The notes under the pieces: model-generated
What the model was told of the DNA's origin: nothing
The model's input: only the letters and a program-made list of their open reading frames with translations
Database searches by the model: none
Made by a program: the position numbers and the translations under genes
Part shown: in pieces, positions 1-64,000 of the stretch
Layout of the letters: each line of letters begins with the position of its first letter
Position numbering within the stretch: the stretch's first letter is position 1
Origin: Candidatus Magasanikiibacteriota bacterium
GTDB taxonomy: Bacteria > Patescibacteriota > Patescibacteriia > Magasanikbacterales > UBA922
Length of the DNA stretch: 64,000 nucleotides
Assembly: GCA_014729395.1 (NCBI GenBank)
Contig: WJJZ01000001.1
Coordinates: forward strand, 67,727-131,726
Direction: 5' to 3'

Positions 1-8556: not shown

Positions 8557-9738
8557 TTACCTCCCTTTTAATGACCGTTTGTAGATTTTTAACGTATCCC
8601 CGGCTGTTTTTCGCCAAGAATATTTTTTTATTTCATTATTGGCATTATTTGCCAAATCAAACCTAATATCTTTATCTGTCAATCCTTTGTAAATTGTGTC
8701 GCAAATATTATCATAATTTTCCGGATCAAAATATATAGCCGCTTCACCTAAAATTTCCGGCAAACATGATCTGTTTGAAGAAGCGACCGGAACTCCGTGA
8801 GCCATAGCTTCAAGTGGAGGTAAACCAAAGCCTTCATACAAACTTGGAAAAACATAAAGACTTGCAGATTTATATAACAGCACCAACTCCTCATCACTTA
8901 AAAAACCGGTAAACACAACATTTTTGATTCTTTGATTTCTTGATTCTTTGATTTCTTGCTTATAAAAATAATTCTTTTTACCAACCAGAATAAGTTTATA
9001 ATCCGAACCATATTTTTGTTCAAACAATTTCCATGCTTTCAATAAGCCTTTCAAATTCTTATGTGGGTATGCATTACCAACATAAAGTACGTATGGTTTA
9101 TCAATTCCGTATTTATTTAATACTAATTCCCGCTCCTCCCTTCGGCTTGAGCTCAGGCCGAAAGCTGTTACTGATATCAAATCACCGGTCTCCGACCTCT
9201 GATTCGAAAACATTGCCTCATAGATAATAGTGATTTTACTTGCAGGTACTTTCAAAGTATTATGAACATCTTGTTTCGTAAATTCACTCACAGCAATTAT
9301 GTGCTTTGCCTTTTTTGCCACATGCTTAACAAGAATTCTATGTGCCTTATCTTTTAACCAGAACTTAATCGGACCCAAAGTTGTAGCCTCTGCCCGGGGA
9401 TAATGGAACATGATAAGATCATGAATAGTGACAACAAAAGGATCCTTATAAAAATAAGGAACATTCCAATGCGGAAAATGCATAACATCAACTTTCTCTT
9501 GCTTTATAATTTTAGGCAACTTAATCTGTTCTTCCCAACCATACCATGGTATATCGGCTAGTACTTTTTTGAAATTATCGGACGTTGGTTTAAATTCATC
9601 CCAATTTTCTTGACGCAAAAAAATAACATACTGATTTTCCGTATCAATACTCTCTAAATTTAATATTAATTGTTCTATATATCTGCCCAAGCCCGCTTGC
9701 TTGGGACCATACATTCTGGCATCGATTCCAATTTTCAT
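8557..9738 (-). CDS. Glycosyltransferase family 4 (GT-B, retaining)
   Basis: FPSLYEGFGLPPLEAMAHGVPV E-x7-E motif; N-term MKIGIDAR. Confidence 0.8.
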   Translation of the reverse strand: MKIGIDARMYGPKQAGLGRYIEQLILNLESIDTENQYVIFLRQENWDEFKPTSDNFKKVLADIPWYGWEEQIKLPKIIKQEKVDVMHFPHWNVPYFYKDPFVVTIHDLIMFHYPRAEATTLGPIKFWLKDKAHRILVKHVAKKAKHIIAVSEFTKQDVHNTLKVPASKITIIYEAMFSNQRSETGDLISVTAFGLSSSRREERELVLNKYGIDKPYVLYVGNAYPHKNLKGLLKAWKLFEQKYGSDYKLILVGKKNYFYKQEIKESRNQRIKNVVFTGFLSDEELVLLYKSASLYVFPSLYEGFGLPPLEAMAHGVPVASSNRSCLPEILGEAAIYFDPENYDNICDTIYKGLTDKDIRFDLANNANNEIKKYSWRKTAGDTLKIYKRSLKGR

Positions 9739-9853
9739 CTGTTTTAAGACTTATAAAAACCACAAAGCTTACTAAGTCTACTGGGCTGATAAATTAATAT
9801 GCAATTTTAATTTATATTCAAATTTTAACAATATCTATTATTGAGGTCAATGA

Positions 9854-9882
9854 TTGACAAAAGAGTTTTTTTATGCTAATAT
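9854..9882 (+). promoter_or_regulatory. Sigma70-type promoter TTGACA-17-TAATAT
   Basis: TTGACA 9854-9859, TAATAT 9877-9882; SD AAGAGGAG precedes ATG 9923. Confidence 0.5.
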
Positions 9883-9922
9883 TAACAGTTCTTTTTTACA
9901 AACCACCCAAAGAGGAGCTGCT

Positions 9923-10639
9923 ATGAATTTCTCATTGAGAAAAAGACGGCGGGAAAAAGTGGAGAGAATCAAACCAATCTACATCATGCACCAAGCCGGT
10001 CTGGATGAGCAAGACCTCTCCTCCGTGCTTGATGGGATCAGACTTGTTATCCAGGCCACAAAAATAACCCCCGGTTTGATCCAAGTAAAAAACTGGGGTG
10101 TCTGGAGGCAAGAACCCTACCTGGACCAATACGGTCTCAAACCATACCACAGTGTGGATTGGTACTTACAAAGAGGTCAAGAAGAGAGTAACCGGAGAAA
10201 TCAGCTTAATGCTGATACGATTATCCGAGAACTGTACTTCGAGCCATGGCGTAAGGCACAAGACCACTATGATGTTTTTATAACAGATGATGATCTCTAC
10301 TCCGGAGACGATAACAACAACTTCGTCATCGGCGTAGCCCAAGAACTGACTGGTACAGTCGTGTCGACCGCCCGCTTCAAAGGGCTCGGCAGTCACATTC
10401 GCCACGAATGTATTGTGACTGAAATAATGCACGAGTTCGGCCACGTCCTGGGTCTTATCCCGGATAGCAGGACTTCCAGTGTCGAATACTCTCTGGGGCC
10501 ACACTGCACAAACGAATGTGTCATGCGACAAGGTCTTTCTGTACCGAATGACTGGATTCGTTTTACAGAAGATCGTATCCGCACAAGGCGACCGTTTTGT
10601 CGAGAATGCCAGGGGCATCTCGAAAACTGGTTCCGCTAG
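9923..10639 (+). CDS. Archaemetzincin-type zinc metallopeptidase (peptidase M54)
   Basis: HEFGHVLGL...HCTNECVMRQ...CRECQ = HExxHxxGxxH plus C-x4-C-x-M and a CxxC Zn site characteristic of archaemetzincins; the track start 9854 overlaps the promoter, so trimmed to ATG 9923. Confidence 0.8.
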   Translation: MNFSLRKRRREKVERIKPIYIMHQAGLDEQDLSSVLDGIRLVIQATKITPGLIQVKNWGVWRQEPYLDQYGLKPYHSVDWYLQRGQEESNRRNQLNADTIIRELYFEPWRKAQDHYDVFITDDDLYSGDDNNNFVIGVAQELTGTVVSTARFKGLGSHIRHECIVTEIMHEFGHVLGLIPDSRTSSVEYSLGPHCTNECVMRQGLSVPNDWIRFTEDRIRTRRPFCRECQGHLENWFR

Positions 10640-10645
10640 TTCACC

Positions 10646-10690
10646 GGCCCAACCCTAAGATTAACCGCTTGGGGTTGGGCCTTTTTTATT
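10646..10690. terminator. Bidirectional intrinsic terminator (GGCCCAACCC...GGGGTTGGGCC + T-run)
   Basis: 10-bp GC stem 10646-10681 followed by TTTTTTATTT; lies between convergent genes. Confidence 0.6.
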
Positions 10691-10698
10691 TCCAAAAT

Positions 10699-11109
10699 TT
10701 AATAAACCCCCTTGCCATTAAAAAATTCGCTATATTTTTTATCAGCGCCGTTTATGTGATTGACCCACCAATTCTCCAAAAAATTCACCAAATCAAATGC
10801 AATATCAATTTCCCCATCTTGATTCTGGTACCTTTGTTGGAAAGAATTAATTTTATTTATATATTCATCATGTAATGCTTTGTGTGAATCCTTTTCCGGA
10901 TAATCATACTGATCAAAAAATTTTTCTTCTGTAGACAAATGATAATTTCCATAATCTACCAAACGTACCATAATATCATCAATCACATCATTAAATTTTT
11001 TATTATTAATAGCTTCTATTAATTCATTTATAATATCAAAAAGTTCTTTGTGCTGCAGGTCAAACATTTTTACACCTACACTATTTTCTTCTTTCCAAAT
11101 TAAAGGCAT
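10699..11109 (-). CDS. Hemerythrin-like metal-binding domain protein
   Basis: N-terminal W..EENSVGVKMFDLQHKELF and downstream H/E ligand pattern (EEKFFDQ...H..H) typical of bacteriohemerythrins. Confidence 0.65.
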   Translation of the reverse strand: MPLIWKEENSVGVKMFDLQHKELFDIINELIEAINNKKFNDVIDDIMVRLVDYGNYHLSTEEKFFDQYDYPEKDSHKALHDEYINKINSFQQRYQNQDGEIDIAFDLVNFLENWWVNHINGADKKYSEFFNGKGVY

Positions 11110-11143
11110 ATTTTAGATTTATTTACTAATTAAAACTATTTTA

Positions 11144-12265
11144 TTATAGCATGATTTTTTCTAAAAAAAACTTCGCCGTTTTCTCCCAATTAAATTGTTC
11201 GACCCGACCCTCAGCCTTCTCCACTAACATATGACGCAGATTATATTTACTTAATAATGACTTCATGGCACTTGCCAGTTCTCTTGTGTTATATGGATTT
11301 ATCAAATACACCGCATTACCACCGATTTCCGGTAAGGAACTGCGATTACTAGTAATAACCGGGGTACCACTTATCATTGCTTCCAAAACAGGGAAACCGA
11401 AGCCTTCATACAAGCTGGGGTAAACAAATAAATCGGCCGCCCTATAAAGCGTTGGCTTATCCTCCGCATCAACATAGCCTATATAATGAACACCGTCTGT
11501 ATTTTCAATTTCTCTTAGGATTTCAGTATCTTTCCAGCCTCTGGCGCCCGCAATAATCAGTGAACATTGATCGAGTGACAACTGACTTTTTTTGTAAGCA
11601 TCTATAAGCGAAATAATATTTTTTCTTGGCTCAAGTGTGCCTAAATATAAAATAAACTTATTAGGTAAATTGTATTTATTCTTTAGATTTTCTATTGTCT
11701 CTGAATCTTTAGTTCTGAATTCTGAACTCTTACCTGGATACACCGCCCTAACTTTGTCCTCTCTAATTCCATAGTAACTAACCACATCTCGTTTTGTATT
11801 TTCTGAAGGGGCCAAAATTAAATTCGCTCGTTTGCATTGATTGCTTGGATTTAAAATCTTATGCCACAACCTGCGTTTCCAAGAAAAACAATCCGGAAAA
11901 AACTCAAAACTTAAATCGTGAACAGTGAGTATAAATTTTACTCGCTTACTCAAAACTGTAAAATTCAAATTCGGTGAAAACCAATAATCCAAGCCGTGGG
12001 TAGTTATTTTATCAAGCTTGGGCCATTTCAATATTAACTGACACAGATTAAACAACTTATTTGGCCAATGTTTGATAACATAGTGCACATTATCTTGTCT
12101 CCAGACCATTACCTCATCGCTGACATCTTTGAAAGAATTTATAAATAAATAATATTGATTTTCCTTGTCTATTTTGAATAAATTATCCAATAATTCGAAA
12201 GTATACTCCCCCACTCCCGTTCTCTTTTTTGACATTAGTACTCTTATGTCGATCCCGATTTTCAT
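11144..12265 (-). CDS. Glycosyltransferase family 4
   Basis: YPSLYEGFGFPVLEAMISGTPVITSN; start set at MKIGIDIR (ATG 12265), the track start is further upstream. Confidence 0.75.
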   Translation of the reverse strand: MKIGIDIRVLMSKKRTGVGEYTFELLDNLFKIDKENQYYLFINSFKDVSDEVMVWRQDNVHYVIKHWPNKLFNLCQLILKWPKLDKITTHGLDYWFSPNLNFTVLSKRVKFILTVHDLSFEFFPDCFSWKRRLWHKILNPSNQCKRANLILAPSENTKRDVVSYYGIREDKVRAVYPGKSSEFRTKDSETIENLKNKYNLPNKFILYLGTLEPRKNIISLIDAYKKSQLSLDQCSLIIAGARGWKDTEILREIENTDGVHYIGYVDAEDKPTLYRAADLFVYPSLYEGFGFPVLEAMISGTPVITSNRSSLPEIGGNAVYLINPYNTRELASAMKSLLSKYNLRHMLVEKAEGRVEQFNWEKTAKFFLEKIML

Positions 12266-12269
12266 ATAA

Positions 12270-13394
12270 TCATGTAACTTTAAAATTACAACTATTAAAA
12301 TCCTGCCTAAAATTATCATATCGGTCTCTTACATAAGATTCCACCTGTGTTTTAAAAGCGTCTCCGCTATAACGTAGAGCGTGTTCTCTAATTGTGTATG
12401 GATTCCAATTTTTATGGTCAAATTTTATTATTGTATCAAGTAAAGATTCCCAGTTTTGCTTGGCAAAAAACATTCCCGTTTTGTGAGGAATAACAGTCTC
12501 CGACGCACCCCCAACAGGATAAGCTATAACTGGCCTTCCACTTGCCATCGATTCGATTGGGGTAATGCCAAAATCCTCTACCTGGGGGTGTACAAAGGCT
12601 TTTGCCCTGCTTAATAATCCGGCCTTTTCTTCTTCACTCACTCTTCCCAAAAACTCAATATTAGGTTTTGATATTTTTTTCAAAGCTTCAAGTTCGGGGC
12701 CGATACCAAAAATTTTTAGCTTGTATTTTAAACGATTAAATACTCGCACCAACAAATCAAATCTTTTATAAGCTACCAGCCTACCACCTGAGACGAAATA
12801 ATCTCCAATATGAGGAGAAATATAAAAACTTGAACTATCTACAGGCGGATAAATAATATCGCTATCGCGCCTATAATATTTTCTTATTCTGGATTTAACC
12901 GTATCGGAATTTGCTATGAAATGATCTACTCTATCAACGCTCATTTTATCCCATAATCGCAGCTTGTGAATTAATTTGGGCAATAATGCCTTTATAAAAG
13001 GGTTCATTTTCAAATCTTCTATATAATCATGTGTGTCTGTCCAAAGATAACGAGTTGGTGTATGGCAGTAAGAAACATGCATTGTATTCGGTTTGGTAAT
13101 CACTCCTTTGGCAAAAGCACTGGTTGAGGACAAAACAACATCATAATTATTTAAATTATGTTTTTCCGTTGCCAAAGGCATCCACGGCAAATACCATCGA
13201 TACTTTGTCTTATGTAAAGGTAATTTTGATAGAAAAGATTGTTTAATCTCGGCTTTATCAAAACCTTCTATTTTATTCTGATCATAAAATAAAACAAAAA
13301 TAGGCGCTTCCGGCCAAATTTCGTGAAACGCCCTTAAAACTCTCTCCGCCCCTCCGTCTTGAGATAAATAATCATGTACCAGGGCAATATTCAT
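12270..13394 (-). CDS. Glycosyltransferase family 4
   Basis: HPQVEDFGITPIESMASGRPVIAYPVGG motif; adjacent to other GT4 genes. Confidence 0.75.
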   Translation of the reverse strand: MNIALVHDYLSQDGGAERVLRAFHEIWPEAPIFVLFYDQNKIEGFDKAEIKQSFLSKLPLHKTKYRWYLPWMPLATEKHNLNNYDVVLSSTSAFAKGVITKPNTMHVSYCHTPTRYLWTDTHDYIEDLKMNPFIKALLPKLIHKLRLWDKMSVDRVDHFIANSDTVKSRIRKYYRRDSDIIYPPVDSSSFYISPHIGDYFVSGGRLVAYKRFDLLVRVFNRLKYKLKIFGIGPELEALKKISKPNIEFLGRVSEEEKAGLLSRAKAFVHPQVEDFGITPIESMASGRPVIAYPVGGASETVIPHKTGMFFAKQNWESLLDTIIKFDHKNWNPYTIREHALRYSGDAFKTQVESYVRDRYDNFRQDFNSCNFKVT

Positions 13395-13403
13395 AAAATA
13401 TTT

Positions 13404-14822
13404 CTACAAAGCCCTCCTCTTTTTGAACAATATAAAAGGTGTTTTTATAAAAATAATCAAATCAAGCAACAAACTCCAATTTTCTATATAGAATATATCC
13501 AATTTTACCTCATCTTCAAAATTTAAGTCACTTCTTCCGGAAATTTGAGCCAAACCGGTTATCCCGGGTTTCAAGGTTAATAATTTGCGATGATTTTTCT
13601 TATATTTTTCTACCTCTCTGGGTTGATGCGGACGCGGCCCGACAATACTCATGGTACCCTCTAGAACATTAAAAAACTGTGGTATTTCATCAATACTAAA
13701 TCTCCTTATGAATTTTCCAAAAGGAGTCACTCTCGGATCGTCTGCAATTTTATAGACAGGACCTTTTTTTATACTTTTTTTAGCAATTAATTTTTTTTCT
13801 TTTTCCAGAGCCTCTTCCCCTGACTTGCCAAACTGTACTCCGGTGCTATCTTTTTGATACATGGATCTGAACTTTAGTGTAAAAAACTTTTTACCTTTTA
13901 TACCCACTCTTTCATTCCTGTATATTACGGGACGGCCTGTTTCAATAAGGATAATAACTGACGCCAATATCATCAAAGGACTTAATAATATTATTGCCAA
14001 AAGACTCATAACAATATCAAAAATTCTCTTAACAACACGCCACCAACCATCAAGCCTGGTCTTTTTCAATTCAACCACCGGCACTCCGGCAAGAGCACTT
14101 ACCGCCATGTTGGTTGAGTATGTATCAAACAAATCCGCCGAATATTTAAAAGTAATATGGTTCGCATTACAATAATCTATAGCTTGTAATGTTTCTTTTT
14201 CATTGGCTCTCGGGTTTATAAAAATAATTTCGTCCAAATTCATTCTGGTTAATTTCTTTTCAACTTCAGTCGTAAATTTATTGAATCTATTTACTATTTT
14301 GTAACCCAGTTCCTTTCTTTTTGTCAGCACCTCTACTATTTCGCCGGTCAATTTTTCCTCTCCAAAAATCACAACCCGTCTTAAACCAACATTCATTCTA
14401 TAAAGCAAGGCTTTCAAACCTCTTATTAATAATCTTCCCAATATTACGTAGGCAATTGCCATTACCCAACCAATAAGCAACAAAAATCTGGAATCAAATG
14501 GTCTGGTGCTAAAAACAATATATGCTGTTATTGCAGCCAAACCTACAGAACAAGCCATTAATACTTTTGTAATATCACGAGAAAACTTTCTATTAGGGTC
14601 GGTTGAATAAAGACCGACAAGAGCGAATATTAAAATCCAAATTATACCGACAATAGCTGATATTTCTGTAAAATCTAATAAACTGAGATCGAAAACAACG
14701 GGCTTCAGTGATATTGCCAAATCTGTGAAACGCAATAAATAGGCGGTTATAGCGGCAAAAATAAGCATCATATAATCAACCGGTATTTGTAAAACCATTA
14801 AAAAAACTTCTGAACGTTTCAT
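13404..14822 (-). CDS. Polyprenyl-phosphate sugar phosphotransferase (WbaP/EpsB-type bacterial sugar transferase)
   Basis: N-terminal TM bundle plus a C-terminal bacterial sugar transferase domain: RNERVGIKGKKFFTLKFRSM, DPRVTPFGKFIRRFSIDEIPQFFNVLEGTMSIVGPRP. Confidence 0.85.
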   Translation of the reverse strand: MKRSEVFLMVLQIPVDYMMLIFAAITAYLLRFTDLAISLKPVVFDLSLLDFTEISAIVGIIWILIFALVGLYSTDPNRKFSRDITKVLMACSVGLAAITAYIVFSTRPFDSRFLLLIGWVMAIAYVILGRLLIRGLKALLYRMNVGLRRVVIFGEEKLTGEIVEVLTKRKELGYKIVNRFNKFTTEVEKKLTRMNLDEIIFINPRANEKETLQAIDYCNANHITFKYSADLFDTYSTNMAVSALAGVPVVELKKTRLDGWWRVVKRIFDIVMSLLAIILLSPLMILASVIILIETGRPVIYRNERVGIKGKKFFTLKFRSMYQKDSTGVQFGKSGEEALEKEKKLIAKKSIKKGPVYKIADDPRVTPFGKFIRRFSIDEIPQFFNVLEGTMSIVGPRPHQPREVEKYKKNHRKLLTLKPGITGLAQISGRSDLNFEDEVKLDIFYIENWSLLLDLIIFIKTPFILFKKRRAL

Positions 14823-14911
14823 AGTTTTAAATAAAATTTCTTATAAAAGTATATATAAATAGAATACAGCAAAATTTGGCTAAAGTCAACAAAAAAACTT
14901 TGCTTTTATAC

Positions 14912-14940
14912 TTGACAAATCATAAATAACATGCTATATT
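14912..14940 (+). promoter_or_regulatory. Sigma70-type promoter TTGACA-17-TATATT for rnpB
   Basis: TTGACA 14912-14917, TATATT 14935-14940; predicted TSS coincides with the P1 helix start. Confidence 0.6.
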
Positions 14941-14946
14941 CTTTAT

Positions 14947-15471
14947 GTCTTGTTCATTATAGATGATCGTCCACCAAAGCCCGAACGAAGTGAAGGCGAA
15001 GGTGGAAGGAAAGTCCGAACTTCCCCTAAAATATTTTAGGGTCATGGTAGTGGGTAACACCCACCTGGGCATTGGCGACAATGTTTGCGGGAAAGTGCCA
15101 CAGAGACTATACTAATTGCGAAGCAACTATGGTGCTTCGCAGCCAAACGTGAAAAGTGTAAAGATGTTTAATTTTATCGCGTACGCTATAAATTAAGCTA
15201 CTTTACTCCGGCCGTGGTGACACGGTTTGGTGGTAAACCCTACCTGAAGAAAGAGCAGCGTCCCGACTTTAGTCGGGATGAAAAGTTAGCTCGTTATTAT
15301 CCTGAGTATATCGAAGGATTAGAGTTTGTTGGTAACAGCAGACCTAGATAAATGATCATCGCCCTTCGCTAAAGCTACGGGCGACAAGTCCAATTCAATA
15401 GAAAGAAAGGGACTTGTACTCCGAAGCTTTAGCGTAGGAGTACAAAATTCGGCTTATTTAATGGACAAGAC
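14947..15471 (+). ncRNA. rnpB: RNase P RNA (bacterial type A, with lineage-specific helix expansions, ~525 nt)
   Basis: Conserved GGAAGGAAAGTCCGAAC (P4), GGTAACACCCACCTGGG, GGGAAAGTGCCACAGAGA, GGTGGTAAACCCTACC, CCTAGATAAATGA and ACAAAATTCGGCTTATT. P1 pairing is GTCTTGTTCATTA with TAATGGACAAGAC. Confidence 0.85.
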
Positions 15472-15475
15472 AAAA

Positions 15476-15507
15476 AAGATCCCGACACATCGGGATTTTT
15501 TGTTGTG
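15476..15507 (+). terminator. Intrinsic terminator of rnpB (GATCCCGA-CACA-TCGGGAT + T6)
   Basis: Hairpin 15477-15497 then TTTTTT. Confidence 0.6.
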
Positions 15508-15591
15508 TGCTGGAGAGAGGACTTGAACCTCCACGACCTTGCGGCCACAGGCCCCTCAAGCCTGCGTGTCTACCAGTTCCACCACTCCAGC
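15508..15591 (-). tRNA. tRNA-Leu (anticodon GAG), class II with a long variable arm
   Basis: The reverse complement folds as a cloverleaf: acceptor GCTGGAG/CTCCAGC, anticodon arm CAGGC-TTGAGGG-GCCTG, variable arm TGGCCGCAAGGTCGT, T-arm GGAGG-TTCAAGT-CCTCT, discriminator A; CCA not encoded. Confidence 0.85.
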
Positions 15592-15625
15592 GTTTATTCT
15601 TTTGTTTAATATGATAATTATTTAT

Positions 15626-15694
15626 TAGCCTGCGTGTCTACCAGCTTGCCCCGCGAGGAGCGAAGCGAGTTTTGCGGGGTTCCACCACTCCAGC
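15626..15694 (-). repeat. Partial duplicate of the tRNA-Leu 5' half (nt 1-33) interrupted in the D-loop by a 35-nt GC-rich hairpin (15645-15679)
   Basis: 15626-15644 and 15680-15694 are identical to 15558-15591 of the tRNA-Leu gene. The insert is CTTGCCCCGCGAGGAGCGAAGCGAGTTTTGCGGGG. No 3' half follows. Confidence 0.6.
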
Positions 15695-15702
15695 TATATG
15701 AT

Positions 15703-16467
15703 TTAAAATCGTCTATCTTTCCCCACTACCATCTCTACTCTGCTTTTAGCCAATCTAATTTTAACTCTCGTTTCTTTGGATCTCTTGCCGTCAGCTTCTA
15801 CGACGAATGGCTTTTTACTGCTTACAATCATCTCTTCAAAAGGAAAAACACTGGGATCTTCTGTCTTAACCCGGCCAAACAATCCTTTTTTTATAATAGG
15901 TAAAACAAAAGCTTCCAATTTTCCATCTTGGGGATGAACGACCCAGTCTTTTTTATTTTTCCTGTGCCAAGTAAAAGGTTGTAAATTACAAACTACCAAT
16001 TCCAGTTTACTCTTGTCAGATGAAACTTCAAATTTTTCATCATATTCTATCATAATATCACTCGGTGGTATATGAAGACGTGATATAAAATAACGATTAT
16101 TCATCCAACCTGCATCCAACCTAAGTTTGCGACGCCTGGACAACACATCACAAGCATCTTCACCTACCGGAATTCCTAAAACTTTTGCTATATCATTACC
16201 CGGTCCCACCGGTAAAAAACCAAATAAAATATCACATGTTGCCGCACGTGATAAAACATGTCCGATTGTCTCGTCATTACCAACAACCACAATAGTCGTA
16301 GCGCCCTTGCTCAATTCTTCATCAACAATCATTTTCGTATCACTAAAATTTTGCAGCCGAATTATCTTACCGGCAATGCCGTAATCTGTCAATCTCGTTT
16401 CCATTGCTTTGACAGTGGAAGCAAATTTTTTCTGACGTAAAAAATTGTCGTACAAATAGACATACAT
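15703..16467 (-). CDS. Diacylglycerol-kinase-family lipid kinase (YegS/BmrU-like)
   Basis: DAGK catalytic-domain motifs VVVGNDETIGHV (GGDG-like) and LPVGPGNDIA. Confidence 0.6.
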   Translation of the reverse strand: MYVYLYDNFLRQKKFASTVKAMETRLTDYGIAGKIIRLQNFSDTKMIVDEELSKGATTIVVVGNDETIGHVLSRAATCDILFGFLPVGPGNDIAKVLGIPVGEDACDVLSRRRKLRLDAGWMNNRYFISRLHIPPSDIMIEYDEKFEVSSDKSKLELVVCNLQPFTWHRKNKKDWVVHPQDGKLEAFVLPIIKKGLFGRVKTEDPSVFPFEEMIVSSKKPFVVEADGKRSKETRVKIRLAKSRVEMVVGKDRRF

Positions 16468-16487
16468 ATCAACTTTTTATCATCCTC

Positions 16488-16976
16488 CTACTCCGTTTTG
16501 CTTGCTTTCTTTTTTGTTTTTGGTCGACCTAAGCTAATTTTTTTTTCCGGTTTGAATTGATCAACATCAAAACCCTTCATAGTTATTTTTCCTCGCAAAA
16601 GGGCTCCCCCTGCAACTATCAGAGTCTTGCAATCAATATCACCGCCCACTTGTGCGCTTGAAGTTAATTCCAAGGTTTCCGCCACCTTAACATTTCCTTT
16701 AATGGCTCCCGCAACTATAGCACTACCGGCTTTGACATTGGCAAAAATTTTTGCTCCCTCTTCCACGGTTAAAAGCTGACTGGTTTTAACATTACCGGAC
16801 ACCGTACCTTTTACCACGATGTCGCCTTCGGAAGCAAAATCTCCTTCTACTGTGACTGATGGGCCAACGACTGTTTCTATCTTGTCACTACTTGCCTGCT
16901 CCACAGGCATTTGTTCTTCCTCAGTCTCTTCATTATTTTGCTCCAAGGCTATTTGGGAAGATGGTTTTTTGAACAT
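16488..16976 (-). CDS. Bactofilin (polymer-forming cytoskeletal protein, CcmA-like)
   Basis: Repetitive beta-helix pattern G.V.G.V....L.V..G..G across about 100 aa with disordered termini. Confidence 0.7.
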   Translation of the reverse strand: MFKKPSSQIALEQNNEETEEEQMPVEQASSDKIETVVGPSVTVEGDFASEGDIVVKGTVSGNVKTSQLLTVEEGAKIFANVKAGSAIVAGAIKGNVKVAETLELTSSAQVGGDIDCKTLIVAGGALLRGKITMKGFDVDQFKPEKKISLGRPKTKKKASKTE

Positions 16977-17047
16977 ACTTTGAAAAAAATTAATAATTAA
17001 GCTTAGTCTATATAATACAATATTTTTTAATAAATTCCAATATAAGA

Positions 17048-18655
17048 TTATTTATCCTTCTTAATCGGCAAAGAAAAACCAAATTCACTGCCCTTCCCGG
17101 GCCCATTACTCCTGGCCCATACTTTACCATCATGTGATTGAATAAAAGTCTTTACAACATAAAGACCCAGACCGGTACCTTTTATTGAGAGACAATTGTC
17201 CGCTCTATAAAATTTTTTAAAAAAGTTGTGCTTATTTTCACCGGAAAAACCCCGGCCTTCATCCAAGACTGACATTCTAACCTCCCCATTTCCACAAGTA
17301 TAAATAACTTTTATCACTCCCTTTTCAGAATATTTAATAGCATTATCAATCAAATTATTTAAAACATTGATAATCTTTTCTTTGTCAAATAAAATTTTTT
17401 TATCTTTTTTACATTTATCTATTAAAACCAAATCCAAGCCTTTTTCTTCCGCCGCCTTTTTAAATTTTGGCACAACCATTTTTAACACTTCAAAAAGATT
17501 TTCTTTCTGAAAATTATAATTTATAGTACCTTGTTCAATCCTGGTTATATTTAAAAAATTATCAACCAAATCTATCAGACGCTCATTGCTTTCATCCAAG
17601 TCTTTCAGTGCCACTTCCTCATCATTGACAGAGGACTTGTATACACCTCTCCTAAGCAAAGATATTTGACCTTTTGAGATAGAGAGTGGTGTACGCAGTT
17701 GGTGAGAAGCAATTGAAAGAAACTCTGTCTTTTTTTGATCAAATTCTTTAAGTTTAAGATTGGCCTCTTTGAGAGACCAGGCTAATTCGGTGATCTGCTG
17801 ACGTTGGCTTATTTCTTTTTTTACACTGCGGATTATATAAAAACCTACTATGGCGACGAAGAAAGTGAAGACTAATCTAAAGATAAAATCAGATATTGAA
17901 GAAGAAAAAAATGTCCATATAACTACAACAAATATTAATACACCCATTAACCCTTCCGCCGCTAATATCTTTATTTCAAATAATTTGTATTTTAAGATTG
18001 CTATTGCCGTCATGGCGAGAAAAAAAAGAATATAGAAAGGTGCAAAAATAATCAGACCACTATAATTATATACCATAACTGGCATTAAAATAGTTACAAT
18101 AATTAAAAACAGCATCACCAAGATACCAACTGATACAAATTTTAATTGTTGTCTAATTACACTTTTAGACTTCAATGTTTCTTGAATAAGTATATAAACA
18201 GAAGCTAAACTATAATATAAAGATAATAAAACAAATGGTATGAAACCTAAGCCTACAACAGCCTCCATTTTACCATTAACCATTTTCTCATGAGTAAATG
18301 CAAATGGAGACATATTAATTATTGATACCAACACAGTTAGAACTAAATAATAGTTAATTCCTTTTAAGTCCTGAATTTTGTTGAGCCTGGAATTTGATAT
18401 TGACTTTGATAAAACAAAAATCAAAGTACAAAAAATTATAGCGAAAGTAATACTTAGACGGGCAAAAATAATTCTTCCTCCGTATAGAACATCCAAAAAC
18501 AGCGTAACCAACCAAAAAGAAAAAAGTAGGCTTAATAATAAAAAAATAATTTCTGAAAAACCTTTCTTATTATTTTTGTATACAAAAAAAGCCAATAACA
18601 AAGAAGAGGATATCGCTAAAAGAAAAAATATGAATACATTATATATATCAAACAT
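17048..18655 (-). CDS. Sensor histidine kinase with an N-terminal multi-TM (about 7 TM) sensor domain
   Basis: H-box FLSIASHQLRTPLSISKGQ; HATPase_c G-boxes GTGLGLYVVKTF...GKGSEFGFSLP. Confidence 0.8.
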   Translation of the reverse strand: MFDIYNVFIFFLLAISSSLLLAFFVYKNNKKGFSEIIFLLLSLLFSFWLVTLFLDVLYGGRIIFARLSITFAIIFCTLIFVLSKSISNSRLNKIQDLKGINYYLVLTVLVSIINMSPFAFTHEKMVNGKMEAVVGLGFIPFVLLSLYYSLASVYILIQETLKSKSVIRQQLKFVSVGILVMLFLIIVTILMPVMVYNYSGLIIFAPFYILFFLAMTAIAILKYKLFEIKILAAEGLMGVLIFVVVIWTFFSSSISDFIFRLVFTFFVAIVGFYIIRSVKKEISQRQQITELAWSLKEANLKLKEFDQKKTEFLSIASHQLRTPLSISKGQISLLRRGVYKSSVNDEEVALKDLDESNERLIDLVDNFLNITRIEQGTINYNFQKENLFEVLKMVVPKFKKAAEEKGLDLVLIDKCKKDKKILFDKEKIINVLNNLIDNAIKYSEKGVIKVIYTCGNGEVRMSVLDEGRGFSGENKHNFFKKFYRADNCLSIKGTGLGLYVVKTFIQSHDGKVWARSNGPGKGSEFGFSLPIKKDK

Positions 18656-18657
18656 AC

Positions 18658-20289
18658 CTATTTACTTTGCTGATTCGGTATATAGAAACCAAACTCGCTC
18701 CCCTTACCTTTTCCAAGACTTTTTGCCCAGACACGGCCCTTGTGTGCTTCTACAAATTTTTTGCAGATAAACAAACCCAGTCCCGTACCTCCAGCCTGGG
18801 CTTTTTTAACATTATCACCGCGGTAAAATTTTTGGAATAGATTATCTCCATCTTTTCTGCCAAACCCTATGCCCTCATCTCTAACACTAACAGCTACACC
18901 TTTTTTTTCTTTCTTAATATCGACCCGTACAGTCCCTTTGTGGCTATATTTAATTGCATTATCCAAAAAATTGAAAATAACATGACGAATTTTACCCGGA
19001 TCAAGATAAAGCTTTTTCCCTATGGTTTTAGAGGGCTTCCAACTTACCTTTATTCCTTTTTCTTTCGCGCGTTGCTTCAATTGGGATACAACATCACTGA
19101 TTATATCGTTTATATCATGATAATCAAAAACAAACTTTGTTCGACCTTGCTCTATCCGAGTCACATCTAAGAATTCATCAATCAATTTTACCAACCTCTC
19201 ATTGGAGGTATCAATGTCACCTAAGATTTTTTTTGTTTTATCAGTCGTTTTACCATAGGCATTGTCCTTTATTAATTCAATGTATCCTTTAATTATTGAT
19301 AATGGTGTACGTAGTTGGTGAGAGGCAATGGATAAAAACTCTGTTTTTATTTCATCAAGTTCTTTTAACTTTTGGTTCGCTTTTTTAAGTTTTCTAGCAA
19401 GCCTAGTCACCTCTTTTCTCTGTTTAACTTCTTTCTTAACACTCCGTACCAAAAATACGCCCAACACTGCAACCAAAAAAGAAAAAAAGATTTTAAACAA
19501 TAGTTCTACCAAGGAACCAGAGAGTAACCCCTCAATAATCAATACAACTATTAATATACCCACAAAAGATTCAGTTGCGATCAATTTTATATTGAAAAGA
19601 TGGTATTTCAATATTGATATGCCTACCATAACCAAAAAAAACATTACGTAAATATGGGCATAATTGATGAAAAAACTTTCTTTCCAAATGACAACTGGTA
19701 CCAAAACTGTAAAAATAAGCAAACAAAGTAAAACCAAAACTCCAACCATCATGAATGCTATCTGCCTTTTTACAATCCCAGATGCTTTAATATATTTTTT
19801 TATTAATAAATAAATCGCTAACAAACTAAAAAATACACTGTAAATTAAAAAAATAATCATGCCATTACCCACAACTGCAACTATTTCAGAACTACTGTTT
19901 ATTGAAATATCCTTAAAAAAAATATCCGTTAAACTTAGCACCATTAATATAGAAACAAAAAACACCAATAAAAAAAATAATTTCTTATTCATTAAAAATT
20001 TCTTATCTGGTAATGTATATGCGAGCAGGAAAAAAAGTAAAATTTGGGGGACTGCAAAAAAAATCGTCAAACGTACAAAGACTAAATTAATTAATATTTC
20101 CTTACTCACTTTTGGTGAAGAAGAAATAAACATGGTAATAACCCAGAAGGTAGTTACCACAATTAAAGCTAAAAAAATTTTATTGGTTGCGCTTGCTCTA
20201 TTTTTATTAAACACCAAATAGAACAAAATACAATTAACTATGACAACGATTACTAAAGAGATTGTTTCTTGGGTCAGTAATGTATCCAT
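18658..20289 (-). CDS. Sensor histidine kinase, paralog of the 17048..18655 gene (tandem)
   Basis: Same architecture: FLSIASHQLRTPLSIIKGY; GTGLGLFICKKF...GKGSEFGFYIP. Confidence 0.8.
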   Translation of the reverse strand: MDTLLTQETISLVIVVIVNCILFYLVFNKNRASATNKIFLALIVVTTFWVITMFISSSPKVSKEILINLVFVRLTIFFAVPQILLFFLLAYTLPDKKFLMNKKLFFLLVFFVSILMVLSLTDIFFKDISINSSSEIVAVVGNGMIIFLIYSVFFSLLAIYLLIKKYIKASGIVKRQIAFMMVGVLVLLCLLIFTVLVPVVIWKESFFINYAHIYVMFFLVMVGISILKYHLFNIKLIATESFVGILIVVLIIEGLLSGSLVELLFKIFFSFLVAVLGVFLVRSVKKEVKQRKEVTRLARKLKKANQKLKELDEIKTEFLSIASHQLRTPLSIIKGYIELIKDNAYGKTTDKTKKILGDIDTSNERLVKLIDEFLDVTRIEQGRTKFVFDYHDINDIISDVVSQLKQRAKEKGIKVSWKPSKTIGKKLYLDPGKIRHVIFNFLDNAIKYSHKGTVRVDIKKEKKGVAVSVRDEGIGFGRKDGDNLFQKFYRGDNVKKAQAGGTGLGLFICKKFVEAHKGRVWAKSLGKGKGSEFGFYIPNQQSK

Positions 20290-20295
20290 ATAGAT

Positions 20296-22260
20296 TTATC
20301 CTTTAAAAAATTCAAGAACTTTATTATTAAAAGATTCCGGACTCTCTATTGACGGTATATGCCCCGTTCGCCTCATATAGAAAACCCTAGAATTTTGTAG
20401 TAAACCAAAATTTTGTGCATTTTTTTCAATAGGCATTAATTTGTCCTCTTGCCCCCAAATTATCAACGTATCATTCTTTATATTACCTAGATGATCTTTC
20501 AATATGAATTCCCTTCTAACACCCCACAAGTTAGATAATCTACTAATAAAAATTAAATTATGAGAAGTTATCATAGTTTCATAAAAATAATCAATAAATT
20601 CTTTTCTAATATTAATATTCTTATTATAAAAAACATCTTTCAAGAATTTTTCAACCCTCTTATTTTCTCTTGTTGGTTTTAAAAAAGTTCTAGAAACTAT
20701 TTTGGCCAGTGGCTTAAGTGATATAATTCTATCTCTAAAAGCCATATAATCTGTAAAACCTAAAGCATCCACAAGTATAATTTTATTTAATAGAACCTCA
20801 CCTCTCAATGCCAATTTTAATGTGACCCAACCACCTATTGAAGCTCCCATGATTGAAATTGGGCCGTTAAACTTATTCATAATAAAATTCTCTACCGTCA
20901 GCACTAAATCTTCCTCAAGTCTCAAATCATACAAATTCATTTTTGAAGATCTGCCACCGCCTGGCATATCTAAAGCAACTATTTTGAATTTCTTTGCCAA
21001 TTTCTCAATATTTTCATGCCAAAAACCCCACCCTATATTTCCACCATGAATCAACAACAACGGCTCACCTTCACCCGCCTCAATATAATTAATATCATAA
21101 CCATTCACTTTCATCTGTTTAATCTCTATATCCACACCGATTGAGTCTGCTAATCTTTGTTCGGCCGTTTTATTTTCTGAGAAATTATTATTCTTTTTAT
21201 CAAACATTAATAGATCGTTAAATTTTACTATTCTTCTACCCCCCTGCAAATCTCCGTCCAATATTAATTTCCTGGCAATATAGGCCCCCATACCACCACT
21301 CACTGAAACAGTACTCGCCAACTGCGGTCTACCAACCAAACTCCTCCCTATCTCTGCCACGGACTCCAATGCCCTGTGTGGAACATTTTCACGCCCGACC
21401 AATTTTACCGCTAGCCTATTTTTTTCTTCCCTACTTAAATTTTTACCAAGAATTTCTTCCTCTATATTACCTAATAAACCATTAAAAAATTCCAAATCTT
21501 TATTTTTGTCATATCTCTCAATATCTATCAGCAATCTATCACCCAAATTAGTCAACATTACTACAGGGACTCCTTTTTTCCTGGCCTCAAGACGCAACAA
21601 AATTTTCATTTCAAAATCATCAATAGCCTCAAAAATTATATCCGGTCTGTCTTCATTAAAAAAACTAGCCAAATTTGCCTTATTCAAACCCTCTTTATAC
21701 AATGACAAATTCGCATATGGATCTAATTCATAAATCTGTCTGGCAATTATATTAGTCTTTTCTTCCCCCACATCACTAACTGCCGCCCTTAATCTATTTA
21801 GATTAGTGGTATCCATTTTGTCAAAATCAGCCAACTTCATTTTTCCTCCAATACCGCTGTAAACCAAATTTGTAATTACATGACTACCGACCGATAAACC
21901 CACAACTCCAATAGTCGATTCATAAAGTTTATTCTGTTCAGACTCTTTAATTAAATTTTTATTTCTATTAGTGCGTAATTTAAAATAATCCTCTTTATTT
22001 AATATATGTAAAAAAACGCCATTCCAAGGAAAATATACCCAATTACCTTGCCCTTTTTGTTCTATAAATTCATTTATTTTTCTTGTATAATTTTCGTCCT
22101 TTTCCAGATCAGGATTATTAATTTCAAAAAGTTCTTCTAACTGATCCTTGTATAAATCACAAATTTTCCAAATTTTATTATCAACTTTAAAATTTTCTAT
22201 GTCATTTATAGAATATCCCCCCTCCCAAAAAAATACTGGTTTATTGGAGTTCGTCATCAT
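20296..22260 (-). CDS. Fusion protein: ThiF/MoeB-type E1-like adenylyltransferase domain + C-terminal alpha/beta-hydrolase domain
   Basis: IGVVGLSVGSHVITNLVYSGIGGKMKLADFDKMDTTNLNRL (Rossmann GxGxxG + NLNRQ-like). C-term HGG...GASIGG (GxSxG nucleophile) and a late His. Confidence 0.65.
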   Translation of the reverse strand: MMTNSNKPVFFWEGGYSINDIENFKVDNKIWKICDLYKDQLEELFEINNPDLEKDENYTRKINEFIEQKGQGNWVYFPWNGVFLHILNKEDYFKLRTNRNKNLIKESEQNKLYESTIGVVGLSVGSHVITNLVYSGIGGKMKLADFDKMDTTNLNRLRAAVSDVGEEKTNIIARQIYELDPYANLSLYKEGLNKANLASFFNEDRPDIIFEAIDDFEMKILLRLEARKKGVPVVMLTNLGDRLLIDIERYDKNKDLEFFNGLLGNIEEEILGKNLSREEKNRLAVKLVGRENVPHRALESVAEIGRSLVGRPQLASTVSVSGGMGAYIARKLILDGDLQGGRRIVKFNDLLMFDKKNNNFSENKTAEQRLADSIGVDIEIKQMKVNGYDINYIEAGEGEPLLLIHGGNIGWGFWHENIEKLAKKFKIVALDMPGGGRSSKMNLYDLRLEEDLVLTVENFIMNKFNGPISIMGASIGGWVTLKLALRGEVLLNKIILVDALGFTDYMAFRDRIISLKPLAKIVSRTFLKPTRENKRVEKFLKDVFYNKNINIRKEFIDYFYETMITSHNLIFISRLSNLWGVRREFILKDHLGNIKNDTLIIWGQEDKLMPIEKNAQNFGLLQNSRVFYMRRTGHIPSIESPESFNNKVLEFFKG

Positions 22261-22262
22261 AC

Positions 22263-23777
22263 CTATTTTTTAACCCACTGCTGTTTACCTTGCGGTTTAA
22301 AATATTTCGGATCTTCATATTCATAAAGAACAATCCGTGGTACTGCCTTTCTACCCAAATCTGAATATAATTTACTATACTCCGAATTCTCTTGTAACAA
22401 TTTATGTAAAACCGATTCACCTATTTTATTATTTAAATCCACACTTTTGGCCACACCGCCCTTTAACTCCACATTTATTTCTAAAAATTGATTTTGTTTA
22501 TTATCAAATTTAGTTACCATGGTAAATTTCCCACTAACGTAATTTTCCAAACTCTTAGCCTGCAGAGCACTCCTTATAGTCTCAGGATAAACATTAAGGC
22601 CATAAATCGTAACTGTAAAATCCTCTCTTTCATAAACATAAACAAATGGCAATTTCCACAAACTATCTTGTATCCGATTTTTTTTAGATTCTTTAAATAA
22701 ATTGACACCCAAATCCCTAAAATTATTTTCTATTTCCTTTAAAGTAATTATACCACCATGATCTTTCAAATCATAACGCACTAATGGTAAACCACTGAAG
22801 GCCGAACAGGCTAAAGTATTATTTATTTTTTCAAAAAAGAACATTTCCGGAATGTACTGGGTCAAGGTCGGCACCTTGTCGCTACGATAAAATATCTTGT
22901 TATATATATCCTTATTTTCTCTTGCCATCTTTCTAATCAAAACACAGACCGGAGTTTCATGCGACATCGTACCCAAATCTACTGTTCCATAATGATTCAA
23001 ACTAGCCCTAAAAACATCTTTTATCCCAGTATTTTGGATTATGTAATCTCTAAAATCTTCGGGGAAACCCTCGGCTGAAAAAATAAAACCAAGGTCAATT
23101 CCCTTCCAATCTATATTTTGTTCAAGTCCTTCATCTATCAAATCTTTAACTAATGGTGGGTAGCCCCCAATTATGACTTGATCAAATTTTTTGCCAAATT
23201 TTTTTACCGCTTTTATCGCATCGCTTTTGCTTGTACCCGGAGTTATGATGCTCAATTTATATCTTCCACTCCTCCTGATATAATCGAGAGCCTGTAATGT
23301 AAACACACCGCCTATCCAAACACCCATACCAAAACAGTTTATATATAAAGTGGATTTTTTATCTATTTGAAAATTTTCCAATAAATAAAGCTCTGCCGTC
23401 AGTGCATATTGCAAATTTTGTAACTCCGTTCTTGGAAAATAAAAAGGTTCACCGGTAGAACCCGAAGTGGCTGAAACTGTCCAACTTTTCCCCCCAAAAT
23501 TTCCATCCCAACACAAATCCTCTGTCTTATAATTACGCAAATAATTTTCCTTATCCATTGTAGGTACATCTTCAAATTCAGAAAAACTTTTTATCTTCTC
23601 CGGATCAATTTTATTTTTTTTTAAAAAATCCTTATACGCCGGCACCCTTACCGCTGCCTTTTTAAATAATTCCAAAGTCTGTTTTCTACCCCTTTCTATC
23701 CAAAAAGATTCCGGATACTTTTTTAAATATTCCAATAGCTGGGGTGCTTTTTTATAGAACTCCTTAACAATATACAT
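22263..23777 (-). CDS. Phenylacetate-CoA-ligase-like adenylate-forming enzyme (PaaK/CapK/F390-synthetase family)
   Basis: SATSGSTGEPFYFP P-loop of the ANL superfamily; size and arrangement match the PaaK family. Confidence 0.7.
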   Translation of the reverse strand: MYIVKEFYKKAPQLLEYLKKYPESFWIERGRKQTLELFKKAAVRVPAYKDFLKKNKIDPEKIKSFSEFEDVPTMDKENYLRNYKTEDLCWDGNFGGKSWTVSATSGSTGEPFYFPRTELQNLQYALTAELYLLENFQIDKKSTLYINCFGMGVWIGGVFTLQALDYIRRSGRYKLSIITPGTSKSDAIKAVKKFGKKFDQVIIGGYPPLVKDLIDEGLEQNIDWKGIDLGFIFSAEGFPEDFRDYIIQNTGIKDVFRASLNHYGTVDLGTMSHETPVCVLIRKMARENKDIYNKIFYRSDKVPTLTQYIPEMFFFEKINNTLACSAFSGLPLVRYDLKDHGGIITLKEIENNFRDLGVNLFKESKKNRIQDSLWKLPFVYVYEREDFTVTIYGLNVYPETIRSALQAKSLENYVSGKFTMVTKFDNKQNQFLEINVELKGGVAKSVDLNNKIGESVLHKLLQENSEYSKLYSDLGRKAVPRIVLYEYEDPKYFKPQGKQQWVKK

Positions 23778-24831
23778 TTTCAGGTACTTTAATTTTACAC
23801 AACTTTTCAGTGGCCTTTTGATTGGCTAACTGACTAACAGGCAAATCTTCTTGTTTGCTCTGCAAAAAAATATTTTTTAAATTTTTCTTAATATTAGAAA
23901 GTTTATTTATTATTCTGTCAGTACTATGAACCCCATACTGATATTCATCTACTACACTAATAAATCCACCACTGTTTGAAATATAGTCCGGAGCGTATAT
24001 TATACCCTTCCTATGTAGTTCAAGGCCTATTGAATCGTTCTGCAGCTGGCTATTAGCTGCCCCAGCTACCCCCCGACAATTAATCTCATTAATTGAAATA
24101 TTGTTTATTGCATGACTAAGAGCGCAGGGACAAAAAATGTCTACGTCCAGTTTATGGATATTTTCAGAATCTTCCACAATTATATTCGGGTACTTATTTT
24201 TAGTTTTATCAACTAACGTACTATTAATATCTGAAACATAAATTTTAGCCCCTCTCTCATAAAGTAGCTTTAATAATTCCAGGCCGGTTTTCCCCAAACC
24301 CTGTATCGCAAAACTTTTATCTGAAAAATTATGAGTTCCAAAAATTTCCTCCAAAACAACCTCAATCGCATAAAAAACACCCAGGGCTGTAAAATAACCA
24401 GCCGGAACTTCACCACCTATTATATATTGGCTAGTGCTGCACATGATATTCAAATCATCTTTGTTTACACCTACATCTGAACCGGTTACAAAGATACCGC
24501 CTAACTCATCAATTTTTTTTGCATACTTTTTAAAAACATCCTTTCTTTTTTCGGGAGTATCCACCCCATTACTCATTATTACCGCCTTAGCACCACCATA
24601 GGGTAAATCTGCCATTGAACATTTAAAAGACATGGTTCTGGATAAACGTAATGCCTCTTGCAATGCCTCCTCTGGAGAGTCATAGTGCCAAAATCTAGTA
24701 GCACCAAAAGATGGTTGATTATCACACTTACTATGAATAGCAACAAAAGCATGAAGGTCACCATCATTAAAAGTTAACACCTCATGATGATTATCAAATT
24801 CAGTCAAATTTTTAATTTTATCTACAGCCAT
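23764..24831 (-). CDS. Glu/Leu/Phe/Val-type amino-acid dehydrogenase
   Basis: DLPYGGAKAV substrate-domain motif; C-terminal NAD(P) Rossmann FAIQGLGKTGLELLKLL; start placed at ATG 24831 (the track start is TTG). Confidence 0.7.
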   Translation of the reverse strand: MAVDKIKNLTEFDNHHEVLTFNDGDLHAFVAIHSKCDNQPSFGATRFWHYDSPEEALQEALRLSRTMSFKCSMADLPYGGAKAVIMSNGVDTPEKRKDVFKKYAKKIDELGGIFVTGSDVGVNKDDLNIMCSTSQYIIGGEVPAGYFTALGVFYAIEVVLEEIFGTHNFSDKSFAIQGLGKTGLELLKLLYERGAKIYVSDINSTLVDKTKNKYPNIIVEDSENIHKLDVDIFCPCALSHAINNISINEINCRGVAGAANSQLQNDSIGLELHRKGIIYAPDYISNSGGFISVVDEYQYGVHSTDRIINKLSNIKKNLKNIFLQSKQEDLPVSQLANQKATEKLCKIKVPENVYC

Positions 24832-24843
24832 ATCCAAAATAAT

Positions 24844-25854
24844 TTAATAAATTAATTTGTCAGACCCAAATCTAGGGCTGTGAGCCATTCTTTGATAGGG
24901 ATAACCGATTCTAACTAAGATTTTAGGTAAATTATTCGTATTTATTGTTTCTTTCATTTTTTCTAAATAAAAAGGAATCTCTTGGAAAGAGGTGGCTAAA
25001 CCATTCTTTTCAGCAATTAAAGCAATCCTTTCAAATATTCTACCGGCCATAAAACAATTCTTGGAACTTATTTTGTCCAGGCTGATTACAAAAAAAGCCG
25101 GTGTGTATTCAAGTAATAGTTCTTTGTCTTTTTTTCTTAAAATTTTTACAACATTTACAAAGTTTAATACGAAAGGCGTAAAAAAAGATAAAGCCGTCGG
25201 GAAACCCATGGTAAAACCCGGCATTCCGGTAAAAGAGCGAGTCATGTTATTTCTTTGATAGCTCCCCAATTCCTTCCTAAAGCTCCTATCAGAGAAAGCT
25301 TTTTCCCTCGCATCTAAAATAATATTTACCACCTTCTCCTTTACTTTTTTCTGTTGAACCAAATCAACTGAAATACCTTCTGTAGAAAAACCTTTAATCG
25401 TATTTAATATGGTCTCATCTGGCAAGTCTTGACGAAATTTACCCCTATTTGAATGCCTTTTTTTAATTAAAAAAATTAAGTGTTCTCTATCATCCTTCGC
25501 ACCATTTTTACTTCTAAAACTTACTTCACAAACTCTTTCATCGAAATCCGAAAAAAAATACTCCAAATTGTATTTAAAACCATAATAATTCGCCGCTACC
25601 AATAAATTTTCCAAGGCACATCCAATTGATATATACATCAAATTGTCATTCGGATCGGCCACATCCAAAGTTTGACTGGGGTTCTTTCTTATTTCAATCC
25701 TATTTTTTTCAATTTTAAAAAGCCATGGTTGGCTATTATGAGTTGACGGTGCAAGAACAGCAAATTTGATCAAAAATTCTAATTGCTTTCGAAGATTTTT
25801 GTCATGAGGAAAATTATCTACTTTTACATTCCAAGCTTCGTAATTCTTTTTCAT
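24844..25854 (-). CDS. Nitroreductase-fold flavoprotein (two-lobed, SagB/Acg-like architecture)
   Basis: APSTHNSQPWLF nitroreductase signature; 336 aa, longer than the classical NfsB. Confidence 0.6.
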   Translation of the reverse strand: MKKNYEAWNVKVDNFPHDKNLRKQLEFLIKFAVLAPSTHNSQPWLFKIEKNRIEIRKNPSQTLDVADPNDNLMYISIGCALENLLVAANYYGFKYNLEYFFSDFDERVCEVSFRSKNGAKDDREHLIFLIKKRHSNRGKFRQDLPDETILNTIKGFSTEGISVDLVQQKKVKEKVVNIILDAREKAFSDRSFRKELGSYQRNNMTRSFTGMPGFTMGFPTALSFFTPFVLNFVNVVKILRKKDKELLLEYTPAFFVISLDKISSKNCFMAGRIFERIALIAEKNGLATSFQEIPFYLEKMKETINTNNLPKILVRIGYPYQRMAHSPRFGSDKLIY

Positions 25855-25904
25855 GCAGAATAATTAATTATCATTATTATAGCACAAAATTACTTTTTTT
25901 TCAC

Positions 25905-26990
25905 CTAATTATTATTTATATCCTTTTTCTTACAGCAGTAAATTAATCTTTTAATCTTTACAAAATCTTTATTTATTTTTCTAATCACAAAAGGACCTCC
26001 ATAAACAAAACCTGTCACCAACTGAACCACATCAGCACCACTTTTAATTTTTTTATAAGCATCTTCGGCTGTAAAAATACCCCCCACACCAATAATCGCC
26101 AGCTTGGTACCTGCTTTTTTTCTTATATAACTAATCGTATCATTACTCTTATTTTCTAAAATTTTACCGGACAAGCCGCCGGGGTGTTTAAGTTCATCCG
26201 GACCACTATTGGATTCCAAATCGTTTCTATCTTTTAAAAGATTGGTGGCAATTATTCCGGTAATTTCATATTCCAAACACATATCAATTATTTTATCCAA
26301 ATTTTCAGTACCCATATCAGGGCCAATTTTAATAAAAATATCTTTTTTAATTTCTTTCTTCTCTCGAATTAATTTTACCCTCTCCAACAATTCCTTTATA
26401 AAAGAAATCTGCTCAAAAATATTACAAGCGGCAACATTCGGGCAACTGACATTTAAAGTTATGTAGTCAGCATACTTATACAATTCATAAAAAGAATTTA
26501 CATAATCTGAAACCATATATTCTTTTGGTACGTCCGTAGTCGGTGCAATGCTGACACCAAAAGGTATATCCATCTTATTTTTAATATCTTTTAATCGCCT
26601 ACGGGCTTTAGCCGCTCCGTTATTACATAATCCATAATACACAATCAGAGACTTGTCTTTTGGCAGACGCCAAAGTCTTGGTTTGGGATTGCCCGGCTGG
26701 CCGCGAAAAGTAACAGACCCAAACTCCACAAAGCCAAATCCCATCATTGAATAAGCCAGCGGTGCTTCAATATTTTTATCAAAACCGGCTGCCAGCCCGA
26801 TTGGATTTTCAAACTCAAGGTTCCCAATTTTCACTTTAAGCCGTGGATCGTTAACAAAAAAAATCCTTTTCAGGATTTTGCGCAAAAAATTATTTTCACT
26901 CGTGTATTTCAAAAATTTGATAGCCAAATTATGAATCCATTCCGGATCTGTTTTAAAAAAAATAGGTCTGATTATCCATCTATAAAACAT
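25905..26990 (-). CDS. pyrD: Dihydroorotate dehydrogenase, class 2 (quinone)
   Basis: NPIGLAAGFDKN, GFGFVEFGSVTFRGQPGNPKPRLWRL, C-terminal IGVGGI...GADVVQL. Confidence 0.8.
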   Translation of the reverse strand: MFYRWIIRPIFFKTDPEWIHNLAIKFLKYTSENNFLRKILKRIFFVNDPRLKVKIGNLEFENPIGLAAGFDKNIEAPLAYSMMGFGFVEFGSVTFRGQPGNPKPRLWRLPKDKSLIVYYGLCNNGAAKARRRLKDIKNKMDIPFGVSIAPTTDVPKEYMVSDYVNSFYELYKYADYITLNVSCPNVAACNIFEQISFIKELLERVKLIREKKEIKKDIFIKIGPDMGTENLDKIIDMCLEYEITGIIATNLLKDRNDLESNSGPDELKHPGGLSGKILENKSNDTISYIRKKAGTKLAIIGVGGIFTAEDAYKKIKSGADVVQLVTGFVYGGPFVIRKINKDFVKIKRLIYCCKKKDINNN

Positions 26991-27135
26991 AAAACGACAA
27001 TAGCAGCTTAAGAAGTAAATTTTTAATTTTAAATTTCGATTGAATTTCTGAAATATTAATGACTCAATTCTAAATTAAGTCATTTAAAATTGGTTCAAAA
27101 TTCAAAATTTTAAATTCAAAATTATTGAGCGAATT

Positions 27136-28866
27136 TTACATCTCCTCCACTGTCTCGATACTAAGGAGGTTTAACGCATTTTCTAAAACAAACTTCACAC
27201 TCCCGCAAACCGCCATACGCATTCTTACCAATTCTTCACTTTCCGCATCAGTAATTCGGTATTTATTATAATAATCATTAAAAGCCTTGGCTAAATCAAA
27301 ACAATATTTTGTTATAGTTGATGGATTGTATCTTTCCAAAGCTTTTTTAATAATTTCCGGATACTCGGCAATTAACAACAACAGTCTTTTTTCCTCTACC
27401 TCTTCCAATAAACTAAAATTGACTTTCGGCTTTCGGCTTTCGGCTTTCGACTTTTTGAGTAAACTGTTGATCCTCGCTACCACATATAATATATATGGCG
27501 CACTAAAACCCTCAAAACTTACCGCCTCATCAAAATCAAAACTAACAACTTTGTTTGACTCGTGCTTTTGCATGGTGAATTTAAGCACTGCCTGGGTCAA
27601 CTTTTCGGCATTATTCTTTATTTTTTCCTCGTCCCAATCATCGTGTCTTTTTTTAGTCTCCCGGAGCATTTTATCCATTACTTGATCACGTAAATCTTCG
27701 TACAAAATTACATTGCCTTTTCTGGAAGACATCTTGCCGCTTGGCAGATTAACCAAACCATAGCCGATATGAGTCATCTTAGGCTTGAAACCGTAAAGTT
27801 CTAAAATTTTAAAAAGCTGTTTGAAATAAAAATCCTGCTCATTACCGGTAATATTAATACTCTCTTCCACATCATAATTCTCAAATTTTTCTTTAGCTAA
27901 AGCCAGGTCACTTGTCATATATACTCCGGCTCCGCTGCTTTTTCTAATCAAGGCGATATCCAAACTATCATCCTCGAGATCGACTATAATAGCGCCCCCT
28001 TCTCCTTCTTTGGCTATGTCTTTTTTTAGCAACTCATCAACTATCTTTTGGCCTTTTTCTTTTATATCGCTTTCAAAAAATACTTTTTCATGTTTTGTAC
28101 CAAGTTCAGCTAAAATCCTATCAAAACCCTCTACACTCCAATCTCTGGTTTTTTTAAACAATTCCCAAATTTCAGGATCATGGTCTTCCAGTTTTTTTTG
28201 CAATTCATCAAGTTCTTCTTTGGCTCCTTCATTATCTTTTAATTTTTCTTCGGCCTCGGCGTAAACCTGACCAAGCCATTTTTGTTTATTATCACTTGGT
28301 TCTTCGTCTTTATGGAATTTTTGGATTGCCCAAAGGCACTTCACCACATGGCGACCGAAATCATTTAGATAATTTACCGGAATCACTTCAAAACCGGATT
28401 TTTTATACAATTCCACCAAGCAATTACCAATACAAACATTACGAAGATGTCCAATGTGGAATTCTTTATGCGTATTCTGCGATGGATATTCAATCATTAC
28501 TTTTTTGCCGTTTCCTACATTTCCTAAGCCATACTTATCCCCTTCTTCATTAATTTTTTTAAAAACGAAAAAAGCTAGTTTATAATAATCTACAAAAAAA
28601 CTAACATAACCATGTTTTTCAGGAGTAACATGAAACAACCATTCCTCCTTTTTCTCTTCCCTTTTAAGTTCATTATATAAATGCTCAACAACATCCATTA
28701 CAGAGTCTGAGGAATCCATCCCTAAAATCTTTCTTAAAGAGTGGCAATTTATTGCAAAGTCACCAAAATTGGGTGGTGGTATTTCAACGCTTACGCCCTT
28801 TTTTAATTGACCGTGTTCTTTTTCAAGAATCTCCTCAATTTTATCTCTTAGACTAGATATGATCAT
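27136..28866 (-). CDS. argS: Arginyl-tRNA synthetase
   Basis: HIGHLRN class-I motif and ArgS-specific N-terminal and DALR-type C-terminal regions. Confidence 0.9.
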   Translation of the reverse strand: MIISSLRDKIEEILEKEHGQLKKGVSVEIPPPNFGDFAINCHSLRKILGMDSSDSVMDVVEHLYNELKREEKKEEWLFHVTPEKHGYVSFFVDYYKLAFFVFKKINEEGDKYGLGNVGNGKKVMIEYPSQNTHKEFHIGHLRNVCIGNCLVELYKKSGFEVIPVNYLNDFGRHVVKCLWAIQKFHKDEEPSDNKQKWLGQVYAEAEEKLKDNEGAKEELDELQKKLEDHDPEIWELFKKTRDWSVEGFDRILAELGTKHEKVFFESDIKEKGQKIVDELLKKDIAKEGEGGAIIVDLEDDSLDIALIRKSSGAGVYMTSDLALAKEKFENYDVEESINITGNEQDFYFKQLFKILELYGFKPKMTHIGYGLVNLPSGKMSSRKGNVILYEDLRDQVMDKMLRETKKRHDDWDEEKIKNNAEKLTQAVLKFTMQKHESNKVVSFDFDEAVSFEGFSAPYILYVVARINSLLKKSKAESRKPKVNFSLLEEVEEKRLLLLIAEYPEIIKKALERYNPSTITKYCFDLAKAFNDYYNKYRITDAESEELVRMRMAVCGSVKFVLENALNLLSIETVEEM

Positions 28867-28869
28867 AAT

Positions 28870-30063
28870 CTATACGATCTTAATAAAAAATCTCTTCCCT
28901 TTCTGTACCACGTCACCCGGTTTCACTTCCACTTCAATCGAATCAATCTTCTCGTCGTTCACCTTTACACCTCCGCCATCAATTGCCCGACGAGCATCAG
29001 AATTACTTGAACAAAATTTTGACTCAACCAAAACTGAAATAATATTATATTCCTCGGGTTTTAATTCCGGCATATCTTCCGGCTTGTCATGGCTCTGGAT
29101 CACAGTGGCAAAATGCTCTTTGCCTTTTTCAGCCGCCTCTTCTCCTAAAAATGTTTTAGTAACTTCAAAAGCTAATCTTAATTTTGCATCTCTTGGATTT
29201 GAACCCTTCTCTACCTCAGTCTCAATCTTTTCCACTTCATCCATCGGCACTCCGGTACAAAGCTCAAATCCTAAAATTATCATGTCGTCTGTCCAGCTCA
29301 TGACCTTACCAAACATATCTTCCGGACTATCAGCTAGAGATATCATATTACCCTCGGTTTTACCCATTTTCTTACCACCTGAATCAACCAATAGTTTTGT
29401 TGTTAAAACAAACTTTTCTTTATTTTTTATTTCTTTCATCAAATCACGACCGGCCAACATATTAAAAGTTTGGTCATTACCACCAACTTCTCCATCAACG
29501 TCCATAGCAACTGAATCATAACCTTGCATAACCGGATACATAAATTCATGTAAATAAATAGTTTTTTCTTCTTTCAAGCGTTCTTGAAACATGTCTCTCT
29601 CCAAAAGTCGTGGTACTGTAAAGTGGCTAGTTAATTCAAAAAAATCTTTAACAGGCATTTCATCAAACCACTGACCGTTATATTTTAACTCTACCGGATT
29701 CTTACCTTCAAAATTTAAGATCGCTGAAGCTTGGGCTTGATAATTTTTACAATTCTCTAGCACCTCTTCCCTTGTTAATTTTTGTCTGGCGGATGTCTTG
29801 TCTGTCGGATCCCCTATCATTCCGGTGAAGTCTCCAATAAGCATGATTATTTTGTGACCCAATTCTTGAAACTGTCTTAATTTTAACATTGTAATACCAT
29901 GACCAATATGAAGAGTCGGTGCGGTGGGATCATAACCGGTATAGAGAGTTAATTGCTCACCGGATTTTAGCTTTTCTTCTAAAAATTCTTTTTTGGGGTA
30001 AATATTTTCTACTCCGCGACTAAGTAATTCATTTATTTTTTCTTGATCGGTAATGACACTCAT
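28870..30063 (-). CDS. tyrS: Tyrosyl-tRNA synthetase
   Basis: YTGYDPTAPTLHIGH, KMGKT, C-terminal S4-like domain. Confidence 0.9.
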   Translation of the reverse strand: MSVITDQEKINELLSRGVENIYPKKEFLEEKLKSGEQLTLYTGYDPTAPTLHIGHGITMLKLRQFQELGHKIIMLIGDFTGMIGDPTDKTSARQKLTREEVLENCKNYQAQASAILNFEGKNPVELKYNGQWFDEMPVKDFFELTSHFTVPRLLERDMFQERLKEEKTIYLHEFMYPVMQGYDSVAMDVDGEVGGNDQTFNMLAGRDLMKEIKNKEKFVLTTKLLVDSGGKKMGKTEGNMISLADSPEDMFGKVMSWTDDMIILGFELCTGVPMDEVEKIETEVEKGSNPRDAKLRLAFEVTKTFLGEEAAEKGKEHFATVIQSHDKPEDMPELKPEEYNIISVLVESKFCSSNSDARRAIDGGGVKVNDEKIDSIEVEVKPGDVVQKGKRFFIKIV

Positions 30064-30069
30064 AAAAAA

Positions 30070-32769
30070 TTATTTTAAACTTTGTAATTGAGAATTTAAT
30101 TTTTCTAATTTGCTTTTAGCTTCTTCCATTTTTCCTTTTTCTTTCTCTACTACTTCTGCCGGTGCGTTATCAACAAAATTTTCATTGTTTAACTTCTTTT
30201 CCAGGGAATTTATATATTTTCCCAGATCACTAACCTCATTGTTTAATCTGGATTTTTCTTTTTCAAAATCAACTACCCCACCTAACTTAATATACACCTC
30301 AACCCCACCAACAACAAAACCGATTGATTCGTCAGGTTTATCAACCTTAACTTCAATCTCAATATTTTCTAACCGTGCCAAACCTTTTATTACTTCAGTA
30401 TTCTTATCCAAAATTTCCTTTTCATCACCAGCAGAAACAACCACATCTAGTTTCTTAGCCGGGTCAATCTTATAATCGGCCCGGAGTGAACGGATATTTG
30501 TAATTATATTTTTTAGCAAACCAAAATCTTCCGAACCTCCAACGGCGGCCTTGCCCACCGTAGCTTCAGCGAAGGTGGGCCAACTTTCTACCATTAAAAT
30601 ATTATCTTTTCCATAAATCTGCTGCCATAAAGTTTCTGTTACAAATGGCATAAAAGGATGCCATAATTTTAGAATTGTATTTAAAATATAATTTAAAACT
30701 TTTGATTTATCGCCTTCTATTTTAGCGATCTCAAGATACCAATCGGCCAATTCACTCCAAGTAAAATCTCTTAGTTGCTCACCAGCAGATGAAAATCTAA
30801 AAGATTCCAGGTCATTAGTCACAAAAGATGCGGTCTTTTTTAATTCATTAAGAATCCATTTATCCGCCAAAGTCTCTGCTTCCGGAACTTTTAAATCTTT
30901 GTTCATTGTTTTCTTTTCACTGGTCACCGTTAATTGTATATATCGACTGATATTCCATAGTTTATTGGCAAAATTCCTAAAGCCGGCAATCTTCTCTTCT
31001 GATAATTTCATATCATTACCCGGAGTATTGCCAACAAGCAGTGACAAACGGGTAGCATCAGCTCCGTACTTTTCTATCATATCAAGCGGGTCAATTACAT
31101 TACCCAGACTCTTACTCATCTTTCTACCCTGTTCATCCCTTACCAATCCATGTAAATATACTGTTTCAAATGGAATTTCTCCCAAAGTATATGTAGTCAT
31201 CAAAATCATCCTGGCTACCCAAAAAAACAAAATATCATAGCCGGTTTCCATTACCGTTGTAGGATGATAGGTTTTTAAATCACTGGAATCCAAATTTGGA
31301 TAACCCAGTGTGGAAAAAGTCCAGAGCCCGGAACTAAACCAGGTATCCAAAGTATCCGGATCTTGCTGCCAGCTCTCTCCCTCCGGGGCATCTACACCAA
31401 CATAAGTTTCATCGCCTTTGTACCAAACCGGTATTCTATGACCATACCAAATTTGACGACTAATACACCAGTCACGCAAATTATCTATCCAATGAAAATA
31501 TGTTTTTTCAAATCTATCCGGTACAATTTTAATCTCTTTGGCCCGAACCACATGCTGCATCAATTTTTTGAGTGTTACGGATTCTCCGTCTTTTAGTCCC
31601 TCTATAGGATTATCTTTTGATTGCTTAAATGCAAATTCTTTGTTTACATCTATAAACCACTGTCTTGAAGTTAGCGGCTCAATCGTATGTGAACAGCGAT
31701 AACAAATAGAAAGATTATTGGCGATTTCTTCCTCTTTTTCCATTAAGCCTTCTTTTTTCAGAGCTTCAACCACTTTCCGTCTGGCTTCTTCGACACCCAA
31801 ACCTTGATAGGCTTCTCCCGCCTTTGCAGTCATTTTTCCATCTTCATCTATTACCTGAATAATTTCCAAATCATTCTTTCCGGCCATCTCGTAGTCAACA
31901 TGACTATGAGCCGGAGTGACACCAAGAGCCCCGGTGCCAAATTCACTATCCACTTCTTCGTCACCAATAACTTTTATCTTTAAATCCGGACCACCGGCAA
32001 AATTTTTAATTTCAAAAACCTCACCTATATATTTTTTATATCTGGAATCTTTCGGATTCACAGCTACAGCCGTATCCCCCAGTTTTGTTTCCGGTCTGGT
32101 GGTGGCAATGGAAATTGGGAAATCTTTTGAGTATTTAAAAGTATATAATTTGGTTTGTTGTTCTTTGTACTCTACCTCATCATCAGCCAAAGTGGAGTGG
32201 CACCTTGGGCACCAATTAACAATTCTGTGTCCGCGATAAATTAACCCATCGTCGTACATCTTCTTGAAGACTGTTCTAACGGCCAGGTTCCTCTGCTCAT
32301 CCAGAGTAAAGGCTTCTCTACTCCAATCCAAAGACGAACCCATCTTTTTTGTTTGGTGAATAATTGTATCGTGTGACTCTTGGGCGAACTTATTCACACG
32401 CTCCAAAAATTTTTCTCTACCCAATTCTTCTCTAGGGTTATCAAGACCCTCTTCCATTAAAATTTTCTCCACTTTTGTCTGGGTGGCAATAGCGGCATGA
32501 TCGGTTCCCGGCACCCATACAGTTTTTTTACCTTTCATGCGACTATACCGGACCATTAAATCTTCTATTGCGAGCATAGCGGCATGGCCCATATGGAGTG
32601 TCCCGGTAACATTTGGAGGTGGTAAAACAATGGAAAAATGCTTGGCTTCTGCATCGGTTTTTCCTTTTTCAACACATTTATCAGGATTAAAAAAACCACT
32701 TTCCTCCCAGTGTTTATAAATATTATCTTCGTAATTGTTAGGCTCGTAGGCCTTTGGAAGTTCTTTCAT
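30070..32769 (-). CDS. valS: Valyl-tRNA synthetase
   Basis: PPPNVTGTLHMGHA, KMSKSLGN, C-terminal coiled coil. Confidence 0.9.
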   Translation of the reverse strand: MKELPKAYEPNNYEDNIYKHWEESGFFNPDKCVEKGKTDAEAKHFSIVLPPPNVTGTLHMGHAAMLAIEDLMVRYSRMKGKKTVWVPGTDHAAIATQTKVEKILMEEGLDNPREELGREKFLERVNKFAQESHDTIIHQTKKMGSSLDWSREAFTLDEQRNLAVRTVFKKMYDDGLIYRGHRIVNWCPRCHSTLADDEVEYKEQQTKLYTFKYSKDFPISIATTRPETKLGDTAVAVNPKDSRYKKYIGEVFEIKNFAGGPDLKIKVIGDEEVDSEFGTGALGVTPAHSHVDYEMAGKNDLEIIQVIDEDGKMTAKAGEAYQGLGVEEARRKVVEALKKEGLMEKEEEIANNLSICYRCSHTIEPLTSRQWFIDVNKEFAFKQSKDNPIEGLKDGESVTLKKLMQHVVRAKEIKIVPDRFEKTYFHWIDNLRDWCISRQIWYGHRIPVWYKGDETYVGVDAPEGESWQQDPDTLDTWFSSGLWTFSTLGYPNLDSSDLKTYHPTTVMETGYDILFFWVARMILMTTYTLGEIPFETVYLHGLVRDEQGRKMSKSLGNVIDPLDMIEKYGADATRLSLLVGNTPGNDMKLSEEKIAGFRNFANKLWNISRYIQLTVTSEKKTMNKDLKVPEAETLADKWILNELKKTASFVTNDLESFRFSSAGEQLRDFTWSELADWYLEIAKIEGDKSKVLNYILNTILKLWHPFMPFVTETLWQQIYGKDNILMVESWPTFAEATVGKAAVGGSEDFGLLKNIITNIRSLRADYKIDPAKKLDVVVSAGDEKEILDKNTEVIKGLARLENIEIEVKVDKPDESIGFVVGGVEVYIKLGGVVDFEKEKSRLNNEVSDLGKYINSLEKKLNNENFVDNAPAEVVEKEKGKMEEAKSKLEKLNSQLQSLK

Positions 32770-33000
32770 ATATAATAATTCGGATATACTGATAGTGCTG
32801 ATTTACGGATAGTTGGATGATAAATCATTATATTATCTAAAAACAAAAAATTATACTTAAATATTGATGATGCAGAGCAGAATAGTTTTTTGGTCTACAG
32901 ACCAGACGATCCGTAAATCTGCATTTATCCGTATACCAGTATCGTAATTTTACTAAATTTACCCTAAAATTGCAAGAAAAAAGCTCATTTTAAGACCTTA

Positions 33001-33029
33001 TTGACAATATTTGGCTAAATTGATAATAT
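33001..33029 (+). promoter_or_regulatory. Sigma70-type promoter TTGACA-17-TAATAT
   Basis: TTGACA 33001-33006, TAATAT 33024-33029; GGAGG SD before ATG 33077. Confidence 0.55.
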
Positions 33030-33076
33030 ATTCTATTCCCATGCACTCTTTAAAAAAAACATTTGGAGGAAAATTC

Positions 33077-33442
33077 ATGAAGAGAATCCTTCAGTTTACT
33101 CTGACAGAAATTGGCTCGATTCTAAATAATATTGGACTTTCCATGTTCCCTATCAGTTTACTTCTGGTTTTGAAAGTTTCCAGTACCTATTTATGTTTTG
33201 GCATGCTTGTAATCTTTATCCCCCTCACAGGATATGCAATTCACCAAAGAATCGTTGCCACTATTATTGCAACAACGCTTAGCATTCTATTTTTCTTCAT
33301 GATCTATGACAAAATTTTCATGATCCCACCCGGAGTCCTTATAATTGCCGGCATTCTACTTTCGATGATAGGGTGCAAAATTGCCGGTATATCCATTGTT
33401 GCTGAAAAATTAGAGTCTGAAAATGATGTCTCTAAAAAATAA
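33077..33442 (+). CDS. Small membrane protein (3-4 TM), hypothetical
   Basis: Start moved to the SD-preceded ATG 33077 (the track start overlaps the promoter). Confidence 0.45.
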   Translation: MKRILQFTLTEIGSILNNIGLSMFPISLLLVLKVSSTYLCFGMLVIFIPLTGYAIHQRIVATIIATTLSILFFFMIYDKIFMIPPGVLIIAGILLSMIGCKIAGISIVAEKLESENDVSKK

Positions 33443-33506
33443 CAAAAGAGGGGGTATATATCGAGCTGTTTTATTGATTAATAAATCATCTCGCTATGTA
33501 CTTGAT

Positions 33507-34658
33507 ATGGCATTGACACAAGCACAACAAATTCATCAAATTTTGGAAGGCAAGAAACATATCTTGATAACCTTTCGAAATAATGGCAACGGTGATGCGA
33601 TTGCAAGTGCTATCGCTATGTTTTTATTTCTTAAAAAGATTGGTAAAAGAGTTGATATCGTCAGTGAAAATTTTGAACTACCGAAGACCATGAATTTCTT
33701 GAAGGCTTCAGAAAAAATTAAGAGCGGTTTTAGTCATTTACAAAAATTCATTTTGACCGCAGATATAAATAAAACAGGACTACAGGAACTAAGCTATGAT
33801 GTAAAAAAAGATAAACTTAAAATATACCTAACACCAAAAAATGGTTTTTTGACAAGAGACAATATTACAACCGCTCAATCTGATTTTAAATATGATCTAA
33901 TAATTACGGTTGATACACAGGATCTAGATTCTCTGGGAACATTATTTTATAATAATACAGAACTTTTCTATTCAGTACCAATATTAAATATTGATGACTC
34001 CAGCGCCAATGAACACTTCGGAAAAATTAATATTGTAAACTTAAGCTCAACTTCTACGGCCGAAATAGTTTATGACTTGCTAAAAAAAATGGGCGAAGAA
34101 TATATTGATGAAGATATTGCCACCGCACTTCTTAGTGGAATGATAGCAAAAACGCGCAGTTTCAAAACTGAAAATGTCAAACCCAGTACTTTGGCTATTG
34201 CCGGTAAACTGATCAGTCTGGGGGCAAAAAGAGACTATATTATTCAAAACCTTTATCGAACAAAATCCATTCCAACATTAAAACTCTGGGGTAAAGCTCT
34301 TGAACATCTAAATACGGAAAAATCTTTCGGACTGGTTTGGACCACAATTACCCGTGATGATTTTTCTCGATCCGGTGCCGGTAAACACGAGCTTTACGAT
34401 ATAATAGACGAACTGATTAGCAACTCTCCGGAAGCAAAAATTACATTACTACTTCACGAAGACCCGGAACAAGGTTCAAAAAAAATCCATGGTATTATAA
34501 AAACCAATAGACTATACAATGCCAAGGAATTAGTGAAAAATTTTCAACCTGAAGGAAATTCCGGTACTGCTAAATTTACTGTAAAAGACAGTGGTCTGGC
34601 TGAAATTGAAGAAAAAATTATATCAAATATAAAAGAAAAGATAAAAAACCCACAATAA
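33507..34658 (+). CDS. DHH-family phosphoesterase (NrnA-like oligoribonuclease/pAp phosphatase, DHH+DHHA1)
   Basis: HILITFRNNGNGDAIASAIA (DHH motif I/II) and C-terminal DHHA1-like GGH region; start uncertain (alternative 33423). Confidence 0.6.
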   Translation: MALTQAQQIHQILEGKKHILITFRNNGNGDAIASAIAMFLFLKKIGKRVDIVSENFELPKTMNFLKASEKIKSGFSHLQKFILTADINKTGLQELSYDVKKDKLKIYLTPKNGFLTRDNITTAQSDFKYDLIITVDTQDLDSLGTLFYNNTELFYSVPILNIDDSSANEHFGKINIVNLSSTSTAEIVYDLLKKMGEEYIDEDIATALLSGMIAKTRSFKTENVKPSTLAIAGKLISLGAKRDYIIQNLYRTKSIPTLKLWGKALEHLNTEKSFGLVWTTITRDDFSRSGAGKHELYDIIDELISNSPEAKITLLLHEDPEQGSKKIHGIIKTNRLYNAKELVKNFQPEGNSGTAKFTVKDSGLAEIEEKIISNIKEKIKNPQ

Positions 34659-34703
34659 AAACCAATACTGGAGCGAAATATTTTACATCTCTACTATTGG
34701 TTT

Positions 34704-36254
34704 TTATACCAACGCTCTACCCGTCATTTCGTCGGGTTTTTTGATATCAAGAATTTTTAAAATCGTTGGCGCTACGTCCGCCAATACTCCGGCCGGTTGA
34801 AGTAAACTAAGGTCACCTTCCGGTGCATCCCCGGTTATACCTGCTCGTCCTCTGCTTTCCTCATTCAAAATAATAAAAGGTACTGCATTGCTTTTTTCAA
34901 TCATTTTACCATCATTAAAAAAATTTTCAGTACCCGGATGAGAACCAACAATGAACATTGTTCCCTCTTTTGCCATAATATGATCATAAATTTTGCCAAT
35001 TGCTTTATCAACAAGCTCAACTCCCCTAACCAAAGTTGAAAAATTATTGGTTTTTGCCAATATATCCAAATTACTAATATTTATGAGAAAAAAGTCACTT
35101 TCCATATTATCGATTCTTCTAATTATTTTTTTTATCAATTTATTCAATGACAAACCAGGCTCTAAATTATAATCTTCCAGTTCAGGATCATTTACATAAT
35201 CCGTTTCAATACTCTCCTTCTCCCATGAAGCAAACCCATCAAAAAATGTACTTATACTACCATAACGCCCAACAGAAGCGATCCTATATTGGCTTAACTC
35301 ATTTTCCTGTAAAACTCTCCCTAAACAGTTATGGGACACTAATGGAGGAAAAATTACTCTAACCGGCATTTCTCTTTCATACTCAACAATAGTTGCGCAA
35401 AAAAGATCTTTTAGATAGGAGCGAGAAAATTTGTTAAATGATGGCAAAACAAAACTTTCCAGTAACTGTCGACTGCCGGCCGGAGAATGATTTAAAAAAA
35501 TTAAAGCATCTCCGCTCTTTATCGTTTCTCCTTCTTCTACTCTCGCAGGTACTATTTCCTTGGCGGGTATCTTTTTTTCAACCGCTTCGTGCATTATATG
35601 CATTGGTTTGGGTAGAGATCTTTCATATTCAGACTCCGTCATAGCTCTGTATACACTCTCTATTCTATCCCACCAAAAACCATCATTTAATGCATAAAAA
35701 GAACCTGAAATAGAAGATATTTTCCAATTTTTTTTCACTTTCAATTTATTTATTATTTTTTTTATACTCTTTTTAGCATTCTCTTCTTTACCTGCTTCAG
35801 AATCCAACACTACGTGAATAGAAACTTTTTTTACTTTTTGTTTCTGAAGAAATTTTAAAATAGCCTCAAAATGATTAAAACGAGCATAATGATTATTATC
35901 AAATGCAGCTGTTATATGTAATGTGGAATTATTTTCCTCAACATGCTCTATTGCAGATTTTAAAACTCTTTTTTCAAATAAACTTTCATCCGCAATAGCC
36001 CTGTTGATACGAGAAATATTATCAGGAAAAATTCTTCCCGTGCCTATATTCAAATGTCCGGATATACTATTTCCAATTTTTTCATCACAAAGACCAACCT
36101 CTTTACCGGAGGCATATAAAGTCATAACTGGATACTCTTTTACAAATCGATCAAAATTTGAAATTTTTGCAAGGTTGAACGGATTTTCTTGTGAGTTTGG
36201 TGAAACCCCCCAGGCTTCTAATATTAATAACGCAAAAGGTTTTTTTTCTTTCAT
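34704..36254 (-). CDS. Divergent paralog of 2,3-bisphosphoglycerate-independent phosphoglycerate mutase (alkaline-phosphatase superfamily)
   Basis: LLILEAWGVSPNS...GNSISGHLNIGTGRIF parallels the iPGM N-terminal motifs but is strongly diverged. Confidence 0.6.
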   Translation of the reverse strand: MKEKKPFALLILEAWGVSPNSQENPFNLAKISNFDRFVKEYPVMTLYASGKEVGLCDEKIGNSISGHLNIGTGRIFPDNISRINRAIADESLFEKRVLKSAIEHVEENNSTLHITAAFDNNHYARFNHFEAILKFLQKQKVKKVSIHVVLDSEAGKEENAKKSIKKIINKLKVKKNWKISSISGSFYALNDGFWWDRIESVYRAMTESEYERSLPKPMHIMHEAVEKKIPAKEIVPARVEEGETIKSGDALIFLNHSPAGSRQLLESFVLPSFNKFSRSYLKDLFCATIVEYEREMPVRVIFPPLVSHNCLGRVLQENELSQYRIASVGRYGSISTFFDGFASWEKESIETDYVNDPELEDYNLEPGLSLNKLIKKIIRRIDNMESDFFLINISNLDILAKTNNFSTLVRGVELVDKAIGKIYDHIMAKEGTMFIVGSHPGTENFFNDGKMIEKSNAVPFIILNEESRGRAGITGDAPEGDLSLLQPAGVLADVAPTILKILDIKKPDEMTGRALV

Positions 36255-36266
36255 AATTGCTTAAAA

Positions 36267-37829
36267 CTAATAAAGCGAATGACCTGTCATTTCCGGTGGC
36301 TTCTGAATTCCCATCATTTTCAAAAGAGTCGGTGCCACATCGGCTAATTTTCCGTTTTTTAATTTTATTTTTTTTGTGTCTTTTCTAATCAATATACAAG
36401 GTACGGGGTTGGTTGTATGCTCGGTCATCATTTCGCCGGTCTCCTGGTTTATCATTTCTTCGGCATTACCATGATCGGCCACTATTAAAACTTGGCCGTT
36501 CTTTTTCAAAAATGCATCAACCATTCTGGAAACTTGTTCGTCCACAGCTTTTATAGCTTTTTTGGCAGCTTTAAAATCACCGGTATGCCCCACCATATCG
36601 GGGTTCGGAAAATTAGTGCAGATAAAATTGTATTTATTGGATTTTATATAACTCAAAACCTTATCAATCATTTCTTTAGAATTCATCTCCGGTTTGTCTG
36701 CATAAGATCGAATAGTCGGAGATTTTACCAATTCTCTCTTTTCCCCATTGATTGGCTGAGCATAACCGCCATTGATAAAGTAAGTCACATGGGCATATTT
36801 TTCTGTTTCAGAAATATACAACTGGTTATAATTATCATCTATGGCTTTGGCCAAACTGTTTTCCACGTCAGGACTGGGAAAAGCTGTAAACACACCCGGC
36901 AAATCCGGACCAAAATCCGTCATAGCGACAAATCTGGTATTTTTTGGCATCTTAGTCCTTTTAAAAGCGCCCGGGTTTTTCTTTTGAAAATCAGGTTGAA
37001 CAAAAGCTTTGGTGATCTGACGGGCCCTATCACTGCGCGCGTTGATAAAATAAATAGCGTCATTATCTTTGATAGTTGCAATCGGCTTATTATCATTTAC
37101 TATCACAGTCGGACAAATGTATTCATCCGTGTCCCCTCTATTATACGACTGAGATAAAGCTTCTTCAGCTGAAAAAGCGGTGCAACCTTTGCCCAAGACC
37201 ATAGCTTCATAAGATCTTTTGGTTCTTTTCCAAATTTTATTACGATCCATAGCATAAAACCTACCCATAATAGTGGCGATTTTTTCATCCGCAAGCATAT
37301 GGCCGCGCAATTCCCGTAAAAAATCAGCCGCACCATGTGGGGATGAATCTCGACCGTCGGTAAACAAATGCAAGTAAACTTTTTTCTGACCCTCACGGCG
37401 GAAAAATTCCAACATGGCATAAAGATGCTCCGGATAAGCATGAGCGCTATTTCCGTCCGTAAGCAGTCCCATTACGTGAACAGCGGTCTTATATTTCTTT
37501 GTATGATAAAGCGCTTGCTTAAAAGCATGGTTTTTAAAAAAAGTCCCATCATGAATTGCCTCTGAAATCATGACCAGGTCCTGCTTTACTACTCTACCGG
37601 CACCAATATTAAAATGACCGGCTTCGGAATTACCCTGCTGACCCGGAAAAAGTCCGGCCGCCTTGCCATAAGTAACAAGTTCGGAAGATGGGTACTTATC
37701 CATGTAGGAAAAAATATTCGGAGCGGTTTTCGGAGTGATGGCATTGCCTTTATTTTTTGGGTCAGTCAAGCCAAAACCATCAAGAATTATAAGGGCGGTG
37801 GGGATGTGGTTTTTTTTATTGTTTTTCAT
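36267..37829 (-). CDS. gpmI: 2,3-bisphosphoglycerate-independent phosphoglycerate mutase
   Basis: LIILDGFGLTDPKNKGNAI...GNSEAGHFNIGAGRVV. Start set at ATG 37829 (the track start 37883 is TTG). Confidence 0.85.
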   Translation of the reverse strand: MKNNKKNHIPTALIILDGFGLTDPKNKGNAITPKTAPNIFSYMDKYPSSELVTYGKAAGLFPGQQGNSEAGHFNIGAGRVVKQDLVMISEAIHDGTFFKNHAFKQALYHTKKYKTAVHVMGLLTDGNSAHAYPEHLYAMLEFFRREGQKKVYLHLFTDGRDSSPHGAADFLRELRGHMLADEKIATIMGRFYAMDRNKIWKRTKRSYEAMVLGKGCTAFSAEEALSQSYNRGDTDEYICPTVIVNDNKPIATIKDNDAIYFINARSDRARQITKAFVQPDFQKKNPGAFKRTKMPKNTRFVAMTDFGPDLPGVFTAFPSPDVENSLAKAIDDNYNQLYISETEKYAHVTYFINGGYAQPINGEKRELVKSPTIRSYADKPEMNSKEMIDKVLSYIKSNKYNFICTNFPNPDMVGHTGDFKAAKKAIKAVDEQVSRMVDAFLKKNGQVLIVADHGNAEEMINQETGEMMTEHTTNPVPCILIRKDTKKIKLKNGKLADVAPTLLKMMGIQKPPEMTGHSLY

Positions 37830-37893
37830 AAAATCTTTATATATTAGTGAGATTATTATAGTAGTTTTGGAGATTTTTTTCAATCGGCTAAAC

Positions 37894-37922
37894 TTGAAAA
37901 CGTAACCTTCTGTATGTATAAT
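37894..37922 (+). promoter_or_regulatory. Sigma70-type promoter TTGAAA-17-TATAAT for the AT-rich two-gene island
   Basis: TTGAAA 37894-37899, TATAAT 37917-37922. Confidence 0.55.
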
Positions 37923-37982
37923 CCGAACACAAACTGATTAAATATGGGTATTAATTATTTTATATAAATTTAAAAAAATAAT

Positions 37983-47033: not shown

Positions 47034-47780
47034 ATGAACAATAAAATTCCCTGGAATAAAACTACGGGTGGTAAAATATTTCTCGTTATTATTACTATTA
47101 TATTTATTTTTCTAGCGGTTTTTTCATTGTTGGTGGTTTACTATACTTTGCAAATCAAATATGGCGACTCTGAAGAATTGGCTAAACAATTCTATAGTGA
47201 AAAATTTTCCTTGGCCGTTTCTTTATCGGAAACAAGTTCAATTGAAATTGATAAAAACTTAGACGAAATAATCAGAGATAATAATCCGGTCAGAGGATCT
47301 TCCGAAGCTCCGGTTACTGTTGTGGCATTTATAGACTTTACTTGTCCTTATTGTCAGGAAGCATACAAACCCCTGGAAGATATTTATAATCAATATAGAG
47401 GAGGTATAAAAATTGTTTTCAAACATTTTCCTCTTACCACGATACACCCCGAAGCCGGACAAGCCGCCATAGTATCCGCTTGTGCTCAGGAACAAAATGC
47501 ATTTTGGCAAGCCTATCACCTCTTTTTTACAGATGAAAATTTTCTTGAAAAGAATAATAGTCTAAAAGCTGAAATGCTGGAAATTAATGCTGAACAGTTT
47601 GAAAAATGCGTAAATTCAGCAAGGCATATCAATAAAATAGAACAAGATTTGACAGACGGAGTTAGCTTTGGCGTTAAAGGGACACCTACATACTTTATAA
47701 ACCAAACCAAAATCGAGGGTCTGGTGGAAAAAGAAGTGTGGCAAGCGGTAATAGAAGAAGAAATAAAAAAATCTCTTTAG
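47034..47780 (+). CDS. DsbA-family thiol:disulfide oxidoreductase with an N-terminal TM anchor
   Basis: CPYC active site in a thioredoxin fold; GGAGGA SD precedes ATG 47034. Confidence 0.7.
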   Translation: MNNKIPWNKTTGGKIFLVIITIIFIFLAVFSLLVVYYTLQIKYGDSEELAKQFYSEKFSLAVSLSETSSIEIDKNLDEIIRDNNPVRGSSEAPVTVVAFIDFTCPYCQEAYKPLEDIYNQYRGGIKIVFKHFPLTTIHPEAGQAAIVSACAQEQNAFWQAYHLFFTDENFLEKNNSLKAEMLEINAEQFEKCVNSARHINKIEQDLTDGVSFGVKGTPTYFINQTKIEGLVEKEVWQAVIEEEIKKSL

Positions 47781-47789
47781 CAATTATTT

Positions 47790-49439
47790 ATGAATAAAAA
47801 AGTAAAAATTAGCATATTAACCTTAATGTTATTTTTTATTTTTTTACCTGACGTCGGACTAGCTGTGGACCAACGATGTTTTACACGCAATCTATGCGAA
47901 AAAAGAAGAGATGAGCTTGGTGGGTCGAGAGAAAACATAGAAAACGGTTTTGTGGTTCGACCAAAAGAATGTGGTGTGGTACAAGAAGCAGATCCTGAAA
48001 CCGGCAAAATTAGCAATGTTGAATTAGGTTTTTGCCTGCCTGCCGGTCAATCCTCAACAGAAGTATCTATAGGAGGAAGAAACACCTTTGCTAATATTGG
48101 AGAATATATAAAGTATGCCTATAGATATGGAGTGCAAGCGGCCGCATTATTGGCGATTCTGGTAATGATTTTCTCCGGATTTCAGTGGGCTGCTTCCGGC
48201 GGTAATACAGACACGATCAGTAGAGCTAAAAAAAGAATAACCGGAGCTATAATTGGTCTTCTTATAGCACTTGGTTCTTTTGCTATTTTACAAACAATAA
48301 ATCCGGATCTGACCAAAATTACCGTTCCCCAAGCCTGGCTGATAAACAGTATGCCTCTGTCTCCAATATATTGCGATGAAATTAAAGATTTAAATCTTGC
48401 TTTGGCTTTAACCATTGATGAGAAAAAAACTCTTGACGAAAAAGACTTATATAATTTAAAATCAGAAAGGTCAAGCGGTATCGTTTATGACATCAACCCG
48501 CAAAATAAAGACCATACTGAAGGAAAAATAGCAGCCTGCGGTAATGAATATTTCATCCAAGGTCACGGCGACACAACCTGCATTGGCACAATATGTACAG
48601 CAAACCCATCGGTTTGTCATAAAAGACTTTGGGAAACAGATGTTAATTATCAATGTTATGACGCGACACTAGCCGGAAATATTTATACTGAAAGTGGTGG
48701 TGGAACTTCACAGGGTGCTTTATCATATTTAGCTACAGTTTTGAACGACGGTTGGGAGTGGGACGATGACGAAGATGACGAAGGTTGGCTTCCGGATGGT
48801 GGTTATGATGGTCGTTTGAGTTATGGCGAAGATATCAAGGGCTTCTTACCTGTTTGCGACTTTAATGGTTTATTAAACGCAATAAAAAACTCTGTTGATG
48901 AAAATGAAAATATCCCTGTCACTATTGTGGAAGACCCTAAGCGAGATAGTGATAATTTCAATTCTGACTTTTTTACCCAATTTTATGCTCTTAAAGTTAC
49001 TGAATCTGAACTCAACAAAGCAGACTCCAGACTTTGGACAAAAGGCGGCTGCTCCGGCAATGAAGATAGTGATAATATTGCCGGTTATGTTCTGGTAATG
49101 GAGTTTAATGAGCAAGGTGACCCCGGTGATGAAGTCCACTTTTTGGGTTATGACAATGAGAGCATGCAAATGGTTGATCTGGGAAAAATTCCGACCGGAA
49201 TTGATTTTGATTCATTATTTGAGTATTACAACCTTGTCGGATGTGTAACGCGCAGAGTTGATAATCTGTTGTTCAAACGCGAAGACCTGGAAAAAGGTGT
49301 ACGTTTTGATATAAATGTTGACGATATTGACGATCAAGACGATGATCCGGAAGATTTGGCAGAGTATTATTTGGAAAAAGCTCCAAGTTGGGGAACTATT
49401 GGCGAATGCCTAGATGAAGCAAATAGAATTTTAGATTAA
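47790..49439 (+). CDS. Secreted/membrane protein, hypothetical (Cys-containing N-domain, two adjacent TM helices resembling a VirB2/TrbC-type hairpin, acidic C-terminal domain)
   Basis: Signal peptide; [21 protein letters not shown]...[17 protein letters not shown]; follows dsbA-like by 9 nt. Confidence 0.45.
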
Positions 49440-49461
49440 ATATTTAATAATTAGATAAAAC

Positions 49462-52293
49462 ATGCCAGAAAGTATAAAAATCACCAATGCTCGAGTCCAT
49501 AATTTAAAAAACATATCACTCGAGATACCAAAAAACAAATTTACCGTTATTACAGGACTTTCCGGATCAGGAAAGTCTTCTTTGGCCTTTGACACCATTT
49601 ACGCCGAAGGTCAACGCCGCTATGCGGAAAGTCTAAATGCTTATGCCAGGCAATTTATGGAAGTACAAGATAAACCGGATGTCGATGAAATTCAAGGACT
49701 ATCCCCAACTATCGCGATTGACCAAAAAAATACCAGCCTAAACCCCCGATCCACTGTGGGAACAGCCACGGAAATTCATGACTATTTAAGACTTTTATTT
49801 TCCAGAATTGGTATTCAATATTGTCCTGACTGTGATGTTGAAGTTAAGCAATATACAGCCGGAGAAATTACGGAATTGGTCAGAAAAATTGCACGGAAAT
49901 CAGATTCAGTCACAGTTTTTTCTCCTTTTATAGTCCAAAGGAAAGTTAAAACCAAACAGATTCTTCCTTCTATTGAGCAATCCGGGTACAAAATGGTAAG
50001 GATCAACGGCTTTGAAATGAATTTGGCAAGCCTTAGTAAATACCGATTTGATCGGGATAAACTCTATGATATTGATATAATTACCGGAAAAATATCTGAC
50101 AACAAAAAACAAGATTTAAGATCAATTGTGGACAAAACCATTGACCTATCGAACGGTAGTATTGGAATCTTGGACGAAGTGAGTGGCGAGGAAAAAATAT
50201 ACTCACTTTTGCCCAAGTGTTCTAAATGCGAAAAAGAATTTCAACCTATAGAACCCAGATCATTCAGCTTCAACAGCCCATATGGAGCTTGCAAACGATG
50301 TACCGGACTCGGAAAAACACTGGAGGTTGATCCTGCTCTCGCCATTCCGAATCAAAAATTGACTTTGGCAGAAGGTGCGATTCAACCATGGACGAGGATT
50401 GTGGGTAATCAAAACCATTACCAAAAACTGCTGGAAGCGGTGGCCAAGGAAAACAAATTTTCCATAAACGTCCCGGTTAAAGAACTCAGTAAAAAAACAA
50501 TGGATATTATTTTGTATGGAACTGATGGTATTGAATATAAAATTGATGGAAAAAAACATCAATTCGATGGACTGATCCCTAATTTAACACAAAGACATGC
50601 CGAGACGGATTCTGACTATGTGAGAAAAGAGATCGAGCACTATATGAGAGAAAAAATTTGTCCCGTATGTAATGGTAAAAGATTAAAAAATGAATCGTTA
50701 AACGTAAAAATAGGAGATTATTCTATCGCTGATATTGTAGAGATGAGCATAGAAGAGGCTGATGAATTTTTTAGAGAAATCAAAAACACAAAATCCAAAA
50801 TTTACAAAACATTGAACAAGTCGGAATTGAAAGTAGCTGAACCGATTGCCAAAGAAGTGGAAAAACGTCTAAATAATCTTCTCCAAGTTGGATTGTATTA
50901 TCTAACCTTGGATCGCTCAGTTAACACTTTATCAGGTGGTGAATCGCAAAGAGTGAGATTGTCAACACAACTATCAACCGGATTGACCGGCGTAATATAC
51001 ATATTGGATGAACCATCAATCGGTCTTCACCCCAAAGACAATGACAAATTAATAAAAACTCTAAAATCATTACGGGACCTGGGCAACACCGTTATTGTGG
51101 TTGAACATGATGCTGCCATGATTAAGGCCGCAGAATTTGTTGTGGACGTGGGACCGGGAGCCGGTGAATATGGAGGTAAAATTATCGCCAAAGGTAGTCC
51201 GCTTCAGATACAAAAAAATAACAAATCAATTACCGGAAAATACCTATCGGGTAAAGAATTCATAAAAGCTAAGAAAAAAACCAACAAGGGTAATGGTAAA
51301 AAAATATCAATTATTGGTGCAAAAGCCTATAACCTGAAAAATATTGACGTTGATATACCTCTCGGCATGTTGGTATGCGTTTCCGGTGTTTCAGGATCGG
51401 GAAAGTCGACACTCATTAATACAATTTTAGCGCGTTCACTCAGCAAGCAATTATACAGATCAAAAGCTGCACCGGGTGAGCATGAAAAAATCAAAGGTGT
51501 TTCAAATATTGACAAAGTAATTTCAATCGACCAAACTCCGATTGGAAGGACACCCCGTTCAAATCCGGCAACATACACCGGTGTATTTACAGCAATTAGA
51601 GATCTGTACACATCCGTACCCGAAGCTAAAATGAGAGGGCTTAACGCAGGTGCTTTTAGTTTTAATGTCAAAGGTGGTGGACGTTGCGAAGCGTGTTCCG
51701 GAGAAGGTTATGTTAGAATTCCGATGCAATTTTTGAATGATGTTTTTGTTGAATGTAATGAATGCGAAGGAAAAAGATATAACAAAGAAGCATTGGAAAT
51801 TCACTACCGTGGAAAAAATATAGCCGATGTCTTGGAAATGACAGTTGAAGAAGCATATAGATTTTTTAATGATACAGCCGCTATTGCCGACAAACTTCGT
51901 ATACTTAACGATGTCGGTCTTGGATATATTCATCTTGGTCAACCGGCTACAACTTTGTCAGGCGGTGAAGCACAGAGAGTCAAACTAGCTACCGAACTCT
52001 CAAGAAGAGCGACCGGTAAAACTTTGTACATTCTGGACGAGCCAACAACAGGATTACATTTTGAAGATATAAAAAGACTCTTGCAAGTCATTAATAAACT
52101 TGTAAAAAAAGGAAATACGGTTCTGATAATTGAACATAATTTGGATATTATAAAATGTGCCGATTGGGTAATAGATTTGGGTCCCGATGGAGGCAAGCTC
52201 GGCGGTGAAATTGTAGCCGAAGGCGCACCAGCAAAAATCATTAAAACAAAAAAAAGCTATACCGGTAAATATCTAAAAGAATTACTAAAATAA
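49462..52293 (+). CDS. uvrA: Excinuclease ABC subunit A
   Basis: Two ABC modules (GLSGSGKSS..., GVSGSGKST...), Zn-finger CxxC pairs, LSGGE signatures. Confidence 0.95.
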
Positions 52294-52325
52294 AAATCGG
52301 GACCATGGGTCCCGTTTTTTTGTCC

Positions 52326-53141
52326 TTATTTTTTTTTATTCCCAACACGATAGTCGCTTGCATCCCAAACAAACCCTATTTCATCTAATTTTCTTAGACG
52401 ATCCGGATCCATGGTTCCATCTTTGTACTTTTTCCTCTGGTAACAGACCCAGCGACCAAGTGGATGTCTGGACGGAACCAATAAATCACCCTCCTCTTCG
52501 TAGTATACCAACAATTGATCAAAATTATTCTGCCAAATCACATCAGATACATTCCACACAAAACCAACTTTATCCAATAATTCCTGTCTTTTTTTGGGCA
52601 TGTTTCCATTTTTTCTTGCTTCTCTTTGACTTTTAACCCATGCACCGAGTGGGTGTTTTTTGGGTATTAAACAATCACCATGCTCGTTAATATACTCTTT
52701 CAATGCAATATATTTTAAATACCATCGCCTTTCAACGGATGTTTTCCGCTCCCATTCAAAACCAATAGATTCCAAACGCTCTTTTCTATCGGTTCTGATT
52801 ATTTCTCTGGAATATCTTTCCCGTTGATAGTCTACCCATCTAGATAATTCATGCTTTATCGGTACATTACAATGTCCATTCTTCTCTCTATATTTTTTTA
52901 ATTTCAGAAATTTGCGATTCCATTTCTTTTCTAAAATTTTTGCTTCCCACTCAAAACCCAAATTATCAAGCTTCTTTTTTCTTTCTGATTTTAACTTACC
53001 CCTCACCCTTGCATGGCGCTGCCTATTGCACCATTCGTAGAGTTTGTGTCCATAGGGCACTGTTGCCGTTCCGTGCGTTTTTGCATACTCCTTCAATTCT
53101 TTGAATTGCTTTTTCCAGGACAATTCTTGTTTGTTACTCAT
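52326..53141 (-). CDS. Protein of four tandem helicase-associated (HA) domains
   Basis: Four repeats of ...W..F..LK.Y...HG.C.VP.......LG.WV..QR......L...R...L..LGF.W; strong SD AAGGGAGG before ATG 53141. Confidence 0.7.
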   Translation of the reverse strand: MSNKQELSWKKQFKELKEYAKTHGTATVPYGHKLYEWCNRQRHARVRGKLKSERKKKLDNLGFEWEAKILEKKWNRKFLKLKKYREKNGHCNVPIKHELSRWVDYQRERYSREIIRTDRKERLESIGFEWERKTSVERRWYLKYIALKEYINEHGDCLIPKKHPLGAWVKSQREARKNGNMPKKRQELLDKVGFVWNVSDVIWQNNFDQLLVYYEEEGDLLVPSRHPLGRWVCYQRKKYKDGTMDPDRLRKLDEIGFVWDASDYRVGNKKK

Positions 53142-53203
53142 GTTTCCTCCCTTGTATTTAAAAAGATCATATAAAAACTTAGCAAAAAAATACATTTTTG
53201 TAA

Positions 53204-53228
53204 AGTAAAAAACCGCCTATTTGGCGGT
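53204..53228 (-). terminator. Intrinsic terminator of rplS (ACCGCC-TATTT-GGCGGT + T-run)
   Basis: Hairpin 53212-53228, A-run 53204-53211 on plus. Confidence 0.5.
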
Positions 53229-53234
53229 AATTTG

Positions 53235-53570
53235 TTATTTTTTCTTATTTTTTCTTATTTCCTTTGGTCTTTTCTTGTAATTTCTCAAATAATACGGCTT
53301 GGCTTGGCGCACTTTCAACTGTTTCACAAATTCAAATTTCTCTATTACCGGTGAAAAAATTGGAAATATTTTTTCCACACCTACACCTTCGGATATTTTT
53401 CTGACGGTAACCGTTGCTCCCGGCTGACTACCATGTTTTAAGCTGATTATCTTTCCTTCAAAAATCTGAATTCTTTCTTTTTCTTCGCCCTTGGCATTTA
53501 ATTCTTTAATTTTTTGGTGAACCCTGATCACCATCCCTGGTTTAAGGGCATTTCTGATATCTTCTGACAT
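53235..53570 (-). CDS. rplS: 50S ribosomal protein L19
   Basis: GDVVxVHxKIKE...KERIQIFEG...TVRKIS.GVGVE..FP.HSP motif series. Confidence 0.9.
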   Translation of the reverse strand: MSEDIRNALKPGMVIRVHQKIKELNAKGEEKERIQIFEGKIISLKHGSQPGATVTVRKISEGVGVEKIFPIFSPVIEKFEFVKQLKVRQAKPYYLRNYKKRPKEIRKNKKK

Positions 53571-53656
53571 ATTTTTATAGTTTTATAGAGAGGTTAAAAA
53601 ATTTTTTAACATCAATATTATATTTAATGGTTGGCCAAAGTTTATAATATTTAGAG

Positions 53657-54229
53657 TTATTTGTCAAGACCAATATTTTCTTTTATTATCTTTTCTACCC
53701 GAGAAACAGTCTTGTCTAACTTCCCTTCCTCATTCACAACTTCAAAATCATAAATTTCTTTATGTTTCAGCCACTCTTTTGTATAGTCCATCCTTTGTCT
53801 GATATATTCTTCATCAACAAAACCTCTGCGTCTGATACGATCTTCCAGTATTTCAAGAGGTGCTGTAATCAATATAGATATGATGCCGGGCACCAACTCT
53901 TTAGCTTTTATTACACCTTTATAATCAATTTTCCAAACACCAATTTTATTCGTATTCCTTACTCTTTCTATTTCCGAAAAGCTTACACCATAATAATTAT
54001 TATTGTATTGTTTGGCCCATTCAAAAAAATACCCTTCTTTAATCTTTTTTAAAAAAATTTTCTTGTTTATAAAATAATAAGGATCACCGTCTTTTTCACC
54101 CGACCGCTTTTTGCGAGTTGTAGTCGTAATTACCCGTTCTATTGGTATTCTTTTTGATAATTTATCAATTATACTATCCTCACCGGCACCGGAAGGTCCG
54201 GAAATGATTACGAGATTATTTTTTTTCAT
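53657..54229 (-). CDS. gmk: Guanylate kinase
   Basis: ISGPSGAGEDS P-loop, TTRKKRSGEKDGDPYYF. Confidence 0.85.
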   Translation of the reverse strand: MKKNNLVIISGPSGAGEDSIIDKLSKRIPIERVITTTTRKKRSGEKDGDPYYFINKKIFLKKIKEGYFFEWAKQYNNNYYGVSFSEIERVRNTNKIGVWKIDYKGVIKAKELVPGIISILITAPLEILEDRIRRRGFVDEEYIRQRMDYTKEWLKHKEIYDFEVVNEEGKLDKTVSRVEKIIKENIGLDK

Positions 54230-54230
54230 A

Positions 54231-55199
54231 TCAATTTAGTTTTGATAGAAATAATTCTAATTTTTTACTCATTTCACAATGAAAGCATTGTTTTGTACCT
54301 TTCAAATCATAAAAACAAAGGTCGCTTGCGTGTAAAAAAAGCCGGCCCAACTTTCTGTCTTTTTCAAGTTTAATTTTTTTATTGTAGTATAATTTATCAC
54401 CAACTACCGGGTGCCCATAAGCTTTCATATGGACTCGTATTTGATGCGTTCTGCCGGTTTTTATTTCAACCTCTAATAGTGAGTACCTGGAAAATCTTTT
54501 CAATACTTTAAAAAAAGTAAGGGCTTTTTTTCCTTTTTGTTCCAAACCGACATTTTTTAATTTGGTTTTATCAAGTTTTGGACGAGATGCCATCATTCCT
54601 TTGTCTGTCCTCCCAATCAAAAAATCTATTTTACCTGAATCCGCTTCAATTACACCGTGAACCAAGACTATATATTTTTTTTCAACCCTTCTCTTTTTGA
54701 ATTGTTCTTTTAGAGAATCAAACATCTTTTGATTTTTTGCAACCACCAACAAACCCGAAGCATCCTTATCAAGCCTATGTACAATCCCCGGACGCTTTGG
54801 ACTTTCTCCCACTTCTTTTAATTTAGGATATTTACTAATTAACCAATTTGACAAAGTATATGGTTCTTCGGCTTCTGTTGGGTGTACCAGCAGCCCACTC
54901 GGTTTATAAACCACCAAAAAATCTTTTTCATCATGAATTATCGAAATTTCATCCAATTTTTCTTTAGATTCATCTAAAATTTCTTTTTTTTCTTTCTTTT
55001 CCCTAAAATTTTCATCATATCTGATCCTATCTCCGGTTTTGATTTTTTCACCGCTTTTTGATGGGGGTATATTATTTATAAAAAAAATCTCATTCTCTAT
55101 CATTTTTTGTATCTTCGATCTGCTTTTTTTGATTTTTTTCGATAAAAAAATATCCAACCTTTCGCCATCATCTTTTTTCCCAACCTTAAAAATTTTCAT
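54231..55199 (-). CDS. RluA-family pseudouridine synthase (RluD-like, N-terminal S4 domain)
   Basis: HRLDKDASGLLVVAKN catalytic motif; S4-like N-term. Confidence 0.85.
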   Translation of the reverse strand: MKIFKVGKKDDGERLDIFLSKKIKKSRSKIQKMIENEIFFINNIPPSKSGEKIKTGDRIRYDENFREKKEKKEILDESKEKLDEISIIHDEKDFLVVYKPSGLLVHPTEAEEPYTLSNWLISKYPKLKEVGESPKRPGIVHRLDKDASGLLVVAKNQKMFDSLKEQFKKRRVEKKYIVLVHGVIEADSGKIDFLIGRTDKGMMASRPKLDKTKLKNVGLEQKGKKALTFFKVLKRFSRYSLLEVEIKTGRTHQIRVHMKAYGHPVVGDKLYYNKKIKLEKDRKLGRLFLHASDLCFYDLKGTKQCFHCEMSKKLELFLSKLN

Positions 55200-55264
55200 A
55201 TTATTCTTTTTATAGAGGTTAATTTTTATGCTATACTAAATTAGTGAGAGTATAGCAAAAACAC

Positions 55265-55293
55265 TTGAAAAATCAAGATAAAAATGATAATAT
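55265..55293 (+). promoter_or_regulatory. Sigma70-type promoter TTGAAA-17-TAATAT upstream of tRNA-Ile
   Basis: TTGAAA 55265-55270, TAATAT 55288-55293. Confidence 0.5.
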
Positions 55294-55317
55294 ATCTCGT
55301 ACAAATGTAGACACATC

Positions 55318-55390
55318 GCGCCTGTAGCTCAGGGGTTAGAGCACAACGCTTATAACGTTGGGGTCGGTGGTTCAATTCCACCCAGGCGCA
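55318..55390 (+). tRNA. tRNA-Ile with a genomically encoded UAU anticodon (loop CTTATAA)
   Basis: Canonical cloverleaf: GCGCCTG/CAGGCGC acceptor, D-arm GCTC-AGGGGTTA-GAGC, anticodon stem CAACG/CGTTG, T-arm GGTGG-TTCAATT-CCACC, A73; CCA not encoded. Confidence 0.8.
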
Positions 55391-55394
55391 CAAT

Positions 55395-55658
55395 ATGCAC
55401 TACGTTTATTTTCTCTGGAGTGAAAAATTAAAAAAAATATATATTGGGGAAAATAAAAATGTTTTGAACAGACTTGATTATCATAATAAAGGTTTGCAAA
55501 GATTTACTAAGAGAGGTATCCCCTGGAAACTTATAGGAGTAGTAGAATTCAAAGACAGAAAAGAAGCTTTAAAAGAAGAAAAAAGACTTAAAAAATGCAA
55601 AAATAGAGATTATTACAAAAAATACTTATTAGAAAAAGGAGGAAAACTCAGTGGTTAG
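55395..55658 (+). CDS. Small GIY-YIG nuclease-domain protein (87 aa)
   Basis: YVYFLWSEKLKKIYIGENKNVLNRLDYHNKG matches GIY...YIG...R...H...E; the stop TAG lies inside a GGTTAG that mimics the tRNA D-loop. Confidence 0.7.
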   Translation: MHYVYFLWSEKLKKIYIGENKNVLNRLDYHNKGLQRFTKRGIPWKLIGVVEFKDRKEALKEEKRLKKCKNRDYYKKYLLEKGGKLSG

Positions 55659-55717
55659 TCCCGACACGTCGGGATATAACGTTGGGGTCGGTGGTTCAAT
55701 TCCACCCAGGCGCACAA
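55652..55717 (+). repeat. Duplicate of the tRNA-Ile 3' half (anticodon loop to 3' end) preceded by a GC hairpin TCCCGACACGTCGGGA
   Basis: 55675-55717 is identical to 55351-55393; the hairpin 55659-55674 resembles the rnpB terminator hairpin. Confidence 0.65.
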
Positions 55718-55738
55718 AATAAATATTGATATACTTCA

Positions 55739-56473
55739 ATGGAACCTCAAAAATTTCAAAAATTAATAAATATTGCTGAGGAAAAAATGATTGCATGTAA
55801 AGACCCAATTCATGACATTGGCCATGCCAAACGAGTTGTTGCACACGCAAATGTATTAAGCAAAGACTTAAATTTTAACTCATTTGATCACCAAGTGCTA
55901 ATCTTATCATCATGGTGGCATGATGCCAGTCGATCCATTTCAGGCAAATCTTCCTTGGTTTGGATGACTTGCTTTGATGATATACTTTCCGCGTTTATGA
56001 TGCTTTGGACATCCATTAAATACAATATTTTTTCAAAAGTTGTTTTAAAATCTTTTTTGATGCTTGTTTGCAAAAATATAGGCACAGGTACATTGTTTAC
56101 AAAAATATTTATAAGAAAAAAAGATAGATTACTACTAAATGCCATACACGATGCTGACAATTTAGATGTAATTTACCTGGAACGTGTTAAAACCATATAT
56201 AAAATGGTAGACAGCTCAAAAACATATTACTATGCTTACAAAATAACCATACAATGGTATTTAAGAAGCAAAGATTTATATATGAAAACAGATGCTGCCA
56301 GAATTTATGTAGAAAAAATGATAAAAAAATTTATAGAATGGCTAAAAGATAAAAGTGTAATGTATTGGCATAAAAAAATATTTGGCTGGAAATGGGTCGA
56401 AAAAAATCTGGCTGGAATTGAGAAACTTCATTCAAAAATCATATTAAAAAATTTACAAACTCAAATTTCTTAA
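55739..56473 (+). CDS. HD-domain phosphohydrolase
   Basis: HDIGHAKR...WWHDASR metal-binding His/Asp motifs. Confidence 0.6.
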   Translation: MEPQKFQKLINIAEEKMIACKDPIHDIGHAKRVVAHANVLSKDLNFNSFDHQVLILSSWWHDASRSISGKSSLVWMTCFDDILSAFMMLWTSIKYNIFSKVVLKSFLMLVCKNIGTGTLFTKIFIRKKDRLLLNAIHDADNLDVIYLERVKTIYKMVDSSKTYYYAYKITIQWYLRSKDLYMKTDAARIYVEKMIKKFIEWLKDKSVMYWHKKIFGWKWVEKNLAGIEKLHSKIILKNLQTQIS

Positions 56474-56483
56474 TCTATTCTCT

Positions 56484-57122
56484 ATGTCATTTTTTCTGTC
56501 AAAAAAATCTCTTTTACAAAGTCGTATAGAAAAAAGATTGGAAGAATATGATCATCCCTCAAAAAGTTTTTTCTTTTTAATTGCAATTGCCACATCTTTG
56601 GCTTCTCTTGGCTTGGCTCTCGATAACACAGCCGTAGTGATTGGCGCGATGGTTGTTGCACCTATAATCACACCCGTATTCGGTTTTTCGCTGGCAATAA
56701 TAATTATAAAAATCAGCAACGCTTTCAAATCCCTAAGTTCAATTTTTTTGGGATCAATCACAGCGGTAATAGTATCTGCAATTACCGGCTATATAATTAA
56801 ATTTATAGAAGGACAAAATTTAATTCTTACCAATGAAATTGTAATCCGCGCAAAGCCTGACCTTTTTTATTTTTTGGTCGCAATTTTAAGTGGATTGGCC
56901 GGTGCATATGCATACTCAAAACCAAAAATTTTATCATCAATTACAGGTATTGCAATATCAGTAGCTTTACTACCTCCTTTGTCAGTTATTGGTCTTTCTA
57001 TAACAATGCAAAACTGGCATCTAATGGAACAAAGTATTTTTCTTTATATTCTAAACCTGACAGGAATATTCCTTGGTAGTATTATTTCTTTTTTGGTTCT
57101 GGGTTTGGGGAATGTCGATTAA
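56484..57122 (+). CDS. DUF389-like integral membrane protein
   Basis: Repeated GAMVVAPIITPV-type motif within TM helices. Confidence 0.5.
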   Translation: MSFFLSKKSLLQSRIEKRLEEYDHPSKSFFFLIAIATSLASLGLALDNTAVVIGAMVVAPIITPVFGFSLAIIIIKISNAFKSLSSIFLGSITAVIVSAITGYIIKFIEGQNLILTNEIVIRAKPDLFYFLVAILSGLAGAYAYSKPKILSSITGIAISVALLPPLSVIGLSITMQNWHLMEQSIFLYILNLTGIFLGSIISFLVLGLGNVD

Positions 57123-57281
57123 TTTTTTTTAAAAGTTATTAACATTATTTTATTTTCTTTTTTAATTAAAAAAGATTATAATATTTATATTGGTCGACAT
57201 TTATAATAATCTAAAGAACTTTTTACGCACATGCTTGTCGTGTAAAAACTTCATATCTTAAAAAAGAGAGGGGGTGAATTT

Positions 57282-57512
57282 ATGCCAGCCAGAAAAAGAA
57301 AGACCACAAAAAAGAAAGCCGCACCGAAAAAAAGAAAGACTACGAAACGTAAAACTACAAAGAAAAGAAAGCCAGCAAAGAGAAAGACAACTAAAAAAAG
57401 AAAACCGGCTAAACGCAAAACAACAAAGCGTAAACCTGCAAAGAGAAAAAAAGCTGCTCCAAAGAAAAGAAAGCCAGCTAAACGAAAAACAACACGCAGA
57501 AAAAAAAGATAA
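57282..57512 (+). CDS. Histone-H1-like lysine-rich DNA-binding protein (KRKTTKKRKPA repeats)
   Basis: Strong SD GAGGGGGTGA 8 nt before ATG; 76 aa with >55 percent K/R/A/P/T; followed by a terminator. Confidence 0.6.
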   Translation: MPARKRKTTKKKAAPKKRKTTKRKTTKKRKPAKRKTTKKRKPAKRKTTKRKPAKRKKAAPKKRKPAKRKTTRRKKR

Positions 57513-57519
57513 ACAAAAA

Positions 57520-57551
57520 ACACTCTCGAAGCCATGAGGGTGTTTTTATTT
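57520..57551 (+). terminator. Intrinsic terminator (ACACTCTC-GAAGCCAT-GAGGGTGT + T-run)
   Basis: 8-bp stem with one G:U, TTTTTATTT downstream. Confidence 0.5.
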
Positions 57552-57565
57552 AAATAAAAATTTTT

Positions 57566-64000: not shown

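Follow-up and report, generated by a model that had tools for sequence, protein, structure and literature searches.

A hairpin-interrupted half-copy of tRNA-Leu(GAG) in a Magasanikbacteria genome: a probable remnant of a small GIY-YIG element associated with tRNA-Leu genes

The stretch of DNA analysed here, referred to as the window (64 kb, 36% GC), comes from a metagenome-assembled genome (MAG) of Candidatus Magasanikbacteria (Patescibacteria). It carries on its minus strand an intact, presumably functional tRNA-Leu(GAG) gene at 15507-15591, called by ARAGORN and matching the full Rfam tRNA model (51.1 bits, E = 1.6e-9). Upstream of this gene, beyond an AT-rich spacer of 35 nt that separates the two (15592-15626, minus strand, by direct reading), lies a partial second copy in two blocks on the same strand. 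Block 1 (15680-15694) represents tRNA positions 1-15, and block 2 (15627-15644) positions 16-33; the former is part of a 16/16 match between 15679-15694 and 15576-15591, the latter is identical to 15559-15576 at 18/18 positions. Direct reading also places a GC-rich insert of 35 nt (15645-15679, minus strand) between positions 15 and 16, a point hereafter called site A. Base 15679 is ambiguous and can be assigned either to the insert or to the tRNA, one C being common to both fragment blocks.

Taken together, the two blocks amount to 33 nt of tRNA positions 1-33 that are 100% identical to the intact gene, as seen both by direct reading and with a repeat finder. The perfect duplicate of nucleotides 1-33 reported in the initial annotation is thus real, although its second block begins at 15627 and not at 15626. 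The rest of the anatomy described there, a split after D-loop position 15, an end inside the anticodon loop and a missing 3′ half, was found as stated: the insert lies at 15/16 with zero tRNA bases lost, the fragment ends just past U32/U33, and no copy of the 3′ half is present within 1.5 kb. Neither ARAGORN nor Infernal/Rfam calls a tRNA in the upstream copy, which contains nothing 3′ of position 33 and has an incomplete cloverleaf. Rfam detects no family over the fragment, the 35-mer or the palindrome composites. When the intact tRNA of the window was aligned with those of its relatives, differences were seen in both halves, and this check for chimerism was uninformative.

The fragment starts 8 nt past the stop codon of a DAGK-like gene (PF00781; 15703-16467, minus strand), which served as the synteny anchor. 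On the other side, a bidirectional terminator hairpin of the TCCCGA..TCGGGA type (15479-15496) separates the tRNA-Leu gene from its convergent neighbour rnpB, which encodes a class A RNase P RNA (14950-15472, plus strand; Rfam 116.8 bits) and holds two inverted hairpins, designated 'family A', at about 15360-15440. The ORFs examined around the locus, spanning 11.1-20.3 kb, encode glycosyltransferase-like products (by sequence), a sugar transferase, the DAGK-like protein, a bactofilin and histidine kinase or kinase-like proteins.

On the minus strand the insert reads CCCCGC-AAAACTCGCTTCGCTCCTC-GCGGGG-CAAG, corresponding to 34 nt plus the ambiguous base, and its GC content is 69% against 36% for the window. 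It had been described as a self-complementary GC-rich 35-mer. It is indeed GC-rich, but pairing is limited to the terminal 6-7 nt (CCCCGC/GCGGGG) and the 19-nt interior is non-palindromic. Its folding energy is ordinary in comparison with shuffled sequences (z between -0.75 and -1.3; an equally good fold in 21-42 of 200 shuffles), and for this reason a strong palindrome is no longer regarded as a property of the 35-mer. There is no second copy in the window at up to 3 mismatches, and a search for further copies, as proposed in the initial annotation, found none in 966 kb made up of the window and 167 related loci, nor in viral contigs. A REP-like repeat, of which many near-identical copies would be expected, finds no support in the sequence covered (the 64-kb window and 0.9 Mb from related loci), where the 35-mer is single-copy. 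The 11-mer common to the insert and sucC is a real match but lies within chance expectation (0.32 expected per window; 6 of 100 shuffles give at least two matches), and the site in the sucC-like gene is a separate double hairpin. Dispersed GC hairpins of similar build, with a GC stem and a CAAG tail, do occur in rnpB and within the ValRS and sucC-like ORFs; the likeness of the 35-mer to the 'family A' hairpins is confined to this loose build.

The order DAGK then tRNA-Leu(GAG) is conserved in 80 syntenic Magasanikbacteria loci. ARAGORN found a same-strand tRNA downstream of DAGK in 73 of these 80, and several others stop at a contig edge. The tRNA starts 2-15 nt past the DAGK stop in 26 of the 74 syntenic loci with a downstream tRNA call. 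The fragment in the window occupies this ancestral position of the tRNA, and it is the intact gene that has been displaced. The closest relative, L001 (87% amino acid identity), has no insert. Fragments of the 5′ part of tRNA-Leu are present in only six of the 80 syntenic loci (L006, L011, L021, L037, L046 and L070), and a GIY-YIG ORF was found at five loci, all of them among these six; no ORF lies next to the fragment in L037 and in the 5′ part of L011. L007 has a lone palindrome only. L021 carries the element, whereas L020 and L026, with 96% DAGK identity, do not. Such a sporadic distribution at a conserved target is as expected for a mobile gene. In four loci (L028, L052, L054 and L064), fragments of the 3′ end of tRNA-Leu are found downstream of the tRNA.

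Complete elements at the same locus (L021/L081, L046, L070 and L006) point to the likely source of the half-copy. They consist, in this order, of a hairpin-disrupted 5′ tRNA-Leu fragment, a minimal GIY-YIG ORF of about 80 aa resembling UPF0213 proteins, and an intact tRNA-Leu; we refer to this arrangement as a cassette. The ORFs of these same-locus relatives match PF01541 with E = 1e-16 to 1e-18. The hairpin is a conserved 20-nt palindrome, CCTGCCTGCCGGCAGGCAGG, placed either at site A or 8 nt further on, at site B (23/24). In L021, L081 and L082 the insert lies at exactly the site used in the window (GGAA^CTGG), and the anticodon loop is once more where the fragment stops; the palindrome occupies the same D-loop site (A) also in L096, L114, L122, L124, L125, L131, L132, L136, L138 and L161. 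In L070 both copies of tRNA-Leu, the only ones it has, carry the palindrome; this locus lies at a contig edge, and ARAGORN finds no tRNA in it.

The generality of the cassette was assessed in 80 metagenome loci retrieved by protein similarity alone. The four closest ORF sequences were used as the query for the locus scan, an alignment of the Leu-type, L006-type and Ile-type proteins being too divergent. A same-strand tRNA-Leu lies within 150 nt of the ORF in 66 of the 80 loci, and the 20-nt palindrome, with at most 2 mismatches, is adjacent in 69, at site B in 37 and at site A in 12-14. In 58 of the 66 loci the tRNA is downstream, preceded by the ORF and the 5′ fragment, and in 8 it is upstream of the ORF. 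Duplication of the 5′ half, which the initial annotation had judged unusual, is consequently the rule in this family. The same annotation treated the anticodon-loop end as an informative boundary, and here the relatives point elsewhere: the 3′ end of the fragment varies between about position 24 and 42, and the constant feature is the hairpin in the D-arm. All five tRNA-Leu anticodons are found beside the ORFs, and among the 52 distinct tRNA-Leu genes in this position no stretch is as highly conserved as the D-arm. The layout is also present in two cultured Bacteroidota isolates, Chryseotalea sanaruensis and Aridibaculum aurantiacum, which speaks against mis-assembly as the origin of the family in general. 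No published description of this tRNA-Leu GIY-YIG/palindrome arrangement was found in the searchable literature.

The catalytic Tyr, Tyr, Arg, His and Glu residues are invariant across the aligned ORFs, and isoacceptors are intermixed in a rough neighbour-joining tree. The nuclease ORF encodes no DNA-binding domain, and the solved structures nearest to it in sequence are those of two uncharacterised UPF0213 proteins, 1YWL (E = 3e-9) and 1ZG2 (E = 2e-7). The complete relatives thus combine intact catalytic residues with sporadic presence at a conserved target, two features of homing endonucleases.

A related arrangement exists within the window itself, at 55318-55720 on the plus strand. An intact tRNA-Ile(UAU) (55318-55391; called by ARAGORN and, at 72.5 bits, with Rfam) is followed after 3 nt by a GIY-YIG ORF of 87 aa (55395-55658), recovered by tblastn and present in the ORF list, which is identical to the database protein P0241 carrying PF01541. 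A duplicate of the tRNA D-loop (CTCAGtGGTTAG) supplies the final codons and the stop of this ORF (55647-55658). The hairpin TCCCGACACGTCGGGA follows at 55659-55674, taking the place of about positions 23-33 of the tRNA-Ile in the partial copy. The copy continues with a 3′ half of 46 nt (55675-55720) that begins exactly at the anticodon and is 98% identical to 55351-55396. This layout is conserved in all five homologous loci checked, and a hairpin of the TCCCGACACGTCGGGA type is found at the same place in L163-L167. A Leu-type GIY-YIG gene was not detected by tblastn anywhere in the 64-kb window.

The half-copy is probably what remains, after loss of the ORF, of a small selfish endonuclease cassette directed at tRNA-Leu genes, or else a non-autonomous version of it; cassettes of this kind lodge beside such genes in bacteria of several phyla. 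A homing endonuclease was among the possibilities listed in the initial annotation, and a mobile endonuclease-type process acting on a tRNA gene does provide the best explanation. In the scenario that we propose, the nuclease would break an uninterrupted tRNA-Leu gene in its conserved D-arm, and repair would copy the cassette from the occupied allele. One homology arm would consist of the upstream flank and the disrupted 5′ fragment, the other of the intact tRNA and the downstream flank. Since these arms include the intact tRNA, the cell would never be without its essential tRNA. The old 5′ end would stay at the ancestral position, its target site broken by the hairpin. In the window, 15627-15694 would be the copy left behind and 15507-15591 the working tRNA, while the nuclease ORF would have been lost, leaving the 35-nt AT-rich spacer.

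The window locus shares with the complete cassettes a fragment beside an intact same-strand tRNA-Leu and a precise D-arm hairpin at site A. It has neither the 20-nt palindrome, of which there is no copy in the window and to which the 35-mer is unrelated, nor a GIY-YIG ORF between the fragment and the tRNA. As the locus is without an ORF and its hairpin is different and unique, we infer, rather than observe, that it is an ORF-less relic. When aligned with the regions at either end of 61 GIY-YIG ORFs from related loci (5′ leaders, 3′ ends), the spacer gives no match above the level of shuffled sequences. The 33/33 identity of the fragment indicates that the event was recent or that the sequence has been gene-converted, and hence that loss of the ORF would also have been recent and clean. 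Two features of the family as a whole speak against homing: the D-arm of the intact tRNA next to the ORF is unchanged, so that the escape of an occupied allele from cutting is unexplained, and the nuclease lacks a DNA-binding domain.

A GIY-YIG element would not be needed at all if slippage or unequal recombination had duplicated the 5′ region of the tRNA and an unrelated GC hairpin, similar to Rickettsia palindromic or REP elements, had then been inserted. This local duplication is unlikely, although the absence of an ORF or ORF remnant at the locus, the dissimilarity of its hairpin to the conserved 20-nt palindrome and the other dispersed GC hairpins of similar build in the genome (rnpB, ValRS ORF, sucC-like ORF) are all in its favour. 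It has to contend with the precision of the insert, which cost no tRNA bases and falls at one of the two sites used by the family (about 2 of 32 positions), and with a layout that is that of the family in having the fragment at the ancestral position, its end in the anticodon loop and the intact copy downstream. Moreover, such fragments are confined to 6 of the 80 syntenic loci, five of which have a GIY-YIG ORF in the locus. It seems improbable that the arrangement is now functional, either exapted to provide the displaced tRNA with a promoter or leader, or acting as a unit mobilised in trans by a nuclease encoded elsewhere. A sigma-70-like sequence, TAGACA-18-TATCAT (15611-15640, minus strand; 10 of 12 positions), does span fragment and spacer, its first hexamer lying inside the former and its second inside the latter, and the perfect 33/33 identity would fit recent activity or ongoing conversion. 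In addition, defunct elements of phage T4 are known to home in trans (PMC2790892). However, the promoter is a consensus match only (0.5 such sites expected, one observed), the arrangement is missing from L001 and hence not conserved, and the window contains no cognate Leu-type nuclease.

The remaining explanations carry far less weight. An assembly artefact is very unlikely: the window does come from a MAG, and an identical DAGK-like protein is found on one contig only, which means that no independent assembly is available; however, dozens of independent assemblies and the genomes of two isolates share the same architecture, the 16-18-nt repeats are shorter than usual assembly k-mers, and a mis-join does not explain a unique 35-nt insert. 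Partial tRNA duplicates are a classic signature of att sites, and 3′-end tRNA-Leu fragments do occur downstream of the tRNA in L028, L052, L054 and L064. Integration and excision by an integrase at a tRNA attachment site, one of the initial proposals, is nevertheless a highly improbable origin for the half-copy, in view of repeats only 35 nt apart, of the lack of an integrase among the ORFs examined, which span 11.1-20.3 kb around the locus, and of the duplication of the 5′ and not the 3′ part. The idea of a phage attP or vector finds no match either, as viral contigs contain neither the 29-nt core of the tRNA 5′ half nor the 35-mer, nor the junction formed by the palindrome at site B. A split or trans-spliced tRNA half gene, also initially put forward, or a source of regulatory tRNA-half RNA can be given next to no credence. 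The anticodon-loop end preceded by a GC-rich stem bears a superficial resemblance to the half genes of Nanoarchaeum, but the intact gene is only 35 nt away, a 3′ half is absent within 1.5 kb, the D-loop insert would prevent folding of the D-arm, and L001, the closest relative, does not have the arrangement.

On a wider and more tentative reading, the half-copy could be one case of an undescribed selfish class spread across phyla. In this class, minimal UPF0213-like GIY-YIG nucleases would form subfamilies, each dedicated to one tRNA identity and each with a cognate hairpin that is inserted in the D-arm of a partial copy of the target gene. The subfamilies seen here are a Leu type (any anticodon) with the 20-nt palindrome and an Ile-UAU type with a TCCCGA..TCGGGA hairpin. 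Although the ORFs have diverged to about 55-70% identity, the Leu palindrome has stayed almost the same, which suggests that it is recognised in a sequence-specific manner. It may, for example, serve as a binding, immunity or mobilisation site of a dimeric nuclease. If so, the mechanism would be one that homing endonucleases are not known to use.

Confirmation of this proposal would provide a function and a target for part of the large family of unannotated stand-alone GIY-YIG proteins, which in a representative library numbers 468 clusters at E <= 1e-10 and 5,291 at E <= 1e-3. Annotation of tRNAs is confused by GC palindromes and by pseudo-fragments of tRNA-Leu that turn up repeatedly, and the cassette accounts for both. 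Many database homologues have N-terminal extensions of 20-55 aa, and we suspect that their start codons were miscalled through the fragment. The system also offers a simple, testable case in which a selfish nuclease would take up residence at a single-copy RNA gene that very small genomes cannot do without, and yet leave its host alive, and the nearly invariant pairing of palindrome and nuclease could serve as a compact sequence-specific recognition module. For the window alone the consequence is modest: the upstream half-tRNA would be a non-functional relic, and the downstream gene the real tRNA-Leu(GAG).

Several known systems resemble the cassette in part. As in the tRNA att sites of integrases, partial-tRNA direct repeats flank inserted DNA and an intact tRNA is regenerated. 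Unlike att sites, however, the cassette has no recombinase, its insert being a single nuclease ORF of 240 nt (in the window, none), its repeat is interrupted by a hairpin, and the duplicated part is most often the 5′ one. Rickettsia palindromic elements insert in-frame into protein and RNA genes, and the 'family A' hairpins in rnpB and ValRS can be likened to them in this respect. The short GC-rich palindromes of the REP/RAYT system are, like the cassette palindrome, dispersed and sometimes flank the gene of their cognate enzyme (PMC3733652). They differ in that the 35-mer of the window is single-copy in all the sequence searched, and that the 20-nt palindrome clusters at tRNA-Leu genes in the DNA sampled instead of being spread genome-wide; the partner enzyme of REP (RAYT) is an HUH transposase, that of the cassette a GIY-YIG nuclease.

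Free-standing homing endonuclease genes of fungal mitochondria provide a closer parallel in layout. There too, the endonuclease gene has the complete host gene on one side and a displaced partial duplicate on the other; the essential gene thereby remains uninterrupted, and degenerate ORFs are common. Paquin and Lang are said to have described such a case, Allomyces atp6/ORF360, in an AT-rich genome with mobile GC-rich double-hairpin elements. C-terminal duplicates of cob and atp6 have been reported, with three degenerate LAGLIDADG ORFs between cob and its duplicate (PMC6279837). In these fungal cases the hosts are protein-coding and the 3′ end is duplicated, whereas the cassette targets a tRNA and usually displaces its 5′ end; the fungal displaced copy, moreover, has no conserved palindrome planted in it.

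SegB, encoded in the tRNA cluster of phage T4, is comparable as a GIY-YIG gene situated among tRNA genes and outside any intron. According to the report on it (PMC2330249), it is a demonstrated site-specific endonuclease, and it favours its own transmission along with that of adjacent tRNA DNA; the cassette nucleases are predicted. Unlike SegB, the cassette ORFs encode about 80 aa, a catalytic domain only (UPF0213-like), are chromosomal in several bacterial phyla and are in each case accompanied by a hairpin-disrupted duplicate of part of one specific tRNA. They share their minimal single-domain build with the stand-alone GIY-YIG proteins of the UPF0213/prokaryotic Slx1-like group (1YWL, 1ZG2; PMC1564403), to which they are closest by sequence among solved structures. 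Those proteins have no assigned function or genomic association, whereas the cassette subfamilies are each tied to one tRNA identity and one hairpin.

The initial annotation described a hairpin-split duplicate of nucleotides 1–33 of tRNA-Leu, and this is confirmed with small corrections. Read directly on the minus strand, the stop codon of the DAGK-like gene (PF00781; 15703–15705), used here as the synteny anchor, is followed after 8 nt by fragment block 1, GCTGGAGTGGTGGAA(C), the 35-nt insert, block 2, (C)TGGTAGACACGCAGGCT, an AT-rich spacer of 35 nt and the intact tRNA-Leu(GAG) (15507–15591). A terminator hairpin separates this tRNA from the convergently oriented RNase P RNA gene. The repeat finder shows both blocks to be identical to the intact tRNA (18/18 and 16/16); joined, they correspond to its positions 1–33, and only the downstream copy is called as a tRNA by ARAGORN and Rfam. 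No copy of the tRNA-Leu 3′ half was found within 1.5 kb of the locus, and no ORF trace was detected in the 35-nt spacer. The insert is GC-rich, as reported (69% compared with 36% for the window), while its self-complementarity holds only in part: a terminal 6-bp stem encloses a 19-nt interior, making it weakly palindromic, and it folds no more stably than its composition would lead one to expect. The search for further copies of the 35-mer yielded none in the window, nor were relatives found among the related loci searched. The proposed link to the sucC-like gene through a shared 11-mer falls within chance, about one such match being expected per three windows.

The DAGK-like protein beside the tRNA has a 100% identical counterpart in a Candidatus Magasanikbacteria MAG, and the species-representative genome scan returned 80 syntenic loci. 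In 73 of them ARAGORN placed a same-strand tRNA, nearly always tRNA-Leu(GAG), 3′ of the DAGK-like gene; several of the remaining loci stop at a contig edge. Of the 74 loci with a called tRNA, 26 have it starting 2–15 nt past the DAGK-like stop, among them the closest relative (L001, 87% identity). In the window it is the fragment, not the intact tRNA, that begins 8 nt past this stop, as the tRNA does in relatives. The comparison thus shows directly that the fragment holds the ancestral tRNA position and that the intact tRNA-Leu has been displaced 103 nt downstream.

Long spacers between the DAGK-like gene and the tRNA often house small selfish genes, for which this slot is a general hotspot. 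They include a LAGLIDADG-type ORF (L005, 4795–5457), an ORF for a 23S-rRNA-intervening-sequence protein (L028, 4664–4897) and GIY-YIG ORFs of 84–93 aa (L006, L021, L046 and L070). A tRNA-Leu 5′ fragment with a GC palindrome in the D-arm stands before each GIY-YIG ORF and an intact tRNA directly after it, an arrangement that we call the tRNA-Leu cassette. In L021, which reads GCGCGGGTGCTGGAAC[ctgcctttgccggcaggcagg]CTGGTAGACAtGCTAGGTTGAGGG-aatt-ATG, the insertion site is exactly that of the window (site A, between tRNA positions 15 and 16) and the fragment likewise stops within the anticodon loop. L046 and L011 have an additional displaced 3′ fragment with the same palindrome, and the inserted segment of L011 has delivered a different complete tRNA-Leu. 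Like the window, L037, which has the fragment alone, and the 5′ part of L011 are without an ORF. In L070 (4870–5219), the tRNA-Leu copies on either side of the ORF both carry the palindrome, and the contig breaks inside the second one. The element is present in L021 but absent from its relatives at 96% identity, and lone 20-nt palindromes near tRNA-Leu, with neither fragment nor ORF (L007, 4825–4846; L031, 1838–1859; L039, 4874–4895), may be the last remains of lost cassettes. The sporadic distribution (L021, L007, L037) is consistent with cyclic invasion, decay and loss.

A metagenome scan whose query was an alignment of four of these GIY-YIG ORFs, and nothing else, returned 80 loci. A same-strand tRNA-Leu lies within 150 nt of the ORF in 66/80 (downstream in 58, upstream in 8), and the 20-nt palindrome is found beside the ORF, with at most two mismatches, in 69/80. 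It occupies site B, 8 nt beyond site A between positions 23 and 24 (GGYAKA^CRC), in 37/80 loci and site A (GGAA^YTGG) in 12–14/80. All five leucine anticodons are represented. Where the tRNA is upstream of the ORF, a palindrome-bearing 3′ fragment lies downstream (L100, L113, L119, L150 and L162). In nearly all cases the duplicated fragment includes the D-arm, and conservation across the 52 distinct tRNA-Leu genes involved also peaks in this arm. The importance attached initially to the anticodon-loop boundary is not borne out, and it is in the D-arm that the palindrome usually sits. L162 (976–1860) is an exception: in this tandem array of Aridibaculum aurantiacum, a GIY-YIG ORF plus 3′ fragment occurs twice after tRNA-Leu(CAA), and the palindromes lie in the anticodon loop and T-arm of the fragments. 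Annotated homologues belong to Magasanikbacteria, Omnitrophota, Ignavibacteriota and Bacteroidota. As the same architecture occurs in the isolate genomes of Chryseotalea sanaruensis and A. aurantiacum, metagenome assembly is not the source of the family-level pattern. The protein family comprises 468 representative clusters at E ≤ 1e-10, and the closest proteins with a solved structure are 1YWL and 1ZG2, uncharacterised members of UPF0213. In databases, many homologues of the 80-aa nuclease are extended N-terminally by 20–55 residues; we suspect miscalled start codons, read through the tRNA fragment and palindrome.

The window itself holds an intact member of this tRNA-targeting element family, of a second, more distant GIY-YIG type, on the plus strand at 55318–55720. 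An intact tRNA-Ile(UAU) (55318–55391) is followed 3 nt later by an ORF of 87 aa (55395–55658), whose last codons and stop are supplied by a copy of the tRNA-Ile D-loop. The hairpin TCCCGACACGTCGGGA (55659–55674) then stands in for tRNA-Ile positions ~23–33, and a copy of the 3′ half from the anticodon on, 98% identical in the repeat comparison, extends to 55720. Judging from its 12 homologues, of which all with a taxon name are Magasanikbacteria, this ORF type appears confined to that group. The order of tRNA-Ile(UAU), ORF and fragment with the same hairpin type is kept in 5/5 loci checked (L163–L167), which argues that each nuclease subfamily is paired with a tRNA and a hairpin of its own. 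Further support comes from L006 (4860–4917), where the GIY-YIG ORF is divergent (38% identical to that of L021) and the tRNA-Leu fragment before it carries two different palindromes, CCGTGCACCACAAGGGTGCACGG and CCATGTACCCTTGTGGTACATGG, whose centres contain ACAAG and are mutually reverse-complementary. A UAU anticodon in tRNA-Ile is unusual for bacteria, in which a lysidine-modified tRNA with the anticodon CAU normally decodes AUA; tRNA-Ile(UAU) is present in all five related loci checked.

Other hairpins are scattered over the window. A type with the stem TCCCGAC-loop-GTCGGGA has three copies, at 15260–15279 (rnpB), 15479–15496 (rnpB/tRNA-Leu terminator) and 55659–55674 (the tRNA-Ile fragment). 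‘Family A’ hairpins recur in many Magasanikbacteria loci; their GC stem is variable and covaries, the loop TTCGCTAAAGCTAC is conserved, and (A)CAAG forms the tail. Two inverted copies in rnpB (15360–15440; also in L010 and L017) give RNase P RNA a long additional helix. Another, GCCCACC-TTCGCTGAAGCTAC-GGTGGGC-AAGG (30553–30585, minus strand), lies in the part of an 899-aa valyl-tRNA synthetase ORF that is covered by the match to the anticodon-binding domain; judged from the window sequence alone, it is reminiscent of the way in which Rickettsia palindromic elements insert in frame. Probably another in-frame insertion is the GC-rich double hairpin TTCGCTCC-GA-GGAGCGAA, followed by CCCTGAGCTTGTCGAAGGG (63010–63058), which codes for a Ser/Pro/Gly-rich stretch of the sucC-like ORF (62498–63679, minus strand). 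At 40961–41035, where ARAGORN predicts a tRNA whose anticodon has 4 nt (tatc) and Rfam makes no call at gathering score, a tRNA-like acceptor and T-arm with a CCA end are accompanied by the palindrome TGCGGCCGGCGCCGCA at the expected place of the D-arm; this may be another hairpin-disrupted tRNA.

The window's tRNA-Leu feature has in common with the cassette family its ancestral position, the precise insertion at site A, the fragment end in the anticodon loop and the displaced intact gene. Because it lacks the ORF and the conserved palindrome, both of them defining parts, we read it not as a full member but, with rather more confidence than doubt, as an ORF-less relic or non-autonomous derivative of the tRNA-Leu cassette. 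Against a relic stand the ORF-free spacer, the 35-mer without relatives and the 33/33 identity, which needs a recent event or gene conversion. Of the origins proposed initially, that by an endonuclease is the best supported. An integrase att scar and a split tRNA are not supported: no recombinase gene lies between the repeats or among the ORFs examined (11.1–20.3 kb), and an intact tRNA is present with no 3′ half within 1.5 kb. A REP/RAYT system is less probable, the 35-mer being unique in the window and in 0.9 Mb of related loci and the enzyme of the family being a GIY-YIG nuclease. Taken alone, the feature is of modest interest, being non-functional if a relic. It is valuable for bringing to light a conserved family of tRNA-targeting elements: neither a tRNA-Leu-specific minimal GIY-YIG cassette nor its palindrome was found described in the searchable literature, beyond which papers may exist, or in Rfam.

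From the analogy with free-standing GIY-YIG endonucleases, the catalytic residues of the ORFs and the sporadic, isoacceptor-hopping distribution, we infer that the cassettes spread by homing. The nuclease would break the D-arm of an empty allele; on one side of the break, the upstream flank and tRNA positions 1–15 would match the fragment, on the other, positions 16–85 and the downstream flank would match the intact copy, and repair would copy whatever lies between the two matching sides. Under homing, the geometry of fragment and intact copy works out. Two observations are less readily accounted for. In occupied alleles, the putative target in the intact tRNA is unchanged. The palindrome is nearly invariant whereas the ORFs have diverged to ~55–70% identity, which suggests that its role is sequence-specific and goes beyond mere disruption. 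Candidate roles are a breaker of the target site in the spare copy, a putative operator or docking site of a dimeric nuclease, a putative cruciform substrate of an Slx1-like enzyme (minimal proteins of this type have been assigned to the Slx1 cluster; PMC1564403) and a block to recombination between the repeats.

The nearest precedents to the tRNA-Leu cassette are T4 SegB, the free-standing endonuclease genes of fungal mitochondria and the Allomyces atp6 case. The last is reportedly accompanied by GC-rich double-hairpin elements. In fungal mitochondria, free-standing endonuclease genes lie between a host gene and its displaced partial copy (PMC6279837), and T4 SegB is a GIY-YIG homing endonuclease within a tRNA cluster (PMC2330249).

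Follow-up and report, generated by a model that had tools for sequence, protein, structure and literature searches.

A minus-strand gene cluster in the analyzed stretch of DNA (hereafter the window, 64 kb of a contig from Candidatus Magasanikbacteria, a member of the candidate phyla radiation, CPR) carries a conserved module that is composed of a flavin oxidase (FDO), an ELFV dehydrogenase, a PaaK-like ligase (PaaKL), a ThiF-like domain, a 7TM histidine kinase, and, in some genomes, an alpha/beta hydrolase (ABH). An oxazolone-type molecule (an azlactone or N-acyl-dehydroamino acid) made from a hydrophobic or aromatic amino acid is its most likely product, although we consider the chances to be only about even; the module is linked to a membrane sensor kinase of its own. 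The first-pass annotation of this region had described a five-gene operon that looked less like primary metabolism than like a pathway to metabolites derived from amino acids. Such a pathway is supported by our analysis, and all five minus-strand ORFs were recovered at their coordinates (Table 1); however, the boundary of the unit had been misplaced, since pyrD falls outside and the two downstream kinase genes fall inside. From pyrD to the fusion gene (5' to 3' on the minus strand), successive genes are spaced by 50 nt, 6 nt, a 14-nt overlap, and 2 nt, followed by gaps of 6 nt between the fusion gene and kinase 1 and of 2 nt between the two kinases.

Table 1. Module genes, domains, and neighboring features in the window
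Feature	Position	Strand	Description
pyrD	25905-26990	-	dihydroorotate dehydrogenase; upstream neighbor, non-core
promoter-like site	25876-25904	-	GTGAAA, 17-nt spacer, TG-TATAAT; in the 50-bp pyrD/FDO gap
FDO	24844-25854	-	336-aa flavin oxidase, nitroreductase superfamily, Acg-like, two-lobed
ELFV dehydrogenase	23764-24837	-	357 aa, TTG start
PaaKL	22263-23777	-	504-aa PaaK-fold adenylate-forming ligase
ThiF-hydrolase fusion gene	20296-22260	-	654 aa
ThiF-like adenylating cyclase domain	21166-22260	-	approximately residues 1-365 of the 654-aa fusion
alpha/beta hydrolase domain (ABH)	20299-21129	-	approximately residues 378-654 of the fusion
histidine kinase 1	18658-20289	-	543 aa; 7TM sensor, HisKA, HATPase
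histidine kinase 2	17048-18655	-	535 aa; tandem paralogue of kinase 1

Co-occurrence was analyzed in CPR genomes, in 46 loci that were located through the ligase and whose flanks are complete. ThiF is present in 100% of them, a dehydrogenase or aminotransferase in 96%, a kinase in 93%, and a hydrolase in 26%; an FDO lies within the module in 80% of the loci, and approximately 20% have no FDO nearby. Module genes on the same strand are separated by a median of 2 bp (95th percentile, 56 bp; 80 loci). Fusions connect the enzymes, in the order ELFV-PaaKL-ThiF-FDO-ABH. Two-part fusions are ThiF+FDO, FDO+ABH, ThiF+ABH, ELFV+FDO, ELFV+PaaKL, PaaKL+ThiF, and ThiF+PaaKL, and three-part forms are ThiF+FDO+ABH and ELFV+PaaKL+ThiF; the ThiF-hydrolase fusion of the window is one rare variant among them. 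Synteny shows that the genes are linked in function: in lineage after lineage of CPR, the four enzyme genes and the kinase are kept together, and fusions occur among them. Such a set of genes had been thought unexpected in this lineage, but the module is widespread in CPR: the best 80 genome loci are all CPR-like, and at least eleven named candidate lineages contain it (Magasanik-, Paceibacter-, Roizman-, Woese-, Gottesman-, Doudna-, Woyke-, Adler-, Lipton-, and Kaiserbacteria and Saccharimonadales). The genomes of CPR bacteria are tiny and encode few biosynthetic pathways. Retention of the module in at least eleven of their lineages, with a ligase that remains 50-59% identical, suggests that it is important to the CPR lifestyle. 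In loci of the Magasanikbacteria type, the module is followed by genes for a bactofilin and a DAGK-like lipid kinase.

In the fusion protein, the ThiF domain was located at residues 99-234. The ThiF half matches the Rv1355c-family model NF005901 with 292 bits (residues 20-363), compared with 81 bits for the next ThiF-type model; this match covers the N-terminal half of the model only and hence remains below the full-length cutoff of 476 bits. A fused orthologue from the same module in locus L026, whose ThiF half is 37% identical to the ThiF domain of the window, passes the cutoff of this family (534 vs 476 bits). Rv1355c is TrzS, a ThiF-FDO enzyme that cyclizes and desaturates N-acyl-Trp (PMC12856293). 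Residues G121, S123, G125, D147, N153, N155, R156, K168, and D214 are kept in 82 homologues; the G-x-S-x-G loop and the NxNR motif are conserved, the ATP-binding residues are intact, and D214 is presumed to be equivalent to D217 of TrzS. An Rv1355c/TrzS-type ThiF cyclase with intact adenylation residues, as would be expected of an oxazolone pathway, is present in the module.

The gene combination had also been read as a ubiquitin-like conjugation/deconjugation set, in which the E1-like protein would be the activator and the hydrolase the deconjugase. The ThiF/E1 Rossmann core is indeed present and CBASS E1-E2 models give weak matches; however, these lie on the Rossmann core and do not exceed 37 bits, far below the score of the Rv1355c family. 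Moreover, no Cys is conserved at ≥95% in the 82 ThiF domains, no E2 or JAB domain was found in domain/HMM scans of the module region, and neither a small ORF ending in GG nor any intergenic small ORF was detected between 15.0 and 30.5 kb of the window. The gaps of about 2 bp between module genes in 80 loci also argue against such a set, which we regard as very improbable.

The FDO gave 176.6 bits (residues 28-329) with the Acg-family FMN oxidoreductase model NF047509, just missing its cutoff of 199; a second match, of only 68 bits, is to the C-terminal half of the Rv1355c model. The motif APSxxNxQPW and R133 are kept in 64 homologues. In other loci, FDO is fused to ThiF (at least eight loci), ABH, or ELFV. 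A nitroreductase-superfamily flavin oxidase that adjoins or is fused to a ThiF protein is the second component expected of an oxazolone pathway: ThiF plus FDO constitute the oxazolone synthetase of OxzAB, TyzACB, and TrzAS (bioRxiv 10.1101/2020.06.11.147165; PMC10404671; PMC12856293). FDO is predicted to be a C-alpha/C-beta desaturase. The FDO of the window may not be one, because it is Acg-like, scores poorly on the FDO half of Rv1355c, and is only 24% identical to the FDO of L026. It also counts against an oxazolone-type product that about 20% of the loci have no FDO nearby, that known FDOs use O2, and that many members of CPR are anaerobic.

Nitroreductase-fold dehydrogenases are likewise encoded together with ThiF-like proteins in RiPP clusters that form azoles and in further RiPP pathways (review PMC12596934), and the flavoprotein had been described as SagB-like in the first-pass annotation. 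RiPP/TOMM-like tailoring, in which an E1-like docking or activating protein would cooperate with a SagB-like dehydrogenase, nevertheless appears highly improbable for this module. The flavoprotein belongs to the Acg/FDO subgroup instead of SagB, no TOMM- or SagB-type NCBIfam model is among the matches listed for any module protein, and YcaO had no match in any ORF scanned in and around the module. A precursor gene is absent as well, and the median gap of 2 bp leaves no room for one.

PaaKL is the most conserved marker of the module, with homologues in 802 clusters at 50% identity (E≤1e-30) and 53-59% identity between CPR lineages. It has no Pfam match, and on the PaaK equivalog models it reaches only 28 bits against cutoffs of 646-700. 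Its AlphaFold2 model (pLDDT 86) was searched with Foldseek, and the top matches are PaaK1/2 (E 1e-22; TMt, the target-normalised TM-score, approximately 0.65), BT_0428, ClxA, and HCL. PaaKL thus shares its fold with PaaK phenylacetate-CoA ligase and relatives such as ClxA, the adenylating enzyme of the benzoxazole pathway, but it is approximately 70 residues longer than PaaK. Conserved in the alignment are TSGSTGEP, YGT.D, RYDLKD, and a C-terminal Lys, which we take to be adenylation motifs. Enzymes of the PaaK-fold class can make amide or ester bonds without CoA, and NatL2 is another amide- or ester-forming relative of PaaK.

The 357-aa protein has matches to both ELFV_dehydrog and ELFV_dehydrog_N in Pfam, and its nearest solved structures are leucine dehydrogenases (LeuDH, 3vpx and 6acf) and a tryptophan dehydrogenase (TrpDH, 5b37), with E values of approximately 1e-59. 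K72, K84, and D121, presumably catalytic by analogy with LeuDH, are kept in 51 homologues. This enzyme is probably an NAD(P)-dependent dehydrogenase of a hydrophobic or aromatic amino acid, which it would interconvert with the corresponding 2-oxo acid. In 26% of the loci, its slot is occupied by AspC-like or HisC-like aminotransferases. The displacement of ELFV by two non-orthologous aminotransferase families indicates that the pathway needs the interconversion of amino acid and 2-oxo acid itself.

The C-terminal part of the fusion protein has an alpha/beta hydrolase fold (residues 400-644; Pfam Abhydrolase_1 and Abhydrolase_6) with the nucleophile motif GASIGG and an intact Ser-Asp-His triad that is kept in 27 homologues. 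In other loci, the hydrolase is encoded by a separate gene or is fused to FDO, ThiF-FDO, or ThiF. Its nearest solved relatives are the meta-cleavage-product hydrolases CarC, HsaD, and BphD. The hallmarks of these enzymes are an Asn preceding the Ser, a Trp following the His, and a dienoate-binding Arg in the lid. A meta-cleavage C-C hydrolase (BphD/HsaD/CarC) was rejected: the protein has GASIGG and not GNSxGG, GHI and not GHW, and the lid Arg is unaligned.

ELFV dehydrogenases, aminotransferases, PaaK-type ligases, and meta-cleavage-related hydrolases are all typical catabolic enzymes, and CPR bacteria rely on metabolites of their hosts. The module might accordingly serve the catabolism, salvage, or detoxification of compounds from the host (amino acids of the aromatic or branched-chain type, N-acyl amino acids, or aryl acids), and the kinase would then sense the substrate. 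We find this improbable, as two ATP-consuming adenylations and a TrzS-family cyclase are ill suited to degradation, the meta-cleavage hallmark residues are absent, the module has no conserved genes for further catabolic steps, and the hydrolase is present in only 26% of the loci.

For the oxazolone-type product, the following route can be proposed. The dehydrogenase (an aminotransferase in other lineages) would interconvert an amino acid and its 2-oxo acid. PaaKL would adenylate a carboxylic acid, plausibly this 2-oxo acid, and couple it to an amino group without an intermediary, so that an N-acyl amino acid results; direct joining of acid and amine is assumed because no N-acyltransferase is encoded. 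All module ORFs of the window and of 80 loci could be assigned, and none of them is an acyltransferase of the acyl-CoA-dependent type (OxzA/TyzA/TrzA/NAS). By homology with TrzS, TyzB, and OxzB, ThiF would then adenylate the carboxylate of the N-acyl amino acid, and the amide oxygen would close the 5(4H)-oxazolone ring; FDO, again by homology, would desaturate the C-alpha/C-beta bond. Cyclization and desaturation as in TrzS have been demonstrated for TyzB/TyzC (PMC10404671) and for OxzB (bioRxiv 10.1101/2020.06.11.147165). Where the hydrolase is present, as in the window, it may open or transfer the reactive azlactone, for example to yield an N-acyl-dehydroamino acid. Finally, the co-transcribed 7TM kinase, to which a GAF domain is added in many lineages, could sense the product or an intermediate and signal to a receiver-only response regulator. 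With such a route, the oxazolone chemistry of ThiF-FDO, a recent discovery, would reach into a new lineage and would do without an acyl-CoA-dependent N-acyltransferase. The fused enzymes (ELFV-PaaKL-ThiF and ThiF-FDO-ABH) offer ready-made constructs for heterologous expression.

Among known systems, the mycobacterial N-acyl-tryptazolone pathway TrzAS (Rv1356c/Rv1355c) has several features in common with the module: an ATP-dependent ThiF cyclase including its N- and C-terminal extensions, the pairing or fusion of this cyclase with a nitroreductase-superfamily flavin oxidase, and a small-molecule substrate without a precursor peptide. Unlike TrzAS, the module has a PaaK-fold adenylating ligase in place of a TrzA-type N-acyltransferase. 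Further additions are the 7TM histidine kinase, the enzyme that acts on the amino acid (dehydrogenase or aminotransferase), and, in some loci, a hydrolase. The oxidase of the window is Acg-like and not Rv1355c-like, and genes are split and fused in other ways, with ThiF joined to the hydrolase in the window. The tyrazolone pathways OxzAB (Pseudoalteromonas rubra) and TyzACB (Rv2336-Rv2338c) follow the same logic of an N-acyl aromatic amino acid, ThiF cyclization, and FDO desaturation, and TyzB/TyzC are separate ThiF and FDO proteins, as they can be in the module. However, their N-acyl amino acid synthase uses acyl-CoA as acyl donor, their clusters lack a dehydrogenase, hydrolase, or kinase, and their hosts are Proteobacteria and Actinobacteria, not CPR. 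Clusters for N-acyl-dehydrotyrosines (stieleriacines, thalassotalic and kyonggic acids) also place ThiF and a nitroreductase beside an enzyme that forms N-acyl amino acids, and the products isolated are open-chain dehydro-amino acids, the expected outcome of an azlactone opened by a hydrolase; unlike the module, they use NasY-type synthases and methyltransferases and contain no hydrolase or kinase (PMC12479983).

Both genes downstream of the fusion gene encode HisKA_7TM histidine kinases (Pfam HisKA_7TM, HisKA, and HATPase_c in kinase 1) that are 42% identical over 482 residues. H324 and the N, G1, and G2 boxes of kinase 1 are kept in 76 homologues, and longer kinases carry a GAF domain. Tandem kinases behind the module were also observed in L026 and L075. 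Within the operon, the kinase follows the enzymes at the 3' end, and a few bp separate it from the last enzyme gene. In a reciprocal test, the 45 closest relatives of the 7TM domain were collected, 28 of which have at least 1.2 kb of upstream sequence; 25 of these 28 lie directly behind a module enzyme gene, in comparison with 6 of 27 more distant ones. The two kinases had been called orphans, which does not agree with this result or with the presence of a kinase in 93% of modules. The kinase subfamily is specific to the module, and enzymes and membrane kinase are co-inherited in both directions, as would be expected of a signal synthase and its receptor kinase. The response regulators that accompany it consist of a receiver alone (120-140 aa) and have no DNA-binding domain; no response regulator is encoded in the 64-kb window, which counts against the proposed signaling step.

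CqsA/CqsS and LqsA/LqsS are synthase-receptor loci. In these systems, too, a gene for the synthesis of a small hydrophobic molecule lies beside a multi-pass kinase without a periplasmic domain, although they are unrelated to the module in both enzymes and receptor families. We tentatively suggest that an azlactone or N-acyl-dehydroamino acid made by CPR bacteria themselves could be a signal common to them, with a dedicated 7TM(-GAF) kinase as its receptor, for communication among episymbionts or between symbiont and host; this would be possible, if somewhat unlikely. If true, it would be the first chemical communication system described for CPR and the first physiological role for bacterial oxazolones, whose role is an open question (PMC12856293). 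The hard-wired kinase offers a testable hypothesis, namely that the product or an intermediate is the ligand of the kinase.

The same chemistry might instead yield a product that is not a signal, such as an envelope lipid, an antimicrobial, a stress protectant, or a host-directed effector, in which case the kinase would only regulate the operon or answer an outside cue. Roles as membrane lipids, as metabolites linked to stress, and as antimicrobials have been discussed for oxazolones and N-acyl-dehydrotyrosines (PMC12856293, PMC12479983). Kinase genes are frequently neighbors of the operons under their control, and the bactofilin and lipid kinase genes of Magasanikbacteria-type loci would suit such a product. 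On the other hand, receiver-only regulators that lack a DNA-binding domain give no indication that the operon is under simple transcriptional control, and both the position of the kinase at the 3' end of the operon and its module-specific subfamily argue against a non-signal role. We likewise hold this reading only tentatively, as a possible but not a probable one.

The product of pyrD matches the quinone-type DHODH model NF003652 with 369 bits (cutoff 267) and has the N-terminal extension. The active site of DHODH has Ser in class 2 and Cys in class 1; the motif NVSCPN, with Cys in place, was found in all eight PyrD proteins checked (8/8), including that of the window. The HMM score marks pyrD as a true DHODH gene, and its distance to the FDO gene downstream is 50 bp. 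A pyrimidine operon, or a set of unrelated housekeeping genes brought together by chance, is nevertheless extremely improbable: pyrD occurs near the module in only 9% of loci (4/46), no pyrimidine-pathway domain was found among the scanned window ORFs (scan up to 55.2 kb), and the other four genes are conserved together with the kinase, with fusions among them, throughout CPR lineages. Chance grouping of independent housekeeping genes, which the first-pass annotation had named as the alternative to its proposal, is ruled out for the four enzyme genes and the kinase. The promoter-like site in the pyrD/FDO gap is a possible separate start for the module, as judged from its motif; the number of such sites in the region equals the shuffle expectation. 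pyrD is a lineage-specific neighbor, and in L004, L006, L007, L010, and L025 it is argS that directly adjoins the FDO gene.

The five minus-strand ORFs that the first-pass annotation had drawn as an operon were confirmed in position. The gaps between them are 50 and 6 nt, then come an overlap of 14 nt and a gap of 2 nt, and two more genes follow downstream at 6 and 2 nt. A domain-level HMM search of the five genes and the two downstream ones gave assignments for all but a 504-aa protein, for which the Pfam search returned no match. This protein is predicted to be a PaaK-fold adenylating enzyme (PaaKL, the ligase): its AlphaFold2 model (pLDDT 86) matched PaaK1/2 (E 1e-22) and ClxA chains (E 4e-15 to 1e-13) in Foldseek, and the ligase alignment contains conserved motifs that we take to be adenylation motifs. 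The ligase homologues form 802 clusters at 50% identity (E<=1e-30), and between lineages of the candidate phyla radiation (CPR) they share 53-59% identity.

Features of the window, with coordinates where assigned
Feature	Position	Strand	Assignment or description
PyrD	25905-26990	-	NF003652, 369 bits vs cutoff 267
336-aa Acg-family FMN oxidoreductase (flavin oxidase, FDO)		-	NF047509, 176.6 bits vs 199
ELFV amino-acid dehydrogenase		-	Nearest solved structures: leucine and tryptophan dehydrogenases
504-aa PaaK-like ligase (predicted)		-	
654-aa fusion protein		-	ThiF + alpha/beta hydrolase (ABH), by HMM search
Two HisKA_7TM histidine kinases			42% identity between them
Bactofilin and DAGK-like lipid kinase genes	15703-16976	-	
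RNase P RNA (bacterial class A)	14950-15472	+	523 nt vs 367-position model; 116.8 bits, barely over gathering score 100
Cofactor-independent phosphoglycerate mutase	34704-37883	-	Tandem paralogues, 516 and 538 aa
tRNA-like gene	40961-41035	+	ARAGORN call; 8-nt anticodon loop, four-base anticodon 'tatc', no amino acid assigned
tRNA-Ile, anticodon TAT	55318-55391	+	Rfam tRNA, 72.5 bits
GC-richer segment	1-2000		GC 45% vs ~35% in the rest
ORF in GC-richer segment	120-1637	+	505 aa, GTG start

The window's fusion protein shows 100% identity to one encoded in a Candidatus Magasanikbacteria MAG, so the window comes from a CPR bacterium. On contigs carrying homologues of the fusion protein in distant CPR genomes, FDO, ELFV, the ~505-aa ligase, ThiF, the hydrolase and a HisKA_7TM kinase recur as neighbours; at one locus (L005) an aminotransferase stands instead of the ELFV dehydrogenase. 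A scan with the ligase alignment, using one genome per species, yielded 153 relatives, of which the best 80 loci were analyzed and annotated by phmmer. Among the 46 loci with full flanks, ThiF was present in 100%, ELFV or an aminotransferase in 96% (70% and 26%, respectively), the kinase in 93%, FDO in 80%, a receiver-only response regulator in 59% and the hydrolase in 26%. The grouping of the four enzyme genes therefore extends to related genomes, where they recur together with the kinase. Same-strand module genes are separated by a median of 2 bp (95th percentile 56 bp), and several kinds of fusion exist: ThiF+FDO, FDO+ABH, ThiF+FDO+ABH, ThiF+ABH and ELFV+FDO, as well as ELFV+PaaKL, PaaKL+ThiF, ThiF+PaaKL and the triple ELFV+PaaKL+ThiF. 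Chained end to end, these fusions give the order ELFV-PaaKL-ThiF-FDO-ABH. Since ELFV is replaced in some lineages by AspC-like or HisC-like aminotransferases, which are mutually unrelated families, it is the interconversion of amino acid and 2-oxo acid that appears to be required, whichever enzyme performs it. Seven variants (L014, L021, L031, L070, L078, L079 and L085) have no FDO within reach and show the gene orders ThiF-ELFV-PaaKL-HK or AT/PaaKL-ThiF-HK (HK, kinase; AT, aminotransferase); in these lineages either the desaturase gene lies elsewhere or the pathway ends at a saturated product. The best 80 of the 153 relatives all carry CPR or generic names. Many MAGs labelled 'uncultured Gammaproteobacteria' or 'Polyangiaceae' have CPR-type synteny (L008, L011, L013, L014, L019, L039 and others), one of them being a 938-kb 'chromosome'; the taxonomy assigned in that submission series seems untrustworthy.

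The two downstream kinases had been regarded as orphans, a view contradicted both by their share among the full-flank loci and by a reverse test, in which a 6-sequence alignment of the 7TM domain was run against metagenome contigs and only relatives whose upstream sequence was 1.2 kb or longer were counted (28 of the 45 closest). A module enzyme gene ends no more than 1.5 kb upstream in 25 of these 28, and such a gene lies upstream in 6/27 of the more distant relatives. The kinase is thus part of the module. Its phospho-acceptor His and ATP-binding boxes are conserved, and in longer versions a GAF domain separates the 7TM region from HisKA. The module-linked response regulators are receiver-only proteins; phmmer with two of them as queries found none in the window. 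In every Magasanikbacteria-type locus examined (the window, L004, L006, L087 and L088), the bactofilin and DAGK-like genes come after the module kinase, which may reflect lineage synteny or a functional relation.

Inclusion of pyrD in the module, or its reading as a pyrimidine operon, was rejected on synteny, as the gene occurs in 9% of the 46 loci; it is a lineage-specific neighbour. At L004 and L006, which lack pyrD, argS is the immediate neighbour of the FDO gene. The pyrD gene lies directly upstream of the module in the window and in the Magasanikbacteria-type loci L012, L026, L052, L088 (9 bp from the FDO gene) and L101, a count uncorrected for kinship of the loci, and in the Paceibacterota locus L020 it adjoins the module. 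Because the reaction of DHODH is itself the desaturation of a cyclic N-acyl amino acid, pyrD may be functionally linked to the module. A TG-TATAAT promoter-like site, which is weak evidence, is found in the 50-bp gap ahead of the FDO gene. The HMM score of PyrD is that of a quinone-type (class 2) DHODH, and its N-terminal extension is class-2-like; to our knowledge, CPR bacteria generally lack quinones. Its active-site motif NVSCPN has a Cys just before Pro, and Cys at that position is a class 1 trait. SCPN is present in all eight PyrD sequences checked (window, L012, L026, L052, L020, L040, L048 and L070), with a different N-terminus in L048 and L070.

The first-pass annotation had likened the E1-like gene set to ubiquitin-like conjugation or to tailoring of metabolites derived from peptides or amino acids. 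The former is contradicted by the lack, between 15.0 and 30.5 kb, of any small ORF ending in GG or of any intergenic small ORF whatever, by weak CBASS E1-E2 matches, and by the absence of any conserved Cys from the alignment of CPR ThiF domains. For RiPP/TOMM tailoring, YcaO is absent and the gaps are too small for a precursor gene. Membership in a defence system was also rejected, PADLOC yielding weak generic E1-core and HATPase matches and nothing more. The ThiF half of the fusion protein instead matches the Rv1355c family model along its entire length (292 bits, versus 81 bits for the second-best ThiF-type model), and the window FDO also hits the C-terminal half of that model. In the CPR ThiF domains, conservation extends to the nucleotide loop, D147, NxNR, K168 and D214. 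A fused ThiF-FDO protein at L026, from another Magasanikbacteria genome with the same module, scores 534 bits against the family cutoff of 476; that of L055 scores 452 bits, and others ~380 bits with an Acg-like FDO half. Identity between the window FDO and the FDO half of L026 is only 24%, so the module draws on two FDO lineages.

Rv1355c is TrzS, which carries out ATP-driven cyclisation of N-acyl-tryptophan followed by O2 desaturation to tryptazolone (PMC12856293). The same ThiF and FDO chemistry yields tyrazolones in TyzACB (PMC10404671) and OxzAB (bioRxiv 10.1101/2020.06.11.147165), and N-acyl-dehydrotyrosine clusters include ThiF and nitroreductase genes (PMC12479983). The CPR module shares this ThiF and FDO core with the oxazolone synthetases, but it has a different acylating enzyme and adds an amino-acid step, a hydrolase step and a dedicated two-component sensor. 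Literature searches combining CPR or Patescibacteria with oxazolones, ThiF-nitroreductase clusters or the module kinase found no link, and HisKA_7TM was mentioned in two surveys of archaeal signalling only.

Based on homology, ThiF would close an oxazolone ring, which FDO would then desaturate at C-alpha/C-beta. The other steps are proposed from gene content, fusions and synteny. The dehydrogenase or aminotransferase would first convert a hydrophobic or aromatic amino acid into its 2-oxo acid, or the reverse; the PaaK-like enzyme would then adenylate a carboxylic acid and, because the module has no N-acyltransferase, most likely form the amide itself. Enzymes of the ClxA/NatL2 type make amide or ester bonds without CoA, and in terrequinone-type and atromentin-type pathways a dedicated aminotransferase precedes the activation of aryl-pyruvates. 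After desaturation, the hydrolase, where present, may open or transfer the azlactone, and the kinase may sense the product or an intermediate. The catalytic triad of the hydrolase domain is conserved; a meta-cleavage C-C hydrolase was ruled out, the hallmark residues being missing. Broad conservation in a radiation of minimal metabolism, together with the testable idea that a receptor kinase is linked to an oxazolone-type product, makes this module worthy of experiments.

Several other features of the window were also recorded. The size of the RNase P RNA suggests large insertions, and the first phosphoglycerate mutase copy is far more divergent than the second. The only match of the ORF in the GC-richer first 2 kb is a weak, sub-threshold MopE-like metal-binding motif (25.5 bits vs cutoff 27). 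All Rfam matches of the tRNA-like gene are below threshold (tRNA-Sec, 28 bits; Tymo tRNA-like, 27 bits). A tRNA-Ile(TAT) is an uncommon bacterial way of reading AUA.

Follow-up and report, generated by a model that had tools for sequence, protein, structure and literature searches.

Layout of the tRNA-Ile locus

The window, by which we mean the complete 64-kb stretch of DNA that was analyzed, comes from a Candidatus Magasanikbacteria (CPR) bacterium. It contains the tRNA-Ile(UAU) gene in a single copy, followed on the same strand by a gene for a small GIY-YIG nuclease (GIY gene in the following), a hairpin and an incomplete second copy of the tRNA. The features are:

55265..55293, + strand: promoter-like site TTGAAA-17 nt-TAATAT with a TG-extended -10, found by a consensus scan 5' of the tRNA; putative function
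55318..55390, + strand: intact tRNA-Ile(UAU), CCA not encoded (ARAGORN; Rfam tRNA model)
55351..55393, + strand: proximal repeat copy, consisting of tRNA nt 34-73 and the 3-nt trailer CAA
55395..55658, + strand: GIY-YIG nuclease gene, 87 aa, single domain (Pfam PF01541)
55647..55658, + strand: D-loop-derived segment CTCAGTGGTTAG, 5' remnant of the displaced pseudo-tRNA, 11/12 positions as in tRNA 55328-55339
55659..55674, + strand: signature hairpin TCCCGA-CACG-TCGGGA (TCCCGACACGTCGGGA), in place of tRNA nt 23-33
55675..55717, + strand: distal repeat copy, 3' part of the displaced pseudo-tRNA, adjoining the downstream flank

The tRNA, the ORF, the hairpin and the repeat copy are located exactly where the first-pass annotation had placed them. 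ARAGORN called tRNA-Ile(tat) at 55318-55391, and the Rfam tRNA model gave 72.5 bits at 55318-55390, which indicates an intact tRNA. The ATG of the GIY ORF lies 4 nt past the tRNA discriminator, and a Shine-Dalgarno sequence is absent. An HD-like gene starts at 55739, downstream of the distal repeat copy. The inserted unit, which we name the cassette, has a length of about 324 bp; besides the ORF, the sequence that is not derived from the tRNA amounts to no more than 4 nt on its 5' side and 16 nt on its 3' side. This agrees with the initial description of an element of about 330 bp with a GIY-YIG gene as sole cargo, as the unit bounded by the repeats holds the 87-aa ORF only. The promoter-like site is likely to drive a co-transcript of tRNA and GIY gene, judging from its sequence and position; the motif cTTGAAAAATCAAG...TATAAT is also found 5' of the tRNA or of a pseudo-tRNA array at six loci of relatives (L036, L009, L027, L035, L038, L030).

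The repeat belongs to a displaced pseudo-tRNA

The direct repeat (55351-55393 and 55675-55717) is exact for 43 nt and is followed by T in one copy versus A in the other; an exact repeat of this length in 64 kb is far above chance. The duplicated tRNA 3' half reported before is correct in that nt 34-73 are copied exactly, but the duplicate extends beyond the 3' half, since D-loop sequence is kept as well: CTCAGTGGTTAG (55647-55658) equals the D-loop region CTCAGGGGTTAG of the tRNA at 11 of 12 positions. The GIY ORF ends in this segment; its stop codon TAG is the TAG of the D-loop, and the last four codons plus the stop are D-loop-derived. Because the match lies 5' of the hairpin, the distal copy is a nearly full-length pseudo-tRNA in which nt 23-33 are swapped for the hairpin. 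A D-loop-derived segment precedes the hairpin likewise in L001, L007, L008, and L015. The repeat, which had been proposed to be a target-site duplication, is not one of the staggered-cut type, but a replacement or displaced tRNA copy, the displaced copy carrying D-loop sequence and a conserved hairpin.

In a comparison of L036 with the empty site of L030, the distal copy sits, relative to the promoter of the HD gene, where the original tRNA 3' end was. In the L036 clade, the acceptor stem of the functional tRNA reads GGGCTAG, that of the flanking pseudo-copy GGGCCAA, and that of the empty relative L030 GGGCCAG. As the pseudo-copy resembles L030 and the functional tRNA differs, these sequences suggest that the working tRNA of the L036 clade came in with the cassette. 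In the window (43 nt), L008 (42 nt), and L007 (41 nt), the distal 3' part matches the tRNA of the respective genome with 100% identity, whereas these three lineages differ mutually at 3-7 positions of this part. Tandem arrays of pseudo-tRNAs occur in L010, L075, and L038. The idea that acceptor-stem pairing is selected in the distal pseudo-tRNA was dropped: L036 seems compensatory (AAATCAA/TTGATCT), L015 and the window do not.

The signature hairpin

In 100 shuffles, the hairpin together with the flanking TATAA occurred 0 times, and its stem is predicted to be lengthened by GUUA/UAAC pairing. Two further copies of the stem lie at positions 15261 and 15480 of the window; 3 of the 21 GC-rich hairpins in the 64 kb share it, all of them at stable-RNA genes, and the one at 15480 is an ordinary bidirectional terminator. 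An intrinsic terminator is ruled out for the cassette's hairpin, because no T-run follows it; the terminator scan was empty as well. Within -450/+250 nt of GIY genes we found 30 TCCCGA hairpins, and the 35 GC-rich hairpins in the remainder of the GIY loci are all of other types, i.e. the TCCCGA hairpin is specific to GIY neighborhoods, and this across five tRNA types. The inner stem positions covary, and the loop is free to vary from 4 to 9 nt; both properties disfavor a binding site for a dimeric protein. The window has the hairpin on one side of the GIY gene, L010 on both sides. In L009 the GIY gene is intact and the hairpin has decayed, and in the scan of GIY loci the perfect hairpin was absent from many relatives linked to tRNA-Asp. 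In the GIY tree, the hairpin type co-varies with the nuclease clade. An Rfam search assigned neither the hairpin nor the pseudo-tRNA to a known RNA family.

The nuclease

Residues 1-71 of the GIY protein match the Pfam family GIY-YIG (PF01541, E=1e-13), which is the sole Pfam match. Y5, Y16, G18, R26, H30, N31, and E62 are invariant in an alignment of 13 sequences; E61 is invariant in 12 sequences. The AF2 model (pLDDT 88.7) consists of a single domain, and both Pfam and the model indicate that the 87-aa protein is devoid of a DNA-binding domain that could confer sequence specificity. Using this model, Foldseek ranked Slx1 and UPF0213 first in the PDB, with Slx1 providing the best structural matches. 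The best sequence matches are UPF0213/YhbQ/prokaryotic Slx1-like proteins (PDB 1zg2 and 1ywl, E 1.8e-11 and 6e-9). For the catalytic domain, the comparison gave E-values of 1.8e-11 for UPF0213, 1e-5 for Slx1, and 0.2 for I-TevI (1mk0). Proteins of the I-TevI/Seg type comprise an N-terminal GIY-YIG domain, a linker and a C-terminal DNA-binding domain (about 200-270 aa), an architecture which the 87-aa protein lacks; it is a stand-alone GIY-YIG domain in the range of ~80-110 aa that matches BH0048/EF2693. By these comparisons, the protein is a domain-only Slx1/UPF0213 (YhbQ-type) GIY-YIG protein; the label of a homing-endonuclease-like protein, if taken to mean the I-TevI type, had to be given up. 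A profile search returned 10,584 clusters (50% identity) at E<=1e-3, and the best 150 of these are mostly 80-130 aa long.

With dN/dS values of 0.06-0.19, the sequences indicate that the protein is under strong purifying selection, and its degree of conservation is similar to that of ribosomal protein L19. An exact match to the protein of the window does not exist among the contigs on record. A scan of viral contigs with the GIY alignment gave zero relatives and a PHROGs search zero matches; PADLOC produced weak domain-level matches to PDC-S14 only, and NCBIfam contains neither a match nor an equivalog.

Occupied, empty and scarred sites

For Magasanikbacteria, we compared the locus RluD / tRNA-Ile / HD gene in 45 species. 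About 24 sites are clean and empty, i.e. the tRNA-Ile is followed by the HD gene without a cassette, which is the arrangement the first-pass annotation had told us to look for; 6 species possess the cassette and about 10 sites are scarred. The scars are partial tRNA copies, hairpins, and a GIY stub of 16 codons, which was detected by tblastn directly after the tRNA of L050; L047 and L038 have pseudo-tRNA repeats with no GIY gene between them. In total, the GIY gene is absent from the locus in about 85% of the species. Given the clean sites and the scars, we are dealing with an insertion and not with a housekeeping gene. The claim of an insertion at a tRNA gene therefore stands as far as the link to the tRNA is concerned, but not with respect to the repeat as a target-site duplication. 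The opposing case, a housekeeping YhbQ-like gene in conserved synteny, does not apply to a gene that is present in 6 of 45 species and as remnants in others.

The species with a GIY gene are spread over at least 6 lineages of the RluD+HD tree, and each of these has empty sisters. Irrespective of the direction in which the tRNA points, the GIY gene is always co-oriented with it and located on its 3' side; in the window, L007, L008, L009, and L010, its ATG lies 2-4 nt past the 3' end of a tRNA or pseudo-tRNA. Lineages with no more than 61-73% identity between their GIY proteins share the cassette at this locus. GIY identity follows host divergence (87-91% in close pairs, 55-72% in distant pairs) and always exceeds that of RluD. 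The same-locus cassettes in divergent lineages, together with an identity that tracks host divergence, rule out a recent private insertion. According to these sequences, the best reading is that the cassette is old in the clade, mostly inherited vertically, and frequently lost. The single apparent recent transfer is a 935-bp tract of 100% identity in L002, which could be an assembly chimera. Nucleotides 23-33 of the intact tRNA in genomes with a GIY gene are identical to those of many empty-site tRNAs; resistance substitutions were not found in this segment.

Relatives at other tRNA genes

Among the relatives with 33-72% identity, 38 of the 45 that could be evaluated have a tRNA on the same strand within ~0.5 kb, and many of them partial tRNA duplicates. 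Distant relatives reside at genes for tRNA-Asp, Leu, Ser, Asn or Lys with a similar hairpin-marked pseudo-tRNA. Two arrangements exist in the family: tRNA-GIY-pseudo-tRNA (3' part), and pseudo-tRNA (5' half)-GIY-tRNA. In the tree of GIY proteins, the groups correspond to the type of tRNA and to the type of hairpin. In a literature search, we did not find a published description of a tRNA-linked UPF0213/GIY-YIG gene in CPR or Bacteroidetes. Around the tRNA-Ser of the window, comparable hairpin-marked tRNA duplicates were not seen. Elsewhere in the window, at 15627-15693, there is a partial tRNA-Leu duplicate without a GIY gene.

A probable homing-type cassette which preserves its tRNA

We consider it probable that the unit is a selfish, homing-type cassette of about 324 bp inside the tRNA-Ile(UAU) gene, which resembles the mORFs of fungal mitochondria and preserves the tRNA it invades. 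One promoter-like site, an intact tRNA, an ORF 4 nt further on, and a displaced tRNA copy with the hairpin in place of nt 23-33 form its layout. The ORF would be co-transcribed with the tRNA, and trimming of the tRNA 3' end by RNase Z would leave a nearly leaderless GIY mRNA. The Slx1/UPF0213-like nuclease may then break DNA in or near a tRNA-Ile gene or a hairpin-bearing copy, and repair would copy the cassette, the 5' part of the tRNA and the duplicated 3' part serving as homology arms that travel along. Propagation of this kind would account for the constant association of the gene with the tRNA, and not with its neighbors, and for the fact that the essential tRNA is preserved in all cases. 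Gene conversion presumably keeps the two repeat copies identical, as suggested by their lineage-specific identity. Loss of the cassette would occur by recombination between the repeats, in agreement with the scars and perhaps also with the clean sites. Note that a simple model, in which the nuclease cuts empty tRNA genes and its own copy is immune, is left without an immunity mechanism, because nt 23-33 are identical in both.

mORFs are known from atp6 of Allomyces macrogynus and from atp6, atp9, cox2, and nad3 of Glomus, where the 3' ends of the genes are duplicated (PMC3630166). As in these cases, an endonuclease ORF that stands on its own has inserted into an essential gene; ahead of the ORF lies a replacement for the 3' part of this gene, and the native 3' part has been shifted to a position downstream of the ORF. 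Furthermore, relatives possess ORF-less alleles, and the ORF is co-transcribed with the host gene, which for the cassette is a prediction. An intact catalytic motif, a duplicated 3' part beside an intact host gene, and ORF-less as well as decayed alleles were all found here. In contrast to mORFs, the host of the cassette is a bacterial tRNA gene and not a protein-coding one, its nuclease is reduced to a minimal domain of the Slx1/UPF0213 type that lacks a DNA-binding module, 5' sequence is retained in the displaced copy, which also bears a conserved hairpin, and the two copies are identical, whereas mORF copies are divergent.

SegB cuts inside tRNA genes and drives the amplification of tRNA segments; microhomology between the 3' end of the nuclease gene and a tRNA 5' end leads to tandem amplification (PMC2330249, PMC13096335). 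SegB of phages T4/T6 is likewise encoded by a free-standing GIY-YIG gene among tRNA genes, and its tandem amplification recalls the pseudo-tRNA arrays seen here. SegB has a DNA-binding module. Unlike the 87-aa protein, it is larger and phage-encoded, and a hairpin-marked pseudo-tRNA is absent; the sequence relationship is limited to the catalytic domain (I-TevI-type E 0.2, no PHROG match, no viral relatives).

Alternative explanations

The gene may instead belong to the host, as a domesticated, tRNA-linked UPF0213/Slx1-like nuclease that is inherited vertically and repeatedly lost and has a cellular role, for example in RNA/tRNA processing or in repairing DNA at a tRNA locus that is fragile and strongly transcribed; the pseudo-tRNAs would be by-products of local recombination. 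We regard this as unlikely. GIY identity that follows host divergence and exceeds that of RluD, a conservation similar to that of L19, the low dN/dS, and UPF0213 proteins and Slx1 as nearest relatives are all consistent with a host gene. However, the gene is missing in about 85% of the species at the locus and left truncated remnants, separate nuclease clades reside at separate tRNAs, each with hairpin-marked partial tRNA duplicates, and an NCBIfam equivalog is absent. The characterized UPF0213/YhbQ members are host genes that occur in single copy and are not known to be linked to tRNA genes or repeats. The cassette protein shares with the UPF0213/YhbQ/prokaryotic Slx1-like proteins (PDB 1zg2, 1ywl; PMC1564403) the size of 80-110 aa and the single GIY-YIG domain, but its gene is patchy (6 of 45 species at the locus), embedded in a tRNA and flanked by a pseudo-tRNA. 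A published fusion between a TrmH-type tRNA methyltransferase and a prokaryotic Slx1-like domain hints at RNA metabolism (PMC1564403) and would suit a host function.

Two further readings put the hairpin at the center. In the first, which we rate as rather improbable, the unit would represent a previously unrecognized kind of element, in which a structure-specific GIY-YIG nuclease is paired with its own stem-loop, which it would recognize in place of a DNA sequence, and uses tRNA genes as universal landing pads; the element would bring along a functional tRNA, and the resident copy would end up disrupted by the hairpin. The second, which we deem unlikely as well, is modeled on REP/RAYT or IS200/IS605: the Slx1-like nuclease would nick the TCCCGA...TCGGGA stem-loop as ssDNA or cruciform, and the tRNA-flanked ends would recombine with tRNA genes, giving insertions, tandem pseudo-tRNA arrays, and inversions. 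REP/RAYT and IS200/IS605 systems, which the cassette may resemble, have a small nuclease gene between short conserved stem-loops, which occur as orphan copies too; they employ HUH Y1 transposases and neither target nor duplicate tRNA genes. The cassette protein is of the GIY-YIG and not of the HUH (Y1) type. For guidance by the hairpin speak its confinement to GIY neighborhoods at five tRNA types, the covarying inner stem with freely varying loops, the hairpins on both sides of the GIY gene in L010, the co-variation with the nuclease clade, the branched-DNA nuclease Slx1 as closest structure, the arrays in L010, L075, and L038, and the three window hairpins with a common stem at stable-RNA genes. 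Against it count the one-sided hairpin of the window, the intact GIY gene beside a decayed hairpin in L009, the many tRNA-Asp-linked relatives without a perfect hairpin in the scan, and the ordinary terminator at 15480.

It is very improbable that the cassette is the remnant of an integrase-type integrative element with attL/attR at a tRNA gene and GIY as leftover cargo. Like islands that target tRNA genes, the insert is bounded by direct repeats of the tRNA 3' part, but an integrase is absent in and beside the cassette in more than 20 independent loci, the size of the unit is always in the range of about 0.3-0.5 kb, 5' tRNA sequence and the hairpin are present in the distal copy as well, and mirror-image arrangements with 5'-half duplicates exist; the missing recombinase in the unit and flanks of the Ile-type loci effectively refutes this origin. 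A degenerate group I intron in the anticodon loop of the tRNA that carries a gene for a homing endonuclease, for which the repeat breakpoint in the anticodon loop (33/34) and the presence of tRNA-Leu(UAA), a classic intron host, among the family's targets might be quoted, is refuted by the intact tRNA, the 4 nt and 16 nt of non-tRNA sequence around the ORF, and an Rfam search with zero intron-family matches even at E<=1.

If the homing reading is true, homing-type selfish elements extend to chromosomal tRNA genes of bacteria and to the smallest GIY-YIG proteins, which are devoid of a DNA-binding domain. The cassette would then illustrate how an element occupies an essential single-copy tRNA gene without killing it, and it would explain why CPR metagenome bins contain pseudo-tRNA debris and tandem arrays of tRNA fragments, and why their assemblies break at tRNA loci. 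If the hairpin-recognizing reading is true, the large UPF0213 family would for the first time be placed in a functional context, and the turnover and inversion of tRNA genes in CPR bacteria would have one of their sources in such elements. In addition, the UPF0213/Slx1-like proteins are widespread and obscure in their function, and tRNA genes and a signature hairpin constitute a genomic context for one subfamily of them; the pair of hairpin and nuclease is directly testable with a few oligonucleotides.

The UAU anticodon

A tRNA-Ile with anticodon UAU is uncommon among bacteria generally (PMC3575796). The rarity asserted in the first-pass annotation is thus right for bacteria as a whole but not for Magasanikbacteria, where the UAU anticodon is clade-wide and occurs at 41 of the 45 species loci; a CAU tRNA in its place was found at none of the 45. 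A PP-loop ORF is missing from the 64-kb window, which is too small for judging the absence of tilS. In the long ORFs of the window, ATA accounts for 35% of the Ile codons.

Architecture of the tRNA-Ile cassette

The cassette behind the tRNA-Ile(UAU) gene is probably a homing-type mobile ORF, which would replace part of its target gene. An identical GIY-YIG protein is annotated in a MAG of Candidatus Magasanikbacteria, a lineage of CPR/Patescibacteria. In the window, whose G+C content is 36%, it comprises the following elements:

55265-55293: promoter-like site TTGAAA-17-TAATAT, upstream of the tRNA gene
55318-55390: tRNA-Ile(UAU), identified by ARAGORN (Rfam, 72.5 bits)
55395-55658: GIY-YIG ORF of 87 aa (Pfam GIY-YIG, E=1e-13), starting four nt past the tRNA
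55659-55674: perfect hairpin TCCCGA-CACG-TCGGGA, directly after the ORF
55675-55717: exact 43-nt repeat of tRNA nt 34-73 plus CAA

Each element of the layout described in the first-pass annotation (tRNA, GIY-YIG ORF, hairpin, copy of the tRNA 3' half) was found, but the "3' half" was drawn too short, as D-loop sequence is also kept: the 12 nt ahead of the hairpin, CTCAGTGGTTAG, match the D-loop region of tRNA-Ile at 11 positions. Thus, the downstream copy is a pseudo-tRNA with the hairpin in place of nt 23-33 (AGCACAACGCT). The TAG of this D-loop doubles as the stop codon of the 87-aa ORF.

A genomic tRNA-Ile(UAU), previously noted as rare, is indeed uncommon in bacteria and is known where tilS is absent, e.g. 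in Mycoplasma mobile (PMC3575796); at this Magasanikbacteria locus, it occurs clade-wide. ATA accounts for 35% of the Ile codons in the long ORFs of the window. A search confined to these 64 kb gave no PP-loop ORF.

Filled, empty and scarred sites

The window's GIY protein has 12 close homologues with 49-100% identity. Their contigs share the gene order L19, Gmk, RluD / tRNA-Ile(UAU) / GIY / HD-like protein (240-250 aa) / DUF389. In most of these loci, the GIY gene is followed by a pseudo-tRNA built as in the window, GGTTAG-TCCCGA-N4-5-TCGGGA-TATAACGTTGGGG. Exceptions are a group of three contigs (L010, L041, L045), in which the same stem is placed in the T-arm, and contig L009, whose copy is decayed. 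In several loci, additional hairpin-bearing pseudo-tRNAs lie upstream of the real tRNA. In contig L004, a run of N (1084-1093, a scaffold gap) falls inside the pseudo-tRNA array; repeats of this kind fragment metagenome assemblies or mislead them.

A scan with the HD-like protein as query and one genome per species returned 45 Magasanikbacteria loci. The tRNA-Ile(UAU) gene adjoins the HD gene in 41 of them, and only six contain an intact GIY gene. Clean sites, with neither GIY gene nor hairpin nor partial tRNA copy, number about 24, and about ten loci carry scars of several kinds: a GIY stub, matched by tblastn over 16 codons, right behind the tRNA and fused to the RluD start in locus L050, pseudo-tRNA repeats with no GIY gene between them in L047 and L038, and partial tRNA duplicates in L044, L054, L055, L061, L029 and L034. 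On a neighbour-joining tree of RluD and HD protein, species with an intact GIY gene are dispersed over six or more places, and empty sisters accompany each of them.

Between the divergent RluD and HD genes, the orientation of the tRNA flips many times, in empty as well as filled loci (L017-L061). Whichever way the tRNA points, the GIY gene is in these species always immediately downstream of it and on the same strand, which means that it tracks the tRNA and not the flanks. Together with the GIY-less sites at the same locus, this behaviour supports the insertion proposed earlier. A conserved housekeeping gene is ruled out, as the GIY gene follows the tRNA rather than its flanks and is intact in so few loci.

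A wider family with matching tRNAs and hairpins

Searching metagenomes with the GIY alignment yielded 61 loci of 33-72% identity. After dereplication, 45 loci extended far enough upstream to be evaluated, and 38 of these have a tRNA on the same strand within about 0.5 kb; elsewhere in those loci, 82.5 kb contain five tRNAs. The partner differs between subfamilies: Ile(UAU) in the closest, Asp(GUC) in a large one, and Leu(UAA), Ser, Asn and Lys in others. Three arrangements were seen, namely tRNA, GIY gene, pseudo-tRNA 3' part; its mirror image with a 5'-half copy, GIY gene and intact tRNA (loci L074, L075, L077); and tRNA, GIY gene, second intact tRNA (L108).

In the pseudo-tRNAs of this family, a GC hairpin again takes the place of an internal segment. 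The stem TCCCGA...TCGGGA substitutes for the whole anticodon arm in the Leu(UAA) and Lys copies and for the variable loop in the Asn copy. The Asp clade uses another stem, TCTCG(Y)C...G(R)CGAGA, whose inner positions covary while the loops vary freely. Thirty TCCCGA-type hairpins lie within -450/+250 nt of GIY genes; the rest of those loci contains 35 GC-rich hairpins, none of this type. In a tree of GIY proteins, the sequences group according to both tRNA type and hairpin type, which indicates that nuclease lineage, tRNA and hairpin diversify together. In a literature search that left subscription journals mostly uncovered, so that its silence is weak evidence, we found reports neither of tRNA-embedded UPF0213/Slx1-like GIY-YIG cassettes nor of hairpin-marked pseudo-tRNAs in CPR bacteria.

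In a different genome (contig L013, 1400-3400), two GIY-YIG genes, of 62 and 89 aa, are interleaved with tRNA genes for Tyr, Thr, Trp and Ser. The first 37 nt of tRNA-Ser(UGA) are shared with the 89-aa ORF; a second copy of the ORF's last ~30 nt plus 14 nt of this tRNA stands upstream, beside GC hairpins. A gene for a 548-aa large serine recombinase overlaps on the opposite strand, and two ~120-nt tandem repeats follow tRNA-Tyr.

Age and concerted evolution

GIY identity to the window (61-73%) is similar to that of ribosomal protein L19 (62-71%), whereas the other neighbours are far less conserved (RluD 47-50%, Gmk 34-61%, HD protein 31-40%). Pairwise GIY identity follows host relatedness, with 87-91% for close and 55-72% for distant pairs. 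The dN/dS values of 0.06-0.19 show purifying selection; the active-site-motif residues Y5, Y16, G18, R26, H30, N31 and E62 are invariant in an alignment of 13 sequences, as is E61 in the 12-sequence alignment. It follows that the cassette is old in Magasanikbacteria and mostly vertically inherited; it is also often lost. At the sequence level, the ORF is predicted to encode a functional protein. The first-pass annotation was right in its observations, and its interpretation is partly supported: the element is real, small and tRNA-specific, and it is ancient and not a recent insertion.

The distal 3' part equals the genome's own tRNA exactly over 43 nt in the window, 42 nt in contig L008 and 41 nt in L007. 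These lineages differ mutually at 3-7 of the repeat positions, and the GIY synonymous sites are saturated between them. Identity within genomes despite differences between lineages indicates that the two tRNA copies evolve in concert, either through ongoing gene conversion or through repeated re-copying of the cassette. Contigs L002 and L001, both from one sample, share a cassette-centred tract of 935 bp (L001 2610-3544) at 100% identity, with flanks at 52-87%. In the independent assembly L064, the flanks equal those of L002 at 100%, and its own cassette is 86% identical; L002 either acquired its cassette by a true, recent replacement or is a chimera of the assembly.

The nuclease and a possible mechanism

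The element is built around a minimal nuclease of the structure-specific type, accompanied by a conserved hairpin. In a profile search against solved structures, the best matches were the UPF0213 proteins BH0048 (1zg2, E=1.8e-11) and EF2693 (1ywl, E=6e-9), followed by Slx1 (E=1e-5) and the I-TevI catalytic domain (E=0.2). AlphaFold predicts one beta-beta-alpha-beta-alpha-alpha domain (pLDDT 88.7). Among PDB entries, Slx1 nuclease domains (30-34% identity) and both UPF0213 proteins match the model best, with I-TevI and UvrC ranking lower (19-20%). The 87-aa protein has no DNA-binding domain. In a published survey, prokaryotic stand-alone domains such as this were assigned to the Slx1 cluster and seen as the minimal, possibly ancestral GIY-YIG form (PMC1564403). 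Among proteins clustered at 50% identity, the profile detected 10,584 clusters with E<=1e-3, the 150 best being mostly 80-130 aa long; as only three reach 1e-30, the Ile-specific subfamily is small.

Since the ORF has no room for a promoter or Shine-Dalgarno sequence of its own, its transcription would be driven by the tRNA promoter. In five lineages, the GIY ATG lies 2-4 nt past the 3' end of the tRNA or pseudo-tRNA, a position that suggests a near-leaderless mRNA freed by RNase Z. Break-induced gene conversion may spread or maintain the cassette, with the 5' portion of the tRNA and the duplicated 3' portion acting as portable homology arms; arms derived from the tRNA would account both for the independence from flanks and for the keeping of an essential tRNA. 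Recombination between the repeats could remove the cassette. Fungal mitochondrial mORFs follow the same logic (PMC3630166). The proposed mechanism also recalls SegB, which cleaves within tRNA genes and causes tRNA segments to be amplified through microhomology of its own 3' end with the 5' end of a tRNA (PMC2330249, PMC13096335).

The role of the hairpin is the main question raised by the cassette. A hairpin-guided mechanism is a serious rival, because the stem covaries, which points to selection on the folded form, and because the proteins most similar to the nuclease in structure cleave branched and stem-loop DNA. If the target lay within the tRNA itself, the intact tRNA of GIY-bearing genomes would have to escape cutting although its nt 23-33 are identical to those of many empty-site tRNAs. 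A function of the hairpin as terminator was rejected by a terminator scan.

Additional observations in the window

The 64 kb contain 21 GC-rich perfect hairpins; three have the cassette-type stem, all at stable-RNA genes. Besides the cassette's own, these are TCCCGACACATCGGGA (15480-15495), which with its flanking A-run and T-run forms a bidirectional terminator between RNase P RNA and tRNA-Leu(GAG), which converge, and TCCCGACTTTAGTCGGGA (15261-15278) inside RNase P RNA, which Rfam aligns in part as an insertion. The other features are:

14950-15472 (+): RNase P RNA, class A, 116.8 bits; 523 nt versus a 367-position model, with several large insertions
15507-15591 (-): tRNA-Leu(GAG)
15627-15693: partial second copy of tRNA-Leu(GAG), covering its 5' 33 nt, 36 nt upstream of the real gene
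40961-41035 (+): tRNA of unassigned identity (ARAGORN)
52326-53195 (-): ORF of 289 aa
57282-57512 (+): ORF of 76 aa

The D-loop of the tRNA-Leu duplicate is broken by a 34-nt insert with the hairpin CCCCGC-AAAACTCGCTTCGCTCCTC-GCGGGG; no GIY gene lies near it. A hairpin whose loop is near-identical occurs in the L009 pseudo-tRNA upstream of tRNA-Ile. In the unassigned tRNA, the anticodon loop is 8 nt long (CTTATCAA) and the anticodon comprises four bases ('tatc'). Its D-arm (GCGGCCGGCGCCGC) is GC-rich, and the CCA end is encoded; it scores below the gathering score of the Rfam tRNA model. The 76-aa ORF consists almost entirely of Lys/Arg/Thr/Pro/Ala repeats (KRKTTKKRKPAKRK...) and is overlapped by ORFs on both strands; from its composition, it looks like a very basic, histone-H1-like protein. 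The 289-aa ORF contains about four tandem repeats of ~65 aa with the recurring motif W..(Y/L)..L..(Y/F)...(H/E)G...VP.
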